Shown here piece after piece: positions 1 to 39,330 of a DNA stretch of 39,330 bases (within the stretch, counting starts at the first letter, position 1; every line of letters begins with the position of its first letter). Location of the stretch: UHGV virus genome UHGV-0205814, one strand, 5' to 3'. The notes below the pieces were generated by a model that did not search any database, was not told the DNA's origin, and saw nothing but the letters and a program-made list of their open reading frames with translations. This stretch comes from a virus. The position numbers and the translations under genes are program-made.

Positions 1-357
1 GTGTATAGATTGGAAAATTTATTCAATATTAAGACTTACAGTTATCATAATACAGAAGATGTTAATAGTGATATGTACATTCATTACACTGTGTTAAAGA
101 TAATGAATATTTGTATACTAGAAATAAAATTTGCAAGAGTTGCAAACAAAGATATAGTTATGCCTGCTACTCCTCTGCCAGCAGAATTTAGACCGAAAAG
201 TATTGAATATTTATCAGCTATTGCCTCAACAGGTGGAGTTAAGATGGATTACCATTGGCTTAGATTAGAGCCAAATGGACATTTCTATACTCATAATAAT
301 GCTGGAATAACTGTTAGAAATTTACAGACAACAATAGCTTATATAGCTGCTAATTAA
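1..357 (+). CDS. hypothetical protein, open at the window start; lies between minus-strand tail genes
   Basis: ORF runs from position 1 (GTG) to a stop at 355-357. No recognisable motifs. It is the only plus-strand ORF inside the minus-strand tail module, and its region is not overlapped by a minus-strand ORF. Confidence 0.25.
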   Translation: MYRLENLFNIKTYSYHNTEDVNSDMYIHYTVLKIMNICILEIKFARVANKDIVMPATPLPAEFRPKSIEYLSAIASTGGVKMDYHWLRLEPNGHFYTHNNAGITVRNLQTTIAYIAAN

Positions 358-1049
358 ATATATCCAATAGCCATTAATGTAAATGCTCCTTCAAAATTGG
401 ATACTGTAATTTGTGTAGTTGTACCCCAATCAACGGAAGGAGAAGTTGCTCCACTTGCTCCTGCATTATTATCTGTGACAGATATAAACGGAATGTCTTT
501 AAAAGGCTCATCAAAATATATTGAGCACTTATTATTTATGTTTGCACTAACTTCTGAAGATATAGTAAATTGCATAATGCAAAGTCTATCTATTTTCATC
601 TTTCTAAGGGTTGCATTTTTACAATTTGTGACTCTATTTGTTACATCTTTATTTTCAACTCTAAATAAATTTTCCAATCTATTAAGATTTTCCAAAATTG
701 ACAAATCTATAAAATTTTCATTTGGCATAGGTGCAGGGCCACCAATTTTACACTTATAATATTTTTTTGTTAATTCTGAATAATAGACATTACCTACAAT
801 TGCATTTGAAATAGGAAAATCTCCATCGTGCTTTCCTACTGCTGATACAAGTCTATCATTTAAACCTTCTGATTTTTTTTCTGTATCTCCTTTTAACTTA
901 ACAACATAGTCCTCTATTTTATCCCAAAGTTCATTCCAGAAATCCCTAAACTTACCTTTATGATTAGCTTTCCAAACTGGTAATTTTAGTTCTTTTGTTA
1001 CTTTCTCAACCTCTAATCTACCTTGTGGGTCTTCTATCCATTGTGCCAT
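354..1049 (-). CDS. putative distal tail fibre / receptor-binding protein
   Basis: Last gene of the PBSX-like tail/baseplate operon after the XkdT/XkdU-like genes. Gly/Ser/Thr-rich C-terminus. Call is by position only. Confidence 0.35.
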   Translation of the reverse strand: MAQWIEDPQGRLEVEKVTKELKLPVWKANHKGKFRDFWNELWDKIEDYVVKLKGDTEKKSEGLNDRLVSAVGKHDGDFPISNAIVGNVYYSELTKKYYKCKIGGPAPMPNENFIDLSILENLNRLENLFRVENKDVTNRVTNCKNATLRKMKIDRLCIMQFTISSEVSANINNKCSIYFDEPFKDIPFISVTDNNAGASGATSPSVDWGTTTQITVSNFEGAFTLMAIGYI

Positions 1050-1051
1050 TT

Positions 1052-1657
1052 TTACCTCCTTGAAATTTTAATTTCTTCTAATTGGCTTAATTCCATTTCT
1101 TCAAGTTCTGATAAACTATACATTTCAATATAGTATTCTTCTCTTGCTAGTGTAATCTTTTCAATTTCTTCTAATGTCATTTCGTGTAATTCTGAAATTA
1201 AATAATCTTCTATATAAATTCCATTAATAATTTCTAAACCCACACCTGCACCTTTTATTTTTCTTACTAAATTAAAAACTTCTTTTTTATCTAATTTCTC
1301 TGGAATACTTATAAGAATTTTCCCAGATAGTTCAAGTATCCTAAATTCTTCCTCATTCAATTTAAAATATTCTGATAAAATTCTTATAATTTCCTGCGGA
1401 CTTCCTAAGAATTGTAATAATGATATTTCAAACTTCAATATTTTTCTATACTCAATATCATTCAAACCATTTCTTTGAATTTTAAAATTACTTCCTAAAA
1501 CATCTAATAAATAGCCTTCTGATTTGTCTATATCATTGAAATTGGAAATTAAATTATAAATATTTCTTATTCTAAAATACTTGTTTTCTGCTATTTCAAA
1601 CATTTTTTTAGAATATACTGTATTGTGGTATATGTGAGGGATACGATTTAAAATCAT
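1052..1657 (-). CDS. tail/baseplate protein, XkdU-like (DUF2313-type)
   Basis: Gene order matches PBSX xkdT-xkdU. ~200 aa. Stop/start overlap with the neighbouring genes. Confidence 0.4.
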   Translation of the reverse strand: MILNRIPHIYHNTVYSKKMFEIAENKYFRIRNIYNLISNFNDIDKSEGYLLDVLGSNFKIQRNGLNDIEYRKILKFEISLLQFLGSPQEIIRILSEYFKLNEEEFRILELSGKILISIPEKLDKKEVFNLVRKIKGAGVGLEIINGIYIEDYLISELHEMTLEEIEKITLAREEYYIEMYSLSELEEMELSQLEEIKISRR

Positions 1658-2793
1658 TGATTAACCTCAATAGTTATATCATTTTCATTTGCTACTGCAA
1701 CTTCCTTAGTAGATAATTTATAATCAGCTTCCCTCTCACTGTACTTTACATCTCCTAATTTAAGTTTTAGCGTTCTTATACCACTTGTATTTTTATAAAT
1801 TTCTCCAATTAATTTGTATAAATAAATAGTTCCTGCTGGCTCAACTTCATCTAAATATTTTAAGTAAATATCTTTTATTACTTTTTTAAAATCTTCTTTC
1901 CAAATCTCCTTAATAGCTTCAACTTCAACTTTCAAATATATAGTCTTTTCTGTTGGCCTTGTAAAACCTACTGTTATTTCACCGAAATTTTTTGTAATAT
2001 CTCCAACAGTTCTTATTCCTGCAATTTTGTACTCATATAATGCTTTTAAGATATTATAATTAGTATCTCCATAACAAATACACTCATAACTATGTGCCAA
2101 TCTTCCAGCACTATCAAAATCATCAGTATCATTTTCTATAACTTGACATTTCTGTACATTAGTATTTTGAAGTATATAATTTTTTATACCCTCTGTTGTA
2201 AATGAACTCTTTCTATCAAGTCTTTTTAAATATCTTTCTCTTAGCTCTGTATCTGTTTCTAAATCTCTACCACCAAGAGTATTCAACTTGTTATTTATAG
2301 AAATCACACCAGTTAAAATTTCTGTTTGTTCTGTTATTGCTCCACTACTTACATTCCCATCAGTTCCGCCATCTAAGGCTATTACTTCAATTTCTGTTTC
2401 TCTTTCAGTTGTTGTGATGGTAGATGTATTTAGAGTTACAAACTTAACCCCTGATTTAGTTTCTACACCCCAAGCCTGTGGTATCTGTGTTCCAATTTCT
2501 GCTGTAACTGTAATCTTACCAACTGCTTTTTTTGCTTTGTTCCAAGTCATACCTAAATGGCTTGTTATAGCATTCAAATTGCTCCCAGTTGCTGTGTAAA
2601 CTGATAATTGATTAAATGCTGATAATGCTTGTAAATAACTATCATATTCTTCTGCACTATCAAATCTAAGCCAAGCAATTATAATATTGCTGTCTGTTTC
2701 TCTTAAATCAGGCTTTACACTTTTAAAATCATTTAATTTTCTTGTGTATATTTCATCTATTGTTGGCACTATAAAACCTTTTTCTGTTATCAA
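1654..2793 (-). CDS. baseplate J-like protein (XkdT / gpJ family)
   Basis: 379 aa, in the position of baseplate wedge protein J in PBSX-like myovirus tail modules. Translationally coupled to both neighbours. Confidence 0.55.
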   Translation of the reverse strand: MITEKGFIVPTIDEIYTRKLNDFKSVKPDLRETDSNIIIAWLRFDSAEEYDSYLQALSAFNQLSVYTATGSNLNAITSHLGMTWNKAKKAVGKITVTAEIGTQIPQAWGVETKSGVKFVTLNTSTITTTERETEIEVIALDGGTDGNVSSGAITEQTEILTGVISINNKLNTLGGRDLETDTELRERYLKRLDRKSSFTTEGIKNYILQNTNVQKCQVIENDTDDFDSAGRLAHSYECICYGDTNYNILKALYEYKIAGIRTVGDITKNFGEITVGFTRPTEKTIYLKVEVEAIKEIWKEDFKKVIKDIYLKYLDEVEPAGTIYLYKLIGEIYKNTSGIRTLKLKLGDVKYSEREADYKLSTKEVAVANENDITIEVNQ

Positions 2794-3125
2794 ATTGTGT
2801 ACACCTCCCCATTAATTCTTATGTTAGCAACCAAAATATTATCTTCAAATTCAATGCTTTCAATTTTTTCTACACCATCATATTTATTTATAACCTTGCT
2901 GACTTCTTGAATTATCCTATTTTTATTATCTTTTAATTGTAAAATACCTGTGTTAGTATCGTTTAGGTATGGAGTACCCCAAGCTGTATTTAATGCAAAC
3001 TGTCCTTTGTTTTGTTCCAGTTCAACTCTAATAGCTTGTACTAAATCTTCTGCATTACTAACAATTTCACATACTCCGTTATCAAATACTAATTCACAAT
3101 CTCTGTCTAATTTTGGACTTGTCAT
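2790..3125 (-). CDS. small baseplate protein, XkdS / gpW-like
   Basis: 111 aa, sits between the spike-like protein and the baseplate J-like protein as in PBSX/P2-type baseplates. Confidence 0.4.
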   Translation of the reverse strand: MTSPKLDRDCELVFDNGVCEIVSNAEDLVQAIRVELEQNKGQFALNTAWGTPYLNDTNTGILQLKDNKNRIIQEVSKVINKYDGVEKIESIEFEDNILVANIRINGEVYTI

Positions 3126-3133
3126 ATTTCCTC

Positions 3134-3781
3134 CTAATCAGTACTACTTGTTGATGTCGGACTTTGGTCGCCAGGTTTATAGGTATGTGTGTGTCCTTTA
3201 AGGCTCTTGCCTGCTCCTTGTACATCTTCTGTTGCTGTAACTCCACCAGTTATTGATACATTTCCTGTTTGTGAAGTGTTTCCAATTTGAGTAGTATTGC
3301 CATTTATAGTTAAATTACCATTTAAAGTAACATTACTTGTGATAGTTGTTTCATTACTTCCAGCAAGTATTGTTATATCTCCATTACCTTTAATTTCAAT
3401 TCTGGTCCCAGCACCTTGCAAAATTATATCTTCTGAATTATCTTCAAAACCTTTCTCGCAACTTCCTATTATGTATGGCTCATTTAAACTAAATCTTTCA
3501 AGGCTTGTTTCATCTGATAATGCTGTTTCACTAAACCCAACCCATACAATATCTCCAACTTTACGAGGTATTTGAAATGTCCAACCACCAAATTTAAGAA
3601 AATCTAATCTTACATCTATAAGTGGAGGATAGTTTATAAGCTGCTTGCATAGTTCTCTTTTAGCGAGAGGTTGTACAGTACAGGTCCCAGCACCATAATT
3701 AACTGATGTAATTTTACAAGGTAAACTTGTATGCAATTCATTTAAACTATCATCTATTAATGCTTTTATAACTTCTATCAT
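3134..3781 (-). CDS. baseplate spike / central puncturing protein (gpV / Mu gp45-like)
   Basis: C-terminal Gly/Thr/Asn-rich beta-helix-like repeats (TLNGNLTINGNTTQIGNTSQTGNVSITGG) ending in an HxH apex motif (KGHTHTYKPG), typical of gpV/gp45 spike proteins. Confidence 0.5.
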   Translation of the reverse strand: MIEVIKALIDDSLNELHTSLPCKITSVNYGAGTCTVQPLAKRELCKQLINYPPLIDVRLDFLKFGGWTFQIPRKVGDIVWVGFSETALSDETSLERFSLNEPYIIGSCEKGFEDNSEDIILQGAGTRIEIKGNGDITILAGSNETTITSNVTLNGNLTINGNTTQIGNTSQTGNVSITGGVTATEDVQGAGKSLKGHTHTYKPGDQSPTSTSSTD

Positions 3782-4668
3782 TAAACCACCTCTACTGTTG
3801 CCATTGCACTAAATGTTTCAAGACCACTTGCTGAAAAATCACACTCTTTCACAACTACTTTTCCTTTAAAAGTTGTGCTTTCAATTTCTAATAATTGCCC
3901 TATTTTTATAAGTGGAATTAGCAAACATTCAATATCAAATTTTTGTTTGCCTTTCCCAGATGTTTTATTATTGCCTTTTTTCTTACTGTTGCTTTTATTA
4001 TTTTTACTGCTTTTCTTTTCATCTTTTTTTATATCCGCTTTATCCATTTTTTTATCTACTCTTATAAGTCCCTGCTCTCCTCCTAAGTGAATAACACTTG
4101 AATAGACTTTATTAGGTAGTTTAAATTCAATAGATGTATTAGTAAACCTTGATATTGTCCCTGTATCTCTTGCAAGAATTGGGATCACATTTGATAATCT
4201 TCCACTAAATACCTTGCCATTTGGATACACAGTATCTTTGCCTAATTCCTTTATATCCATAGTAAAATTACACATTTTTTCAATTTGTTTTATAACTTCA
4301 CTTGCCTTAATTCCAGCTTTGAATTGTCTATTTATAATGGTGTTTGTATAAGCTCTATTGTTTGGAGTTGCTTCAATAGTAGTTATAAAATCATTTTCAT
4401 CTCTTGAAGTTGTTATACTTTCAACTATTCCATTAAATATAACTCCGTGTAATTCTCTATATCCTGCGTCAATAGATACATCTTGATTTTCTTTTAATTT
4501 TTGCTTTGTTGTTTCTGATAAGTTATATAGTTTTATAGTTGCTATATCGCTCTTATTATCATCAGTACATTTAACTTCAAAATCAATGTCTAGCTGCTCA
4601 TAATCAAAAACTATCTCTCCTATTGTTATAAGTCTAACTTGTTTCCATAATTTCGCCATCTTCATCAC
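3781..4668 (-). CDS. tail/baseplate hub protein, XkdQ-position, with lysine-rich low-complexity insert
   Basis: 295 aa. Contains a KKDEKKSSKNNKSNSKKKGNNKTSGKGKQK segment. Order matches PBSX xkdQ. Confidence 0.4.
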   Translation of the reverse strand: MMKMAKLWKQVRLITIGEIVFDYEQLDIDFEVKCTDDNKSDIATIKLYNLSETTKQKLKENQDVSIDAGYRELHGVIFNGIVESITTSRDENDFITTIEATPNNRAYTNTIINRQFKAGIKASEVIKQIEKMCNFTMDIKELGKDTVYPNGKVFSGRLSNVIPILARDTGTISRFTNTSIEFKLPNKVYSSVIHLGGEQGLIRVDKKMDKADIKKDEKKSSKNNKSNSKKKGNNKTSGKGKQKFDIECLLIPLIKIGQLLEIESTTFKGKVVVKECDFSASGLETFSAMATVEVV

Positions 4669-4975
4669 CTATTAAAAAGAACTTATAATCTTTATTTAGA
4701 TTTTGAGGAGTAATTTTATCTTTTTCTTCTGCAAATTCATTAATTTTTATACATCTTAATTGAAGATTAGTTTCATTTCTTACTAAACTTAAAAAATCAA
4801 TATTTGGTACTACTTTATTAAAACCTGTTATTCTTTGATTTAAGCTATCTAAAATTGATAGGTATATAAAACTATCATAAGTGTTATAAATGAGCTCTAA
4901 ATTAATATTATTAGGTAATTCGGCTATTATTCCTCTACTCTCTATATCTGTTACATCAATTTCTATTGCTTTCAT
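4634..4975 (-). CDS. hypothetical tail protein
   Basis: 113-aa ORF overlapping both neighbours inside the tail operon. No motifs. Confidence 0.3.
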   Translation of the reverse strand: MKAIEIDVTDIESRGIIAELPNNINLELIYNTYDSFIYLSILDSLNQRITGFNKVVPNIDFLSLVRNETNLQLRCIKINEFAEEKDKITPQNLNKDYKFFLIGDEDGEIMETS

Positions 4976-5565
4976 CTTTTTTTCCTTCCAAAAAATCTCT
5001 TTGCTACACTTTTATCTCTATCTGTTGTTCCACCAACAACCTTATTGACTTTACTTTTTTCTGCACTTGTTGGAGTGCTAACCTTAGCTGTTGTTCTTTT
5101 CTTTTTACCACCAGAAGTTTTAGCTTTCTTGCTATCCATTTTTACATCAGTTTCTTTTATTTCTCCAACTTGTATCTGTCTTAAAGTTATATAGTAAGTA
5201 AAGCCAAATTTTTGCTCTCCTGTTTCCATTTCTTCAATATTTTCAATTATCATATGTTCATAAGTGTCTCTATTAGAAAAAACAAACTGTACTTCTTCGC
5301 CTAATTCTTGTAATTTCATTAATTTATCTCTATTCAATAAATAATCTCTGCTGTTATCTACAACAGTTATATTAATTATCATAGGCTCTTTTCTAACACT
5401 ATCACTTATATTAAAACCATTCTCAACCCTTTTAGTTGGTAGTGTCATTGGTAAACTTCTTGTCTTTTCTGATATAACTTCAAGTGGTATATCTTGTATA
5501 TAACTTTGATTAGAGTTTTTCAGCATACTTAAAGCCATATCAACTGCTTGTTTGAAAAAACTCAT
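4972..5565 (-). CDS. tail protein (XkdP-position) with basic C-terminal tail
   Basis: 197 aa immediately after the tape measure gene. C-terminus is K/R-rich (SGGKKKRTTAKV...FGRKKR). No LysM seen. Confidence 0.35.
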   Translation of the reverse strand: MSFFKQAVDMALSMLKNSNQSYIQDIPLEVISEKTRSLPMTLPTKRVENGFNISDSVRKEPMIINITVVDNSRDYLLNRDKLMKLQELGEEVQFVFSNRDTYEHMIIENIEEMETGEQKFGFTYYITLRQIQVGEIKETDVKMDSKKAKTSGGKKKRTTAKVSTPTSAEKSKVNKVVGGTTDRDKSVAKRFFGRKKR

Positions 5566-5574
5566 AGTATCCTC

Positions 5575-7332
5575 CTAATATGTAAGACTCATTCCTACTT
5601 GTGCTTTCATTCTTTCTAAATTTTCTTTATCTTTTTTCAGTAAAAAATTCACTATATTTTCAAAACCATTTTTCCCATCTTTACTTTCATTAATTGTTAC
5701 ATCAGTTTTATAAGTAGGGTTATAATTAACTGTTTGATTAGCTGTTACTGCTTTTTTAGTTCTATCTATAACTTTATTATCAAAAGTTTTAGGCTCAAGC
5801 AACTTATTGAAATCAGTAACAACACCAGAATTAACAGGTTGATATGGTATTACAAAATCTTTTTCAACTGGTACTCCTGGTTTTCCTTGATTTATTCTCC
5901 TAAAATCAGCTGCCTCTGATTGTTGTTTTATTTTCTTTTCAGCTTCATCAAGTAAATAACTATCGTGCATTGCACTAGTTTCATTCATATGTTGTCCAGC
6001 ACTATATAATCTGTTCCAGCCACCTTTTATGTTTCCGTATGAATTATCCCAATTCATATCTTCAAAATCACCAGTTAATGCTTTATATGTATTTTTCCCA
6101 AAGTCCCAAACTGCACCAACTGTTCCACCCCATATCATTTGTAATATTCCTGCTCCACCTTTTAAAACATCTAATAAATCACATAAAATCTTAGTTGTAA
6201 GTGTTATCTTTTCTATTCCACTATCTGCTCCTTCTGTCCATAGCTTCCAAAAATCAGATACACCTTTTCTTAAATCTGCAAATCTATAATCAGTACCAGT
6301 AAATTTTAATAGTGCATTTATAGCGTCCTCTGTAAAACTTTCTTTACCTTGAAAAGCAGCGAATATATCTTCAACAACAAGTCCTAATGCGACCAACGGA
6401 AATTTAGTAGCAAGTGCTAAACCTCCTATAACTTTTAAACCTGTTTTAGCTCCGTCTGGCAATGCATTAAAACCTCTTTTAATATCTCTAAAAACACCTA
6501 TAAAAGTATCTACAAAACTTCCACCAGCCTTGAATACTTTGGTAACTAAATCTTGAATGCCATCAGCATTTTCTGCAATAAATTCCCAAAACTTTGCTCT
6601 TGTATCTCTTATAGACATTCCCCAAGTTTCGTATAAATCCCCTATTCTATTTTTAGCATTAATGATTTTACCCTCAGGAGTTTTTAAAAATTCTTTGTTT
6701 TGCTCTCCTACGCTTCTTCTTACTGCTTCTGCAAGTAGAGCAACCTTTTGTTCTTCTGTTCCTACTTTTAGTAATTGTTCCTCTCTTTCTGATAAGACAA
6801 TTCCATTTCTCTTTAAGACCATTGTTTGACCATTCATAGCCTTAGCAAATATGCTGGCGATACCTTCCATATCTTGTCCTGTACCATTTAAGCCCTTTTC
6901 TTTTACAAGCATATCTTGCATAACTGGCAATAATTTTTTAATGCTGCTTTCTTGCATTCTAAAAGTTGCCAATCTTTGAGCTCCTGCAATAGTTACTTCA
7001 TCTCCAACAACTCCTAATTTTTGTAATTCTCCTGTCATATCTATAATTGATTTTATTTGGTCATCTCTAAAATTTTGAGCTCTTAGAGTGTTATATAACT
7101 TAGCTTCTTGCTCTATTTGATAGTTACTTGCTTCAACTGCTTTATTATATTGACCTACAAGGGCACTTATTGAAAAATAGCCTATTGCTAACTTCCCTAA
7201 TGTACTTCCTGTTACTTCTTTAAATCTTTGGCTCAAACTCATAGATTGTTTTAAATTAGCTTTGAATTGTTGAAAGCCTGTTGAATTTAAAAAAGTATTT
7301 ATATTAAATTTTAATGCTCCAACTACACTCAT
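5575..7332 (-). CDS. tail tape measure protein
   Basis: Largest tail-module ORF (585 aa). Follows the tube and chaperone genes. Has hydrophobic/Gly-rich central segments (GGLALATKFPLVALGLVVEDIFAAF) typical of tape measure proteins. Confidence 0.65.
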   Translation of the reverse strand: MSVVGALKFNINTFLNSTGFQQFKANLKQSMSLSQRFKEVTGSTLGKLAIGYFSISALVGQYNKAVEASNYQIEQEAKLYNTLRAQNFRDDQIKSIIDMTGELQKLGVVGDEVTIAGAQRLATFRMQESSIKKLLPVMQDMLVKEKGLNGTGQDMEGIASIFAKAMNGQTMVLKRNGIVLSEREEQLLKVGTEEQKVALLAEAVRRSVGEQNKEFLKTPEGKIINAKNRIGDLYETWGMSIRDTRAKFWEFIAENADGIQDLVTKVFKAGGSFVDTFIGVFRDIKRGFNALPDGAKTGLKVIGGLALATKFPLVALGLVVEDIFAAFQGKESFTEDAINALLKFTGTDYRFADLRKGVSDFWKLWTEGADSGIEKITLTTKILCDLLDVLKGGAGILQMIWGGTVGAVWDFGKNTYKALTGDFEDMNWDNSYGNIKGGWNRLYSAGQHMNETSAMHDSYLLDEAEKKIKQQSEAADFRRINQGKPGVPVEKDFVIPYQPVNSGVVTDFNKLLEPKTFDNKVIDRTKKAVTANQTVNYNPTYKTDVTINESKDGKNGFENIVNFLLKKDKENLERMKAQVGMSLTY

Positions 7333-7476
7333 TACTACACCTCATTCATCTTTGAAATTCTATCTAAATATTGTTCTAATTTTTTAACTGAATAATTTTC
7401 AGCTCTTTCAAAATCTCTTATAAAATAACCATAGACAGTTATCATATTCTCTATACTTTCGGCATTATAATTTAAG

Positions 7477-7914
7477 TTACATTCCACGAAATGTATTCAT
7501 AATAAAACCACAGAAAGCTATATTTTTCACTTGCTCCCAAACTGATAGTCCTATTTCTTCTATTTCTTTATATTTGTAATTATCTATATTTTTATTTAAT
7601 AGTTTTAAAAATCTTTCTCCTGTGAATACAACACTATCTATTCCAGCTAAAAATAACTGTTCCATTGTGTAAATACCATTATCATCAAGTTTTAACTCTA
7701 AATCATTATGTTTTATAGCTTCTGGTACTCCTATAATATCTTCTAATTTTGGATTAACACCACTAGGATACTTTAAAATTTCCTTTGTATAATCAACTAT
7801 ATGAGTTCTCCCTATTCTTTTTTCTAAATTTAAAACATAACTTGCTGGCTGTTCCATAACTGTTACTTCATAATTATTAACTTTAATTATTTTCTTTTCC
7901 ATTCTATCCTCCAA
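7477..7914 (-). CDS. tail assembly chaperone, XkdN-like
   Basis: 145 aa between the tube gene and the tape measure gene, as in PBSX-like tails. A 144-nt gap downstream holds an out-of-frame ORF (see findings). Confidence 0.45.
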   Translation of the reverse strand: MEDRMEKKIIKVNNYEVTVMEQPASYVLNLEKRIGRTHIVDYTKEILKYPSGVNPKLEDIIGVPEAIKHNDLELKLDDNGIYTMEQLFLAGIDSVVFTGERFLKLLNKNIDNYKYKEIEEIGLSVWEQVKNIAFCGFIMNTFRGM

Positions 7915-7939
7915 AAATAGAGTAGTAAAAACTACTCTA

Positions 7940-8353
7940 TTATGCTAATTTTAAATTAATACATTGTACTTCCCATTCAAGTGCCTTAGCATCTGCTCCT
8001 ATTTCTAAGTTAGGTATTTTCTTAAAAAAACCTTTTGCCGAGAATGCTCCTAATGTTCCATCTAAGCCTTTATTTATAAATGTAACTGGGAAAGTCCCTT
8101 TATCTCCTTCTGCTAATGCCATTTGTTTAAAACTTAAATTCAATGGAGAGTTTTGAAGTATTTTAAACTTTATAACTGCGTCATAATCATTATGTTGATT
8201 TATACTTCTAGCTCCATCTATACCCTTTGTTATACCTTTAAAATCATTATCATATTCAATAGTGATTTTTGTATCTTCTGCATAGTCTTCAACTCTTGTT
8301 TTTCCTATGATTAATTCATAGTTTTTACTGTTGTAATTATATATATTTGCCAT
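7940..8353 (-). CDS. tail tube protein (XkdM-like)
   Basis: 137 aa directly downstream of the sheath-like gene. Matches the sheath-tube-chaperone-TMP order. Confidence 0.5.
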   Translation of the reverse strand: MANIYNYNSKNYELIIGKTRVEDYAEDTKITIEYDNDFKGITKGIDGARSINQHNDYDAVIKFKILQNSPLNLSFKQMALAEGDKGTFPVTFINKGLDGTLGAFSAKGFFKKIPNLEIGADAKALEWEVQCINLKLA

Positions 8354-8365
8354 TTATAGCACCTC

Positions 8366-9352
8366 CTAAACTTCAAAGAACAAATCTGCTGATAATTCTC
8401 TAATTCCATAAGCATAGTAAACTGTTATTTTTACACCTGTTAATTTACCATTTAAAATATCGTTCTTTGGTATTTCTTCAAGTGGTACTATATCAACTAC
8501 TGTCTTATCTTCTACTAACGATTTCATTCTTTCAAACTGTTTACATCTAGTTAATATAACTGCTTTTAATGGGTCTACATCTGCAAATGTTGGTTTTGGA
8601 GTAGATTTCAAATATTGTGTAATATCTTCTTCTAATCTAAATTGCAATGCTTTTACACAGTGAATAAAATCTATTGGGTCGCCTGTTACAGTTACACCGT
8701 TAGCAAGTCCTAGTTGCCCTTTCATTCTTGCTACATAGTTAGATTTATTTTTGTCTAATACTCCTTGTTCTGCTCCACTTAAACCACTTTCTACTGCTCC
8801 ATTGATTAACTTATTGGCTATCAATACACTTCCAGGGAATTGTGGTATTGAATATCCTGCAACTGCTCCTGCTATTAATTCATCATTCTTACTGAAAAAT
8901 AATGATGTTGTATCTTCTGCAATAGCCTTGATTTTAGCTTCTGCTGTCATAATATCTGTATCTGTTTTTACTTGTGCAAATAACATTTTTTGTCTTGCAG
9001 CAATTTCTTTTGATATAGCTGGTATCTTTTCTATATCTGTTTCATCAGTTACAGTACCAAACCAATCATTTTTTAAACTATCAAATAAGTCTTTGTAGTT
9101 GCTTCCAGTTACTACCTTACCAAATACTAATACTTGTTTTGCTCCTGCTGTAAATGCTGCTTGTAATATTTTATAGACATCATCTGTTGCTGTAACTCCT
9201 GTTACATCTTTTATACTTGTTATTAATTGCTCTGTTATAGCTTTCTTAGTACTAAATACACCAATCACATTTACTGTTGCTTGATCCACAGGACTTGGCT
9301 TGTGTGCATTTAAAAATACTATTTTCTTTTCAGCACCTAATATTATTCCCAT
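8366..9352 (-). CDS. tail sheath protein (contractile tail)
   Basis: 328 aa. First gene of the tail block and directly followed by the tube gene, as in PBSX (xkdK-xkdM). Confidence 0.5.
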   Translation of the reverse strand: MGIILGAEKKIVFLNAHKPSPVDQATVNVIGVFSTKKAITEQLITSIKDVTGVTATDDVYKILQAAFTAGAKQVLVFGKVVTGSNYKDLFDSLKNDWFGTVTDETDIEKIPAISKEIAARQKMLFAQVKTDTDIMTAEAKIKAIAEDTTSLFFSKNDELIAGAVAGYSIPQFPGSVLIANKLINGAVESGLSGAEQGVLDKNKSNYVARMKGQLGLANGVTVTGDPIDFIHCVKALQFRLEEDITQYLKSTPKPTFADVDPLKAVILTRCKQFERMKSLVEDKTVVDIVPLEEIPKNDILNGKLTGVKITVYYAYGIRELSADLFFEV

Positions 9353-9861
9353 TAATTGCCTCCTTTAATTTCAAAATCTACTTGTTTTATGATTTCTATT
9401 TCTGTTGTTAATTCCTTAGAAGTTCTTACCACTACATCAAATACATACCTTTCTAATAAATCACTAGCTGTATAATCTGTAATGTCTTTTAGTTCTCCAA
9501 CTTCCTCAATAACAAACTTTAATCCATTGAGTTTAATCCACCAATTTATAGCTTCTATATTAGTGAAATAATCCCTAATTATTGCTACATCTGCATAACT
9601 GTCTTTCTTATTTAAAGTAAACGAAAAACTTATTGTATGCTTGTTTATATTTGTTTGTTTAAATACTCCATATTTTTTAGTATCTTCTCTTTCATTTGTA
9701 TATCTATGAATAACATTATTAGAAATAGTCCTTGCTATAACTCTTGGTAATTTCAGTTGTCCATTTACTTTGCTTAGATGTTCAAATGGTATAACTTGAA
9801 ATTTATTATTTAATTCTTTTATTTTGTCCAGGAACAATATTTCTAAATCTATATTATTCAT
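9352..9861 (-). CDS. tail completion / sheath-terminator-like protein
   Basis: Call is by position between the head-tail joining genes and the sheath. Stop/start overlap (ATGA). Confidence 0.3.
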   Translation of the reverse strand: MNNIDLEILFLDKIKELNNKFQVIPFEHLSKVNGQLKLPRVIARTISNNVIHRYTNEREDTKKYGVFKQTNINKHTISFSFTLNKKDSYADVAIIRDYFTNIEAINWWIKLNGLKFVIEEVGELKDITDYTASDLLERYVFDVVVRTSKELTTEIEIIKQVDFEIKGGN

Positions 9862-10189
9862 CTTTCATCATCTCCAACACAAACTCATTAAAATCTGCAT
9901 ATAATCTTGGTAGAATTTCAACTACTCTATAATTAAGATTCTCAACTGTTATAATATCTCCTAGTCTTAATCCATAGCTTTTAAGTATCTTTCCGTTAAG
10001 TTGATTTAAAACCTTTATTGCTGAATTAGGATCTGCTGTTGCTACTTTTAGAGTTTTCTTATAAATAACCATATCCCAATGGTAAACTTCTTCTGCTCCA
10101 TCTGGCTTATGCATATCATATTCAGATTTTCTAGTTACTTGATATTTTCTTAACTCATTTTTAGCAAACTGTGATAATTTAAATTTCAT
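9854..10189 (-). CDS. head-tail joining protein (hypothetical)
   Basis: 111-aa ORF in the head-tail connector cluster. Confidence 0.3.
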   Translation of the reverse strand: MKFKLSQFAKNELRKYQVTRKSEYDMHKPDGAEEVYHWDMVIYKKTLKVATADPNSAIKVLNQLNGKILKSYGLRLGDIITVENLNYRVVEILPRLYADFNEFVLEMMKDE

Positions 10190-10190
10190 T

Positions 10191-10679
10191 TTAAATCCCC
10201 TTGACTATGTACTCTAAACTATTTACCATTGTTCTAGTGTCTATTAATGGCTTTGTTCCACTGCCTTTTCTTTCCTTTGCTTTTATAGTGCTTTCTGCAA
10301 GTTCTGCCCAGCTTCCTTGTTCTATACTTTTTTTAATATATTGAACTATTTGTTTTCCTATATCTTCAAAACATTGTCTAGCTTGCATTTTCCCACTAGC
10401 AACTTGATTTGCATTAAATATAAATCTATTCATTATTTTTTGCATATTAGCGTCTATTGCTGTTCTCCAAAATGGACGAGCAGGATAATGAACATTAAAA
10501 CCTTCTTTTCCATATTCTAGCCACATTGCTATAAGTTCAACTTTTTGTCCGTTAGCTTCTACATTATCTTCATTAAATTGCACAACTAACTTCCATTTCG
10601 CTAATAGATTTAATTGCTTTTCTATATCTGCAAATTTCTTTAAACTTTCAGTTGTAAATTTTACATTAACTCCAATCAT
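10191..10679 (-). CDS. head-tail adaptor, HK97 gp10-like
   Basis: 162 aa, YPARPFWRTAID segment. In the connector cluster downstream of the capsid gene. Confidence 0.35.
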   Translation of the reverse strand: MIGVNVKFTTESLKKFADIEKQLNLLAKWKLVVQFNEDNVEANGQKVELIAMWLEYGKEGFNVHYPARPFWRTAIDANMQKIMNRFIFNANQVASGKMQARQCFEDIGKQIVQYIKKSIEQGSWAELAESTIKAKERKGSGTKPLIDTRTMVNSLEYIVKGI

Positions 10680-11085
10680 AAGTTTTTCTCACATATTTAT
10701 ATAAAATAGCCTTAGCTTGTGAATTTGCAAACACAATATTTCCTATTTTGTTTGTGTTATTTGCTGTATAACTTACAGACATATCACTAATACTCCTACT
10801 TGTTATTCCTTTTTCAACATCTCCTGTATAGTCATCTTCTAAATCTTTAACTATTGAATAGGCTTCCAGTATCTGTGCTTTTTTAATTTCATCAGGTACT
10901 TTTTCTTCATCTATTCTAGGAAATATCAATTCTTGTTTATCAGATTTTCCACTATCTCTTATCATTAGGCTTTCAATCTTATCTAATGCCTTATACAAGC
11001 CTTTTGATAATTCTGTATCTGATACTTCTTCATATCTATTTTTTATAAATTCTTTTGCTTCATCTAATGTTACATAACCTATCAT
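10666..11085 (-). CDS. head-tail connector / DNA-packaging gp6-like protein
   Basis: 139 aa immediately after the major capsid gene. Acidic, consistent with gp6-like connector proteins. Confidence 0.4.
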   Translation of the reverse strand: MIGYVTLDEAKEFIKNRYEEVSDTELSKGLYKALDKIESLMIRDSGKSDKQELIFPRIDEEKVPDEIKKAQILEAYSIVKDLEDDYTGDVEKGITSRSISDMSVSYTANNTNKIGNIVFANSQAKAILYKYVRKTYDWS

Positions 11086-11125
11086 TTATCCCCCTTAAAA
11101 CAAGGGGAGAGCTTTTAACTCTCCA

Positions 11126-11953
11126 TTATGCTTGTGATATTTCTAATTCACATAGTAATTTTGTTTTACCTGTTTCTGTTTCCATAACATCACAACCAAA
11201 TAATTGTAATCCTTTTACATATTCTCCGAATGATTTTTCAAATCTTCCAGCTTCCATTTTGTTTATTTGCATTGCAAGAGTTAAGCCTTGGCTTACTCCT
11301 GCCATACAGTGATATTTCTTAGCTGTTCTTTGTACATTGTTAGATTTATAAATAGTAAATCCTCCCCAGCTTCCAATAAAATAGCTTTGATTAATTCCTA
11401 GTGTATTTTCTCCTTTTGAAATTGTTGGAACTTCTTTTATAAGTTGTCCATAAATTTCAGGTGAAATTACAAGCCATCTATTTGCTGTTGGGACATTATC
11501 TTCATCCATCTTAACTGCTAAATCTATTATTTTATCTGAAACTTTATCAGTACCTATAACGCCAGCAACTTTGCTTTTACATTTTGCATATAATTTAGCA
11601 AGTTCTATATCAACAACATCTGCCATTTCATATATAGCTTGGTCTGTTAATGCTTCTATAACTCCTGGTATAGCTTGAGCCTTATCAACATCGTCCATTT
11701 TTAAAGCAAAATATTTAGCTTTATTGATATTGATTGTTTGATATGCTCCTGTATCTTCTTGGAAAGTTATGTCTGCTCCTGTATAATCTCCAACAGTTAC
11801 TGACCCTATACTTGGCACTCTTACAGAGCTTCCCATATTTTCTATTTTCCCTTCATAATTTCTGTTTGCTAATGCACCAAAAACTAATTGTTTATTTAAG
11901 TTTCTATTTGTTAATTCTGCCCATACTTCTGGTTTAAAAGTTTGATATGACAT
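11126..11953 (-). CDS. major capsid protein
   Basis: 275 aa directly after the scaffold-like gene and before the connector genes. Strong RBS. Call is by position. Confidence 0.55.
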   Translation of the reverse strand: MSYQTFKPEVWAELTNRNLNKQLVFGALANRNYEGKIENMGSSVRVPSIGSVTVGDYTGADITFQEDTGAYQTININKAKYFALKMDDVDKAQAIPGVIEALTDQAIYEMADVVDIELAKLYAKCKSKVAGVIGTDKVSDKIIDLAVKMDEDNVPTANRWLVISPEIYGQLIKEVPTISKGENTLGINQSYFIGSWGGFTIYKSNNVQRTAKKYHCMAGVSQGLTLAMQINKMEAGRFEKSFGEYVKGLQLFGCDVMETETGKTKLLCELEISQA

Positions 11954-11965
11954 ATTTATATCCTC

Positions 11966-12607
11966 CTATTTCTCTCTTAATATTTCTTTTAATTGTTCAT
12001 CTGTTAATTTTGATTTTTCCACATCATTCATTTTTAAAAAGTCCTCATATTTAACTTTTGAATTACCATTATTAGGTGGTAATGTTGGTGGTGTGGTACT
12101 TCCTTTTTCATTAAATAAATCTGGATAAGTTGTTTTAAAATTAGCAACTTGTTCATCAAAACCTGTAATCTTAGCATCTTTAATATCTAATTTAGAAAAG
12201 TCTACTGCATTTACAAGCATTGAACTATATTTAGGTGATATAGCACCTAGTCCAAAACTTACTGCTGTTTTAATAGCTTCCTTTTTATAATCATCAAAAC
12301 TGTTTTTAAATACTATTTCTTTTCCTAAATCATCAGAAGTTACCTTATCTCCTAATTTTGATTTTAAGAATTTAATAGCATTGTCATTATACAGTTTATC
12401 TGATAAACTTTGATTTTTACTTATAAAACTAGTTACTGCCTCTGCTGTTAAAGGCTTGTCTACTTCCTTTACAGTTTCAATCATAAATTTGTTATCAGTT
12501 AGCCATTTCTTACCTTCATCACTTCCTAATATTTTCTTTTCTTCATCACTTATTACTATTTTTCCATCTTTTAATTCCATTTTTTCTCCTCTCGTGCAAT
12601 TTCTCAC
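11966..12607 (-). CDS. capsid scaffolding protein
   Basis: Charged, K/E-rich, predicted coiled-coil protein between the minor head protein and the capsid. The true start may be the internal MELKDGK. Confidence 0.5.
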   Translation of the reverse strand: MRNCTRGEKMELKDGKIVISDEEKKILGSDEGKKWLTDNKFMIETVKEVDKPLTAEAVTSFISKNQSLSDKLYNDNAIKFLKSKLGDKVTSDDLGKEIVFKNSFDDYKKEAIKTAVSFGLGAISPKYSSMLVNAVDFSKLDIKDAKITGFDEQVANFKTTYPDLFNEKGSTTPPTLPPNNGNSKVKYEDFLKMNDVEKSKLTDEQLKEILREK

Positions 12608-12614
12608 ACAAAAT

Positions 12615-13373
12615 TTAATTTAATCTAATAGGTTCAGCCCAACATCTACAATTAAAATCTTCTCCTGGTAATTCATCATTGATACTAAATACTAAACCCT
12701 CTCGTTCAGCGTGTTCTGGTCTAACTCTATCATCTTTTATAGTATGCCAAACAAAATGCTCTATACCGTTCTCAATCATTAGGTCTTTAATCTCTTGTGC
12801 ATATAAATTACCTGTTTCATTTCTTGCAAGATTTTCATTTCTTTTAGTTAGCCATTTTTGTAAATTATTAATATCGTTTTGAATATATGTTCCATTCTCT
12901 ATACTCTTAACAATATCTTTAATCTCTTTACTGGCTCTGTTATTTGCTATATCTTGCTTCAATGCGTTTAATGTAGACTTTGGTACTTCTCCATTTTTTA
13001 ATACATCTAAATTTCTATTATAATTTTTGATTGTATCTATTATTCTTTGTTGTCTAATATCCATTAATTTATCTGCTGTAACTGATGTATTATTAAATAA
13101 ATCATAATTCTTTTTTATCCAGTATTTAGCACCAGTTAAATCAGTTCTTTTTAAATCTTCATCTGTTAAAGTTCTCCAACTTTCAAATGTTGATAAATTA
13201 ACATCAATAGCAACCTTTGTTAAATCTTTTATAATGTTTCTTTTTTCTTCATCTGTTAATTCAAATAATGGTAATTGCCCATTACTTACGCTTTTTCTTG
13301 CTCTTCCAATTCTCTTTTTAGTATAGAATTGAAATATTATTCTTAATCTATTTTCTTGTGCTAAGGGGAACAT
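12615..13373 (-). CDS. minor head protein, SPP1 gp7 / Mu F family
   Basis: C-terminal motif VWHTIKDDRVRPEHAEREGLVF...NCRCWAEP matches the Phage_Mu_F head-morphogenesis domain. Lies directly after the portal gene. Confidence 0.7.
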   Translation of the reverse strand: MFPLAQENRLRIIFQFYTKKRIGRARKSVSNGQLPLFELTDEEKRNIIKDLTKVAIDVNLSTFESWRTLTDEDLKRTDLTGAKYWIKKNYDLFNNTSVTADKLMDIRQQRIIDTIKNYNRNLDVLKNGEVPKSTLNALKQDIANNRASKEIKDIVKSIENGTYIQNDINNLQKWLTKRNENLARNETGNLYAQEIKDLMIENGIEHFVWHTIKDDRVRPEHAEREGLVFSINDELPGEDFNCRCWAEPIRLN

Positions 13374-13376
13374 ATG

Positions 13377-14888
13377 TTATTCCTCCTTTACTTCTAGTCC
13401 TAAATCTTTCATTATATCTTTTGAAAGCTCCTCTAATTTAACTTGTAATTCTTCTTCTCTTGTTATTCCAGCAAGTGTATTCATTATGTCAATTAGCTTT
13501 TCTTGATATGCTACATTAGTTTTTATTAGCTCTATTTCTTTATCTGTATCTTTTCCAAGTATCCCCAAAAACTTAATAGCTGTTTCTAAACTCATTACAT
13601 TATTTTGGATACCTTGTACTACAATAGCCATCTTTTCAGTTAATGATAAACTCAAAATATCTTGTGCTTCTATTTGTAAATCTATTTCTTTACCTTTTAT
13701 CTTCTTAAATCCCCATAGAATGATGTTTTTTATTCCTGTAATACATTTACTTCTCTTGCTTTCTACTGTTGCAATAGTCCTTTCTAAACTTCTTCTTTTA
13801 GCTTCTCCGCTTGATATGCTTCCACCTAAATCAATTCCAAAAGCTAAATCATTAACTCCTAACTGTTTATAAATATCATTTTTGATATCTTCCTTGTGTA
13901 ATTTCCATTCTTGCGTTTTTGTTTCAAGTTGAACTTGTTTAACTTCTTTATCGTCTTTATTTACAACAATTACTCTTCCATCTAGTCTTACAGTACTACG
14001 ACCATTTTTATCAATTTCAATTACGCTGTCTGGAACTTGCAACAATGGATTAGCAACCTTTTGAAACGCTTGTGATGTTAAAGTATCTCCAATAACTAAC
14101 TCCCTTACATTACCAACTAAGTCATCATTATAGTCACTTGTACCAAATATATTTTCTATCTCAACTACTGCCCAACCTTGAGCTTGATTATCCTTATAAC
14201 CTAAACCATCTGCAATCATTCCATTTTTTGTTAAGTCAAAAGGATAAGGTGCTTCGCTTATAGAATTATCATTTATTTTGTACGCTCTATATTCAATGCT
14301 ATCTAGTTCATAGATTTCACATATAAGCGTTTTTTTACTTTTATCATCTTGTGATAGGTTATAGATTACATATCCATCTATTAATTTTGGATTATATTCA
14401 TTCCTAATCGGGAAATAATCTTTTGGAGTAACTGGATAGAAGCTAAATCTGTCTAATTGTGTAACTCCTTTTAAAAGTAATTTACCAGCCCAAGATTGAA
14501 TAACCATAGTTTTACCTAGTAAATCATCTAGGTCAAAATCTTTTATAAGGTCAAAATCTTTCTGATTAGTAACTAACTTCTTACTTGTTGCATATTCTGC
14601 ATATAGTCTTGTTGCTGCCTGTAATAATCCATTACCTACAACCAAATCTTTAAGACTATATCCTATACTATTTGTTTTTAAACTTTTAAAGTTATCAATA
14701 TAATAAGATTTCATATAACCTTTATTATCAACTATTCCCATATATTCAAGGTTTACTCTTGCTTTTACATCTGCAAAAAATACATCTGCACTTTTACCAT
14801 CTGATAGCTTCCTGTATTTTTCACAGTTTCTATGGATATCAGTTTGTATATAATCGTTATATGCTTTTAATATTCTTTCCTTTTCCAT
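13377..14888 (-). CDS. portal protein
   Basis: 503 aa between terminase large and the Mu-F-like gene, the canonical portal position and size. Confidence 0.6.
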   Translation of the reverse strand: MEKERILKAYNDYIQTDIHRNCEKYRKLSDGKSADVFFADVKARVNLEYMGIVDNKGYMKSYYIDNFKSLKTNSIGYSLKDLVVGNGLLQAATRLYAEYATSKKLVTNQKDFDLIKDFDLDDLLGKTMVIQSWAGKLLLKGVTQLDRFSFYPVTPKDYFPIRNEYNPKLIDGYVIYNLSQDDKSKKTLICEIYELDSIEYRAYKINDNSISEAPYPFDLTKNGMIADGLGYKDNQAQGWAVVEIENIFGTSDYNDDLVGNVRELVIGDTLTSQAFQKVANPLLQVPDSVIEIDKNGRSTVRLDGRVIVVNKDDKEVKQVQLETKTQEWKLHKEDIKNDIYKQLGVNDLAFGIDLGGSISSGEAKRRSLERTIATVESKRSKCITGIKNIILWGFKKIKGKEIDLQIEAQDILSLSLTEKMAIVVQGIQNNVMSLETAIKFLGILGKDTDKEIELIKTNVAYQEKLIDIMNTLAGITREEELQVKLEELSKDIMKDLGLEVKEE

Positions 14889-16184
14889 TTAAACTCCTAT
14901 TGGCTTCTTAATTTCTCCGCTTTTATATACAGTAGCCTTATATTTTTCTAGTCCATATCTCATAGCGTCAACTGTGTGTGGATCCAGTGTAAATTTATCC
15001 TCTAAGTAATTCCCATTCTTATCTTTTTCGTGGCATAGTTCAGTAAGTTCTCTATATGTATTAATGCACTTATCAGAAACTATAATCTTGTAAAAACTTT
15101 TGAGCTTCTGTAAACCGTCTAATATACTTCCTGCACCTTTTTCACAACTAATTATTTTAAATCCTGCTCTTCTAATTTCTTCTGTTGTTTCTGGTCTTGC
15201 ATTATCTGCAATAATTTCTCTATGATTTAACTTCAAATACTCCATAGATTTTATTAATTCACTTGTGATTAAGTTCTTGTTATATAATTCATCATAGACA
15301 TATAAAACATTATTTTCCCTATCCAGAGCCATTCTAACGAGTGCATTATATGAAATACTAAATCCATAATCTAAGCCATCATATAAATTACCTAATCCGT
15401 ATTTACTTAGTTCTTTTACTATTTCTTGTACTTCTTCATCATTAGATTTTTGAATATTTGTAAATACTCTTTCTCCAACTATTCCAAATCTTCCCTGATA
15501 TGCTATTCTGTATCTTTCAATATCATAAGTCTCAAAATTTTTTAATTGCTGGATATATTCATCAGTAACAAAAGCATTATCCTCAACAACTGAATGATGG
15601 TAGTAAGTATCATCTGTTAATATAATTCTTTTTTGATAAAGTTCTTCTTCATCTATTCCAGCTTTTTTAATAAATCTTTCATAAGTCCAATTATTAATGC
15701 TAACTGGGTTATTAGTTAAGAATATATGTAAGTCTTTACCTAATGCTCTTAATCTTCCATTCAATTCATTAAAAGCGTTGTAACTAATTTCAGGACACTC
15801 TTCAATCCAAATCATATCTACATTATCAATGGACTTTAATTTATCTGCGTCATCAAGTCCCATAAAGATAAATTCGCTCCCATTCCTTCCTCTAATGTGT
15901 AAAGGATTTGTTGTATATGTGAAAAAGCTATTTAAGCTGTAATTACTGATAACTCCTTTTAACAATGAAAAGCAACTTTCTTTTATAGTTCTGTAAACTG
16001 CTCTAACTACTAATATTCTTCTTTTCTCTTGCAATGCCTTTAATACTAGTTTTAAGGCTGTATGGTATGATTTACTGCTTCCATATCCTCCAACGATGTA
16101 ATAAAACCTCTTATCCCAGTTATTTAGATAATCAATAAAATGCTCATTAGCTTGTATATTAATTTTCATTTCTTTTAACTCCAT
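14889..16184 (-). CDS. terL: terminase large subunit (PBSX-type)
   Basis: Walker A-like GGYGSSKS near the N-terminus and ATPase and nuclease domain organisation. 431 aa. Overlaps the small subunit gene. Confidence 0.8.
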   Translation of the reverse strand: MELKEMKINIQANEHFIDYLNNWDKRFYYIVGGYGSSKSYHTALKLVLKALQEKRRILVVRAVYRTIKESCFSLLKGVISNYSLNSFFTYTTNPLHIRGRNGSEFIFMGLDDADKLKSIDNVDMIWIEECPEISYNAFNELNGRLRALGKDLHIFLTNNPVSINNWTYERFIKKAGIDEEELYQKRIILTDDTYYHHSVVEDNAFVTDEYIQQLKNFETYDIERYRIAYQGRFGIVGERVFTNIQKSNDEEVQEIVKELSKYGLGNLYDGLDYGFSISYNALVRMALDRENNVLYVYDELYNKNLITSELIKSMEYLKLNHREIIADNARPETTEEIRRAGFKIISCEKGAGSILDGLQKLKSFYKIIVSDKCINTYRELTELCHEKDKNGNYLEDKFTLDPHTVDAMRYGLEKYKATVYKSGEIKKPIGV

Positions 16185-16614
16185 TAATAGTTATAGATAC
16201 ATTGTTATCTTCTATGTCTATGTCTTGTTTATCTTTCCATTTACTTGATTTTCTGTTCTTCAACCAAAATATTTGAGCTGCTACATCTCCTGCCATTTCT
16301 TTTGTTACTTCTTTAATATATGTACTTTTCTTTCCGTCTATCTCTTTTACTTCTTTTATAACTTCTTTATACTTGTATCCTATGGCTCTTTTAAATAAAG
16401 CATTTTCAACTTCTATGTCTGCAACTTCTTTACCTTTTTTTATAGCCTCAAAAAACTCAATATATTTGCTTTTATATGTATAAAATGTTTGGATACTTAT
16501 ATTTAAGTTATTACATATTTGTTCATCTGTTAATCCGTCTCTTTTCCAAGCCTCTATTTCTATAAGTCTTGGTTTAACATCTGTTTCATATTTACTTTTA
16601 GCAATTGTTATCAC
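16159..16614 (-). CDS. terS: terminase small subunit
   Basis: 151 aa with an N-terminal HTH-like segment (LTDEQICNNLNISIQTFYTYK). Immediately upstream of and overlapping terL. Confidence 0.6.
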   Translation of the reverse strand: MITIAKSKYETDVKPRLIEIEAWKRDGLTDEQICNNLNISIQTFYTYKSKYIEFFEAIKKGKEVADIEVENALFKRAIGYKYKEVIKEVKEIDGKKSTYIKEVTKEMAGDVAAQIFWLKNRKSSKWKDKQDIDIEDNNVSITINGVKRNEN

Positions 16615-16675
16615 CTCTATTTATTAAAATATTGCTTTATTTCACCTATATTTTTATTAATTATTTTTAACTCTT

Positions 16676-17032
16676 TCATTTTTTACCTCGTTTTTGTTTA
16701 TACATTAAAATCTTATGTATATAGTTAGGCTCCAACTTCTCAACTTTATTGAGTAATTTCTTATCATTAAAATGCTCCCAGTATATAGTTCCTTGTGCTA
16801 AGTTTCCAAATAAAACCTGTCCTTCAATATCTTTAAATCTCGTTATTTCTTTGGAGTTCCTATTTATGTTTAAACTTTCTTCAACTGTTTCAAACTCTAA
16901 ATTTAGTCCTAGTACCTTATTTAATAAAGTTGTATGTGTATCTATATAGCTTCCTATGTATAATTTACCTAGTACAAATAATACTGGTGCATCTCTGAAG
17001 CCTATATCAAAATATTTTTTATATGTTTTCAT
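16676..17032 (-). CDS. hypothetical protein upstream of terminase
   Basis: 118-aa ORF. Preceded by a 356-bp intergenic region carrying an extended -10 element (TGcTATAAT). Confidence 0.3.
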   Translation of the reverse strand: MKTYKKYFDIGFRDAPVLFVLGKLYIGSYIDTHTTLLNKVLGLNLEFETVEESLNINRNSKEITRFKDIEGQVLFGNLAQGTIYWEHFNDKKLLNKVEKLEPNYIHKILMYKQKRGKK

Positions 17033-17388
17033 AAAATCTCCTGAAAAACAAAAAAGGACTTAAATAAAAAACTAATAAGATTTTTACATCTTAATTAATT
17101 TGTTATCTAAGTCCTTCTACTTTATATTATAAAGCTGTCAATAGATTTCTCTACTTAACGACTTGGTCTTTTAGTTGTTGTTTGTATTATAGCATACATA
17201 TACAGTAAATTCAATATTTATGTTTTGCTTTTATTTTGAATTTTAACAATATTTATATGCTCACATCTACATTTTATTTTTAAGGTATTTTCATCTAAAT
17301 ACTCAACTGACTTACATTTTATTTTTATATTATTTTTGCTTTTTATACTGGCTATAAATTTATTACAATTTTTACATCTGTAAATCAA

Positions 17389-18093
17389 TTAATTCAACTC
17401 CTCAATATTATTATTTCTTTTAAAATTTAATATACTTTCAACATATACTTTTGAATATCCATCAATTAATTTTATTTTATTTTTAATTTCAATAATATCA
17501 TCTTCAAACTGTCTTTTTAAATCTATAAAGTTATCTACAATTTTATTTTGAACTTTCAAACTGGGTATTTCTATTATCATATTTTCAAAATCTGATTTAG
17601 ATAACCTTTTAACTTTTTCCCCAGTTACTTTATTATAAATATACTCTCTAACTTTATCTTTATAATTGAAGTAAAATGATATGTACTTTAAATCAATAAT
17701 ATCTTTAAAGCTATCTTTTAATACTAAGATTGCAACATTGCCATTTATTGCAGCACCTTCTTCATTTTGGTATAAAACACATCTTCCTATATCTTTATAT
17801 TCAAAATCTTCTAAATTTACTAATATTTGTCCTTTATTAATCTTTGTAGCTTTTTCATAAACTTTATTGTCTATCTTGCTTATTATTTCATTGGCAAAAC
17901 AATCATATTTTTTTGAAATTTCTCCATAAAATATAGCTGGTTTCCCAATTATATTTATATCTCTTTTTGTAAAAATATCTTTTTTACTCATATACTTTAT
18001 ATCAAAAATATCAAATATTCTTACCTCTGCACTGCCTCGAACAGAGATAATAATTTCAATTGCTTCTCTGATACAGTCATCGAACTCTTGCAT
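17389..18093 (-). CDS. restriction-modification specificity subunit, single target-recognition domain (half HsdS-like)
   Basis: C-terminal conserved HsdS-type helix (IPSLKVQNKIVDNFIDLKRQFEDDIIEIKNKIKL) after a single variable TRD. The annotated start overlaps the methyltransferase by 73 nt. An internal Met at ~17991 (MSKKDIF) would remove the overlap. Confidence 0.5.
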   Translation of the reverse strand: MQEFDDCIREAIEIIISVRGSAEVRIFDIFDIKYMSKKDIFTKRDINIIGKPAIFYGEISKKYDCFANEIISKIDNKVYEKATKINKGQILVNLEDFEYKDIGRCVLYQNEEGAAINGNVAILVLKDSFKDIIDLKYISFYFNYKDKVREYIYNKVTGEKVKRLSKSDFENMIIEIPSLKVQNKIVDNFIDLKRQFEDDIIEIKNKIKLIDGYSKVYVESILNFKRNNNIEELN

Positions 18094-19007
18094 TTATTCT
18101 TACCTTTCATTTCCTTTTCATATTGATTACATATTACTCTTAATTTTCTTATATTTCCTATTACATCAATATTTGCTCCACATTCTTTAACTAAAAAGAC
18201 ATCTAACTCTAAGTTATTTTTAACACTATTTATCCAAAGTTCAGAAGTCTGATTATTTAAAGCATTTATGTCAATTTCTTCTACTTCTCGTTCCTCTTGT
18301 GGTTGTTGCCAAAAGCATTCAGCTTCTAAAATCCATTCATCTTCTAAAATTTGTTTATCTAATTTACAGTCATAGATTTCTCTAAAAACTTTATTATTAG
18401 TTTTTTCTTTATCTATGACTATAAATAATACAGATATAGTTGTATCTGTGAATGCATTATCAATCCTATTTAACTCAGCTAGGTTATTTCCTATAAGTTT
18501 TCTAAATGTTTCTTCACTTCTTCTATAACCTACACCAGGAAAAAGAATATAAAAACCATATCTTTTTGTATATTTAAGAGATTTTAAAACAAATATATCA
18601 TCTACAACCCCTGACTTCTTCCATTCAAAGTCTTTTTGTATATTCTTTTGTTCTATTTCTGATAAATCTTTAAATTTTATTGAGAATGGGGGATTCATGA
18701 TTACACAGTCTACAAGTAAATCGTTTTTTTCATATTCAAAAAAACTTTTTACTTCAAGTTTTGTATTTTTAAAGTTCTCTCTAGCTGAATTAATAGAGTT
18801 TTCTTGTACATCTACACCATATAAAATTCCTGGTTCAACAAATTGTTCTAATTGTCCACTTCCAACTGCACCATCAAACACAGTTGGATTTTCTATATTT
18901 AGATATTTTTTAACTTTACCAGCTACATATTTTCTTAGTTCTGTACCTGTTATATATTCAGCTAATTTTTTACTCACTTCTCTATTGTTGTGTTCTTTAA
19001 AACTCAT
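18021..19007 (-). CDS. N6-adenine DNA methyltransferase (gamma class)
   Basis: Motif I FDGAVGSGQL followed by motif IV VIMNPPF (NPPF catalytic motif). 328 aa, shorter than canonical HsdM. Confidence 0.75.
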   Translation of the reverse strand: MSFKEHNNREVSKKLAEYITGTELRKYVAGKVKKYLNIENPTVFDGAVGSGQLEQFVEPGILYGVDVQENSINSARENFKNTKLEVKSFFEYEKNDLLVDCVIMNPPFSIKFKDLSEIEQKNIQKDFEWKKSGVVDDIFVLKSLKYTKRYGFYILFPGVGYRRSEETFRKLIGNNLAELNRIDNAFTDTTISVLFIVIDKEKTNNKVFREIYDCKLDKQILEDEWILEAECFWQQPQEEREVEEIDINALNNQTSELWINSVKNNLELDVFLVKECGANIDVIGNIRKLRVICNQYEKEMKGKNKCKSSMTVSEKQLKLLSLFEAVQR

Positions 19008-19353
19008 TTAATTCCTCAATTTCAATTATAAAACAATCTCTATCACAGCCTAATTTCTTGCTTGAAGATAATTCATATATTAATTTATCATCTTCATATA
19101 GAAAGCCGTTAAAACTATCTAATATAGCTTTAAAATAGTTGTCTATATCTCTTTCTCTTTTGCTCTTGAAACATAGTTCTATTTTAACTTTAATTTTATC
19201 TTTAAAGGTTTTATACTTCTGTGATTTTATAAACTGTTGAACATTATCCCTGAACTCTCTGCCTTTCTTGCTAAGATAAGTTACATTGTTACCTCTTCTC
19301 CAATGTGTGTTCATACTATCTGGCTTATATGGTATCTCAAACCTTTGCTTCAT
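18997..19353 (-). CDS. rusA: RusA-family Holliday junction resolvase
   Basis: ~118 aa. Conserved acidic residues (RERDIDNY, YEDDKLIYEL, GCDRD) typical of RusA endodeoxyribonuclease. Confidence 0.7.
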   Translation of the reverse strand: MKQRFEIPYKPDSMNTHWRRGNNVTYLSKKGREFRDNVQQFIKSQKYKTFKDKIKVKIELCFKSKRERDIDNYFKAILDSFNGFLYEDDKLIYELSSSKKLGCDRDCFIIEIEELNEF

Positions 19354-19357
19354 CTCA

Positions 19358-19861
19358 TCACTTCCACGAAAGCAATGCTATTGAAAGAGCTTCTACAAAT
19401 ACTAATACACCAAAGAAAAAGTTTATACTTTCTGCTCTGCTCAATTTATTATCTGTGTCATAAAAACTTTCATTCCAATATAAAGCTTGATTTCTATAAT
19501 ATTCTTTTTCTTTCTCTGCTTCTTCTCTTTTTTCTCCAGCTTCCTTAGCTTGTGTTATATAAAATATTCTTTCAGCTTCTAACTTCTCAAATTTATCTTT
19601 TAAATTTGCTTTTTCTTTGTTTTTGGCTAGCAAATTATTATTTAAAATTTCTATTTCTTCTTTTAAACTCTCAATCTCTTTGATGTAAGCCTTGTTGTTT
19701 TGTGGCTTATGTCTTAGATTTTTAATTAAATTTAATAAATATTCCTCGCATTCTTCCTTGCTACTTAATTTAGCAGCATTAAAAGTAACTCCTGCCTCTT
19801 TGTTAGCTTTTGTTATAAAGCCTCTGTAGTAATCTCTCATTGTCATTTTTTTATTTACCAT
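19358..19861 (-). CDS. coiled-coil protein with C-terminal transmembrane helix
   Basis: Central K/E-rich heptad-like region and a C-terminal hydrophobic segment (FFFGVLVFVEALSIALLSW). Confidence 0.35.
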   Translation of the reverse strand: MVNKKMTMRDYYRGFITKANKEAGVTFNAAKLSSKEECEEYLLNLIKNLRHKPQNNKAYIKEIESLKEEIEILNNNLLAKNKEKANLKDKFEKLEAERIFYITQAKEAGEKREEAEKEKEYYRNQALYWNESFYDTDNKLSRAESINFFFGVLVFVEALSIALLSWK

Positions 19862-19870
19862 TTGTTCCTC

Positions 19871-20425
19871 CTATTTATATTTTTTAATAAATCTTTCTGT
19901 TATTACATCTTTATAACATTCTTTAAAATATTTTATTTCTTCCCAATCAAAGTATTCTTTTATGTTTTCATCAGTTAAATCTTCTGTATAACTTTTAAGA
20001 TTTTCACTTGAATATTTCCAACCGCATAACTCATCATTTTTAATTCTATATACAATTTTTTTATTAGATATTCTTTTGATTTCATAATAGTATTTATTAT
20101 AAAAATATTGTTCTAATACTTTTTCTTTATTCCAGCCTTTTAGTAAATACTTAAATCTTAGATATTTAAAATTCTTTTTGCATTTTTTATCTAAATATTC
20201 TAAAAATTCAATAAATATAATACACACAACCCACCAACTCAAAAATATTGCTTTTAATTCTTCATTAATAAAAAATTTATATATATTTTTGATTTTTTTA
20301 TATTTTTTCTTGTATTCAAGATAATATTTTATTTTTATAAATAGCCATATAAAAAAAGTTAAAAGACAACCAATTAAGTAGATGTAACACAGTTTTATTA
20401 AATCTATTGTTATTGTGAATTTCAT
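19871..20425 (-). CDS. K/Y/F-rich membrane protein (2 predicted TM helices)
   Basis: Two N-proximal hydrophobic helices (LCYIYLIGCLLTFFIWLFI, IFLSWWVVCIIFIEFL). Extremely AT-rich codon content compared with its neighbours. Confidence 0.35.
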   Translation of the reverse strand: MKFTITIDLIKLCYIYLIGCLLTFFIWLFIKIKYYLEYKKKYKKIKNIYKFFINEELKAIFLSWWVVCIIFIEFLEYLDKKCKKNFKYLRFKYLLKGWNKEKVLEQYFYNKYYYEIKRISNKKIVYRIKNDELCGWKYSSENLKSYTEDLTDENIKEYFDWEEIKYFKECYKDVITERFIKKYK

Positions 20426-21066
20426 TTTGCTTCTCCTTGATTTTCTATTATTTCATTTAATCTTTTAATTTCTCTGTCTTGATCCTCTAATAGTTTTTTA
20501 CTATTAGTGTAATTTATAACTGTTGAATTTAAACCTTTTCCCATATCACAATAATCAATTAAATTTATATTGTTTGTTCCATTTGCTGCGTCGTGAACTC
20601 CAATATAATATTGTGTTACTGGGTAATTATGCCTAGTATATGCTTTGTAAATCTTAGTAAATTCAAAAGTTAAAAATTTTTCTAACTCATCAGAAGACAT
20701 TGAACACATTTTTTGCCAACCATCTAAGGCATCTATAACTGCGTGTATTCCTTTGTCTTTAAACTCTACACTGCCATAGCTTCCATATCTGACAATAGTA
20801 TTTTTTAGCATTTGTTTAGCCAAAACTATTCTGTCATCAAGTTCATTTTCTGTTGTGTGTGTTGCATACTGTATAATCTCTGCAACTTGTGGGAAATTTT
20901 TATATACTCTATTTCTAACCATAGAAATAAAAGCATTGTCTAATTGTTCAGCTGTTAAATTGCTTAATGCCAAACAGTAAATATTTGCTTTTTCTTTTGT
21001 CATATCTCCAACTGGAAAATAATCTAAAAATTTTTTAAAACTGATATTAAATTCTTCCTTAGTCAT
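20422..21066 (-). CDS. replication-associated protein (possible helicase-loader-like)
   Basis: Immediately downstream of and overlapping the replisome organiser gene, as G39P follows G38P in SPP1. No motif recognised. Confidence 0.3.
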   Translation of the reverse strand: MTKEEFNISFKKFLDYFPVGDMTKEKANIYCLALSNLTAEQLDNAFISMVRNRVYKNFPQVAEIIQYATHTTENELDDRIVLAKQMLKNTIVRYGSYGSVEFKDKGIHAVIDALDGWQKMCSMSSDELEKFLTFEFTKIYKAYTRHNYPVTQYYIGVHDAANGTNNINLIDYCDMGKGLNSTVINYTNSKKLLEDQDREIKRLNEIIENQGEAK

Positions 21067-21889
21067 TTTTTAAACCATACCTCCTGTTCATTTGCTCTAT
21101 ATAATCATCATCTACTAAAAATTGACTTGTGTCCTTACTTTCAGCTATCTTATTGCCATAATTATTGCAAGTCTTAGATTGCTTATATTTTGCTATCCAT
21201 TCAGGCTCTAATCCTTGCCATTCCTTTTCCATAGCAATATTTATAGCTTCATCTAAAATAAACCAATTAGGGAAGTCTTTAATTATTTTCTGTATAGGAA
21301 CTATTGTTTTTATTGGCTTTTTGATAGATTTTCTATATTCTACATACTTAAATAAAAGCTCTTTATAATCTTCATCAGCTTCTAAGTTAGTGATATAGTT
21401 TTCAAGTTCATTTTTAGCTTTTTCTTTTTTATATTTTTCTTTATTAACTGTATTACTAATTGTATTACTAACAACTGTATTACTACCTTTAGCATTTTCT
21501 AAATACCCCTGTTTAGAAAATTTAATAGGGTCGTTAGTTTTTTTAATACCCTCTTTAATTTCCTTAATACCCTGTTTAGTTTCTTTTCTTAATTCATTCA
21601 TTTTATTTTTATTAATTCTTATAATTCTTTTTTCTATTTGTTTTTTTTCATTTTTAATAAATTGAATAGTTATAAACTTTTTTTCTTCAAGTGATGAAAT
21701 AACCTGTGAACATCTACCTTTTGTTACTCCAAAAAATTCAGAAAAATGCGAATTAGTGGCATAGCAGCCATCTTCTCCGTCTAAACTATCTATTTCTATT
21801 AAAAATACTTTTTCTTGTAATGTTAAATCTTTATTTTCCCATATTTCTTTTGGTATCCATACACCTTTAAAATCTCTTTGATTAGACAT
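21059..21889 (-). CDS. phage replisome organiser / DnaD-like replication initiation protein
   Basis: N-terminal winged-helix segment GVWIPKEIWENKDLTLQEKVFLIEIDSLD...GCYATNSHFSEFFGVTKGRCSQVISSLEEKKFI resembles the replisome-organiser N-domain. C-terminal DnaD-like region. Confidence 0.65.
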   Translation of the reverse strand: MSNQRDFKGVWIPKEIWENKDLTLQEKVFLIEIDSLDGEDGCYATNSHFSEFFGVTKGRCSQVISSLEEKKFITIQFIKNEKKQIEKRIIRINKNKMNELRKETKQGIKEIKEGIKKTNDPIKFSKQGYLENAKGSNTVVSNTISNTVNKEKYKKEKAKNELENYITNLEADEDYKELLFKYVEYRKSIKKPIKTIVPIQKIIKDFPNWFILDEAINIAMEKEWQGLEPEWIAKYKQSKTCNNYGNKIAESKDTSQFLVDDDYIEQMNRRYGLKND

Positions 21890-22206
21890 TATTCATCACC
21901 TACAACTTTTTTTAGAACTTTAAAATCTATTCTATAAAAAGAATTTTCTATATCTCCAATATAACTTTTTTCTATAATTTTATTAGAAATTAGAGTATTC
22001 ACAACCATTTCAAGTTCCCTTAAACTTAATCCATTTGCTTCTTTTGATAATTCTGCAACTGGAAACCAATCATTTAACATAAAAGTCGCTTTTTTAAGTT
22101 CCTCAATTAAAATAGTTAATACATAAGTTTCATTAATTCCTAACTTTTCTATAAGTTCTTTGTCTAGTGATAAAAATTCTTTTAAAAAAAATTTCTTTTT
22201 GTTCAT
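21889..22206 (-). CDS. hypothetical protein (first gene of replication operon)
   Basis: 105 aa with a strong RBS (AGGAGGT). Start/stop overlaps the downstream gene. Confidence 0.35.
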   Translation of the reverse strand: MNKKKFFLKEFLSLDKELIEKLGINETYVLTILIEELKKATFMLNDWFPVAELSKEANGLSLRELEMVVNTLISNKIIEKSYIGDIENSFYRIDFKVLKKVVGDE

Positions 22207-22266
22207 TTACATTACCTCCTGTATATTTGGAGAGCCTTGGTAGTTCTCCTTTTATTAATTCAATTA

Positions 22267-22360
22267 GTAGAGCCTATATAGAGCCTACCAAAGCGACATA
22301 TAGACCCCACTAATTCAAGTAATAAATTTACTAGATACTTACTAGAAAGTTACTAGATAT
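22267..22360. repeat. iteron-like tandem direct repeats (2x TAGAGCCTAnn, 3x TTACTAGAnnn) next to an AT-rich stretch; candidate origin
   Basis: TAGAGCCTATA/TAGAGCCTACC at 22267-22288. TACTAGATAC/TTACTAGAAAG/TTACTAGATAT at 22328-22360. Followed by a >100-bp AT-rich stretch with CTTGAAAA repeats (22361-22470). Confidence 0.45.
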
Positions 22361-23003
22361 TTTTTAACTTCTCTTGAAAAAATCTTAATAATTTCATTGA
22401 TATATATAGAAAAAATTAATATTTATCTTGAAAAGCCTTAAAAAAATTTTGAAAGTTTTACATCATACATCTTTACCAGCTACCTAGAATTATCCACAGA
22501 TTAGGTCTTGCCTTTTCTGTGTTAGGTAAAGATGTAAGATGGTCGGTTTTGACATCATAAAACTGCGAACGACAAAATATATAGTTGTAAATTGACGGAC
22601 TTACAACGGTACGGCTAGCTTTAAAATTCAGACGTGGTCCTATAAAATCTACTAGCTTGTTTACACCCTAGAATGTTTTTAAATGCCGTTTTAAGCTCAG
22701 AAAACGGAAGAAAACATATAGATACAATATTTTACGAACTTGTATCGGTACGGCTAGGTCAAAAATATTTAAAAATACGACTAGCATTTTTACTCCAAAA
22801 CTCTATTGTCTTGGCGTTGTAAGATTAGTTCTTACACGCATAGCCACAAGAAAAACATCTTTCAGATTTTGGGAGGAGATAGAAAAACTTATGGCTATGT
22901 GTCTAAGGACTAGCCTTAGATAAATTAAAAAATTTAGACATTAAAGATTAAAGAATAGCCTTTTAATCTTTTTTGTTTTCAATTTTGTACGATTAAATCG
23001 GAA

Positions 23004-23234
23004 TTATAAATTAAAAAAAATTATAGGCATTTCAAGAGCCTCTTGTAATTTTAAAAGACTTTGAAGTCTTGGAAATTTTCCATCTTTCAATTTTAAAAGA
23101 ATTTCGGAAACTGCTTGTTTCCTATGCCCCATTTTATTAGCAACTTCATATCTATTGAGATTATTTTCTCTTAAATATAAATCTATTTTTGAATATAATT
23201 TTTGTGCAATTTTTTTTTCTTTATTTTTATTCAT
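23004..23234 (-). CDS. XRE-family helix-turn-helix transcriptional regulator
   Basis: 76 aa with an HTH (LNRYEVANKMGHRKQAVSEILL). RBS GGGAGGT. Operator-like motifs on both sides. Confidence 0.65.
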   Translation of the reverse strand: MNKNKEKKIAQKLYSKIDLYLRENNLNRYEVANKMGHRKQAVSEILLKLKDGKFPRLQSLLKLQEALEMPIIFFNL

Positions 23235-23290
23235 AAACTCACCTCCCTTTTTATTATATCCGTTTTAACTGGAAATGTCAAATATTTGAT

Positions 23291-23325
23291 TTCAAAATAA
23301 AAACCACTATTTAAAGTGGCTTTTA
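23291..23325 (-). terminator. Rho-independent terminator after the bPH_2 gene
   Basis: Stem CCACT/AGTGG (23304-23308 / 23315-23319) followed on the minus strand by TTTTTATTTT. It can also terminate plus-strand transcripts. Confidence 0.5.
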
Positions 23326-23341
23326 TCCTTTGTTTTAAAAA

Positions 23342-23827
23342 CTATTTATTTGCATTTTTCATAGCTTCAGCCATTAGCTTAGCTTGGTTTTCTATCTGTT
23401 CTTTTTTATAAACTTCAATTTGCTCTAAAACTTTATTTTTGAAAAATTCGGAATTTGCTATCCCTTTAAAATTAAATATACTAGAAGATGTTGAAATATC
23501 TATATTTCCATACCCTAGTATTCTTCCAAAAATACCTTGACTAACATAAATATCATTAATTTTGTCTAATGGTGCATCTAATGTTTGTTTTTTAAAAAAA
23601 CCACTTTCTCCACTGATTTTTTTATCATACAATATTAAATTTGTACAATAATACTTAATTAATGCTGGTACAGCAATTAATAATCCTATAATCAATGGTA
23701 CAAAACCAGCAGAAGACCCTCCTACTTTGAAAAATATAATTGCTTCTAAAAAAAATATTCCTGCAAAAATTCCTGGAATAATAAAAATTTTCCCACTGAT
23801 TTTTGCTTTCAATAACTCCTTGTTCAT
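23342..23827 (-). CDS. bacterial PH-domain (bPH_2 / YdbS-like) membrane protein
   Basis: Two N-terminal TM helices (IFIIPGIFAGIFFLEAIIFF, FVPLIIGLLIAVPALI) followed by a ~90-aa domain with the membrane-flanked PH architecture. Confidence 0.55.
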   Translation of the reverse strand: MNKELLKAKISGKIFIIPGIFAGIFFLEAIIFFKVGGSSAGFVPLIIGLLIAVPALIKYYCTNLILYDKKISGESGFFKKQTLDAPLDKINDIYVSQGIFGRILGYGNIDISTSSSIFNFKGIANSEFFKNKVLEQIEVYKKEQIENQAKLMAEAMKNANK

Positions 23828-23857
23828 AAAACTCCTCCCTTAATAATTTATATATCT

Positions 23858-23886
23858 ATTGTACTATATAATTCATAGTTTATCAA
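23858..23886 (-). promoter_or_regulatory. sigma-70-like promoter for the bPH_2 gene
   Basis: On the minus strand: TTGATA (-35, 23881-23886), a 17-nt spacer, TACAAT (-10, 23858-23863), then RBS GGGAGGAG and the ATG at 23827. Confidence 0.45.
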
Positions 23887-23971
23887 GAAACGAACAAAAT
23901 TTATTATAAATTTTTATTAAATAATTATAATGGAATTTTTGGAAAGAAAATTGAAAAAATTACTATTATTA

Positions 23972-24003
23972 GTTAATATAAAAAGCCACTTGTCAGGTGG
24001 CTT
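23972..24003 (-). terminator. Rho-independent terminator ending the three-gene cassette
   Basis: Stem AGCCAC/GTGGCT with loop TTGTCAG, followed on the minus strand by TTTTTATAT. Lies 6 nt downstream of the stop of the 24009-24551 gene. Confidence 0.55.
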
Positions 24004-24008
24004 GGGTA

Positions 24009-24551
24009 CTATTCTTTAAAATGGAAAGTTAAAATATCATAAATTGTTGAAATTATTGTTGCTATTGAAACTAATACTCCTATCCAAAATATAAAAACAT
24101 TAGTATCAAAGAAAAATCTTTTAAATAAAACATAAGTTCTTAAGTCACTAGAAATAAAAATTTGTGAATTAATAATTTTTAAAAAGAATTTGCTTTTTTC
24201 TTTTTCAATATTGATATTATTACTATCATCATTTTTAAAGGCTGTTACACTATATTTAAAATCATTGCTTATAATAGAGTTAGAAAAATAAATAAGCTCC
24301 TTTTTATTTAATTCATATAATAAATAAATTAATGAATATACTTCAGATATATATTTATTTGAAATGGTTCCATTAATTTTTATGGATTTATTAATTAAAA
24401 TGAAAACATTTTCTGTATTAACTTCAAGTCCATATTTATTTTTATGTCTTAAAAAACTTTGTAAAATATCTTTAAATAAATATCCTTGAACATTACTATC
24501 GTACTTACAAATATATACAATAAATCTCTTTTGAAAATTACTATACTTCAT
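24009..24551 (-). CDS. hypothetical protein with C-terminal transmembrane anchor (cassette gene C)
   Basis: 180 aa. Soluble N-terminal ~150 aa, then a single C-terminal hydrophobic helix (VFIFWIGVLVSIATIISTIYDIL). The start overlaps the stop of gene B by 11 nt. Confidence 0.5.
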   Translation of the reverse strand: MKYSNFQKRFIVYICKYDSNVQGYLFKDILQSFLRHKNKYGLEVNTENVFILINKSIKINGTISNKYISEVYSLIYLLYELNKKELIYFSNSIISNDFKYSVTAFKNDDSNNINIEKEKSKFFLKIINSQIFISSDLRTYVLFKRFFFDTNVFIFWIGVLVSIATIISTIYDILTFHFKE

Positions 24552-25362
24552 TTAAATTAACCCCTATAAATTTTTTTATATTATCTGATACTTTGGCATA
24601 TCCATCTTTGTATATTATTTTAACTTTATCTTGTGAGTGTATTTTTAAAAATTTTTCTTTAATATATTTAACAAGGCTAGTTTGTTCTTTATCAATTAGT
24701 ATCAAGGCTTTGATTTTATAGTTTTCTTTAACTTTTTTTTCCAGTTCACTAAATGCTTCATGTAAATCTAATTCTGTATATATTCCAGTAAAAATAATTG
24801 TATTATCATATTCAAAATAATCTATTTTATTATATAATTTATCTTCTAGTTTTACTATTTTCTTTTTACTTAATTTATTAAATTCTTCTACAAAATTATT
24901 AATTGCTACTTTAAACTCTCTTTCTTTTACTTCTTTATCTTTATTGTATATAATAGAATAATCATAAATGTAATTATAGTATTTTGAAATTGCAATTAAA
25001 TATTTTCCAATTTCTTCTTTCAGGTTAGCATTTTTATTTATTTCTTTTTCCATTAAAAGAGAGTGATTTATTTTTTCATTTTCAATATTTTTTATTAATT
25101 TTTCAAATGTTTTCTTATTTAAAAAGTAGTTCTTAATTATATTTTTATCTTTTTGAATATTTTTTATACTTTTTTCAACATATTTATACATATCGTTAGA
25201 AAAAACTATTTTATTTTCATTTTGTTTTATATAAAAATATATGAAATTTCCATCATTTAAAAATTGAGGAGTATAAAAAATAAACTCATCTTTTTTTTCT
25301 TCAGTAAAAAAAAGATTAGAAAATTCATCATTAATAATGTTATCCAATTTTTCTTTAAGCAT
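24541..25362 (-). CDS. hypothetical protein (cassette gene B)
   Basis: 273 aa, K/E/N-rich with no recognised motif. A perfect AGGAGG RBS sits 8-9 nt upstream of the ATG, inside the end of gene A (8-nt overlap). Confidence 0.5.
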   Translation of the reverse strand: MLKEKLDNIINDEFSNLFFTEEKKDEFIFYTPQFLNDGNFIYFYIKQNENKIVFSNDMYKYVEKSIKNIQKDKNIIKNYFLNKKTFEKLIKNIENEKINHSLLMEKEINKNANLKEEIGKYLIAISKYYNYIYDYSIIYNKDKEVKEREFKVAINNFVEEFNKLSKKKIVKLEDKLYNKIDYFEYDNTIIFTGIYTELDLHEAFSELEKKVKENYKIKALILIDKEQTSLVKYIKEKFLKIHSQDKVKIIYKDGYAKVSDNIKKFIGVNLNEV

Positions 25363-25861
25363 TTGTATTACCTCCTATTTTTAAATTTCTATCTTTACTA
25401 TACTTAGTATAATTGAATTTTAATAAAAATTCAATTATTTTTGCTTCATTAATTTGATTTTCTTGAAATATTTCTTCAATTTCATTAGATAAAGAAGTTC
25501 CATATAATTGTTCATCCGTTAAAATATCTTCACTGTTCTTTTGGCTGTTAATCTTATAAACTTTTATTTCCCAATACTTTTTTATATCTTTTTTCTTAAT
25601 AAACCAACCTTCATTTTCAACAATATATTGTATTTCTACTCTAAATTTTTCTTCACTAATGACATCAAAATAAAAAATTTTGAAAGAAACTTTTGTGATA
25701 TTTATATTTTCGTAGTAAGGAAAAATTTCTATTTTGTCTATAATTTCGTTTCCGCATTTAGTTAACGGTGCTTCTAAATAGCTTTCTTTTGCTTTTGGAA
25801 AATTACTATACTTAGGTTTAGATCCAAAAATATATTTCCCATTTTCTTTTTCTAAATCCAT
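25355..25861 (-). CDS. hypothetical protein (cassette gene A)
   Basis: 168 aa with no recognised motif. Very AT-rich. Separated from the upstream ImmA gene by 95 bp. Confidence 0.45.
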   Translation of the reverse strand: MDLEKENGKYIFGSKPKYSNFPKAKESYLEAPLTKCGNEIIDKIEIFPYYENINITKVSFKIFYFDVISEEKFRVEIQYIVENEGWFIKKKDIKKYWEIKVYKINSQKNSEDILTDEQLYGTSLSNEIEEIFQENQINEAKIIEFLLKFNYTKYSKDRNLKIGGNTNA

Positions 25862-25956
25862 TTTTTTAGCTTTTATAATATTTTCACACTTAATTTTAAT
25901 CCCTCCTACCCCAACTTATCAAATTTATCTTTAAACTTATCTAATATAGGCTTTTA

Positions 25957-26379
25957 TTAAAGCATTCCTCTCAATCTTTTTATTTCTTCCAACATCAAAA
26001 AATTAGTTTCTGTTTCTTTAAAATCATATTCCTCAAATACTTCATCATCTGGGATTAGTAAATAACTTGCAAATAAATTTGCTTCATCTTCTAATTTACT
26101 TCTTCTCAGTAAACTTGTGTTATCTATTAAAAACTGATGTTCACTTGATGAATGTAAAATAGCATGTCCTAGTTCGTGGCAACAAACTAACATTTTGTCA
26201 AACTCATTCAATTTTGAATTTATAAATATAAATTTTCTCCTTAAAACTCTTTTAAATAAACCCCTAACCTCTCCTAAATCTTCAATTAATACTTCAATAT
26301 TTAGTTTTTTGGCTAGTTTAAATGGATTTTTAGTTCCATATTTTACAATTAAATCTAAAACTTTTAATCTTATATCCAT
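25957..26379 (-). CDS. immA: ImmA/IrrE-family zinc metallopeptidase (anti-repressor protease)
   Basis: HEXXH motif (CCHELGHAILH) in a ~140-aa protein. Directly downstream of and co-oriented with the XRE repressor. Confidence 0.75.
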   Translation of the reverse strand: MDIRLKVLDLIVKYGTKNPFKLAKKLNIEVLIEDLGEVRGLFKRVLRRKFIFINSKLNEFDKMLVCCHELGHAILHSSSEHQFLIDNTSLLRRSKLEDEANLFASYLLIPDDEVFEEYDFKETETNFLMLEEIKRLRGML

Positions 26380-26391
26380 TTAATCGCCTAC

Positions 26392-26808
26392 CTATTTCTT
26401 TATCTTATTTTTTTCTTTTGCAATAAAAAATGCTGATTGAATAGCCATTAAAACTTTTTCTTTATCTTCCTCTGATATAGTTTCATCATTAAACATTAAT
26501 GCTGACTGTTCTATAATATCATTAAATTGTCTTTTGCCTCTACTGTCTAATTGTCTATATAGTGGATTTTGAAGTATCTTTATACCTATATCTTTTGGTA
26601 CAAAACTTGAAAATAATTCACTTCTTTCATCATCTGTCAACTTTAATGCTTTTGATAATTTTTCCAATGTTTTTATTGTAGATTTACTTTTACCAGTTTC
26701 TATATCTCCGACTGTTCCTTTTCCTACTCCTGCAAGTTCAGCAAGTTGTACTATTGTTAAATTCCTACTTTCTCTTAACTTTTTTAAAACTATTGCAGTT
26801 GTATTCAT
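26392..26808 (-). CDS. XRE-family phage repressor (ImmR/cI-like)
   Basis: N-terminal HTH (LTIVQLAELAGVGKGTVGDIETGKS), no S24 peptidase domain. Divergent from the early operon. Confidence 0.75.
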   Translation of the reverse strand: MNTTAIVLKKLRESRNLTIVQLAELAGVGKGTVGDIETGKSKSTIKTLEKLSKALKLTDDERSELFSSFVPKDIGIKILQNPLYRQLDSRGKRQFNDIIEQSALMFNDETISEEDKEKVLMAIQSAFFIAKEKNKIKK

Positions 26809-26849
26809 AAAAACCTCCTATTAATTAAGTATTTTTTATATTATAAAAC

Positions 26850-26975
26850 ATTTCCGATTAAAATAAAAATTTTTTCTTGACTTATCCGATTATTTAGGAT
26901 ATAATAAAGAAAAGATATGATTTAATGTGAATTACAAATTTTTTTAAACAAAGTATCCGTTTAAATCGGAATAAG
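26850..26975. promoter_or_regulatory. divergent immunity-switch promoter/operator region
   Basis: Rightward promoter TTGACT (26877-26882), 17-nt spacer, TATAAT (26900-26905). Three copies of the TCCGATT motif: 26853-26860(+), 26884-26892(+, inside the spacer), 26964-26970(-, within the inverted element ATCCGTTTAAATCGGAAT at 26955-26972). Confidence 0.55.
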
Positions 26976-26984
26976 GGGGATAAA

Positions 26985-27359
26985 ATGAAAAACTTCACAC
27001 TAGAATTTACATCAGGACAATGGATTATGTATTCAGAATATGAAGATTTATATGGAAGTGAAATAGATAACTATTTCAAGTTACCAGACCTAGCAAAATT
27101 AGAAGATGAATATACTTCTATAAATGCTTACTGGGATAATTCAGAAGAACAAGGTTATATAGATGTTGAGATAACTGCTGTTCATTCTGATAACACTTAT
27201 CCATTTAATTACAAATTCAATGATTTCAATAAGTTTGTTGAAGCATTGAACAGTTTAGAAAATGAAATAGAAATAGATAAGTTGAATGTAAATGATTGGG
27301 AATATGAAAAAGAAGACCCATACGGAAGTAGAGGGATATCAGTAAAAGATTTTATATAA
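26985..27359 (+). CDS. hypothetical acidic early protein (first gene of rightward operon)
   Basis: 124 aa, highly acidic, no HTH. Occupies the cro/antirepressor position. Confidence 0.35.
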   Translation: MKNFTLEFTSGQWIMYSEYEDLYGSEIDNYFKLPDLAKLEDEYTSINAYWDNSEEQGYIDVEITAVHSDNTYPFNYKFNDFNKFVEALNSLENEIEIDKLNVNDWEYEKEDPYGSRGISVKDFI

Positions 27360-27392
27360 GGGAGTGTAAAAGCTCCCTCTAAGGAGGAGAAA

Positions 27393-27632
27393 ATGGAAGA
27401 ATTATTTTTTAAAGATAAAGTGAGTGCAAAAATATTTTATTTAACACAATTAAGTGGAGAAATACAAATGAAATTCTTAGGAATTACTATGGCTCATTAT
27501 ACTAATAAAAAACTAGCTGAAAAATGGAGAGATGAGCAACTAAAAGTCTTAAAAAATTGTGAGCATGGTTTTAAGGACTTGGCTATTGAAAAATTAGAAA
27601 AAATTTATAAAGGAATGGGAGGGAAAATATAA
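27393..27632 (+). CDS. hypothetical early protein
   Basis: 79-aa ORF with RBS AAGGAGGAG. Confidence 0.3.
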   Translation: MEELFFKDKVSAKIFYLTQLSGEIQMKFLGITMAHYTNKKLAEKWRDEQLKVLKNCEHGFKDLAIEKLEKIYKGMGGKI

Positions 27633-27836
27633 ATGGCATACATAGAAAAAGAAATTGGAGAAAAATTAATTGAAAGAATGTATAAATCAGTAACAAAATC
27701 AAATAAAAACTTAGACAAGTTAATAGAAGAAAACGACTTAGCAGGTTATAACACTAAGTTTTTAAGAGGTTTGAAAGAAGGTCAAACTAATTTGTTAAAA
27801 GAATTTATCGTAGAGATAAGAGAATTGGAGGAATAA
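27633..27836 (+). CDS. hypothetical early protein
   Basis: 67-aa ORF whose start abuts the stop of the upstream gene. Confidence 0.3.
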   Translation: MAYIEKEIGEKLIERMYKSVTKSNKNLDKLIEENDLAGYNTKFLRGLKEGQTNLLKEFIVEIRELEE

Positions 27837-28064
27837 AATGCACTGTAAACAATTAAAAAAATATTGGAATAAAATACCTTTCCCAGATGGAATAACACTT
27901 ATAGAAGCTGTGGAAATAATAGAAAAATATATAAAAATGGAGGGTAAAAATGGAATTTAAAAAGGCAAGTTTTTGGCAAGTAATAAAGTACAAAATCAAA
28001 TGGATAATTAATAATATTGATTATTTATTTGATAGATTAGAAGAATTGATGTAGGAGGGAAAAG

Positions 28065-28697
28065 ATGAATATATATGAAAAATTATTAAAAGCACAAGTT
28101 GAATTAAAAGCACCTAAAGGACAATATAACAGTTTTGGAAAATATAAATATAGAAGTTGTGAAGATATATTAGAGGCTTTAAAACCTGTATTAGATAAGT
28201 TTAAATTAACATTATTTATAAGTGATGAAATAGTTGAGGTTGGAGGAAGTTATAAACTAGAAAAAAAAGATGAAACAGTTGAAACTGTTGGCAGAAAATA
28301 TGTAAAAGCTACAATAACTCTTGTAAATATAGAAAAGCCCGATGAAATTATAAAAACATCAGCACTTGCAAGAGAAGAAGAAACAAAAAAGGGAATGGAT
28401 GGCTCACAAATAACAGGAGCAAGTTCATCATATGCAAGAAAATATGCTTTGAATGGTATGTTTATGATAGATGATACAAAAGATAGTGACAGCACTAACA
28501 CACACGGAAAAGAAGAAAAGACAGAAGCAGAAAGAAAAAAAGAAGCAATAGAAGCTATTAACAAACTTGCAGATACAGAAGAAAAAACAGAAAAAGTATT
28601 TGATATGATAGCAAAATTTAATAAAAATAGTTTATTGGATTGCACACCAGAAGAATTAAAAAAAGTATATACAGAAATTAAAAAGAAAGGAATATAG
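28065..28697 (+). CDS. erf: ERF-family single-strand annealing protein (recombinase)
   Basis: N-terminal IYEKLLKAQVELKAPKGQYNSFGKYKYRSCEDILEALKPVL and GASSSYARKYALNGMF resemble the Erf core. K/E-rich C-tail. Directly followed by SSB. Confidence 0.55.
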   Translation: MNIYEKLLKAQVELKAPKGQYNSFGKYKYRSCEDILEALKPVLDKFKLTLFISDEIVEVGGSYKLEKKDETVETVGRKYVKATITLVNIEKPDEIIKTSALAREEETKKGMDGSQITGASSSYARKYALNGMFMIDDTKDSDSTNTHGKEEKTEAERKKEAIEAINKLADTEEKTEKVFDMIAKFNKNSLLDCTPEELKKVYTEIKKKGI

Positions 28698-28700
28698 AAA

Positions 28701-29078
28701 ATGAATATAGTAATTTTAAAAGGTAGGCTAACAAAAGATGTTAGTCTACTGTTTGGACAATCTGGAACACCTTATACAAGTTTCATAGTTGCAGTAAATA
28801 GATATAGCAAGGATAAAGATTTAACAGACTTTGTACTATGCACTGCATTTAACAAAACGGCAGAATTTGTTGCTGAATATTTTAGAAAAGGGCAAGAAAT
28901 ACTGATAAAAGGTAATGTAAAAGTTGATAGTTATGAGAAAGATGGTAATAAAATAACTAGGCAATACATTATTGTAGAAAATGCTGAATTTGTTGGAAGT
29001 AAGAAAGAAGATGAAAATAGTATAAAAGATAATTCAGAAGCAACAGTAGATAATATTGATGATGAATTTCCTTTTTAA
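28701..29078 (+). CDS. ssb: single-stranded DNA-binding protein
   Basis: OB-fold N-terminus (MNIVILKGRLTKDV...) and an acidic C-terminal tail ending DDEFPF, the hallmark of SSB. Confidence 0.75.
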   Translation: MNIVILKGRLTKDVSLLFGQSGTPYTSFIVAVNRYSKDKDLTDFVLCTAFNKTAEFVAEYFRKGQEILIKGNVKVDSYEKDGNKITRQYIIVENAEFVGSKKEDENSIKDNSEATVDNIDDEFPF

Positions 29079-29101
29079 AAAAATATGATAGGGGTAATTA
29101 A

Positions 29102-29824
29102 ATGGAGAAATTAGGATACACAAGACAGACACAGAAATTAATATATTGGCTTTTAGACGACTTTGCTAACTTTTGGCAAGGAAATGAAGCAGGAGCAAGA
29201 CCATCGTTTATAGAACTCGCATACACAAAGCAACTTATGAAGAGAGAGTTTACTAAAATCTATGATGGATTTGATACTGTTAAAAATGCTCAAGCATTCC
29301 TAATTTCTTCTATCTACAATAAGGATAACCTAACAGTAGATGAACTCACAGACAATGTTATAAAGGCATTACAGAGCCTAGCAATTCAAAATGGTGGATT
29401 TAGTTTATCACTTAATTCACTAACTCAAAAACAAGCCAATGATTTTGTTAAGTGGCTATTTGAAATGGCTATTTACTGGGAAATACCTTTAAGACAAGAA
29501 ATAAGAGATTTGTTTGCTGAGGATTATCAAGATACATTTATATGGGTAACTCTCAAAAAAAAGATTTGTTGTATCTGTGGAAAACCAGGAGAGTTACAGC
29601 ATTTTGATAGAGTTGGAACAAGTGGATATAAATCAGATACAGGGCTAAATTATCGTGTAATGTGCTTATGTAGAGAGCACCACAATGAAGCTGATAACTG
29701 TATAAGTAGAATGGACTTTATGAAGAAATATCATCTTGCTGGGATATATCTAAGTCCAGAACAAGTAAAAGAATTGAAGAAAATATATAAAGGACACTTT
29801 CAAGCTTTTAAGGAGGAGAAATGA
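29102..29824 (+). CDS. Cys/His-rich protein, possible HNH/zinc-binding nuclease domain
   Basis: C-terminal CCICGKPGELQHFDRVGTSGYKSDTGLNYRVMCLCREHHNEADNC cluster. Confidence 0.35.
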   Translation: MEKLGYTRQTQKLIYWLLDDFANFWQGNEAGARPSFIELAYTKQLMKREFTKIYDGFDTVKNAQAFLISSIYNKDNLTVDELTDNVIKALQSLAIQNGGFSLSLNSLTQKQANDFVKWLFEMAIYWEIPLRQEIRDLFAEDYQDTFIWVTLKKKICCICGKPGELQHFDRVGTSGYKSDTGLNYRVMCLCREHHNEADNCISRMDFMKKYHLAGIYLSPEQVKELKKIYKGHFQAFKEEK

Positions 29825-30099
29825 AAATAAAAGAATATGCAACTGAAAGGATAAAAGATATTCAAGAATTTTTAAAAGGAGATGGAATTGAAGAAAGTAT
29901 AAGAAGAAATAATTATTCTGTTATAGAAATTCTTGAATATATAGAAGATATGTGTATGGCAGAAGTAAAAGAAACATTAGAAAGATTTGAAAAAAAATTT
30001 GAAATTTATTATGAAAGAAATGGCTTTGATGAAATTTCTGATGAGTATATGCAGCAAATAGAAGCTTTAAAGTCAGTAGTAATTATGTGTAAGGAATAA
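29821..30099 (+). CDS. hypothetical protein
   Basis: 92-aa acidic ORF. Overlaps the upstream stop (ATGA). Confidence 0.3.
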   Translation: MKIKEYATERIKDIQEFLKGDGIEESIRRNNYSVIEILEYIEDMCMAEVKETLERFEKKFEIYYERNGFDEISDEYMQQIEALKSVVIMCKE

Positions 30100-30290
30100 C
30101 GACTATTTCTATTTTGGAAACAGTCTGAAAATAAAGAGGTTACTATGAGTAAAGAAATGGAAATATTTTATAAAAAAGCTCTAAAAAAGATATTAAGTTT
30201 TAAGGCTAATGAATTAACAATGGAAGAATTTACACAGGTTAAGAGATATGCTGAGAAGCTAGAAGTTTATAGATTTGTGAGGAGGAAGTA

Positions 30291-30569
30291 ATGAATTTAG
30301 ATAAAAAATATGTAGATAAAGTTTTAAAAATTATGGAACTTGCTATTAAAAAGACTATTCCATGTAAAAGGGATGTTTTTGTTGAATTTAGTGCACATGT
30401 AGGAACATTTCATGTAAGTATTTATAAAAATGGTTGGAGTACAAAAAAAGAAGCAGATTTTACAAAAGACCATGTTTACTTAGATGATGAAACAATATTT
30501 TGTGAAGAACATAAAAAAATGTTAGAAAAAGAATTAGATGAGATTATAAAAGTAATTGAAGAATTATAG
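30291..30569 (+). CDS. hypothetical protein
   Basis: 92-aa ORF with RBS GAGGAGGAAG. Confidence 0.3.
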   Translation: MNLDKKYVDKVLKIMELAIKKTIPCKRDVFVEFSAHVGTFHVSIYKNGWSTKKEADFTKDHVYLDDETIFCEEHKKMLEKELDEIIKVIEEL

Positions 30570-30577
30570 GAGGAGCA

Positions 30578-31084
30578 ATGGAAAAAGAAAAAGTATTAGA
30601 GATAGAAAGTCAAGAGGTATTTGATAGAGTAGCAATAAGAATTAAATATCAAAATTTTGAAGTATTAAAAAGAGGAGAGTTTGAAGTTAGAGGAATAGGA
30701 GTTATTAGTTCTAACAATCCTTGTTATTTATCATATCCATATAATCAATTATGTTTAAAAGGTAAATTTAAAATAGATGATAATTTTGTTTTTACAGTAA
30801 CAAAAGAAGAATTTGAAAATATAAAAAATATGGTTGAAGCAATCAACGAAAAATATGGAATACCTAAGAGATGGAGAGCAGAAGAAGCTGGGGACAATTA
30901 TTTTTATATATCAGGAACAGGTGAAATAAGAATAGACGAAGAAGGTGGAGGAGAAGAAGATTATTTGAGATATGAACTTGGTAATTATTTCAAAACAGAT
31001 GAGGAAGCTAGAAAAATTATAAATAGCAAAGAATGGCAAGACTTCTGGGCTAAGGTAAGAGCAGGAGAGATTGGAAATGATTAA
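30578..31084 (+). CDS. hypothetical protein
   Basis: 168-aa ORF with RBS AGGAGGAG. Overlaps the downstream PAPS-reductase-like gene. Confidence 0.3.
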   Translation: MEKEKVLEIESQEVFDRVAIRIKYQNFEVLKRGEFEVRGIGVISSNNPCYLSYPYNQLCLKGKFKIDDNFVFTVTKEEFENIKNMVEAINEKYGIPKRWRAEEAGDNYFYISGTGEIRIDEEGGGEEDYLRYELGNYFKTDEEARKIINSKEWQDFWAKVRAGEIGND

Positions 31085-31784
31085 ACATATAGTTAGTTTT
31101 AGTGGTGGAAAAGATAGCACTGCAATGCTTTTAATGATGTTAGAAAAAGGATTACAAATAGATGACATTGTATTTATAGATACTGGTGTAGAGTTTTCAG
31201 AAATGTATGAGCATATTGAAAAAGTTGAAAAGTACATAAATCATAAAGTAACAAGATTAAGAGCAGAGAAGAGTTTTGAATATATGTTACTTGAGTATGA
31301 AAAGAAGAAAGGTAAAAACAAAGGACAAAAAGGATATTCTTTTCCAGATTTTAGGAATAGATGGTGTACTAAGTATTTCAAGCAAAGAGTTATTAAAAAA
31401 TACTTAAAAGAAAAATACAAAGGTTTTAAAATAGTTGAATATCACGGAATAGCAATAGATGAGCCAAAAAGACTTGAGAAGAATAAGAACAAAAATATAA
31501 AATATCCACTTGCAGAATGGGGCATAACTGAGCAAGAAGCACTAGAATATTGTTATAGTAAAGGTTTTAGCTGGAATGGGTTATATAAGAAATTTCATAG
31601 AGTTTCTTGCTGGTGTTGTCCTCTTAAAAGTTTAAGAGAATTAAAAGTACTATATAAAGAATATCCAGAATATTTTAAAAAATTGGAAGAATGGGAAAGC
31701 AAGACATATAGAAAATTCAGGGCTGATTATAGTATTAAAGAATTAGGGATTAGATTTGCCAGAGAGATTGGAGGAGATGAATAA
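31071..31784 (+). CDS. PAPS reductase-like PP-loop ATP pyrophosphatase (phage type)
   Basis: N-terminal PP-loop SFSGGKDSTAML. Downstream RWCT and C-terminal VSCWCCPLKS cysteine cluster, as in phage PAPS-reductase-family proteins. Confidence 0.65.
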   Translation: MEMIKHIVSFSGGKDSTAMLLMMLEKGLQIDDIVFIDTGVEFSEMYEHIEKVEKYINHKVTRLRAEKSFEYMLLEYEKKKGKNKGQKGYSFPDFRNRWCTKYFKQRVIKKYLKEKYKGFKIVEYHGIAIDEPKRLEKNKNKNIKYPLAEWGITEQEALEYCYSKGFSWNGLYKKFHRVSCWCCPLKSLRELKVLYKEYPEYFKKLEEWESKTYRKFRADYSIKELGIRFAREIGGDE

Positions 31785-32026
31785 TGAGTAAATATAAAGT
31801 CGGGTTTTTAGTAAATAGTAATGCTAATGCTTTTAGTACAACAGCAGAAGTTATAGATTTAGTTAATGATTATGGTTATTCAGAAGAAGAAGCAAAAGAA
31901 ATTATAGAAGATGAAAATAAACTAGATGATTTATTTAAAGAATGGTTGTGGGAAACTATTGAAACAGGTTATAAAGTTTTAAAAACAAATGAAGAAACAG
32001 AAGAATGGAAAGGTCTAAATGATTAA
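31784..32026 (+). CDS. hypothetical acidic protein
   Basis: 80-aa ORF. ATGA overlap with the upstream gene. Confidence 0.3.
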   Translation: MSKYKVGFLVNSNANAFSTTAEVIDLVNDYGYSEEEAKEIIEDENKLDDLFKEWLWETIETGYKVLKTNEETEEWKGLND

Positions 32027-32035
32027 AAATGGAGG

Positions 32036-32260
32036 TTGAAAATGTGGAAGTGTAAAAAATGCAGAGGAACTAAATTTAAAGTAGAAATAGATGGTTATAT
32101 AGAATTAGATTTAAAAGAAAATGGAGATTTTGATTATAAAAAAGATACATTAAATGTTAGAAATGTTCATCCATATATTAGTTGTTGTAAATGTGGCAAT
32201 GAAGATGAAAAATTAGAAGAAATAGCAGAATGGAAGGAGGATGAAAATGAGAGAGATTAA
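32036..32260 (+). CDS. small zinc-ribbon protein
   Basis: Two CxxC pairs (CKKCRG ... CCKCGN) in 74 aa. Confidence 0.4.
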   Translation: MKMWKCKKCRGTKFKVEIDGYIELDLKENGDFDYKKDTLNVRNVHPYISCCKCGNEDEKLEEIAEWKEDENERD

Positions 32261-32639
32261 ATTTAGAGCTTGGCATAAAGAAAAAAAAGAAATAGTTGAT
32301 GCAGAAGAAATTGACTTTATGAATAAAGTGATTAATTATATTGATAATGATTATGAAAATAATAGACAAGAAATAAGAGGAGCTTACTTTGAAGATATTG
32401 AACTTATGCAATACACAGGATTAAAGGATATGAGGGAAAAAGAAATTTATGAGGGAGATATTGTAAAACTTAGAGCTAATCACGGAATTGGAGTAATTAA
32501 ATATTATGATGAATGGGGAGCTTTTATTGTTGAATATATTAAACCTAGACCATTAGCAGTATTGGGAATGAATTACTATAAAGAAGATATAGAAGTATTA
32601 GGAAATATTTATGAAAACCCAGAATTGATAAAGGAGTGA
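32241..32639 (+). CDS. YopX-family protein
   Basis: N-terminal IKFRAW motif and YTGLKDMREKEIYEGDIV segment, characteristic of YopX. Confidence 0.6.
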   Translation: MKMREIKFRAWHKEKKEIVDAEEIDFMNKVINYIDNDYENNRQEIRGAYFEDIELMQYTGLKDMREKEIYEGDIVKLRANHGIGVIKYYDEWGAFIVEYIKPRPLAVLGMNYYKEDIEVLGNIYENPELIKE

Positions 32640-32643
32640 GATA

Positions 32644-33174
32644 ATGGAATTTAAAAGACCAGAAACTTTTGAAGATATATTAAAATTACAAAAATATTTA
32701 GATGAAAATATACATAGTTCTAGAGAAAGAACAGAAGAAGATATAAAAACTTCTATGGTAGCAGAGTTGATAGAGTTTAACGAAGAAACAAAAGAAAGTC
32801 ATAAAACTTGGAAAACTAAAGAATACAACAAAGCTAAGGAACTTGAAGAATTAACAGATGTTTACTTCTTCTTTGCACAACTTGTTAATCATAGATTTAA
32901 AAGTTATAAAGAAAAAAGAATAGAAGAAGATTTGCAAGAACTTGAAAGAATATTAGAAAAGAAAAATAATATAATTCTTAGAGATATGGAGTTATGTTAT
33001 GAAATGCTATTAAATTATATTATAAGAAATTTAATAATAGGAAGTAATACATATATACTTGAATTATTAAAAGCTTTAGCAATTCGTTATGGTTACACAA
33101 AAGATGACATATTAAACTGCTACTGGGAAAAGTGGCAAAAGAATATGCAAAGAATTGGGAAGGAGTGGAATTGA
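32644..33174 (+). CDS. all-alpha NTP pyrophosphohydrolase (dimeric dUTPase / MazG-like)
   Basis: Helical protein with acidic clusters (EEDIKTSMVAELIEFNEETKE, EELTDVYFFFAQLVNH) resembling dimeric dUTPase/MazG metal-binding helices. Confidence 0.4.
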   Translation: MEFKRPETFEDILKLQKYLDENIHSSRERTEEDIKTSMVAELIEFNEETKESHKTWKTKEYNKAKELEELTDVYFFFAQLVNHRFKSYKEKRIEEDLQELERILEKKNNIILRDMELCYEMLLNYIIRNLIIGSNTYILELLKALAIRYGYTKDDILNCYWEKWQKNMQRIGKEWN

Positions 33175-33297
33175 TGATATTTTTATTAACAGTATTAATG
33201 GATTGTATTTTTGATAAAGATTTAAGTATTTGGATATACTTATTAAGTTTCTTGATAGATATGGAAATAATAAATTATATATGGGAAAGGAGATAAG

Positions 33298-33489
33298 ATG
33301 TCAATAATAAAAATATCAAAAGCATTTGAGTTAGTAAAAGATAAAGGTGTTAGTAAAGGTAGTTTGTGTTGGTATATTCAAACTGGCAAAATACCTAAGT
33401 GCTTTTATAAAAAAGATGAGGATAAGTTAAGAGGAGATTATTTAATAGATGAAGCTGAACTTTGTAAATTCTTTGGAGTAGAAAAATAA
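33298..33489 (+). CDS. xis: excisionase (Xis / AlpA-like HTH)
   Basis: 63 aa. Helix-turn-helix (ISKAFELVKDKGVSKGSLCWYIQTGKIP) immediately upstream of the integrase. Confidence 0.5.
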   Translation: MSIIKISKAFELVKDKGVSKGSLCWYIQTGKIPKCFYKKDEDKLRGDYLIDEAELCKFFGVEK

Positions 33490-33526
33490 TCTCAAAAAAA
33501 TATAAAAAAAGGAGGTGTAGTTTATA

Positions 33527-34594
33527 ATGAAGGCTAGTAATGGAATGGGAACAATAGTTAAATTAAGTGGAAAAAGAAGAAAACCTTATGCTTTAAAAGG
33601 ACAAGGTGTATACACTGAAAAAGGTTATTATCAACCATTGATTGAAACGTTTACCACTAAGAAAGAAGCTGAAGCATTTAGAATAGCATATTTTAATAAT
33701 AAGATTTTAGAAGATAAGGCAAAAGGAATAGAGAACGTTAAGGAACAAAAAGCGTTATTATTTGAAGATTTGTATAAAATATGGCTTGAAAATAAAAAGC
33801 CTGCTAAAACTTCATTAAGAAATTACACCTCATATTTTAGTAATAGTAAAAAGCTTCATAAGTTAGATATAAAAAATATAAATGGGATCTTATTACAAAA
33901 GATTTTAAATGAACTTGATTTGAGTAAAGGTACTCTAAGAAATTTAAAATCTTTCTGGAAACAATTATTTGACTTCGCACTATTAAACGATTTTTGCCAA
34001 AAAGAATATGTTAGTTTTTTGAAGCTTCCAGCTGAAGAAAAAGGAAAGAAAACAAGTGATAGAAATAGAATATTTACAGCAGAAGATTTACAAAGACTAT
34101 GGGATAATCTTTATAAAGATATTGATAGATTTAAAATACTAGATATTATATTAGTTGATTGTTATACTGGATTAAGACCTAGCGAACTTTTAAATATAAA
34201 AAATGAAAGAGTTTTTCTTGAAGAAAGATATATTGATATTACAAAATCTAAAAGTAAAGCAGGTATAAGAAAACTTCCTATTTCTGATAAAATATATGAT
34301 ATAATTAAAAAAAGATATGATCCTGATGAAGAATTTTTATTCACTAGATATGATGGAGCTAAATTAACATATGATACTTATGATTATGAGTTTAGAGAAC
34401 TTATGAAAGATTTAGGAATAGATTATCATACAGCTCACGATTGTAGACATACATTTGCAACATTATTATCTAACGCAGAAATAGACAAAGAAATAATTAT
34501 AAAATTAACAGGGCATAGTAGTTATAAAATAACATCTGAAAAATATATTCATAAGACATTAAAAAACTATCGTGATGCAATTAATAAAATATAA
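33527..34594 (+). CDS. int: tyrosine site-specific integrase
   Basis: N-terminal arm-type DNA-binding domain (GTIVKLSGKRRKPYALKG). Catalytic residues R (LRPSEL), HxxR (HDCRHTFAT) and Y (GHSSYKITSEKYIH). Confidence 0.85.
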   Translation: MKASNGMGTIVKLSGKRRKPYALKGQGVYTEKGYYQPLIETFTTKKEAEAFRIAYFNNKILEDKAKGIENVKEQKALLFEDLYKIWLENKKPAKTSLRNYTSYFSNSKKLHKLDIKNINGILLQKILNELDLSKGTLRNLKSFWKQLFDFALLNDFCQKEYVSFLKLPAEEKGKKTSDRNRIFTAEDLQRLWDNLYKDIDRFKILDIILVDCYTGLRPSELLNIKNERVFLEERYIDITKSKSKAGIRKLPISDKIYDIIKKRYDPDEEFLFTRYDGAKLTYDTYDYEFRELMKDLGIDYHTAHDCRHTFATLLSNAEIDKEIIIKLTGHSSYKITSEKYIHKTLKNYRDAINKI

Positions 34595-34913
34595 TTTGTT
34601 ACTTATTCGTTATTTATTAATTATTTTTATATAATTTTATCTACACAATAAGTTTTGAATTTATGCTATATAGAGATGTTAAAAAAGCAATTATGAATTA
34701 TAGTTTAATTTCTACAAAAAAGCCCGAACTTGAAAAAAGTTGAGGGCTTTTTTGTTGATGGAGTATATTTTTGTTATTTATTTGTTATTTATTAAAAATT
34801 ATTATTTTAAAATATTTTTAAATAACTTGTGTTAGATAACAAACTTAGATTATAAATAACAGATGTTAGATAACAATTTTATGATATAATAAAAATAAAA
34901 AAAGGAGTATATT
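34595..34913. other. candidate attP / integrase arm-site region
   Basis: ORF-free, AT-rich. Two copies of the palindromic element TGTTAGATAACA (34828-34839, 34866-34877) plus TTGTTATTTA tandem copies and TGTTA half-sites. Lies between int and the lysis-side genes. Confidence 0.4.
34716..34756 (+). terminator. Rho-independent terminator after int
   Basis: Stem AGCCCgAACTT / AAGTTgaGGGCT with a GAAAA loop, followed by TTTTTTG. An A-tract upstream allows bidirectional function. Confidence 0.55.
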
Positions 34914-35342
34914 ATGATAATAAATAGTAAAGAATATTTTATAGGACATACCTTTCCAGAACAAATTAGAATCGATACACAGTTTAGAATAGAAGAGTTA
35001 AGAGAGTTTTATAATCACAAAGCAGATGCAATTAAAAAATTTTTGAAAGTAAGAAAACTTGAAACAGATGATAGAAACGAAATCAAAATAATAGATGAAA
35101 TTTTTGGTGCTTTGATTTCAATTACTAATTCTAATAATTTTATAAAAGTTGAACATTTACCAGTTTTGAGTGATGGAGAGGATAGAGAAAGAGTGAATAT
35201 AATCATAAATACAGCCAATCAAAAAGCAGAAGAATTAGGCTTAGATTTAAAATATGATATTTTCAGTATTATAAAATCGATAGAAGAACAAATAATAATA
35301 TATTGTCAAAATAATTTCTTAAAACAAACTATACTTAGATAA
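34914..35342 (+). CDS. hypothetical protein
   Basis: 142-aa ORF with RBS AAAGGAG. Convergent with the minus-strand cassette. Confidence 0.3.
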   Translation: MIINSKEYFIGHTFPEQIRIDTQFRIEELREFYNHKADAIKKFLKVRKLETDDRNEIKIIDEIFGALISITNSNNFIKVEHLPVLSDGEDRERVNIIINTANQKAEELGLDLKYDIFSIIKSIEEQIIIYCQNNFLKQTILR

Positions 35343-35385
35343 AAACGAATAAAAGCCCAGCTAATAACTGGACTTTTTTATTACA
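35343..35385. terminator. bidirectional terminator between convergent genes
   Basis: Hairpin AGCCCAG-ctaataa-CTGGACT flanked by an A-tract and a T-tract (TTTTTTATT). Confidence 0.4.
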
Positions 35386-35579
35386 TTTTCTCTTTTCTTT
35401 ATAAAACTTTCAATCTCTTTTAAATCTTCTAAATTAGCATATTTCAAAATGAAATTTTTAGCATTGCTTTTATAATTTGATATTTTTTTCTTTTCTCTTG
35501 CTTCTTTATTATTTTTAAGATAACGATTATTGGCTGCAACTTGCTCCTCAGATTTTTTATATCCTTTTCTTTTTTCCAT
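35361..35579 (-). CDS. small highly basic protein
   Basis: 72 aa, K/R/N-rich (pI clearly basic). Confidence 0.3.
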   Translation of the reverse strand: MEKRKGYKKSEEQVAANNRYLKNNKEAREKKKISNYKSNAKNFILKYANLEDLKEIESFIKKRENVIKKSSY

Positions 35580-35587
35580 ATATACTC

Positions 35588-35956
35588 CTACTTAATACTT
35601 TCAAAATTTTTTTTAAATTCTTCTTCTAAATTAGTTAAAGTATTTATAAATTGACTTAAATTTTTAACATTAATTCTTTTTACTTTTTTTTCACAATTCT
35701 TTTTTTGGATTAAATCAATATAGTTATAATTATCAAGAGTTGAAAATCTAAACTCAGTAAAATCAGTCCAATTTTCGTATAAATAGATATATTCAAAACT
35801 TTTATTTTCAAATTGTGCGAATAAATCTTCTAATTTTGTCCCTTCGTATTCGTTTTTTACAGTTAAATCATTATTAAATACTTTTAAAGTACAATCAGTT
35901 ATTTCAAAATCCAACCCTTCTAATTTTTCAAAAGCTTCTTTAATAGTTAAACTCAT
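35588..35956 (-). CDS. hypothetical protein
   Basis: 122-aa ORF with RBS AGGAGGAA. Confidence 0.3.
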   Translation of the reverse strand: MSLTIKEAFEKLEGLDFEITDCTLKVFNNDLTVKNEYEGTKLEDLFAQFENKSFEYIYLYENWTDFTEFRFSTLDNYNYIDLIQKKNCEKKVKRINVKNLSQFINTLTNLEEEFKKNFESIK

Positions 35957-36001
35957 TTTAATTCCTCCTTTTTTATTTTAAAGCTGAAATATTTCATCCA
36001 G

Positions 36002-36412
36002 CTATTTAGTCCAACCTAGTGCGATTTCAGTATCGTTTTGTTCTTTTGCTATTTCCATTAAACTTTCAAAAGTATCATCTTTTTCAAAATGAAAATCTTC
36101 AAAATCGTTTTTAAAAATATAAGTTTTAAAATATTTTCTATTTAATTTAACTGCGTGAGCATTTAAACCTAAATCATAGTTATGCACTCTAACAATGTTC
36201 CATTCTTTTAAATAAACTACTTTGTTATTTCCAACAACTAAAACGAAATTATCTTTTATAAATTTCACATTACCAGTAACTATTATAATTTCATCTTCAT
36301 TTAAAATGTGATTAAATTTAAAGTATTTGTTAGAAGTTTTTTTAACTTCTCCAAAAAATTTACTTATTTGTTCTTCTTTCATTTCCTTTAAAAATTCACT
36401 ATATTTACTCAT
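36002..36412 (-). CDS. hypothetical protein (first gene of moron cassette)
   Basis: 136-aa ORF with RBS AGGAGGA. Its promoter region contains a perfect palindrome. Confidence 0.3.
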   Translation of the reverse strand: MSKYSEFLKEMKEEQISKFFGEVKKTSNKYFKFNHILNEDEIIIVTGNVKFIKDNFVLVVGNNKVVYLKEWNIVRVHNYDLGLNAHAVKLNRKYFKTYIFKNDFEDFHFEKDDTFESLMEIAKEQNDTEIALGWTK

Positions 36413-36447
36413 TTTAGATCCTCCTAAATTTCTTTTATCTTTATGAT

Positions 36448-36474
36448 ATGATTATATCATAATCATATGATTAT
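36448..36474. promoter_or_regulatory. operator-like palindrome ATGATTAT-atc-ATAATCATATGATTAT
   Basis: Perfect 16-bp palindrome ATAATCATATGATTAT (36459-36474) plus a third half-site (36448-36455). 36-60 nt upstream of the 36412 start codon. Confidence 0.45.
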
Positions 36475-36514
36475 GTAAATGCTTTTTTTTAAATATTTTT
36501 TTAAAATTTTAAAC

Positions 36515-36550
36515 AATAAAAAAATAGGGGCAGGACAAAATCCTACCCCA
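36515..36550 (-). terminator. Rho-independent terminator after the XhlA-like gene
   Basis: On the minus strand: stem GGGGTAGGA/TCCTGCCCC (one mismatch), then TTTTTTTATTG. Confidence 0.45.
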
Positions 36551-36739
36551 TTACTTTATAAATTTTTTAATCTCCTCCATGTCTTTTTTTAATTCTGACT
36601 GCTCTTTCTGTATTGCTTCTAGTAAATCAGCCATTCTCTGCATAGTATTTTTATACATTTCAAAAGTACTTTTATCTTTCCATAAAAAATACAATAAAAT
36701 AGCCCCTACCACACCGTACTCAAGTAAAGTCTTTTCCAT
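36551..36739 (-). CDS. XhlA-like small membrane protein (lysis-associated)
   Basis: 62 aa. N-terminal TM helix (YGVVGAILLYFLW) plus a C-terminal coiled coil. Sits in the lysis cassette. Confidence 0.45.
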   Translation of the reverse strand: MEKTLLEYGVVGAILLYFLWKDKSTFEMYKNTMQRMADLLEAIQKEQSELKKDMEEIKKFIK

Positions 36740-36743
36740 AATA

Positions 36744-37202
36744 TCACCTAATCCCTAACACTTTATACCAATGATTATAATACTCTCTGGCTTCTTTGGT
36801 CCTATCTATAATAGCTCTATCTTTGTATCCTTCATTCTCTAACTTAGGTTTCCAAGATGTTTCACCAAAACATTTAACTGCCATATAAAATTTTCTTCTA
36901 GTTCTATTATCAACACCAGTCTCTTTCATAATAAAATTAAATATTTTATCTGCTAATGTACGATTAATACCTGTATTATTATATGTTGAGTATAAATAAT
37001 CGTGTATAACTGCTGCATTAATATATTTGCCATAAGGATTATACAACCATTGTAAAGATTTAGGTACAGAGGCTCCATCAGTGATAAAACCTCTAAACAC
37101 CTTAATATCATAACCATTGATAGAGTAAATATAATCTTGCATTAAAACTGCTTTCCCATTTGAAATTGGATCAAGGATTAATTTAGTTTTCTCCATCTTC
37201 AT
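36744..37202 (-). CDS. DUF1353-like phage protein
   Basis: Motif FITDGASVPK ... AAVIHDYLY as in DUF1353 family proteins often found in phage lysis regions. Confidence 0.45.
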   Translation of the reverse strand: MKMEKTKLILDPISNGKAVLMQDYIYSINGYDIKVFRGFITDGASVPKSLQWLYNPYGKYINAAVIHDYLYSTYNNTGINRTLADKIFNFIMKETGVDNRTRRKFYMAVKCFGETSWKPKLENEGYKDRAIIDRTKEAREYYNHWYKVLGIR

Positions 37203-37563
37203 TACCTTTTATATCTACCTTATATCCATTAGCAAAAATATCAGAAAACTTTTGTAATGTCTTTTCTATAATATCAATCATTCTTTTTCTGCTAATAAAT
37301 TTAATAATTATAATTCTTGCTATCCAAGGTAAACTAGAAGTTCTATATAATATAAAGTTAACTGCTGCTTCTAGTTTCTTTCTATTTTCTCCGTGATTAA
37401 AACTTTCTTCTGCAAAAATAACTGATTGTCTAAATACATTCACATATTGTTTTCTGTTGTAAATAAGATAAATTAAAATCAGTCCAGCTACTGCTATCCA
37501 TATCCATTGTTCCATACTAAAACTTGCTAAATATCCTACCACTTGATTAATTAAATCTTTCAT
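37183..37563 (-). CDS. putative holin / small membrane protein
   Basis: 126 aa with an N-proximal TM helix (WIWIAVAGLILIYLIY). Lies between the DUF1353-like gene and the amidase. Confidence 0.4.
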   Translation of the reverse strand: MKDLINQVVGYLASFSMEQWIWIAVAGLILIYLIYNRKQYVNVFRQSVIFAEESFNHGENRKKLEAAVNFILYRTSSLPWIARIIIIKFISRKRMIDIIEKTLQKFSDIFANGYKVDIKGNEDGEN

Positions 37564-37575
37564 AATTAAAACCTC

Positions 37576-37842
37576 CTATTCTACATCAAACTTTTTATTT
37601 TCCCATTTTTTATAAGCATCCAAATATAATTCTTTTTTATCACCATTGTAAGTTAATTCATAGTACATTCCGTCTGAAACATTTGTAGATAACAATGCTT
37701 TTGCATTTTGTAGAGTTTTGCAATACCATACAACGAATACATCATCTTTTGTTATTTTTACTCCATCTGTTTTTTCCACTCTTTCATTAAAATACTCAAC
37801 CACTTTTTCCTTACACATATCTTGAAACTTATTAAATTCCAT
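37576..37842 (-). CDS. hypothetical protein
   Basis: 88-aa ORF with RBS AGGAGG immediately downstream of the amidase gene. Confidence 0.3.
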   Translation of the reverse strand: MEFNKFQDMCKEKVVEYFNERVEKTDGVKITKDDVFVVWYCKTLQNAKALLSTNVSDGMYYELTYNGDKKELYLDAYKKWENKKFDVE

Positions 37843-37854
37843 ACTTTTTACCTC

Positions 37855-38400
37855 CTAAATATTTTCTTTTATAAAATTAATAAATAAATTAACAACATCT
37901 TTTTCAACTGAAAACTTTAAACTTTCATCTGGATTACTACCAAAGAAAGGCTCAACTAATATATAAGTATCTTTACTATTACATATTCCATAGCCTCCTC
38001 TAACTTTACTATCTTGAATTTCTATTATTCCGTGATTACCTCTAATTTTGCTACCAAATATATTCTGTAACCTTGCCATAAAATCTGTTGCTAGCTCCTT
38101 AGCCTTATTATTTCCATAGTAAACTAAGCATTCGCAACCATTGGCTTGCTCACTTGCTGCTGCATTAAAGTGAAGTTCCATACAGAACTTATAATCATTC
38201 TTGTTAAGTTCTTCCAGCACTTCAAACATTTCTCTTGTGTAATATTGATTTGGCTTTCTCTCGTATACATCTACCATTAATGGAATTTCAGTTTTTATTT
38301 TTTCTGCTATTCTTTTCCAATAATCATATTCACTACCAACTATGGTTGAATATGCTCCTTTACTTCTTTTATTATGTCCAATAATCAATGCTACTTTCAT
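37855..38400 (-). CDS. N-acetylmuramoyl-L-alanine amidase (Amidase_3-type endolysin catalytic domain)
   Basis: Motifs ALIIGHNKRSKGA, ELHFNAA and LVEPFFGSNPDE match the zinc-amidase family. 181 aa with no separate cell-wall-binding domain. Confidence 0.8.
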   Translation of the reverse strand: MKVALIIGHNKRSKGAYSTIVGSEYDYWKRIAEKIKTEIPLMVDVYERKPNQYYTREMFEVLEELNKNDYKFCMELHFNAAASEQANGCECLVYYGNNKAKELATDFMARLQNIFGSKIRGNHGIIEIQDSKVRGGYGICNSKDTYILVEPFFGSNPDESLKFSVEKDVVNLFINFIKENI

Positions 38401-38515
38401 TTTTATAGTTCTCCTTTCTTAAAAATTATTAATTAGACTTTGTAATTTGCTGTTTTAAGTTATTAATTAGATGAAGCTATATAAAACTACCTCTAATTAA
38501 TTTAAACTCTTTAAA

Positions 38516-39280
38516 TTACATTTTGACCAATTTATTATGTATTTCTTTTCTCTTAGCTTCAAATTCTTCTTTTGTTAATTCTTTTGGTGCTACCTCTGTT
38601 TTAAAATAGTTTTCTGTATCATAAACTGATTGAGTAAAAGTTTTTACAAAACCAGCTAATATTAATGATTTTTGTAAATCTAATTCTAAACCAAAATTAT
38701 CTTCAAAATACCAAGTTATAGGTTTTTCTTTGCCATAAATAGTTTTTTCTGCCAACATAAAAGTTACATTTGAAGCCAATAAAGTTATATCTTTATCACG
38801 ACATCTCTGTCTATGTTGTTCCCCTTCTACTTGATAATCAAATCCATACTCCAATACATCAGCTTTTATATTATCTATTGTGTTAAAGTAGTCTTTTTGT
38901 TCTCTCTCTGTATCATATGCCCACTGTTCTTTTTCCTTGTTCCAAGTTAAATATTTTTCATTTTTTTTAGGCTTTTCTATCTTAACAATCTTTTTATCTC
39001 TTATAACCTCTCCATCTTCAAGTTGTACTTCTATATTATTTTCAACTTTCTCTTCTCTTGTCATTTCTCTAATTGTGTTACCAATTAAAATTGGATAATT
39101 AAATGGTGCATTTCTTTCAACCATTATTGTTTCATCTTTTTTTATATCAGGATAATATGAAAAAATAATATCCCAACCACCATATAATTTGACTTCTTCT
39201 GATGTTAGATTTACATCAAATAATAATTTTGGTAATTTTTCTTTTGAATATATATAATACATAATTTGTTCTCCTTTCAA
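38516..39280 (-). CDS. hypothetical protein (tail-fibre-associated position)
   Basis: 254-aa ORF between the endolysin and the tail fibre region (if the sequence is circular). No motif recognised. Confidence 0.3.
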   Translation of the reverse strand: MKGEQIMYYIYSKEKLPKLLFDVNLTSEEVKLYGGWDIIFSYYPDIKKDETIMVERNAPFNYPILIGNTIREMTREEKVENNIEVQLEDGEVIRDKKIVKIEKPKKNEKYLTWNKEKEQWAYDTEREQKDYFNTIDNIKADVLEYGFDYQVEGEQHRQRCRDKDITLLASNVTFMLAEKTIYGKEKPITWYFEDNFGLELDLQKSLILAGFVKTFTQSVYDTENYFKTEVAPKELTKEEFEAKRKEIHNKLVKM

Positions 39281-39330
39281 AAATTTAGTATTTTAGACTA
39301 TCTGTTCTATCACAGATGGATTTTTAAAAT

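Follow-up and report, generated by a model that had tools for sequence, protein, structure and literature searches.

Classical Type I restriction-modification (R-M) systems such as EcoR124I and EcoKI are built around an HsdM2-HsdS1 methyltransferase core. HsdR, which adds an SF2 helicase and a nuclease, is usually >750 aa, and classical HsdM has an N-terminal domain that makes contact with HsdR and shifts activity in favour of hemimethylated DNA. Within the core, the C-terminus of HsdM adjoins the N-terminus of HsdS, and M-S fusions are active (PMC3510504). Half-size S subunits have also been described. M.AhdI is an M2S2 enzyme with a 25-kDa half-S and the symmetric target GACN5GTC (PMC2878638). 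Similarly, HsdS proteins truncated, in nature or by experiment, to a single target-recognition domain (TRD), such as lactococcal TRD1-S.Lcr033I, dimerise and direct palindromic methylation, for example at TTAAN5TTAA, as determined by SMRT sequencing (PMC12418389).

Many R-M systems are found in Fusobacterium hosts (10.1101/2022.07.20.500824), and a Type IC hsd locus is present in F. vincentii. We found no description in the literature searched of a two-subunit module made of a short M and a half-S, or of Fusobacterium prophage methylases specifically. Here we describe such a pair of genes, M and S, in a Fusobacterium phage. As in Type I R-M systems, M carries gamma-class motifs homologous to those of HsdM; HsdR, the HsdM N-terminal domain, and a two-TRD HsdS are absent.

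Results

The M and S genes lie on the minus strand of a ~39-kb temperate Fusobacterium phage, the whole of which (39,330 nt) was analysed and is called the window below. The phage encodes an integrase, terminase, portal, ERF, SSB, and RusA, and is related to Fusobacterium phages Funu2 and FNU_1P. The RusA gene is upstream of M (PF05866, E 1.2e-17, Pfam) and the small and large terminase genes are downstream of the pair, which places the M-S cassette at the end of the replication/recombination operon, directly ahead of the packaging genes. A candidate early promoter, recognised by its consensus match, heads this operon, and no minus-strand terminator-like site was found between it and 16 kb.

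18021..19007, minus strand: M gene, 328-aa gamma-class N6-adenine DNA methyltransferase (open reading frame; PF02384, phrog_6380, EcoR124 HsdM, and Foldseek matches)
17389..18093, minus strand: S gene, half-HsdS of 234 aa made up of a single TRD and a long helix (PF01420, Specificity_I, and 1yf2 matches)
23253..23281, minus strand: candidate early promoter, TTGACA-17-TATAAT (12/12 consensus positions), at the head of the replication-RusA-M-S operon

Gene order and the consensus promoter suggest that M-S would be expressed during lytic growth. A Com-like zinc-ribbon ORF (17218-17388) was considered as a regulator of the pair, by comparison with Mu com-mom, and rejected; it occurs at only 2/58 related loci and therefore lies outside the M-S module.

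M is a 38.2-kDa protein of the HsdM type. It matches Pfam N6_Mtase (PF02384) above the gathering score (E 2.5e-7), a weak match of 30.8 bits compared with 357 bits for Fusobacterium host HsdM, and it also matches PADLOC MTase_I (E 2.3e-7) and belongs to phrog_6380, 'DNA methyltransferase' (E 3.6e-80). Matches to PADLOC 'mad2' and 'mad1' are weak and driven by the MTase domain. The best PDB match is HsdM: positions 12-220 of the M family profile correspond to residues 193-422 of EcoR124 HsdM (E 4.5e-30), and positions 11-291 to residues 192-496 of S. thermophilus HsdM (3lkd). A weak second stretch aligns the C-terminal part of M with EcoR124 HsdM 451-513. Judged from these alignments, M is an HsdM catalytic core with C-terminal helices, and the HsdM N-terminal domain is absent.

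18945..18962, minus strand: motif X-like AEYITG, M residues 16-21, equivalent to GEFFTP of EcoR124 HsdM; the homology to HsdM starts here
18849..18878, minus strand: motif I FDGAVGSGQL, M residues 44-53, AdoMet binding (motif and alignment)
18684..18695, minus strand: motif IV NPPF, M residues 105-108, catalytic (motif and alignment)
18093..18269, minus strand: C-terminal helical region of M, ~residues 247-305, equivalent to the C-terminal helices with which HsdM holds HsdS
18024..18095, minus strand: M tail KCKSSMTVSEKQLKLLSLFEAVQR, residues 305-328, a clade-specific extra helix encoded nearly entirely inside the overlap with S

The catalytic motifs are intact. In a 25-member alignment of the M family that reaches down to 27% identity, T20 of the motif X-like segment, G49 and G51 of motif I, and N105, P107, and F108 of motif IV are invariant, and D45 and S50 of motif I are nearly so. 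AF2 places helices at 247-276 and 282-305 (block pLDDT 78-89) and predicts a further helix at 312-327 in the tail, which is missing from every aligned family member outside the Fusobacterium clade. The AF2 input alignments had little depth and no sequence below 70% identity, and the mean pLDDT values of 60 for M and 44.5 for S make the models usable for secondary structure only. A fold search, run on the M model only, agrees with the sequence results: the top Foldseek match to this low-confidence model is the HsdM chain 7bst_D (E 1.5e-9), and the monomeric gamma-class methyltransferases CamA and M.BseCI are also returned.

S is a 27.5-kDa half-HsdS. Only one stretch of S (22-200) matches Pfam Methylase_S (PF01420; E 1.2e-8), whereas the same search finds two PF01420 stretches in the 454-aa HsdS of a Fusobacterium host. 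S also matches PADLOC Specificity_I (E 9.5e-20), and its profile matches residues 332-415 of M. jannaschii HsdS (1yf2; E 1.5e-4).

17578..18021, minus strand: TRD of S, ~residues 25-172 (Pfam stretch; 14 orthologous S proteins align almost without gaps)
17413..17559, minus strand: C-terminal long helix of S, ~residues 179-227 (AF2 helix 179-227, low confidence; 1yf2 alignment)

The C-terminal helix (~49 residues) is the conserved-region helix of HsdS and presumably the coiled coil of dimerisation and M binding.

No restriction partner was recognised in the window. None of its ORFs exceeds 585 aa, and the other 65 ORFs have no Pfam or PADLOC match to HSDR_N, ResIII, EcoR124_C, PADLOC REase_I, or any other known restriction endonuclease family. 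The same tools readily detected a genuine Fusobacterium hsdR (1017 aa). Likewise, no R subunit or restriction endonuclease was seen within +/-10 kb of the cassette on 7 other contigs. The pair therefore conforms to a phage orphan methyltransferase, defined as a phage-borne methyltransferase gene whose element encodes no cognate endonuclease. An earlier note on this DNA had described an orphan Type I-like methyltransferase with the motifs FDGAVGSGQL and NPPF and no HsdM N-terminal domain, paired with a single-TRD half-HsdS, placed between RusA and the packaging genes and lacking an R subunit or endonuclease. Our analysis bears out this description throughout.

The end of M and the start of S overlap by 73 nt.

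18021..18093, minus strand: dual-coding overlap (73 nt) that encodes the M tail and, read in the -1 frame, residues 1-24 of S, MQEFDDCIREAIEIIISVRGSAEV
18103..18107, minus strand: AAAGG, resembling a Shine-Dalgarno sequence, 9 nt ahead of the ATG that starts S (18091-18093)

The earlier note had taken this overlap to mean either an internal S start at ~17991 or coupled translation. We found that the overlap itself is genuine. It measures 70, 73, or 85 nt in 42/50 loci with an M ORF, and four phage clades each retain a Shine-Dalgarno sequence (AGGAG, AAAGGAAG, GAAAGG) and an S start codon 70-85 nt inside M. Codon-position diversity in the overlap is flattened (0.213/0.246/0.289 at positions 1/2/3), a lack of periodicity that is expected because both frames are coding. 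These features support the upstream start. The internal start at Met35 (17991) was rejected, since it has no properly spaced Shine-Dalgarno sequence and a product that began there would be missing RIFDIFDIKY, the conserved first strand of the TRD. Gene callers often pick Met35, giving products of 190-200 aa. A programmed -1 frameshift to an M-S fusion was considered and rejected, as the overlap holds no X XXY YYZ slippery site. We found no RNA structure in the region that would couple translation of S to that of M (z = -0.17), and the Shine-Dalgarno site of S is unpaired in the MFE fold.

The RusA-M-S cassette is present on ~45/50 related viral contigs, and 17 contigs, drawn from several metagenomes, encode exactly this M. 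Among 34 distinct homologous loci, codon-position diversity at positions 1/2/3 is 0.256/0.187/0.380 in the M-only region and 0.224/0.155/0.352 in the S-only region. Purifying selection acts on both M and S, which are therefore not a chance pair of ORFs. The TRD forms a single orthologous, almost gap-free family across 40 Fusobacterium-phage loci (minimum identity 43%) and co-diverges with M (r=0.94). Within Fusobacterium phages, this finding does not fit the swappable TRD that the earlier note proposed; the M family is paired with unrelated TRDs only across host genera.

Short M proteins form a family of 151 clusters at 50% identity, in which full-length members are nearly all ~300 aa. Homologues number ~900 for M and ~350 for S. 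A genome scan with a narrower M alignment (A6) found that members of this family are immediately followed by unrelated single-TRD PF01420 proteins (164-186 aa) in 15/38 genome loci, in prophages of Streptococcus, Moraxella, and Peptoniphilus. The M-S pair of the window shares this pattern with those loci and with ~45 Fusobacterium-type loci: an HsdM-core protein of ~300-330 aa that opens with ...E(H/F)NNR...AEYIT... and, directly after it, an overlapping single-TRD PF01420 gene. A scan of species-representative genomes with the S alignment yielded no confirmed relative.

Discussion

We think it rather probable that this phage encodes, in M and S, a minimal Type I-like methylase of M2S2 composition, which would act at a symmetric bipartite site, serve in anti-restriction, and have no restriction partner. 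By analogy with M.AhdI and the truncated HsdS proteins, two S chains would pair through their long helices and so imitate a full HsdS, with one M bound to each chain by the C-terminal helices of M. In the Fusobacterium clade, a further M-S contact may come from the two segments that the overlap encodes, the tail of M and the N-terminus of S. The weak PF02384 match of M means that contacts between M and S could differ from those of classical HsdM and HsdS. Methylation by the assembled enzyme would fall on one adenine per half-site. Since M lacks the HsdM N-terminal domain, it would be expected to act de novo and to be unable to assemble a restriction complex.

The position of M-S at the end of the replication operon, before the packaging genes, suggests that replicating phage DNA is modified ahead of packaging. 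Progeny would thus be shielded from host restriction enzymes that share or overlap the target. Self-methylation against host restriction is, in our judgement, the most plausible function of M-S.

Could M act without S? M might be non-specific or recognise DNA through its own C-terminal helical domain, with S dispensable or only modulating specificity. Intact relatives without S are common: they occur in Pasteurellaceae (Haemophilus, Mannheimia), in Streptococcus Javan phages, and at loci L054, L056/57, and the Fusobacterium-type L022/L023. Moreover, L048, L051, and L052 combine an intact M with a truncated or frameshifted S, and the C-terminal helical domain is common to members with and without S. 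Because so many short-M members have no S or a broken one, M may work without it. However, most Fusobacterium loci keep an S that overlaps and co-diverges with M, and other genera have recruited unrelated single-TRD genes beside the short M. The clade-specific M tail also evolves faster than the remainder of M where S is missing, with 10 nonsynonymous changes in 24 codons in L022 compared with 37 in 304 codons elsewhere in M. To our knowledge, the HsdM core of Type I enzymes has no DNA-sequence reader of its own. On balance, we regard a self-sufficient M as unlikely. We rate as slightly more unlikely a 1:1 M-S heterodimer that would recognise a short half-site and methylate a single strand, in the manner of an M.TaqI-like or Type IIG-like enzyme split in two. 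A single natural in-frame M-S fusion, the 519-aa protein of L044, resembles a single-chain gamma-class methyltransferase with a C-terminal TRD, and the Foldseek matches to monomeric CamA and M.BseCI point the same way. But no second example of the L044 fusion was found among 5.8 billion proteins, and S retains a ~49-residue helix of the HsdS coiled-coil type. This helix mediates dimerisation in all half-S proteins studied (PMC2878638, PMC12418389).

It is very unlikely that M-S is the modification half of a phage restriction or exclusion system whose nuclease went unrecognised, either in an unannotated ORF or in the HNHc_6 gene (29102-29824). Several ORFs in the window match no family, an HNHc_6-type gene is immediately upstream of M in clade-C loci, and a protein, X, adjoins M in 8 other loci; X is nuclease-like by its PD-(D/E)xK-like motif and has no match in Pfam, PADLOC, or PDB sequences. 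Yet the 39-kb window holds no X homologue and no PADLOC or Pfam restriction endonuclease match, and its HNHc_6 gene lies on the opposite strand at a distance of 10 kb, within the ERF-SSB recombination module. Furthermore, the genes that flank the cassette differ between phages while RusA-M-S itself stays constant. We give still less credence to the idea that M and S work on Type I components of the host instead of with each other, with S titrating or retargeting host HsdM/HsdR or M borrowing a host HsdS. HsdM-like C-terminal helices are kept even in M relatives without S, and surplus half-hsdS genes lie in Fusobacterium Type IC hsd loci, including one whose product shares 30% identity with S of the phage. 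Against this stand the tight co-divergence of M and S, the clade-specific M tail and S N-terminus, and the high divergence of phage M from host HsdM. Finally, the missing R and HsdM N-terminal domain, the half-sized S, and the broken S genes of some relatives are what a functionless, decaying remnant of a captured Type I system might look like. Both ORFs, however, are intact in dozens of diverged loci with strong third-position substitution bias, the catalytic motifs are invariant, and the short proteins make up a separate family, all of which makes decay extremely improbable.

Having preferred the M2S2 methylase for the Fusobacterium phages, we also consider a broader possibility, which we hold tentatively and think somewhat doubtful as a whole. 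The short HsdM core (~300 aa) may be a modular temperate-phage cassette with interchangeable partners, whether an unrelated S in different host genera, X in others, or none, in the last case perhaps borrowing a host HsdS, and in the Fusobacterium clade the M-S contact may be reinforced by the overlap-encoded segments. Such a cassette would be a distinct minimal class of Type I-like methyltransferase rather than a degraded Type I system.

Why would such a small enzyme matter? If it works as proposed, it would be about the smallest natural Type I-like methyltransferase, at ~131 kDa as M2S2. It could serve as a handy model for HsdM-HsdS contacts and half-site recognition, and as a compact, potentially programmable de novo adenine methylase. 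It would also partly explain how temperate phages of Fusobacterium, Streptococcus, Moraxella, and Peptoniphilus handle hosts rich in R-M systems. In lysogens, strain-specific m6A marks could arise. Such prophage methylases may supply unassigned motifs in Fusobacterium methylomes and help explain transformation barriers.

Comparison with known systems

The likeness to classical Type I cores (EcoR124I, EcoKI; HsdM2-HsdS1) lies in a homologous catalytic core, a TRD, and the conserved helix, and in adjacent genes ordered M then S. As in the active EcoKI M-S fusion, the C-terminus of M and the N-terminus of S are juxtaposed in the phage pair. The pair differs from the classical systems in lacking HsdR and the ~190-residue N-terminal domain of HsdM, and in having one TRD rather than two. 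In addition, the gene overlap is 73 nt, compared with 1 nt in EcoKI.

M.AhdI of Aeromonas hydrophila, compared here by its published description with a phage pair known from its genes, resembles M-S in having a Type I-like architecture, separate M and S genes, and a half-size, one-TRD S (~25 kDa versus 27.5 kDa here). Its M is a full HsdM-like protein of 60 kDa, whereas phage M, at 38 kDa, lacks the part of HsdM that precedes residue 193. Moreover, M.AhdI is chromosomal and accompanied by a cognate Type II endonuclease, unlike the phage-borne pair, which has no endonuclease. Truncated HsdS proteins of the TRD1-S.Lcr033I type consist, like phage S, of one TRD and the conserved helix. However, they serve a full-length host HsdM and HsdR, while phage S pairs with a dedicated short M and no R. 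Most characterised phage orphan methyltransferases are single-chain enzymes, from which this two-subunit module differs. In Fusobacterium phage FNU_1P (MZ503612), the pair has the same M (71% identity), annotated as an 'N-6 DNA methylase', the same S (56% identity), annotated as a 'restriction endonuclease subunit S', and the same 73-nt overlap.

Genomic setting of the gene pair

The methyltransferase gene M and the half-HsdS gene S lie on the minus strand, which, by ORF calls and GC skew, holds all of the genes around them:

18997-19353, minus strand: RusA, upstream of M (PF05866, E 1.2e-17)
18021-19007, minus strand: M, 328 aa, 38.2 kDa
17389-18093, minus strand: S, 234 aa, 27.5 kDa
17218-17388, minus strand: Com-like zinc-ribbon ORF, 56 aa (RCKNCNKF...), with a TTG start immediately 3' of the S stop

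Beyond the zinc-ribbon ORF come an ORF of 118 aa and the genes for both terminase subunits, small and large. ORF and family matches bear out every particular of what the earlier note had observed, namely the coordinates and motifs of the pair, the 73-nt gene overlap, and the position between RusA and the packaging genes. The zinc-ribbon ORF matches phrog_6417 'translational regulator' (E 5e-6) and, weakly, Pfam Zn_ribbon_Com (E 0.055); it is reminiscent of Mu com-mom, yet just two of the 58 related loci (L004 and L019) have it beside M-S.

The element, a relative of Fusobacterium phages Funu2 and FNU_1P, is itself a temperate phage of Fusobacterium, and the window corresponds closely to one 39.36-kb metagenomic contig (logan SRR9161610_25). 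In addition to the features below, it encodes an HTH repressor, a Peptidase_M78 protein, ERF, SSB, dUTPase, a replication O-like protein, terminase, portal, tail genes and an amidase. We found no tRNA genes or Rfam matches in the window.

33527-34594: integrase
31071-31784, plus strand: PAPS-reductase-fold ORF, SspD/DndC/BrxP-like (PADLOC SspD E 4.6e-30; Pfam PAPS_reduct 3.2e-14)
29102-29824, strand opposite to M-S: HNHc_6 gene, in the ERF-SSB module 10 kb from M
23281..23253, minus strand: candidate promoter with a perfect sigma-70 consensus (TTGACA-17-TATAAT)
22207-23003: ORF-poor stretch of about 800 nt upstream of the replication genes, preceded by this promoter

The PAPS-reductase-fold ORF, located in the early operon, might add a further DNA modification or modify nucleotides. 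Within the ORF-poor stretch are several short direct repeats and an imperfect inverted repeat of 31 nt (22820-22850 / 22888-22918). The stretch has no Rfam match and may be an origin or regulatory region.

M represents a family of short methyltransferases

M carries the motifs FDGAVGSGQL (residues 44-53) and NPPF (residues 105-108). It exceeds the threshold for Pfam N6_Mtase PF02384 only weakly (E 2.5e-7, 30.8 bits) and matches PADLOC MTase_I at E 2.3e-7, while PHROG 6380 'DNA methyltransferase' covers it almost full length (E 3.6e-80). As a single sequence, its best PDB match is EcoR124 HsdM residues 223-434 (E 5.9e-8). A profile of 25 family members aligns positions 12-220 with EcoR124 HsdM 193-422 (E 4.5e-30) and also reaches the HsdM C-terminal helices, in one stretch for 3lkd (residues 192-496) and in a weak second stretch for EcoR124 HsdM (451-513). 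By this alignment, M lacks the N-terminal domain of HsdM (about 190 residues) and has three parts: motif X (AEYITG, the counterpart of GEFFTP) through the catalytic core, a C-terminal helical region that corresponds to the HsdS-binding region of Type I enzymes, and a 24-residue tail. According to work cited in PMC2878638, Type I assembly requires the HsdM C-terminal region. The AF2 model of M is poor overall (mean pLDDT 60), though two helices (247-276 and 282-305) are predicted confidently and the tail contains another (312-327); Foldseek with this model returned EcoR124I HsdM first, then CamA, M.BseCI and further HsdM structures.

Searched exhaustively with HMMER, 1.84 billion cluster representatives yielded only 151 clusters (E <= 1e-3). 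Almost every full-length member has about 300-320 aa, with an alignment that begins at residue 1-5, and canonical HsdM (450-560 aa) matches only at E ~1e-6 to 1e-4 and over the catalytic core alone. By these comparisons, short M is therefore a family of its own rather than an occasional truncation. G49, G51, N105, P107 and F108 are invariant across it.

S and the dual-coding junction

S matches PF01420 Methylase_S in one stretch (residues 22-200, E 1.2e-8) and 52 PADLOC 'Specificity_I' models (best 9.5e-20). It begins with a 24-residue N-terminal segment, continues with one target-recognition domain (TRD, ~25-172) and then has a helix, some 49 residues long (179-227 in a low-confidence model), whose match in M. 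jannaschii HsdS is the C-terminal conserved region.

The overlap with M was compared across 58 viral contigs with an M homologue. The M ORF could be extracted in 50 loci, and in 42 of these an ORF opens 70, 73 or 85 nt before the M stop. The start region of S falls into four sequence clades, each with its own Shine-Dalgarno sequence and start codon at the same place:

Window clade: AAAGG-N9-ATG
FNU_1P clade: AGGAG-N9-ATG
Third clade: AAAGGAAG...ATG, 70-nt overlap
Fourth clade: ATG or GTG 12 nt further upstream, 85-nt overlap

The annotated 73-nt overlap is thus real. The internal start that the earlier note had offered as one option (Met35, 17991) has no properly spaced Shine-Dalgarno sequence and would delete RIFDIFDIKY, the conserved first TRD strand. 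Diversity at codon positions 1/2/3 is strongly periodic in M-only (0.256/0.187/0.380) and S-only sequence (0.224/0.155/0.352) and flattened in the overlap (0.213/0.246/0.289), as expected with constraint on both frames. We found no frameshift slippery site and no significant RNA structure at the overlap.

The M tail encoded by the overlap, KCKSSMTVSEKQLKLLSLFEAVQR, is a feature of the Fusobacterium clade that no other family member shares. Two contigs lacking S (L022 and L023) show 10 nonsynonymous changes across the 24 codons of the tail, versus 37 across the 304 codons of the rest of M. This faster change suggests, on small numbers, that the function of the tail is tied to S. One metagenomic viral contig (L044 263-1822) encodes an in-frame M-S fusion of 519 aa, with M to about residue 316 and S from about residue 22. 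A search of 5.8 billion database proteins gave no second example, so the fusion may stem from a rare deletion or be an artefact of assembly. It is consistent with the M C-terminus adjoining the S N-terminus, an arrangement seen in the active EcoKI M-S fusion (PMC3510504).

S is wholly deleted in L022 and L023; in the latter, a C5-cytosine methylase-like ORF follows after a few hundred bases. Three other loci keep an intact M next to an S that is truncated or frameshifted (L048 4078-4308, L051 3796-4349, L052 4915-5468).

Absence of a restriction subunit

The earlier note had named discovery of a restriction subunit elsewhere in the element as grounds for rejecting an orphan pair; ORF sizes, PADLOC and Pfam all indicate that there is none. 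The largest ORF in the window is at most 585 aa, so no gene is of HsdR size. The PADLOC matches listed for the 65 other ORFs include no REase model; they comprise RmrA/HTH-type regulators, CapP/CapH-like proteins, and SspD/DndC/BrxP-like matches that all come from the PAPS-reductase ORF at 31071-31784. Outside these matches are 12 weaker PADLOC families (E > 1.7e-4), four of them from the same ORF. The only nucleases in a Pfam scan of the other ORFs were RusA, HNHc_6 and the terminase nuclease. The same tools readily detected the 1017-aa HsdR of a Fusobacterium Type IC locus, a positive control.

Seven other contigs (L104-L110) carry an identical or 89%-identical M, and none has a restriction subunit within +/-10 kb of it. 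The RusA-M-S cassette is constant on these contigs while the replication and packaging modules vary, which indicates modular exchange among Fusobacterium phages. The varied flanks include replication O-like versus Phage_rep_org_N plus DnaB, and, among packaging/head genes, Terminase_3 versus Terminase_2, SPP1 portal and SU10 capsid.

HNH genes adjoin M elsewhere. An HNHc_6-type protein of 251-266 aa is encoded directly upstream of M in one Fusobacterium-phage clade (L046 3204-4004, L048 2398-3153, L051 2116-2871), as is a small HNH endonuclease in Streptococcus phage Javan169 (L061 2136-2504).

Partners of M across genera

The proposal of a swappable TRD does not hold within the Fusobacterium lineage. 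Forty full-length S proteins form a single orthologous family, nearly gap-free, whose TRDs are never less than 43% identical. The more similar two M proteins are, the more similar are their TRDs (r=0.94), and no replacement by a foreign TRD was seen among the 40. Local divergence does occur, since three loci (L027, L038, L060) have M at least 94% identical but TRDs only 72-79% identical. Within S, variation peaks in the C-terminal helix rather than in the TRD.

Among species-representative genomes, a scan located members of the short-M family in prophage-like regions of Streptococcus, Gemella, Moraxella, Haemophilus and other Pasteurellaceae, Neisseria, Helcococcus, Peptoniphilus and Leptotrichia. 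At 15 of 38 loci, the next gene encodes a single-TRD PF01420 protein (164-186 aa, E 1e-15 to 1e-20) and overlaps M by 4-35 nt. Its TRD is unrelated to the Fusobacterium TRD; hhalign covers the generic C-terminal part only (probability 61%). At eight loci without S, M adjoins instead an uncharacterised protein X of 180-218 aa (L022 3428-3994, L023 3428-3994, L054 4912-5454, L067 6912-7568, L068 5439-6002, L072, L083 5420-5968, L101 4928-5476). X has an HTH-like N-terminus and an invariant E...D...IDVK...E reminiscent of a PD-(D/E)xK nuclease, and matched nothing in Pfam, PADLOC or PDB sequences. In Pasteurellaceae and some Streptococcus phages, M stands among other methylase genes without S. 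The window contains no homologue of X or of the Streptococcus-type S.

Proposed mechanism and host setting

The best-supported model for the predicted pair is an M2S2 enzyme, a model based on homology and three experimental precedents. In this model, long helices would join two half-S chains into a dimer, each chain carrying one M, and the complex would methylate a symmetric bipartite site. M.AhdI is an M2S2 enzyme whose half-S has a mass of 25 kDa and whose target is GACN5GTC (PMC2878638); truncated single-TRD S subunits gave palindromic motifs such as TTAAN5TTAA by SMRT sequencing (PMC12418389); the EcoKI fusion is the third precedent. The main rival, that M works without S, draws on the relatives that lack S or retain it as a pseudogene, and we consider it unlikely.

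In EcoKI and EcoR124I, the HsdM N-terminal domain underlies HsdR contacts and the preference for hemimethylated DNA. Without it, M would probably lose both and act as a de novo methylase, which, if so, would suit a phage. The cassette closes the replication/recombination operon, and we found no terminator-like site on the minus strand from the candidate promoter down to the packaging genes; promoter and gene order thus suggest expression during lytic growth.

R-M systems are numerous in Fusobacterium hosts, with as many as 11 in one strain (10.1101/2022.07.20.500824). We located a Type IC hsd locus (L111) in F. vincentii CP084075 (1832824-1845321) that encodes HsdM, a 454-aa two-TRD HsdS, a 156-aa half-hsdS, a Schlafen/AlbA_2 protein, an AAA_21 protein and the 1017-aa HsdR. 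The spare half-hsdS is 30% identical to phage S. CP084075 is filed in PLSDB as a 2.1-Mb 'plasmid' and is evidently a chromosome. Such systems give a clear selective reason for a phage-borne methylase.

Comparison with known systems

The genes themselves are already known, as the orthologous pair of FNU_1P is annotated 'N-6 DNA methylase' and 'restriction endonuclease subunit S'. In the searchable literature, we found no description of short M plus half-S as a conserved cross-phylum prophage module, of the alternative partners of short M, or of the conserved 70-85-nt dual-coding junction. By homology, the pair would work like M.AhdI or the Type I methyltransferase core, although it is a member of neither family. 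Unlike Type I systems, it has no R subunit, no HsdM N-terminal domain and a single TRD; unlike M.AhdI, its M is 38 kDa rather than 60 kDa and no Type II endonuclease accompanies it. The pair belongs to PHROG 6380 and to the broad category of phage orphan methyltransferases.

What the first reader, a model, noticed from the sequence alone, without database searches (positions are those of the whole stretch)
24009..25861. Three-gene translationally coupled cassette in the rexAB-like slot of the repressor operon: candidate novel superinfection-exclusion / abortive-infection system
Genes A (168 aa), B (273 aa) and C (180 aa, single C-terminal TM anchor) lie directly downstream of the ImmR-ImmA pair on the same strand. 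Lambda places rexA-rexB after cI in the same way. Their starts and stops overlap by 8 and 11 nt. A perfect AGGAGG RBS for B is embedded in the end of A. A dedicated terminator (23972-24003) closes the unit. The cassette is markedly more AT-rich than its neighbours, suggesting horizontal acquisition. None of the three proteins carries a motif I recognise. The architecture (two soluble proteins plus a tail-anchored membrane protein, expressed with the lysogeny repressor) is typical of prophage-encoded defence systems with a membrane-disrupting effector.
Basis: partly seen in the sequence, partly recalled or inferred. Interest (0 to 1): 0.8.

Follow-up and report, generated by a model that had tools for sequence, protein, structure and literature searches.

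The report
Conserved three-gene cassette behind phage repressor
A Fusobacterium temperate phage carries, right behind its repressor genes, a conserved set of three genes with no known relatives; its position, mobility and neighbours point to an undescribed membrane-associated system that protects the lysogen from other phages, but this has not been tested.

Summary
A (168 aa), B (273 aa) and C (180 aa) are real, tightly coupled genes on the minus strand. They lie behind an XRE repressor and an M78 peptidase, end at a hairpin terminator, and form the most AT-rich 1.85 kb of the window.

The trio is a conserved module. In about 16 distinct loci from Fusobacteriaceae and other low-GC metagenomic contigs, A-, B- and C-like genes lie adjacent in the same order, down to about 20% identity. 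Two further loci keep only A and B.

The module usually follows a phage repressor directly, and the repressor is of three different types. It also occurs beside an integrase, and once beside Septu-like genes and a Type ISP/IIG restriction enzyme.

None of the three proteins matches Pfam, NCBIfam, PHROG, PADLOC or PDB sequences.

The model of B shows an N-terminal domain like type III secretion/YbjN chaperones and an alpha/beta C-terminal domain, resembling a DUF1828 viral protein overall. C is modelled, at low confidence, as a cytoplasmic winged helix with a conserved C-terminal membrane anchor. A was not modelled.

The best reading is a lysogen-expressed phage-exclusion module in a lambda rexAB-like slot that is not homologous to RexAB. 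This rests on context only. C looks like an anchor rather than a pore.

The parts
26392..26808 (-). XRE-family (ImmR-like) repressor, 138 aa; first gene of the lysogeny operon
   Evidence: PF01381 HTH_3 E 4.4e-14. PHROG transcriptional repressor/regulator families. Diverges from the plus-strand early operon.
25957..26379 (-). ImmA/IrrE-type M78 metallopeptidase, 140 aa (HELGH)
   Evidence: PF06114 E 2.3e-20. phrog_87 metallo-protease E 1e-21. PADLOC capP E 3.8e-15 and RmrA models.
25862..25908 (-). Conserved leader, or N-terminal extension of A: GGAGGG followed by an in-frame IKIKCENIIKAKK stretch with no canonical start codon in this window
   Evidence: Sequence read. Near-identity with L016 and L009 across this stretch. 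The variants P0066, P0015 and P0018 translate it from a canonical start.
25355..25861 (-). Gene A, 168 aa from the ATG; soluble; no known family; fold not modelled
   Evidence: ORF. 7 close homologues. A-like genes lie upstream of B in every locus whose flank is available. No Pfam, PADLOC, PHROG, NCBIfam or PDB match.
24541..25362 (-). Gene B, 273 aa; soluble. N-terminal domain (about residues 1-110, nt 25033-25362) like type III secretion/YbjN chaperones, then a long helix at residues 114-164, then an alpha/beta C-terminal domain (about residues 165-266, nt 24565-24870)
24009..24551 (-). Gene C, 180 aa. Cytoplasmic N-terminal winged-helix-like domain (about residues 1-90, nt 24282-24551), a small alpha/beta middle part, and a C-terminal transmembrane anchor
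24015..24104 (-). Segment of C that encodes the single C-terminal transmembrane helix (residues about 150-179)
   Evidence: KD19 maximum 2.45 at residues 152-170. A matching hydrophobic segment (KD19 1.5-2.5) is present in every complete C-like protein examined. Modelled as helix 150-179.
23975..24003 (-). Intrinsic terminator that closes the repressor-peptidase-A-B-C unit
   Evidence: Stem of 7 bp, loop of 7, T-run. dG -8.7, 5 nt after the stop of C. Equivalent hairpins follow C directly in L016, L006, L012 and L014.
26877..26905 (+). Promoter-like site of the divergent early operon (TTGACT-17-TATAAT), with the operator-like site TATCCGATTATTTAGGA (26883-26899) in its spacer
   Evidence: (inverted repeat I4).
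26954..26970 (.). Second operator-like palindrome, TATCCGTTTAAATCGGA
   Evidence: TATCCG occurs 4 times in 39 kb, and 3 of these lie in the two promoter regions.
23253..23281 (-). Perfect sigma-70-type promoter-like site (TTGACA-17-TATAAT) for the downstream HTH/replication/structural operon, with the operator-like site TATCCGTTTTAACTGGA (23257-23273) in its spacer
23342..23827 (-). Neighbouring, independent accessory gene (bPH_2 membrane protein, own promoter and terminator); not part of the trio
   Evidence: PF03703 E 3e-11. 76% identical to the gene that directly follows the repressor of phage Funu2, which lacks A-B-C.

Best explanation
A-B-C is an autonomous, horizontally mobile three-gene accessory module.

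Expression (inferred). In this phage the module sits in the immunity region and is most likely read through from the repressor promoter during lysogeny. The intergenic gap before A is 95 nt with no terminator. The genes are translationally coupled and a terminator follows C. A weaker promoter-like site in the gap before A could add independent expression.

Function (inferred from context). The most likely function is exclusion of superinfecting phages by the lysogen, either as abortive infection or as a block at or near the membrane.

Proposed working model (inferred from predicted folds):
- C is inserted by its C-terminal helix, with its winged-helix domain in the cytoplasm. It tethers the system to the inner face of the membrane. 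In some relatives it also reaches the cell wall through an extracellular SH3 domain.
- B is the adaptor or sensor. Its chaperone-like N-terminal domain binds an extended peptide, either of a phage protein or of A or C. Its alpha/beta C-terminal domain carries conserved S/T192-G193, D/E206 and D/E224 and supplies the output or nucleic-acid contact.
- A is an obligatory third subunit, made from weak start codons and so probably in small amounts.

What is shown: gene structure, coupling, conserved synteny, the conserved membrane anchor, the position between two repressor-controlled promoter-like sites, and mobility between repressor types. What is inferred: co-transcription with the repressor, complex formation, the trigger and the effector step.
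For: Module integrity. HMMs of A, B and C hit adjacent, same-order ORFs in all 15 loci first collected. The same holds in L017, L019, L021, L022, L024 and L025; in L026 only an A-like gene could be checked, because the contig ends. This extends down to about 20% identity for B. Genes are packed with overlaps or gaps of 23 nt or less.

Slot. The trio directly follows XRE+M78 in the window, L013, L016, L009/10 and L017. It follows a LexA-like HTH-S24 repressor in L003-5, L006-8, L012 and L015, and a third type of HTH protein in L014. No terminator lies between the repressor or peptidase gene and A in 8 of 9 loci, and a hairpin follows C directly in 5 loci. The same operator-like sites occur at both flanking promoter-like sites.

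Autonomy. The trio also occurs beside a tyrosine integrase, with a 660-nt upstream gap (L025), and at a contig end next to host-like genes in Propionigenium maris (L011).

Defence neighbours:
- L022: PtuA-like ATPase (E 2e-107) with an HNH partner, and a Type ISP/IIG restriction enzyme.
- L003: NsnB/AriA/AbiLi-like ATPase 14 nt after C.
- L023: Abi_alpha/PDC-S47 fragment.
- L006: two ParE toxin-antitoxin pairs. L017: MazEF.

Acquisition. The cassette is the lowest-GC stretch of the window. Funu2 has the same bPH_2 gene directly behind a different repressor, without A-B-C.

Precedents. Membrane-anchored nucleic-acid-binding Abi proteins exist: AbiP and PdpSau (PMC13064643, PMC10127798). T3SS/YbjN-type chaperone domains have been predicted in antiviral conflict systems (PMC9503650).
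Against: - There is no phenotype and no transcript data.
- Guilt by association rests on about five loci, without a statistical enrichment test. Toxin-antitoxin and defence genes are common cargo in any prophage accessory slot.
- No protein hits any PADLOC model, apart from one weak RmrT hit for one B homologue (E 8e-5).
- B has no conserved PD-(D/E)xK or other catalytic signature. C has one helix and no obvious pore-forming feature. No effector activity can be named.
- The model of C is of low confidence: pLDDT 69.7, and 4 of 5 models were below 50. A was not modelled.
- Two loci (L018, L023) have A and B without C.
- The near-constant position right after the repressor could instead point to a role in lysogeny control.
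Confidence: 0.45

Rival explanations
1. The cassette is a prophage addiction or toxin-antitoxin-like module. C, or B, is toxic when it is free, and the other subunits hold it inactive, for example through the chaperone-like domain of B. The module would stabilise the prophage rather than primarily exclude phages. This rival overlaps with abortive infection, because many such modules do both.
For: - Tight translational coupling fixes stoichiometry.
- B has a chaperone-like peptide-binding fold.
- The cassette is found next to other toxin-antitoxin pairs, ParE and MazEF.
- One B homologue weakly hits RmrT, and the XRE and M78 proteins hit RmrA models.
- A uses weak start codons.
Against: - There is no similarity to any toxin or antitoxin family.
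- Three genes rather than two are conserved over large distances.
- The trio follows repressors of unrelated types, so the M78 link is not specific.
Confidence: 0.15
2. The cassette is an accessory of the lysogeny switch. The trio would modulate repressor activity, induction or the commitment to lysis. Lambda RexA also biases the bistable switch, and 434 Hex protects the repressor. C, a membrane-tethered winged-helix protein, would sequester or release a regulator or DNA.
For: - The trio is the first gene set after the repressor in most loci, whatever the repressor type.
- C has a predicted DNA-binding-type fold.
- There is precedent for switch functions of genes in this slot (PMC11077077, PMC3564112).
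Against: - The trio also occurs away from any repressor, beside an integrase with its own upstream region (L025).
- It occurs in a defence-gene neighbourhood (L022) and next to host-like genes (L011).
- Close phage relatives (Funu2, FNU4) lack it entirely, so it is dispensable for the switch.
- One mechanism would have to serve S24 self-cleaving, M78-cleaved and other repressors.
Confidence: 0.15
3. The cassette carries out another lysogenic-conversion function at the cell envelope that is unrelated to phage exclusion. Examples are modification or sensing of the cell surface, or a fitness or virulence factor of the Fusobacterium lysogen.
For: - C has a membrane anchor, and some relatives carry an extracellular SH3_3 cell-wall-binding domain.
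- The slot also holds non-defence accessory genes such as the bPH_2 membrane protein.
Against: - Most of the mass of all three proteins is cytoplasmic.
- The window version of C has only about 10 residues outside the membrane.
- No enzyme, adhesin or transporter signature was found.
Confidence: 0.1

Closest known systems
Lambda RexA-RexB exclusion system
   Same: The genes lie directly downstream of the repressor on the same strand. They are closed by a terminator and lie between the two lytic promoter-like sites that carry the shared operator-like sequences. The products are soluble protein(s) plus a membrane protein. B (273 aa) is about the size of RexA (my recollection, not checked here).
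AbiP (Lactococcus) and PdpSau (S. aureus prophage): membrane-anchored nucleic-acid-binding abortive-infection proteins
   Same: Each has a single transmembrane anchor and a cytoplasmic domain of a nucleic-acid-binding type. PdpSau is prophage-encoded accessory cargo (PMC13064643, PMC10127798).
   Different: These are single-gene systems with an N-terminal anchor and an OB-like domain. C is tail-anchored, has a predicted winged helix and needs two conserved partners. There is no homology, and nucleic-acid binding by C is untested.
RosmerTA (RmrT/RmrA) and CapH/CapP-controlled defence operons
   Same: An HTH protein plus an M78 peptidase lies next to uncharacterised effector genes. The window's XRE and M78 proteins hit RmrA, capH and capP models. 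One B homologue weakly hits RmrT (E 8e-5).
   Different: Here HTH and M78 are separate genes, and they look like the phage's own repressor pair, because the shared operator-like sites lie at the lytic promoter-like sites. The same trio follows LexA-like S24 repressors in other phages. The window's own B does not hit RmrT.
DUF1828-containing proteins of phages and low-GC bacteria (function unknown)
   Same: A BFVD DUF1828 protein of 255 aa aligns to the model of B over the whole length (Foldseek E 1.1e-7, probability 1.0).
   Different: None of the 34 B-family members scanned matches a Pfam DUF1828 model. DUF1828 itself has no known function; the two papers that mention it were not read.
Type III secretion class I chaperones and the YbjN family ('TY-chaperones')
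   Different: There is no sequence-family membership. The organisms have no T3SS context. In B the domain is fused to a long helix and an alpha/beta domain.

Membership tests
Lambda RexAB | Located downstream of the repressor on the same strand, inside the immunity region flanked by the repressor-controlled lytic promoters | tested here: met
   promoter-like sites at 26877-26905 (plus strand) and 23281-23253 (minus strand) share TATCCG-N7-GGA sites. The cassette lies between them, behind the repressor.
Lambda RexAB | A RexA homologue (RdgC-like two-domain fold) | tested here: not met
Lambda RexAB | A RexB-type polytopic membrane protein | tested here: not met
   C has a single C-terminal hydrophobic segment in every complete C-like protein examined. 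No RexB family in the Pfam scans.
Lambda RexAB | Exclusion of superinfecting phage with loss of membrane potential | not testable with these tools
   Needs plaque assays and membrane-potential assays.
RosmerTA | RmrA antitoxin: HTH and M78 peptidase in one protein | tested here: not met
   There are two separate genes (138 and 140 aa). Each hits the matching half of RmrA models.
RosmerTA | RmrT toxin homologue next to RmrA | tested here: inconclusive
   The window's A, B and C give no hit. The B homologue of L011 hits PDLC03932 RmrT at E 8e-5 over about 50 residues.
CapH/CapP-regulated defence operon | An HTH repressor plus an M78 protease pair adjacent to the controlled operon | tested here: met
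   capP E 3.8e-15 and capH E 3.2e-8. The pair lies directly upstream of A-B-C.
CapH/CapP-regulated defence operon | The pair is dedicated to the defence operon, binding that operon's promoter | tested here: inconclusive
   The operator-like sites lie at the two phage lytic promoter-like sites, not before A. The trio follows other repressor types elsewhere. DNA binding was not tested.
Known defence systems (PADLOC-DB v2.0.0) | A significant match of any component to a system model | tested here: not met
   No hit for A, B or C of the window, L003, L011, L014 or L022, except the weak RmrT hit.
DUF1828 (Pfam) | A match to the Pfam model | tested here: not met
   none of 34 B-family members matches.
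DUF1828 (Pfam) | The same overall fold | tested here: met
   Foldseek against BFVD: A0A8S5NHZ2 (DUF1828 protein), E 1.1e-7, probability 1.0, 297 aligned columns. This compares one model with another, so it is provisional.
T3SS class I chaperone / YbjN fold | The alpha-beta-beta-beta-alpha-beta-beta-alpha chaperone fold | tested here: met
PD-(D/E)xK nucleases | The restriction-endonuclease-like core fold | tested here: inconclusive
PD-(D/E)xK nucleases | A conserved D...(D/E)xK catalytic motif | tested here: not met
   Across 34 family members only S/T192-G193, D/E206 (94%) and D/E224 (71%) are conserved in the C-terminal domain. There is no conserved lysine in register.
AbiP/PdpSau-type Abi | A membrane anchor plus a nucleic-acid-binding domain, both required | tested here: inconclusive
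   The anchor is conserved. The winged helix is predicted only, from a low-confidence model. Binding and requirement cannot be tested here. No sequence similarity was found.

The most novel reading that the evidence does not exclude
A-B-C is a previously undescribed three-component anti-phage system that works at the membrane. C, a tail-anchored winged-helix protein, spans the membrane. In some relatives it carries an extracellular SH3 cell-wall-binding domain. C would couple events at the envelope or at the DNA entry site to a cytoplasmic complex of A and B. B has a chaperone-like domain and an alpha/beta domain. The logic is unlike RexAB or any catalogued system.
Probability: 0.3. Interest if true: 0.75.

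Novelty: new variant of a known kind. Interest (0 to 1): 0.55.

Why it matters
If the cassette is a defence system, it adds a new protein family set to the catalogue. The set comprises a tail-anchored winged-helix protein, a chaperone-like/DUF1828-like protein and a third unknown protein.

It would also give a first functional handle on the DUF1828-like fold.

It would show that the 'rex slot' logic of lambda is reused in Fusobacterium phages with unrelated parts. By that logic, exclusion genes ride on the repressor transcript.

There is a practical side. Such cassettes in F. nucleatum prophages would limit the host range of therapeutic phages aimed at this tumour-associated oral and gut bacterium.

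The family is small, however: 37 clusters at 50% identity among 1.84 billion representatives. It appears confined to low-GC anaerobes, so its general reach is modest.

Tried and rejected
- Family searches. A, B and C of the window and their divergent relatives were scanned against Pfam, PHROG, PADLOC and NCBIfam. Only sub-threshold noise came back, for example ABC1, AAA_17, Hermes DBD and DUF4833.
- PDB sequence searches with single-family and broad profiles found nothing below E 0.1.
- Profile-profile comparison of A against B and of C against B showed no relationship, so the genes are not duplicates of each other.
- tblastn of B against 50,697 phage records found no match.
- The AFDB Foldseek library was unavailable.
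- The metagenome and viral pattern scans added only 3 loci. The broad alignment was too divergent for the pattern search.
- Toprim, TIR and receiver-domain readings of the C-terminal domain of B were considered from the strand-helix pattern. I dropped them because the corresponding catalytic residues are absent (judged by eye).
- A ToxR-like sensor reading of C was dropped, because the window protein has only about 10 residues outside the membrane.
- bPH_2 as a fourth component was rejected. It has its own promoter and terminator, and in Funu2 it follows a repressor without A-B-C.
- Rfam found nothing at gathering thresholds.
- Literature searches on Fusobacterium prophage defence and on DUF1828 found no paper that describes this cassette.
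Full report
**1. The observation**

- The stop of A and the start of B overlap by 8 nt. B and C overlap by 11 nt.
- AGGAGG lies 8 nt before the ATG of B.
- A hairpin followed by a T-run lies 5 nt after the stop of C, at 24003-23983 and onward. The region holds 5 terminator-like sites against 0.9 expected.
- Upstream on the same strand are an XRE HTH protein (26392-26808, PF01381 E 4e-14) and an M78/IrrE peptidase (25957-26379, PF06114 E 2e-20).
- The cassette has 19.2% GC against 27.1% for the window and is its lowest-GC 1.85-kb stretch. B and C have a z-score of about -2.5 among the window's genes.
- A and B have no hydrophobic segment. C has one, 10 residues from its end.

One correction concerns the start of A. 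The ATG at 25861 has no Shine-Dalgarno sequence. About 40 nt upstream lies GGAGGG, followed by an in-frame stretch. That stretch is almost identical at the DNA level in L016 and L009, although the A proteins there are only about 55% identical to the window's. The variants P0066, P0015 and P0018 translate it from a canonical start. In the window the matching codon is GTT. A either starts at an ATT (about 25894-25900) or is a shortened form. Several A genes elsewhere start with GTG or TTG. A therefore seems to be built for weak translation.

**2. Setting**

The window is a temperate Fusobacterium phage related to Funu2 and FNU4. It is probably a complete, circularly permuted genome:

- integrase at 33527-34594;
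- Erf at 28065 in the plus-strand early operon;
- replication, terminase (14889-16184) and tail genes on the minus strand.

The minus-strand block runs repressor, peptidase, A, B, C, then bPH_2. It lies between two strong promoter-like sites: plus strand 26877-26905 (11 of 12 consensus positions) and minus strand 23281-23253 (12 of 12). Both carry TATCCG-N7-GGA sites in the spacer, and a third site lies at 26954. TATCCG occurs only 4 times in 39 kb. This is the layout of the lambda immunity region, with PL and PR on either side of cI-rexA-rexB. The 'rex slot' comparison is therefore apt at the level of architecture.

Funu2 has the same bPH_2 gene (76% identical protein) directly behind a different, LexA-like repressor, and it has no A-B-C. 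DNA similarity between the two phages stops just after the bPH_2 promoter. The repressor pair plus A-B-C therefore behaves as one exchangeable immunity module, and bPH_2 is not part of the trio.

**3. The trio is a conserved module**

Close homologues are few: 12, 7 and 8 clusters for B, A and C. All are named 'hypothetical protein'. A profile search of 1.84 billion representatives found 37 B-family clusters, almost all of 260-300 aa. None has a Pfam domain.

I collected 26 loci in all; two of them are the phages Funu2 and FNU4, which lack the trio. Local HMMs of A, B and C hit adjacent ORFs in the same order in all 15 loci of the first set. After one iteration they also hit the flanks of distant B homologues in L017, L019, L021, L022, L024, L025 and L026.

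- A-like genes precede B in every locus where the flank exists.
- C-like genes, each with a hydrophobic segment at about residues 150-190, follow B wherever that flank is available, with two exceptions. In L018 a small two-helix membrane protein follows B. In L023 a serine recombinase follows directly.
- Gene spacing is always tight.

**4. Where the trio sits**

- Directly behind XRE+M78: window, L013, L016, L009/10, L017.
- Behind LexA-like HTH-S24 repressors: L003-5, L006-8, L012, L015.
- Behind a third kind of HTH protein: L014.
- In 8 of 9 loci there is no terminator between the repressor module and A. In 5 loci a hairpin follows C directly.
- The trio is also found beside a tyrosine integrase with a 660-nt upstream gap (L025).
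- It is found at a contig end next to host-like genes in Propionigenium maris (L011).
- In L022 it lies beside a PtuA-like ATPase (E 2e-107) with an HNH partner, and a Type ISP/IIG restriction enzyme.
- Other neighbours are an NsnB/AriA/AbiLi-like ATPase 14 nt after C (L003), an Abi_alpha/PDC-S47 fragment (L023), two ParE pairs (L006) and MazEF (L017).

The trio is thus mobile cargo that prefers the repressor transcript but does not depend on one repressor type. It keeps company with defence and toxin-antitoxin genes.

**5. What the proteins look like**

No significant hit was found in Pfam, PHROG, PADLOC, NCBIfam or PDB sequences for any version. A, B and C are unrelated to each other.

B (model pLDDT 80.9):
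- A 50-residue helix follows. It carries the family's most conserved motif, Y121...YYN-IY.
- Across 34 family members the conserved polar residues of this domain are S/T192-G193, D/E206 and D/E224. There is no PD-(D/E)xK motif.
- Against viral models, the best non-family hit is a DUF1828 protein aligned over its whole length (E 1e-7). DUF1828 has no known function.

C (model pLDDT 69.7; only one of five models was usable):
- A small middle domain and the terminal helix follow.
- In L021 and L022 the C protein continues after the helix into an SH3_3 domain (E 4e-11 and 1e-3). This sets the topology as N-terminus inside and C-terminus outside.

**6. Interpretation**

What is shown:
- a real, coupled gene unit;
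- a conserved three-gene module;
- a conserved membrane anchor in C;
- a position inside the immunity region;
- exchange between repressor types and other accessory positions.

What is inferred: expression in the lysogen, and the function. I favour a phage-exclusion or abortive-infection module (confidence 0.45), for four reasons.
- The slot and the neighbours are those of such systems.
- Close relatives of the phage do without the cassette.
- It moves as cargo.
- Membrane-anchored nucleic-acid-binding Abi proteins (AbiP, PdpSau; PMC13064643, PMC10127798) and chaperone-like domains in predicted antiviral systems (PMC9503650) are precedents.

In the working model, C tethers the system to the membrane, B is the adaptor or sensor, and A is a low-abundance third subunit. 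The effector step is unknown. I found no support for C as a membrane-disrupting pore.

Three rivals remain:
- an addiction or toxin-antitoxin-like module (0.15);
- a lysogeny-switch accessory (0.15), which is weakened by the loci without a repressor and by the absence of the trio from sister phages;
- an unrelated envelope function (0.10).

**7. Comparison and novelty**

The cassette works in the same genomic logic as lambda rexAB but fails every homology criterion for RexA and RexB (PMC11077077).

It resembles RosmerTA and CapH/CapP operons only through the HTH plus M78 pair. That pair appears to be the phage's own repressor system, and in other loci it is replaced by S24 repressors.

I rate the cassette a new variant of a known kind: a repressor-linked prophage accessory or exclusion cassette built from protein families with no described member.

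Interest is moderate (0.55). The conservation and the odd domain set are solid. The family is small, confined to low-GC anaerobes, and has no phenotype yet.

Noticed in passing
window 22207-23003: About 800 nt with no ORF of 50 aa or more lie between the replication genes and the 76-aa HTH gene. This stretch has the highest local GC (0.33) and a reversed GC skew. It is conserved with an unannotated gap in phage Funu2. Rfam finds nothing at gathering score. A sub-threshold FuFi-1 (RF02986) match lies at 22836-22975 on the plus strand (21.8 bits against a gathering score of 59.6). This could be a non-coding RNA or an origin of replication.
   Followed up: partly
window 23257-23273, 26883-26899, 26954-26970: Three operator-like sites, TATCCG-N7-GGA, lie in or next to the two strong promoter-like sites that flank the immunity block. 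They are probably the binding sites of the XRE repressor. TATCCG occurs only 4 times in the window.
   Followed up: partly
window 25862-25908: The leader upstream of gene A is more conserved at the DNA level than the gene itself. It holds GGAGGG and an in-frame peptide, IKIKCENIIKAKK, that variants translate from a canonical start. In this window there is no ATG, GTG or TTG, so A may use an ATT start or may be N-terminally shortened. A genes in other loci start with GTG or TTG.
   Followed up: partly
L021 2373-3209 and L022 1661-2464: Distant C-family proteins carry an extracellular bacterial SH3_3 domain after the transmembrane helix. In those variants the protein bridges the cytoplasm and the cell wall.
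   Followed up: partly
L003 7481-9913: In one prophage the trio is followed, 14 nt after C, by a 496-aa ABC-type ATPase (NsnB/AriA/AbiLi-like, E 2.5e-48) and a 313-aa protein with no family. This looks like a second defence system on the same transcript.
   Followed up: partly
L016 3505-4650: In a close relative, the bPH_2 position after the trio is taken by a 381-aa protein that looks polytopic by sequence and has no PADLOC match. This shows that the position after C is a second variable cargo site.
   Followed up: no
window 33527-35342 and 35361-39280: The integrase is followed by a 142-aa ORF with no family. Minus-strand genes follow, including a tail assembly chaperone. The window therefore seems to be a circularly permuted whole phage genome, with attP near 34600-35360.
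   Followed up: partly
window 19871-20425: A 184-aa gene among the replication genes is as AT-rich as B and C (18.0% GC, z -2.5) and has no PHROG match. It may be another recently acquired gene.
   Followed up: no
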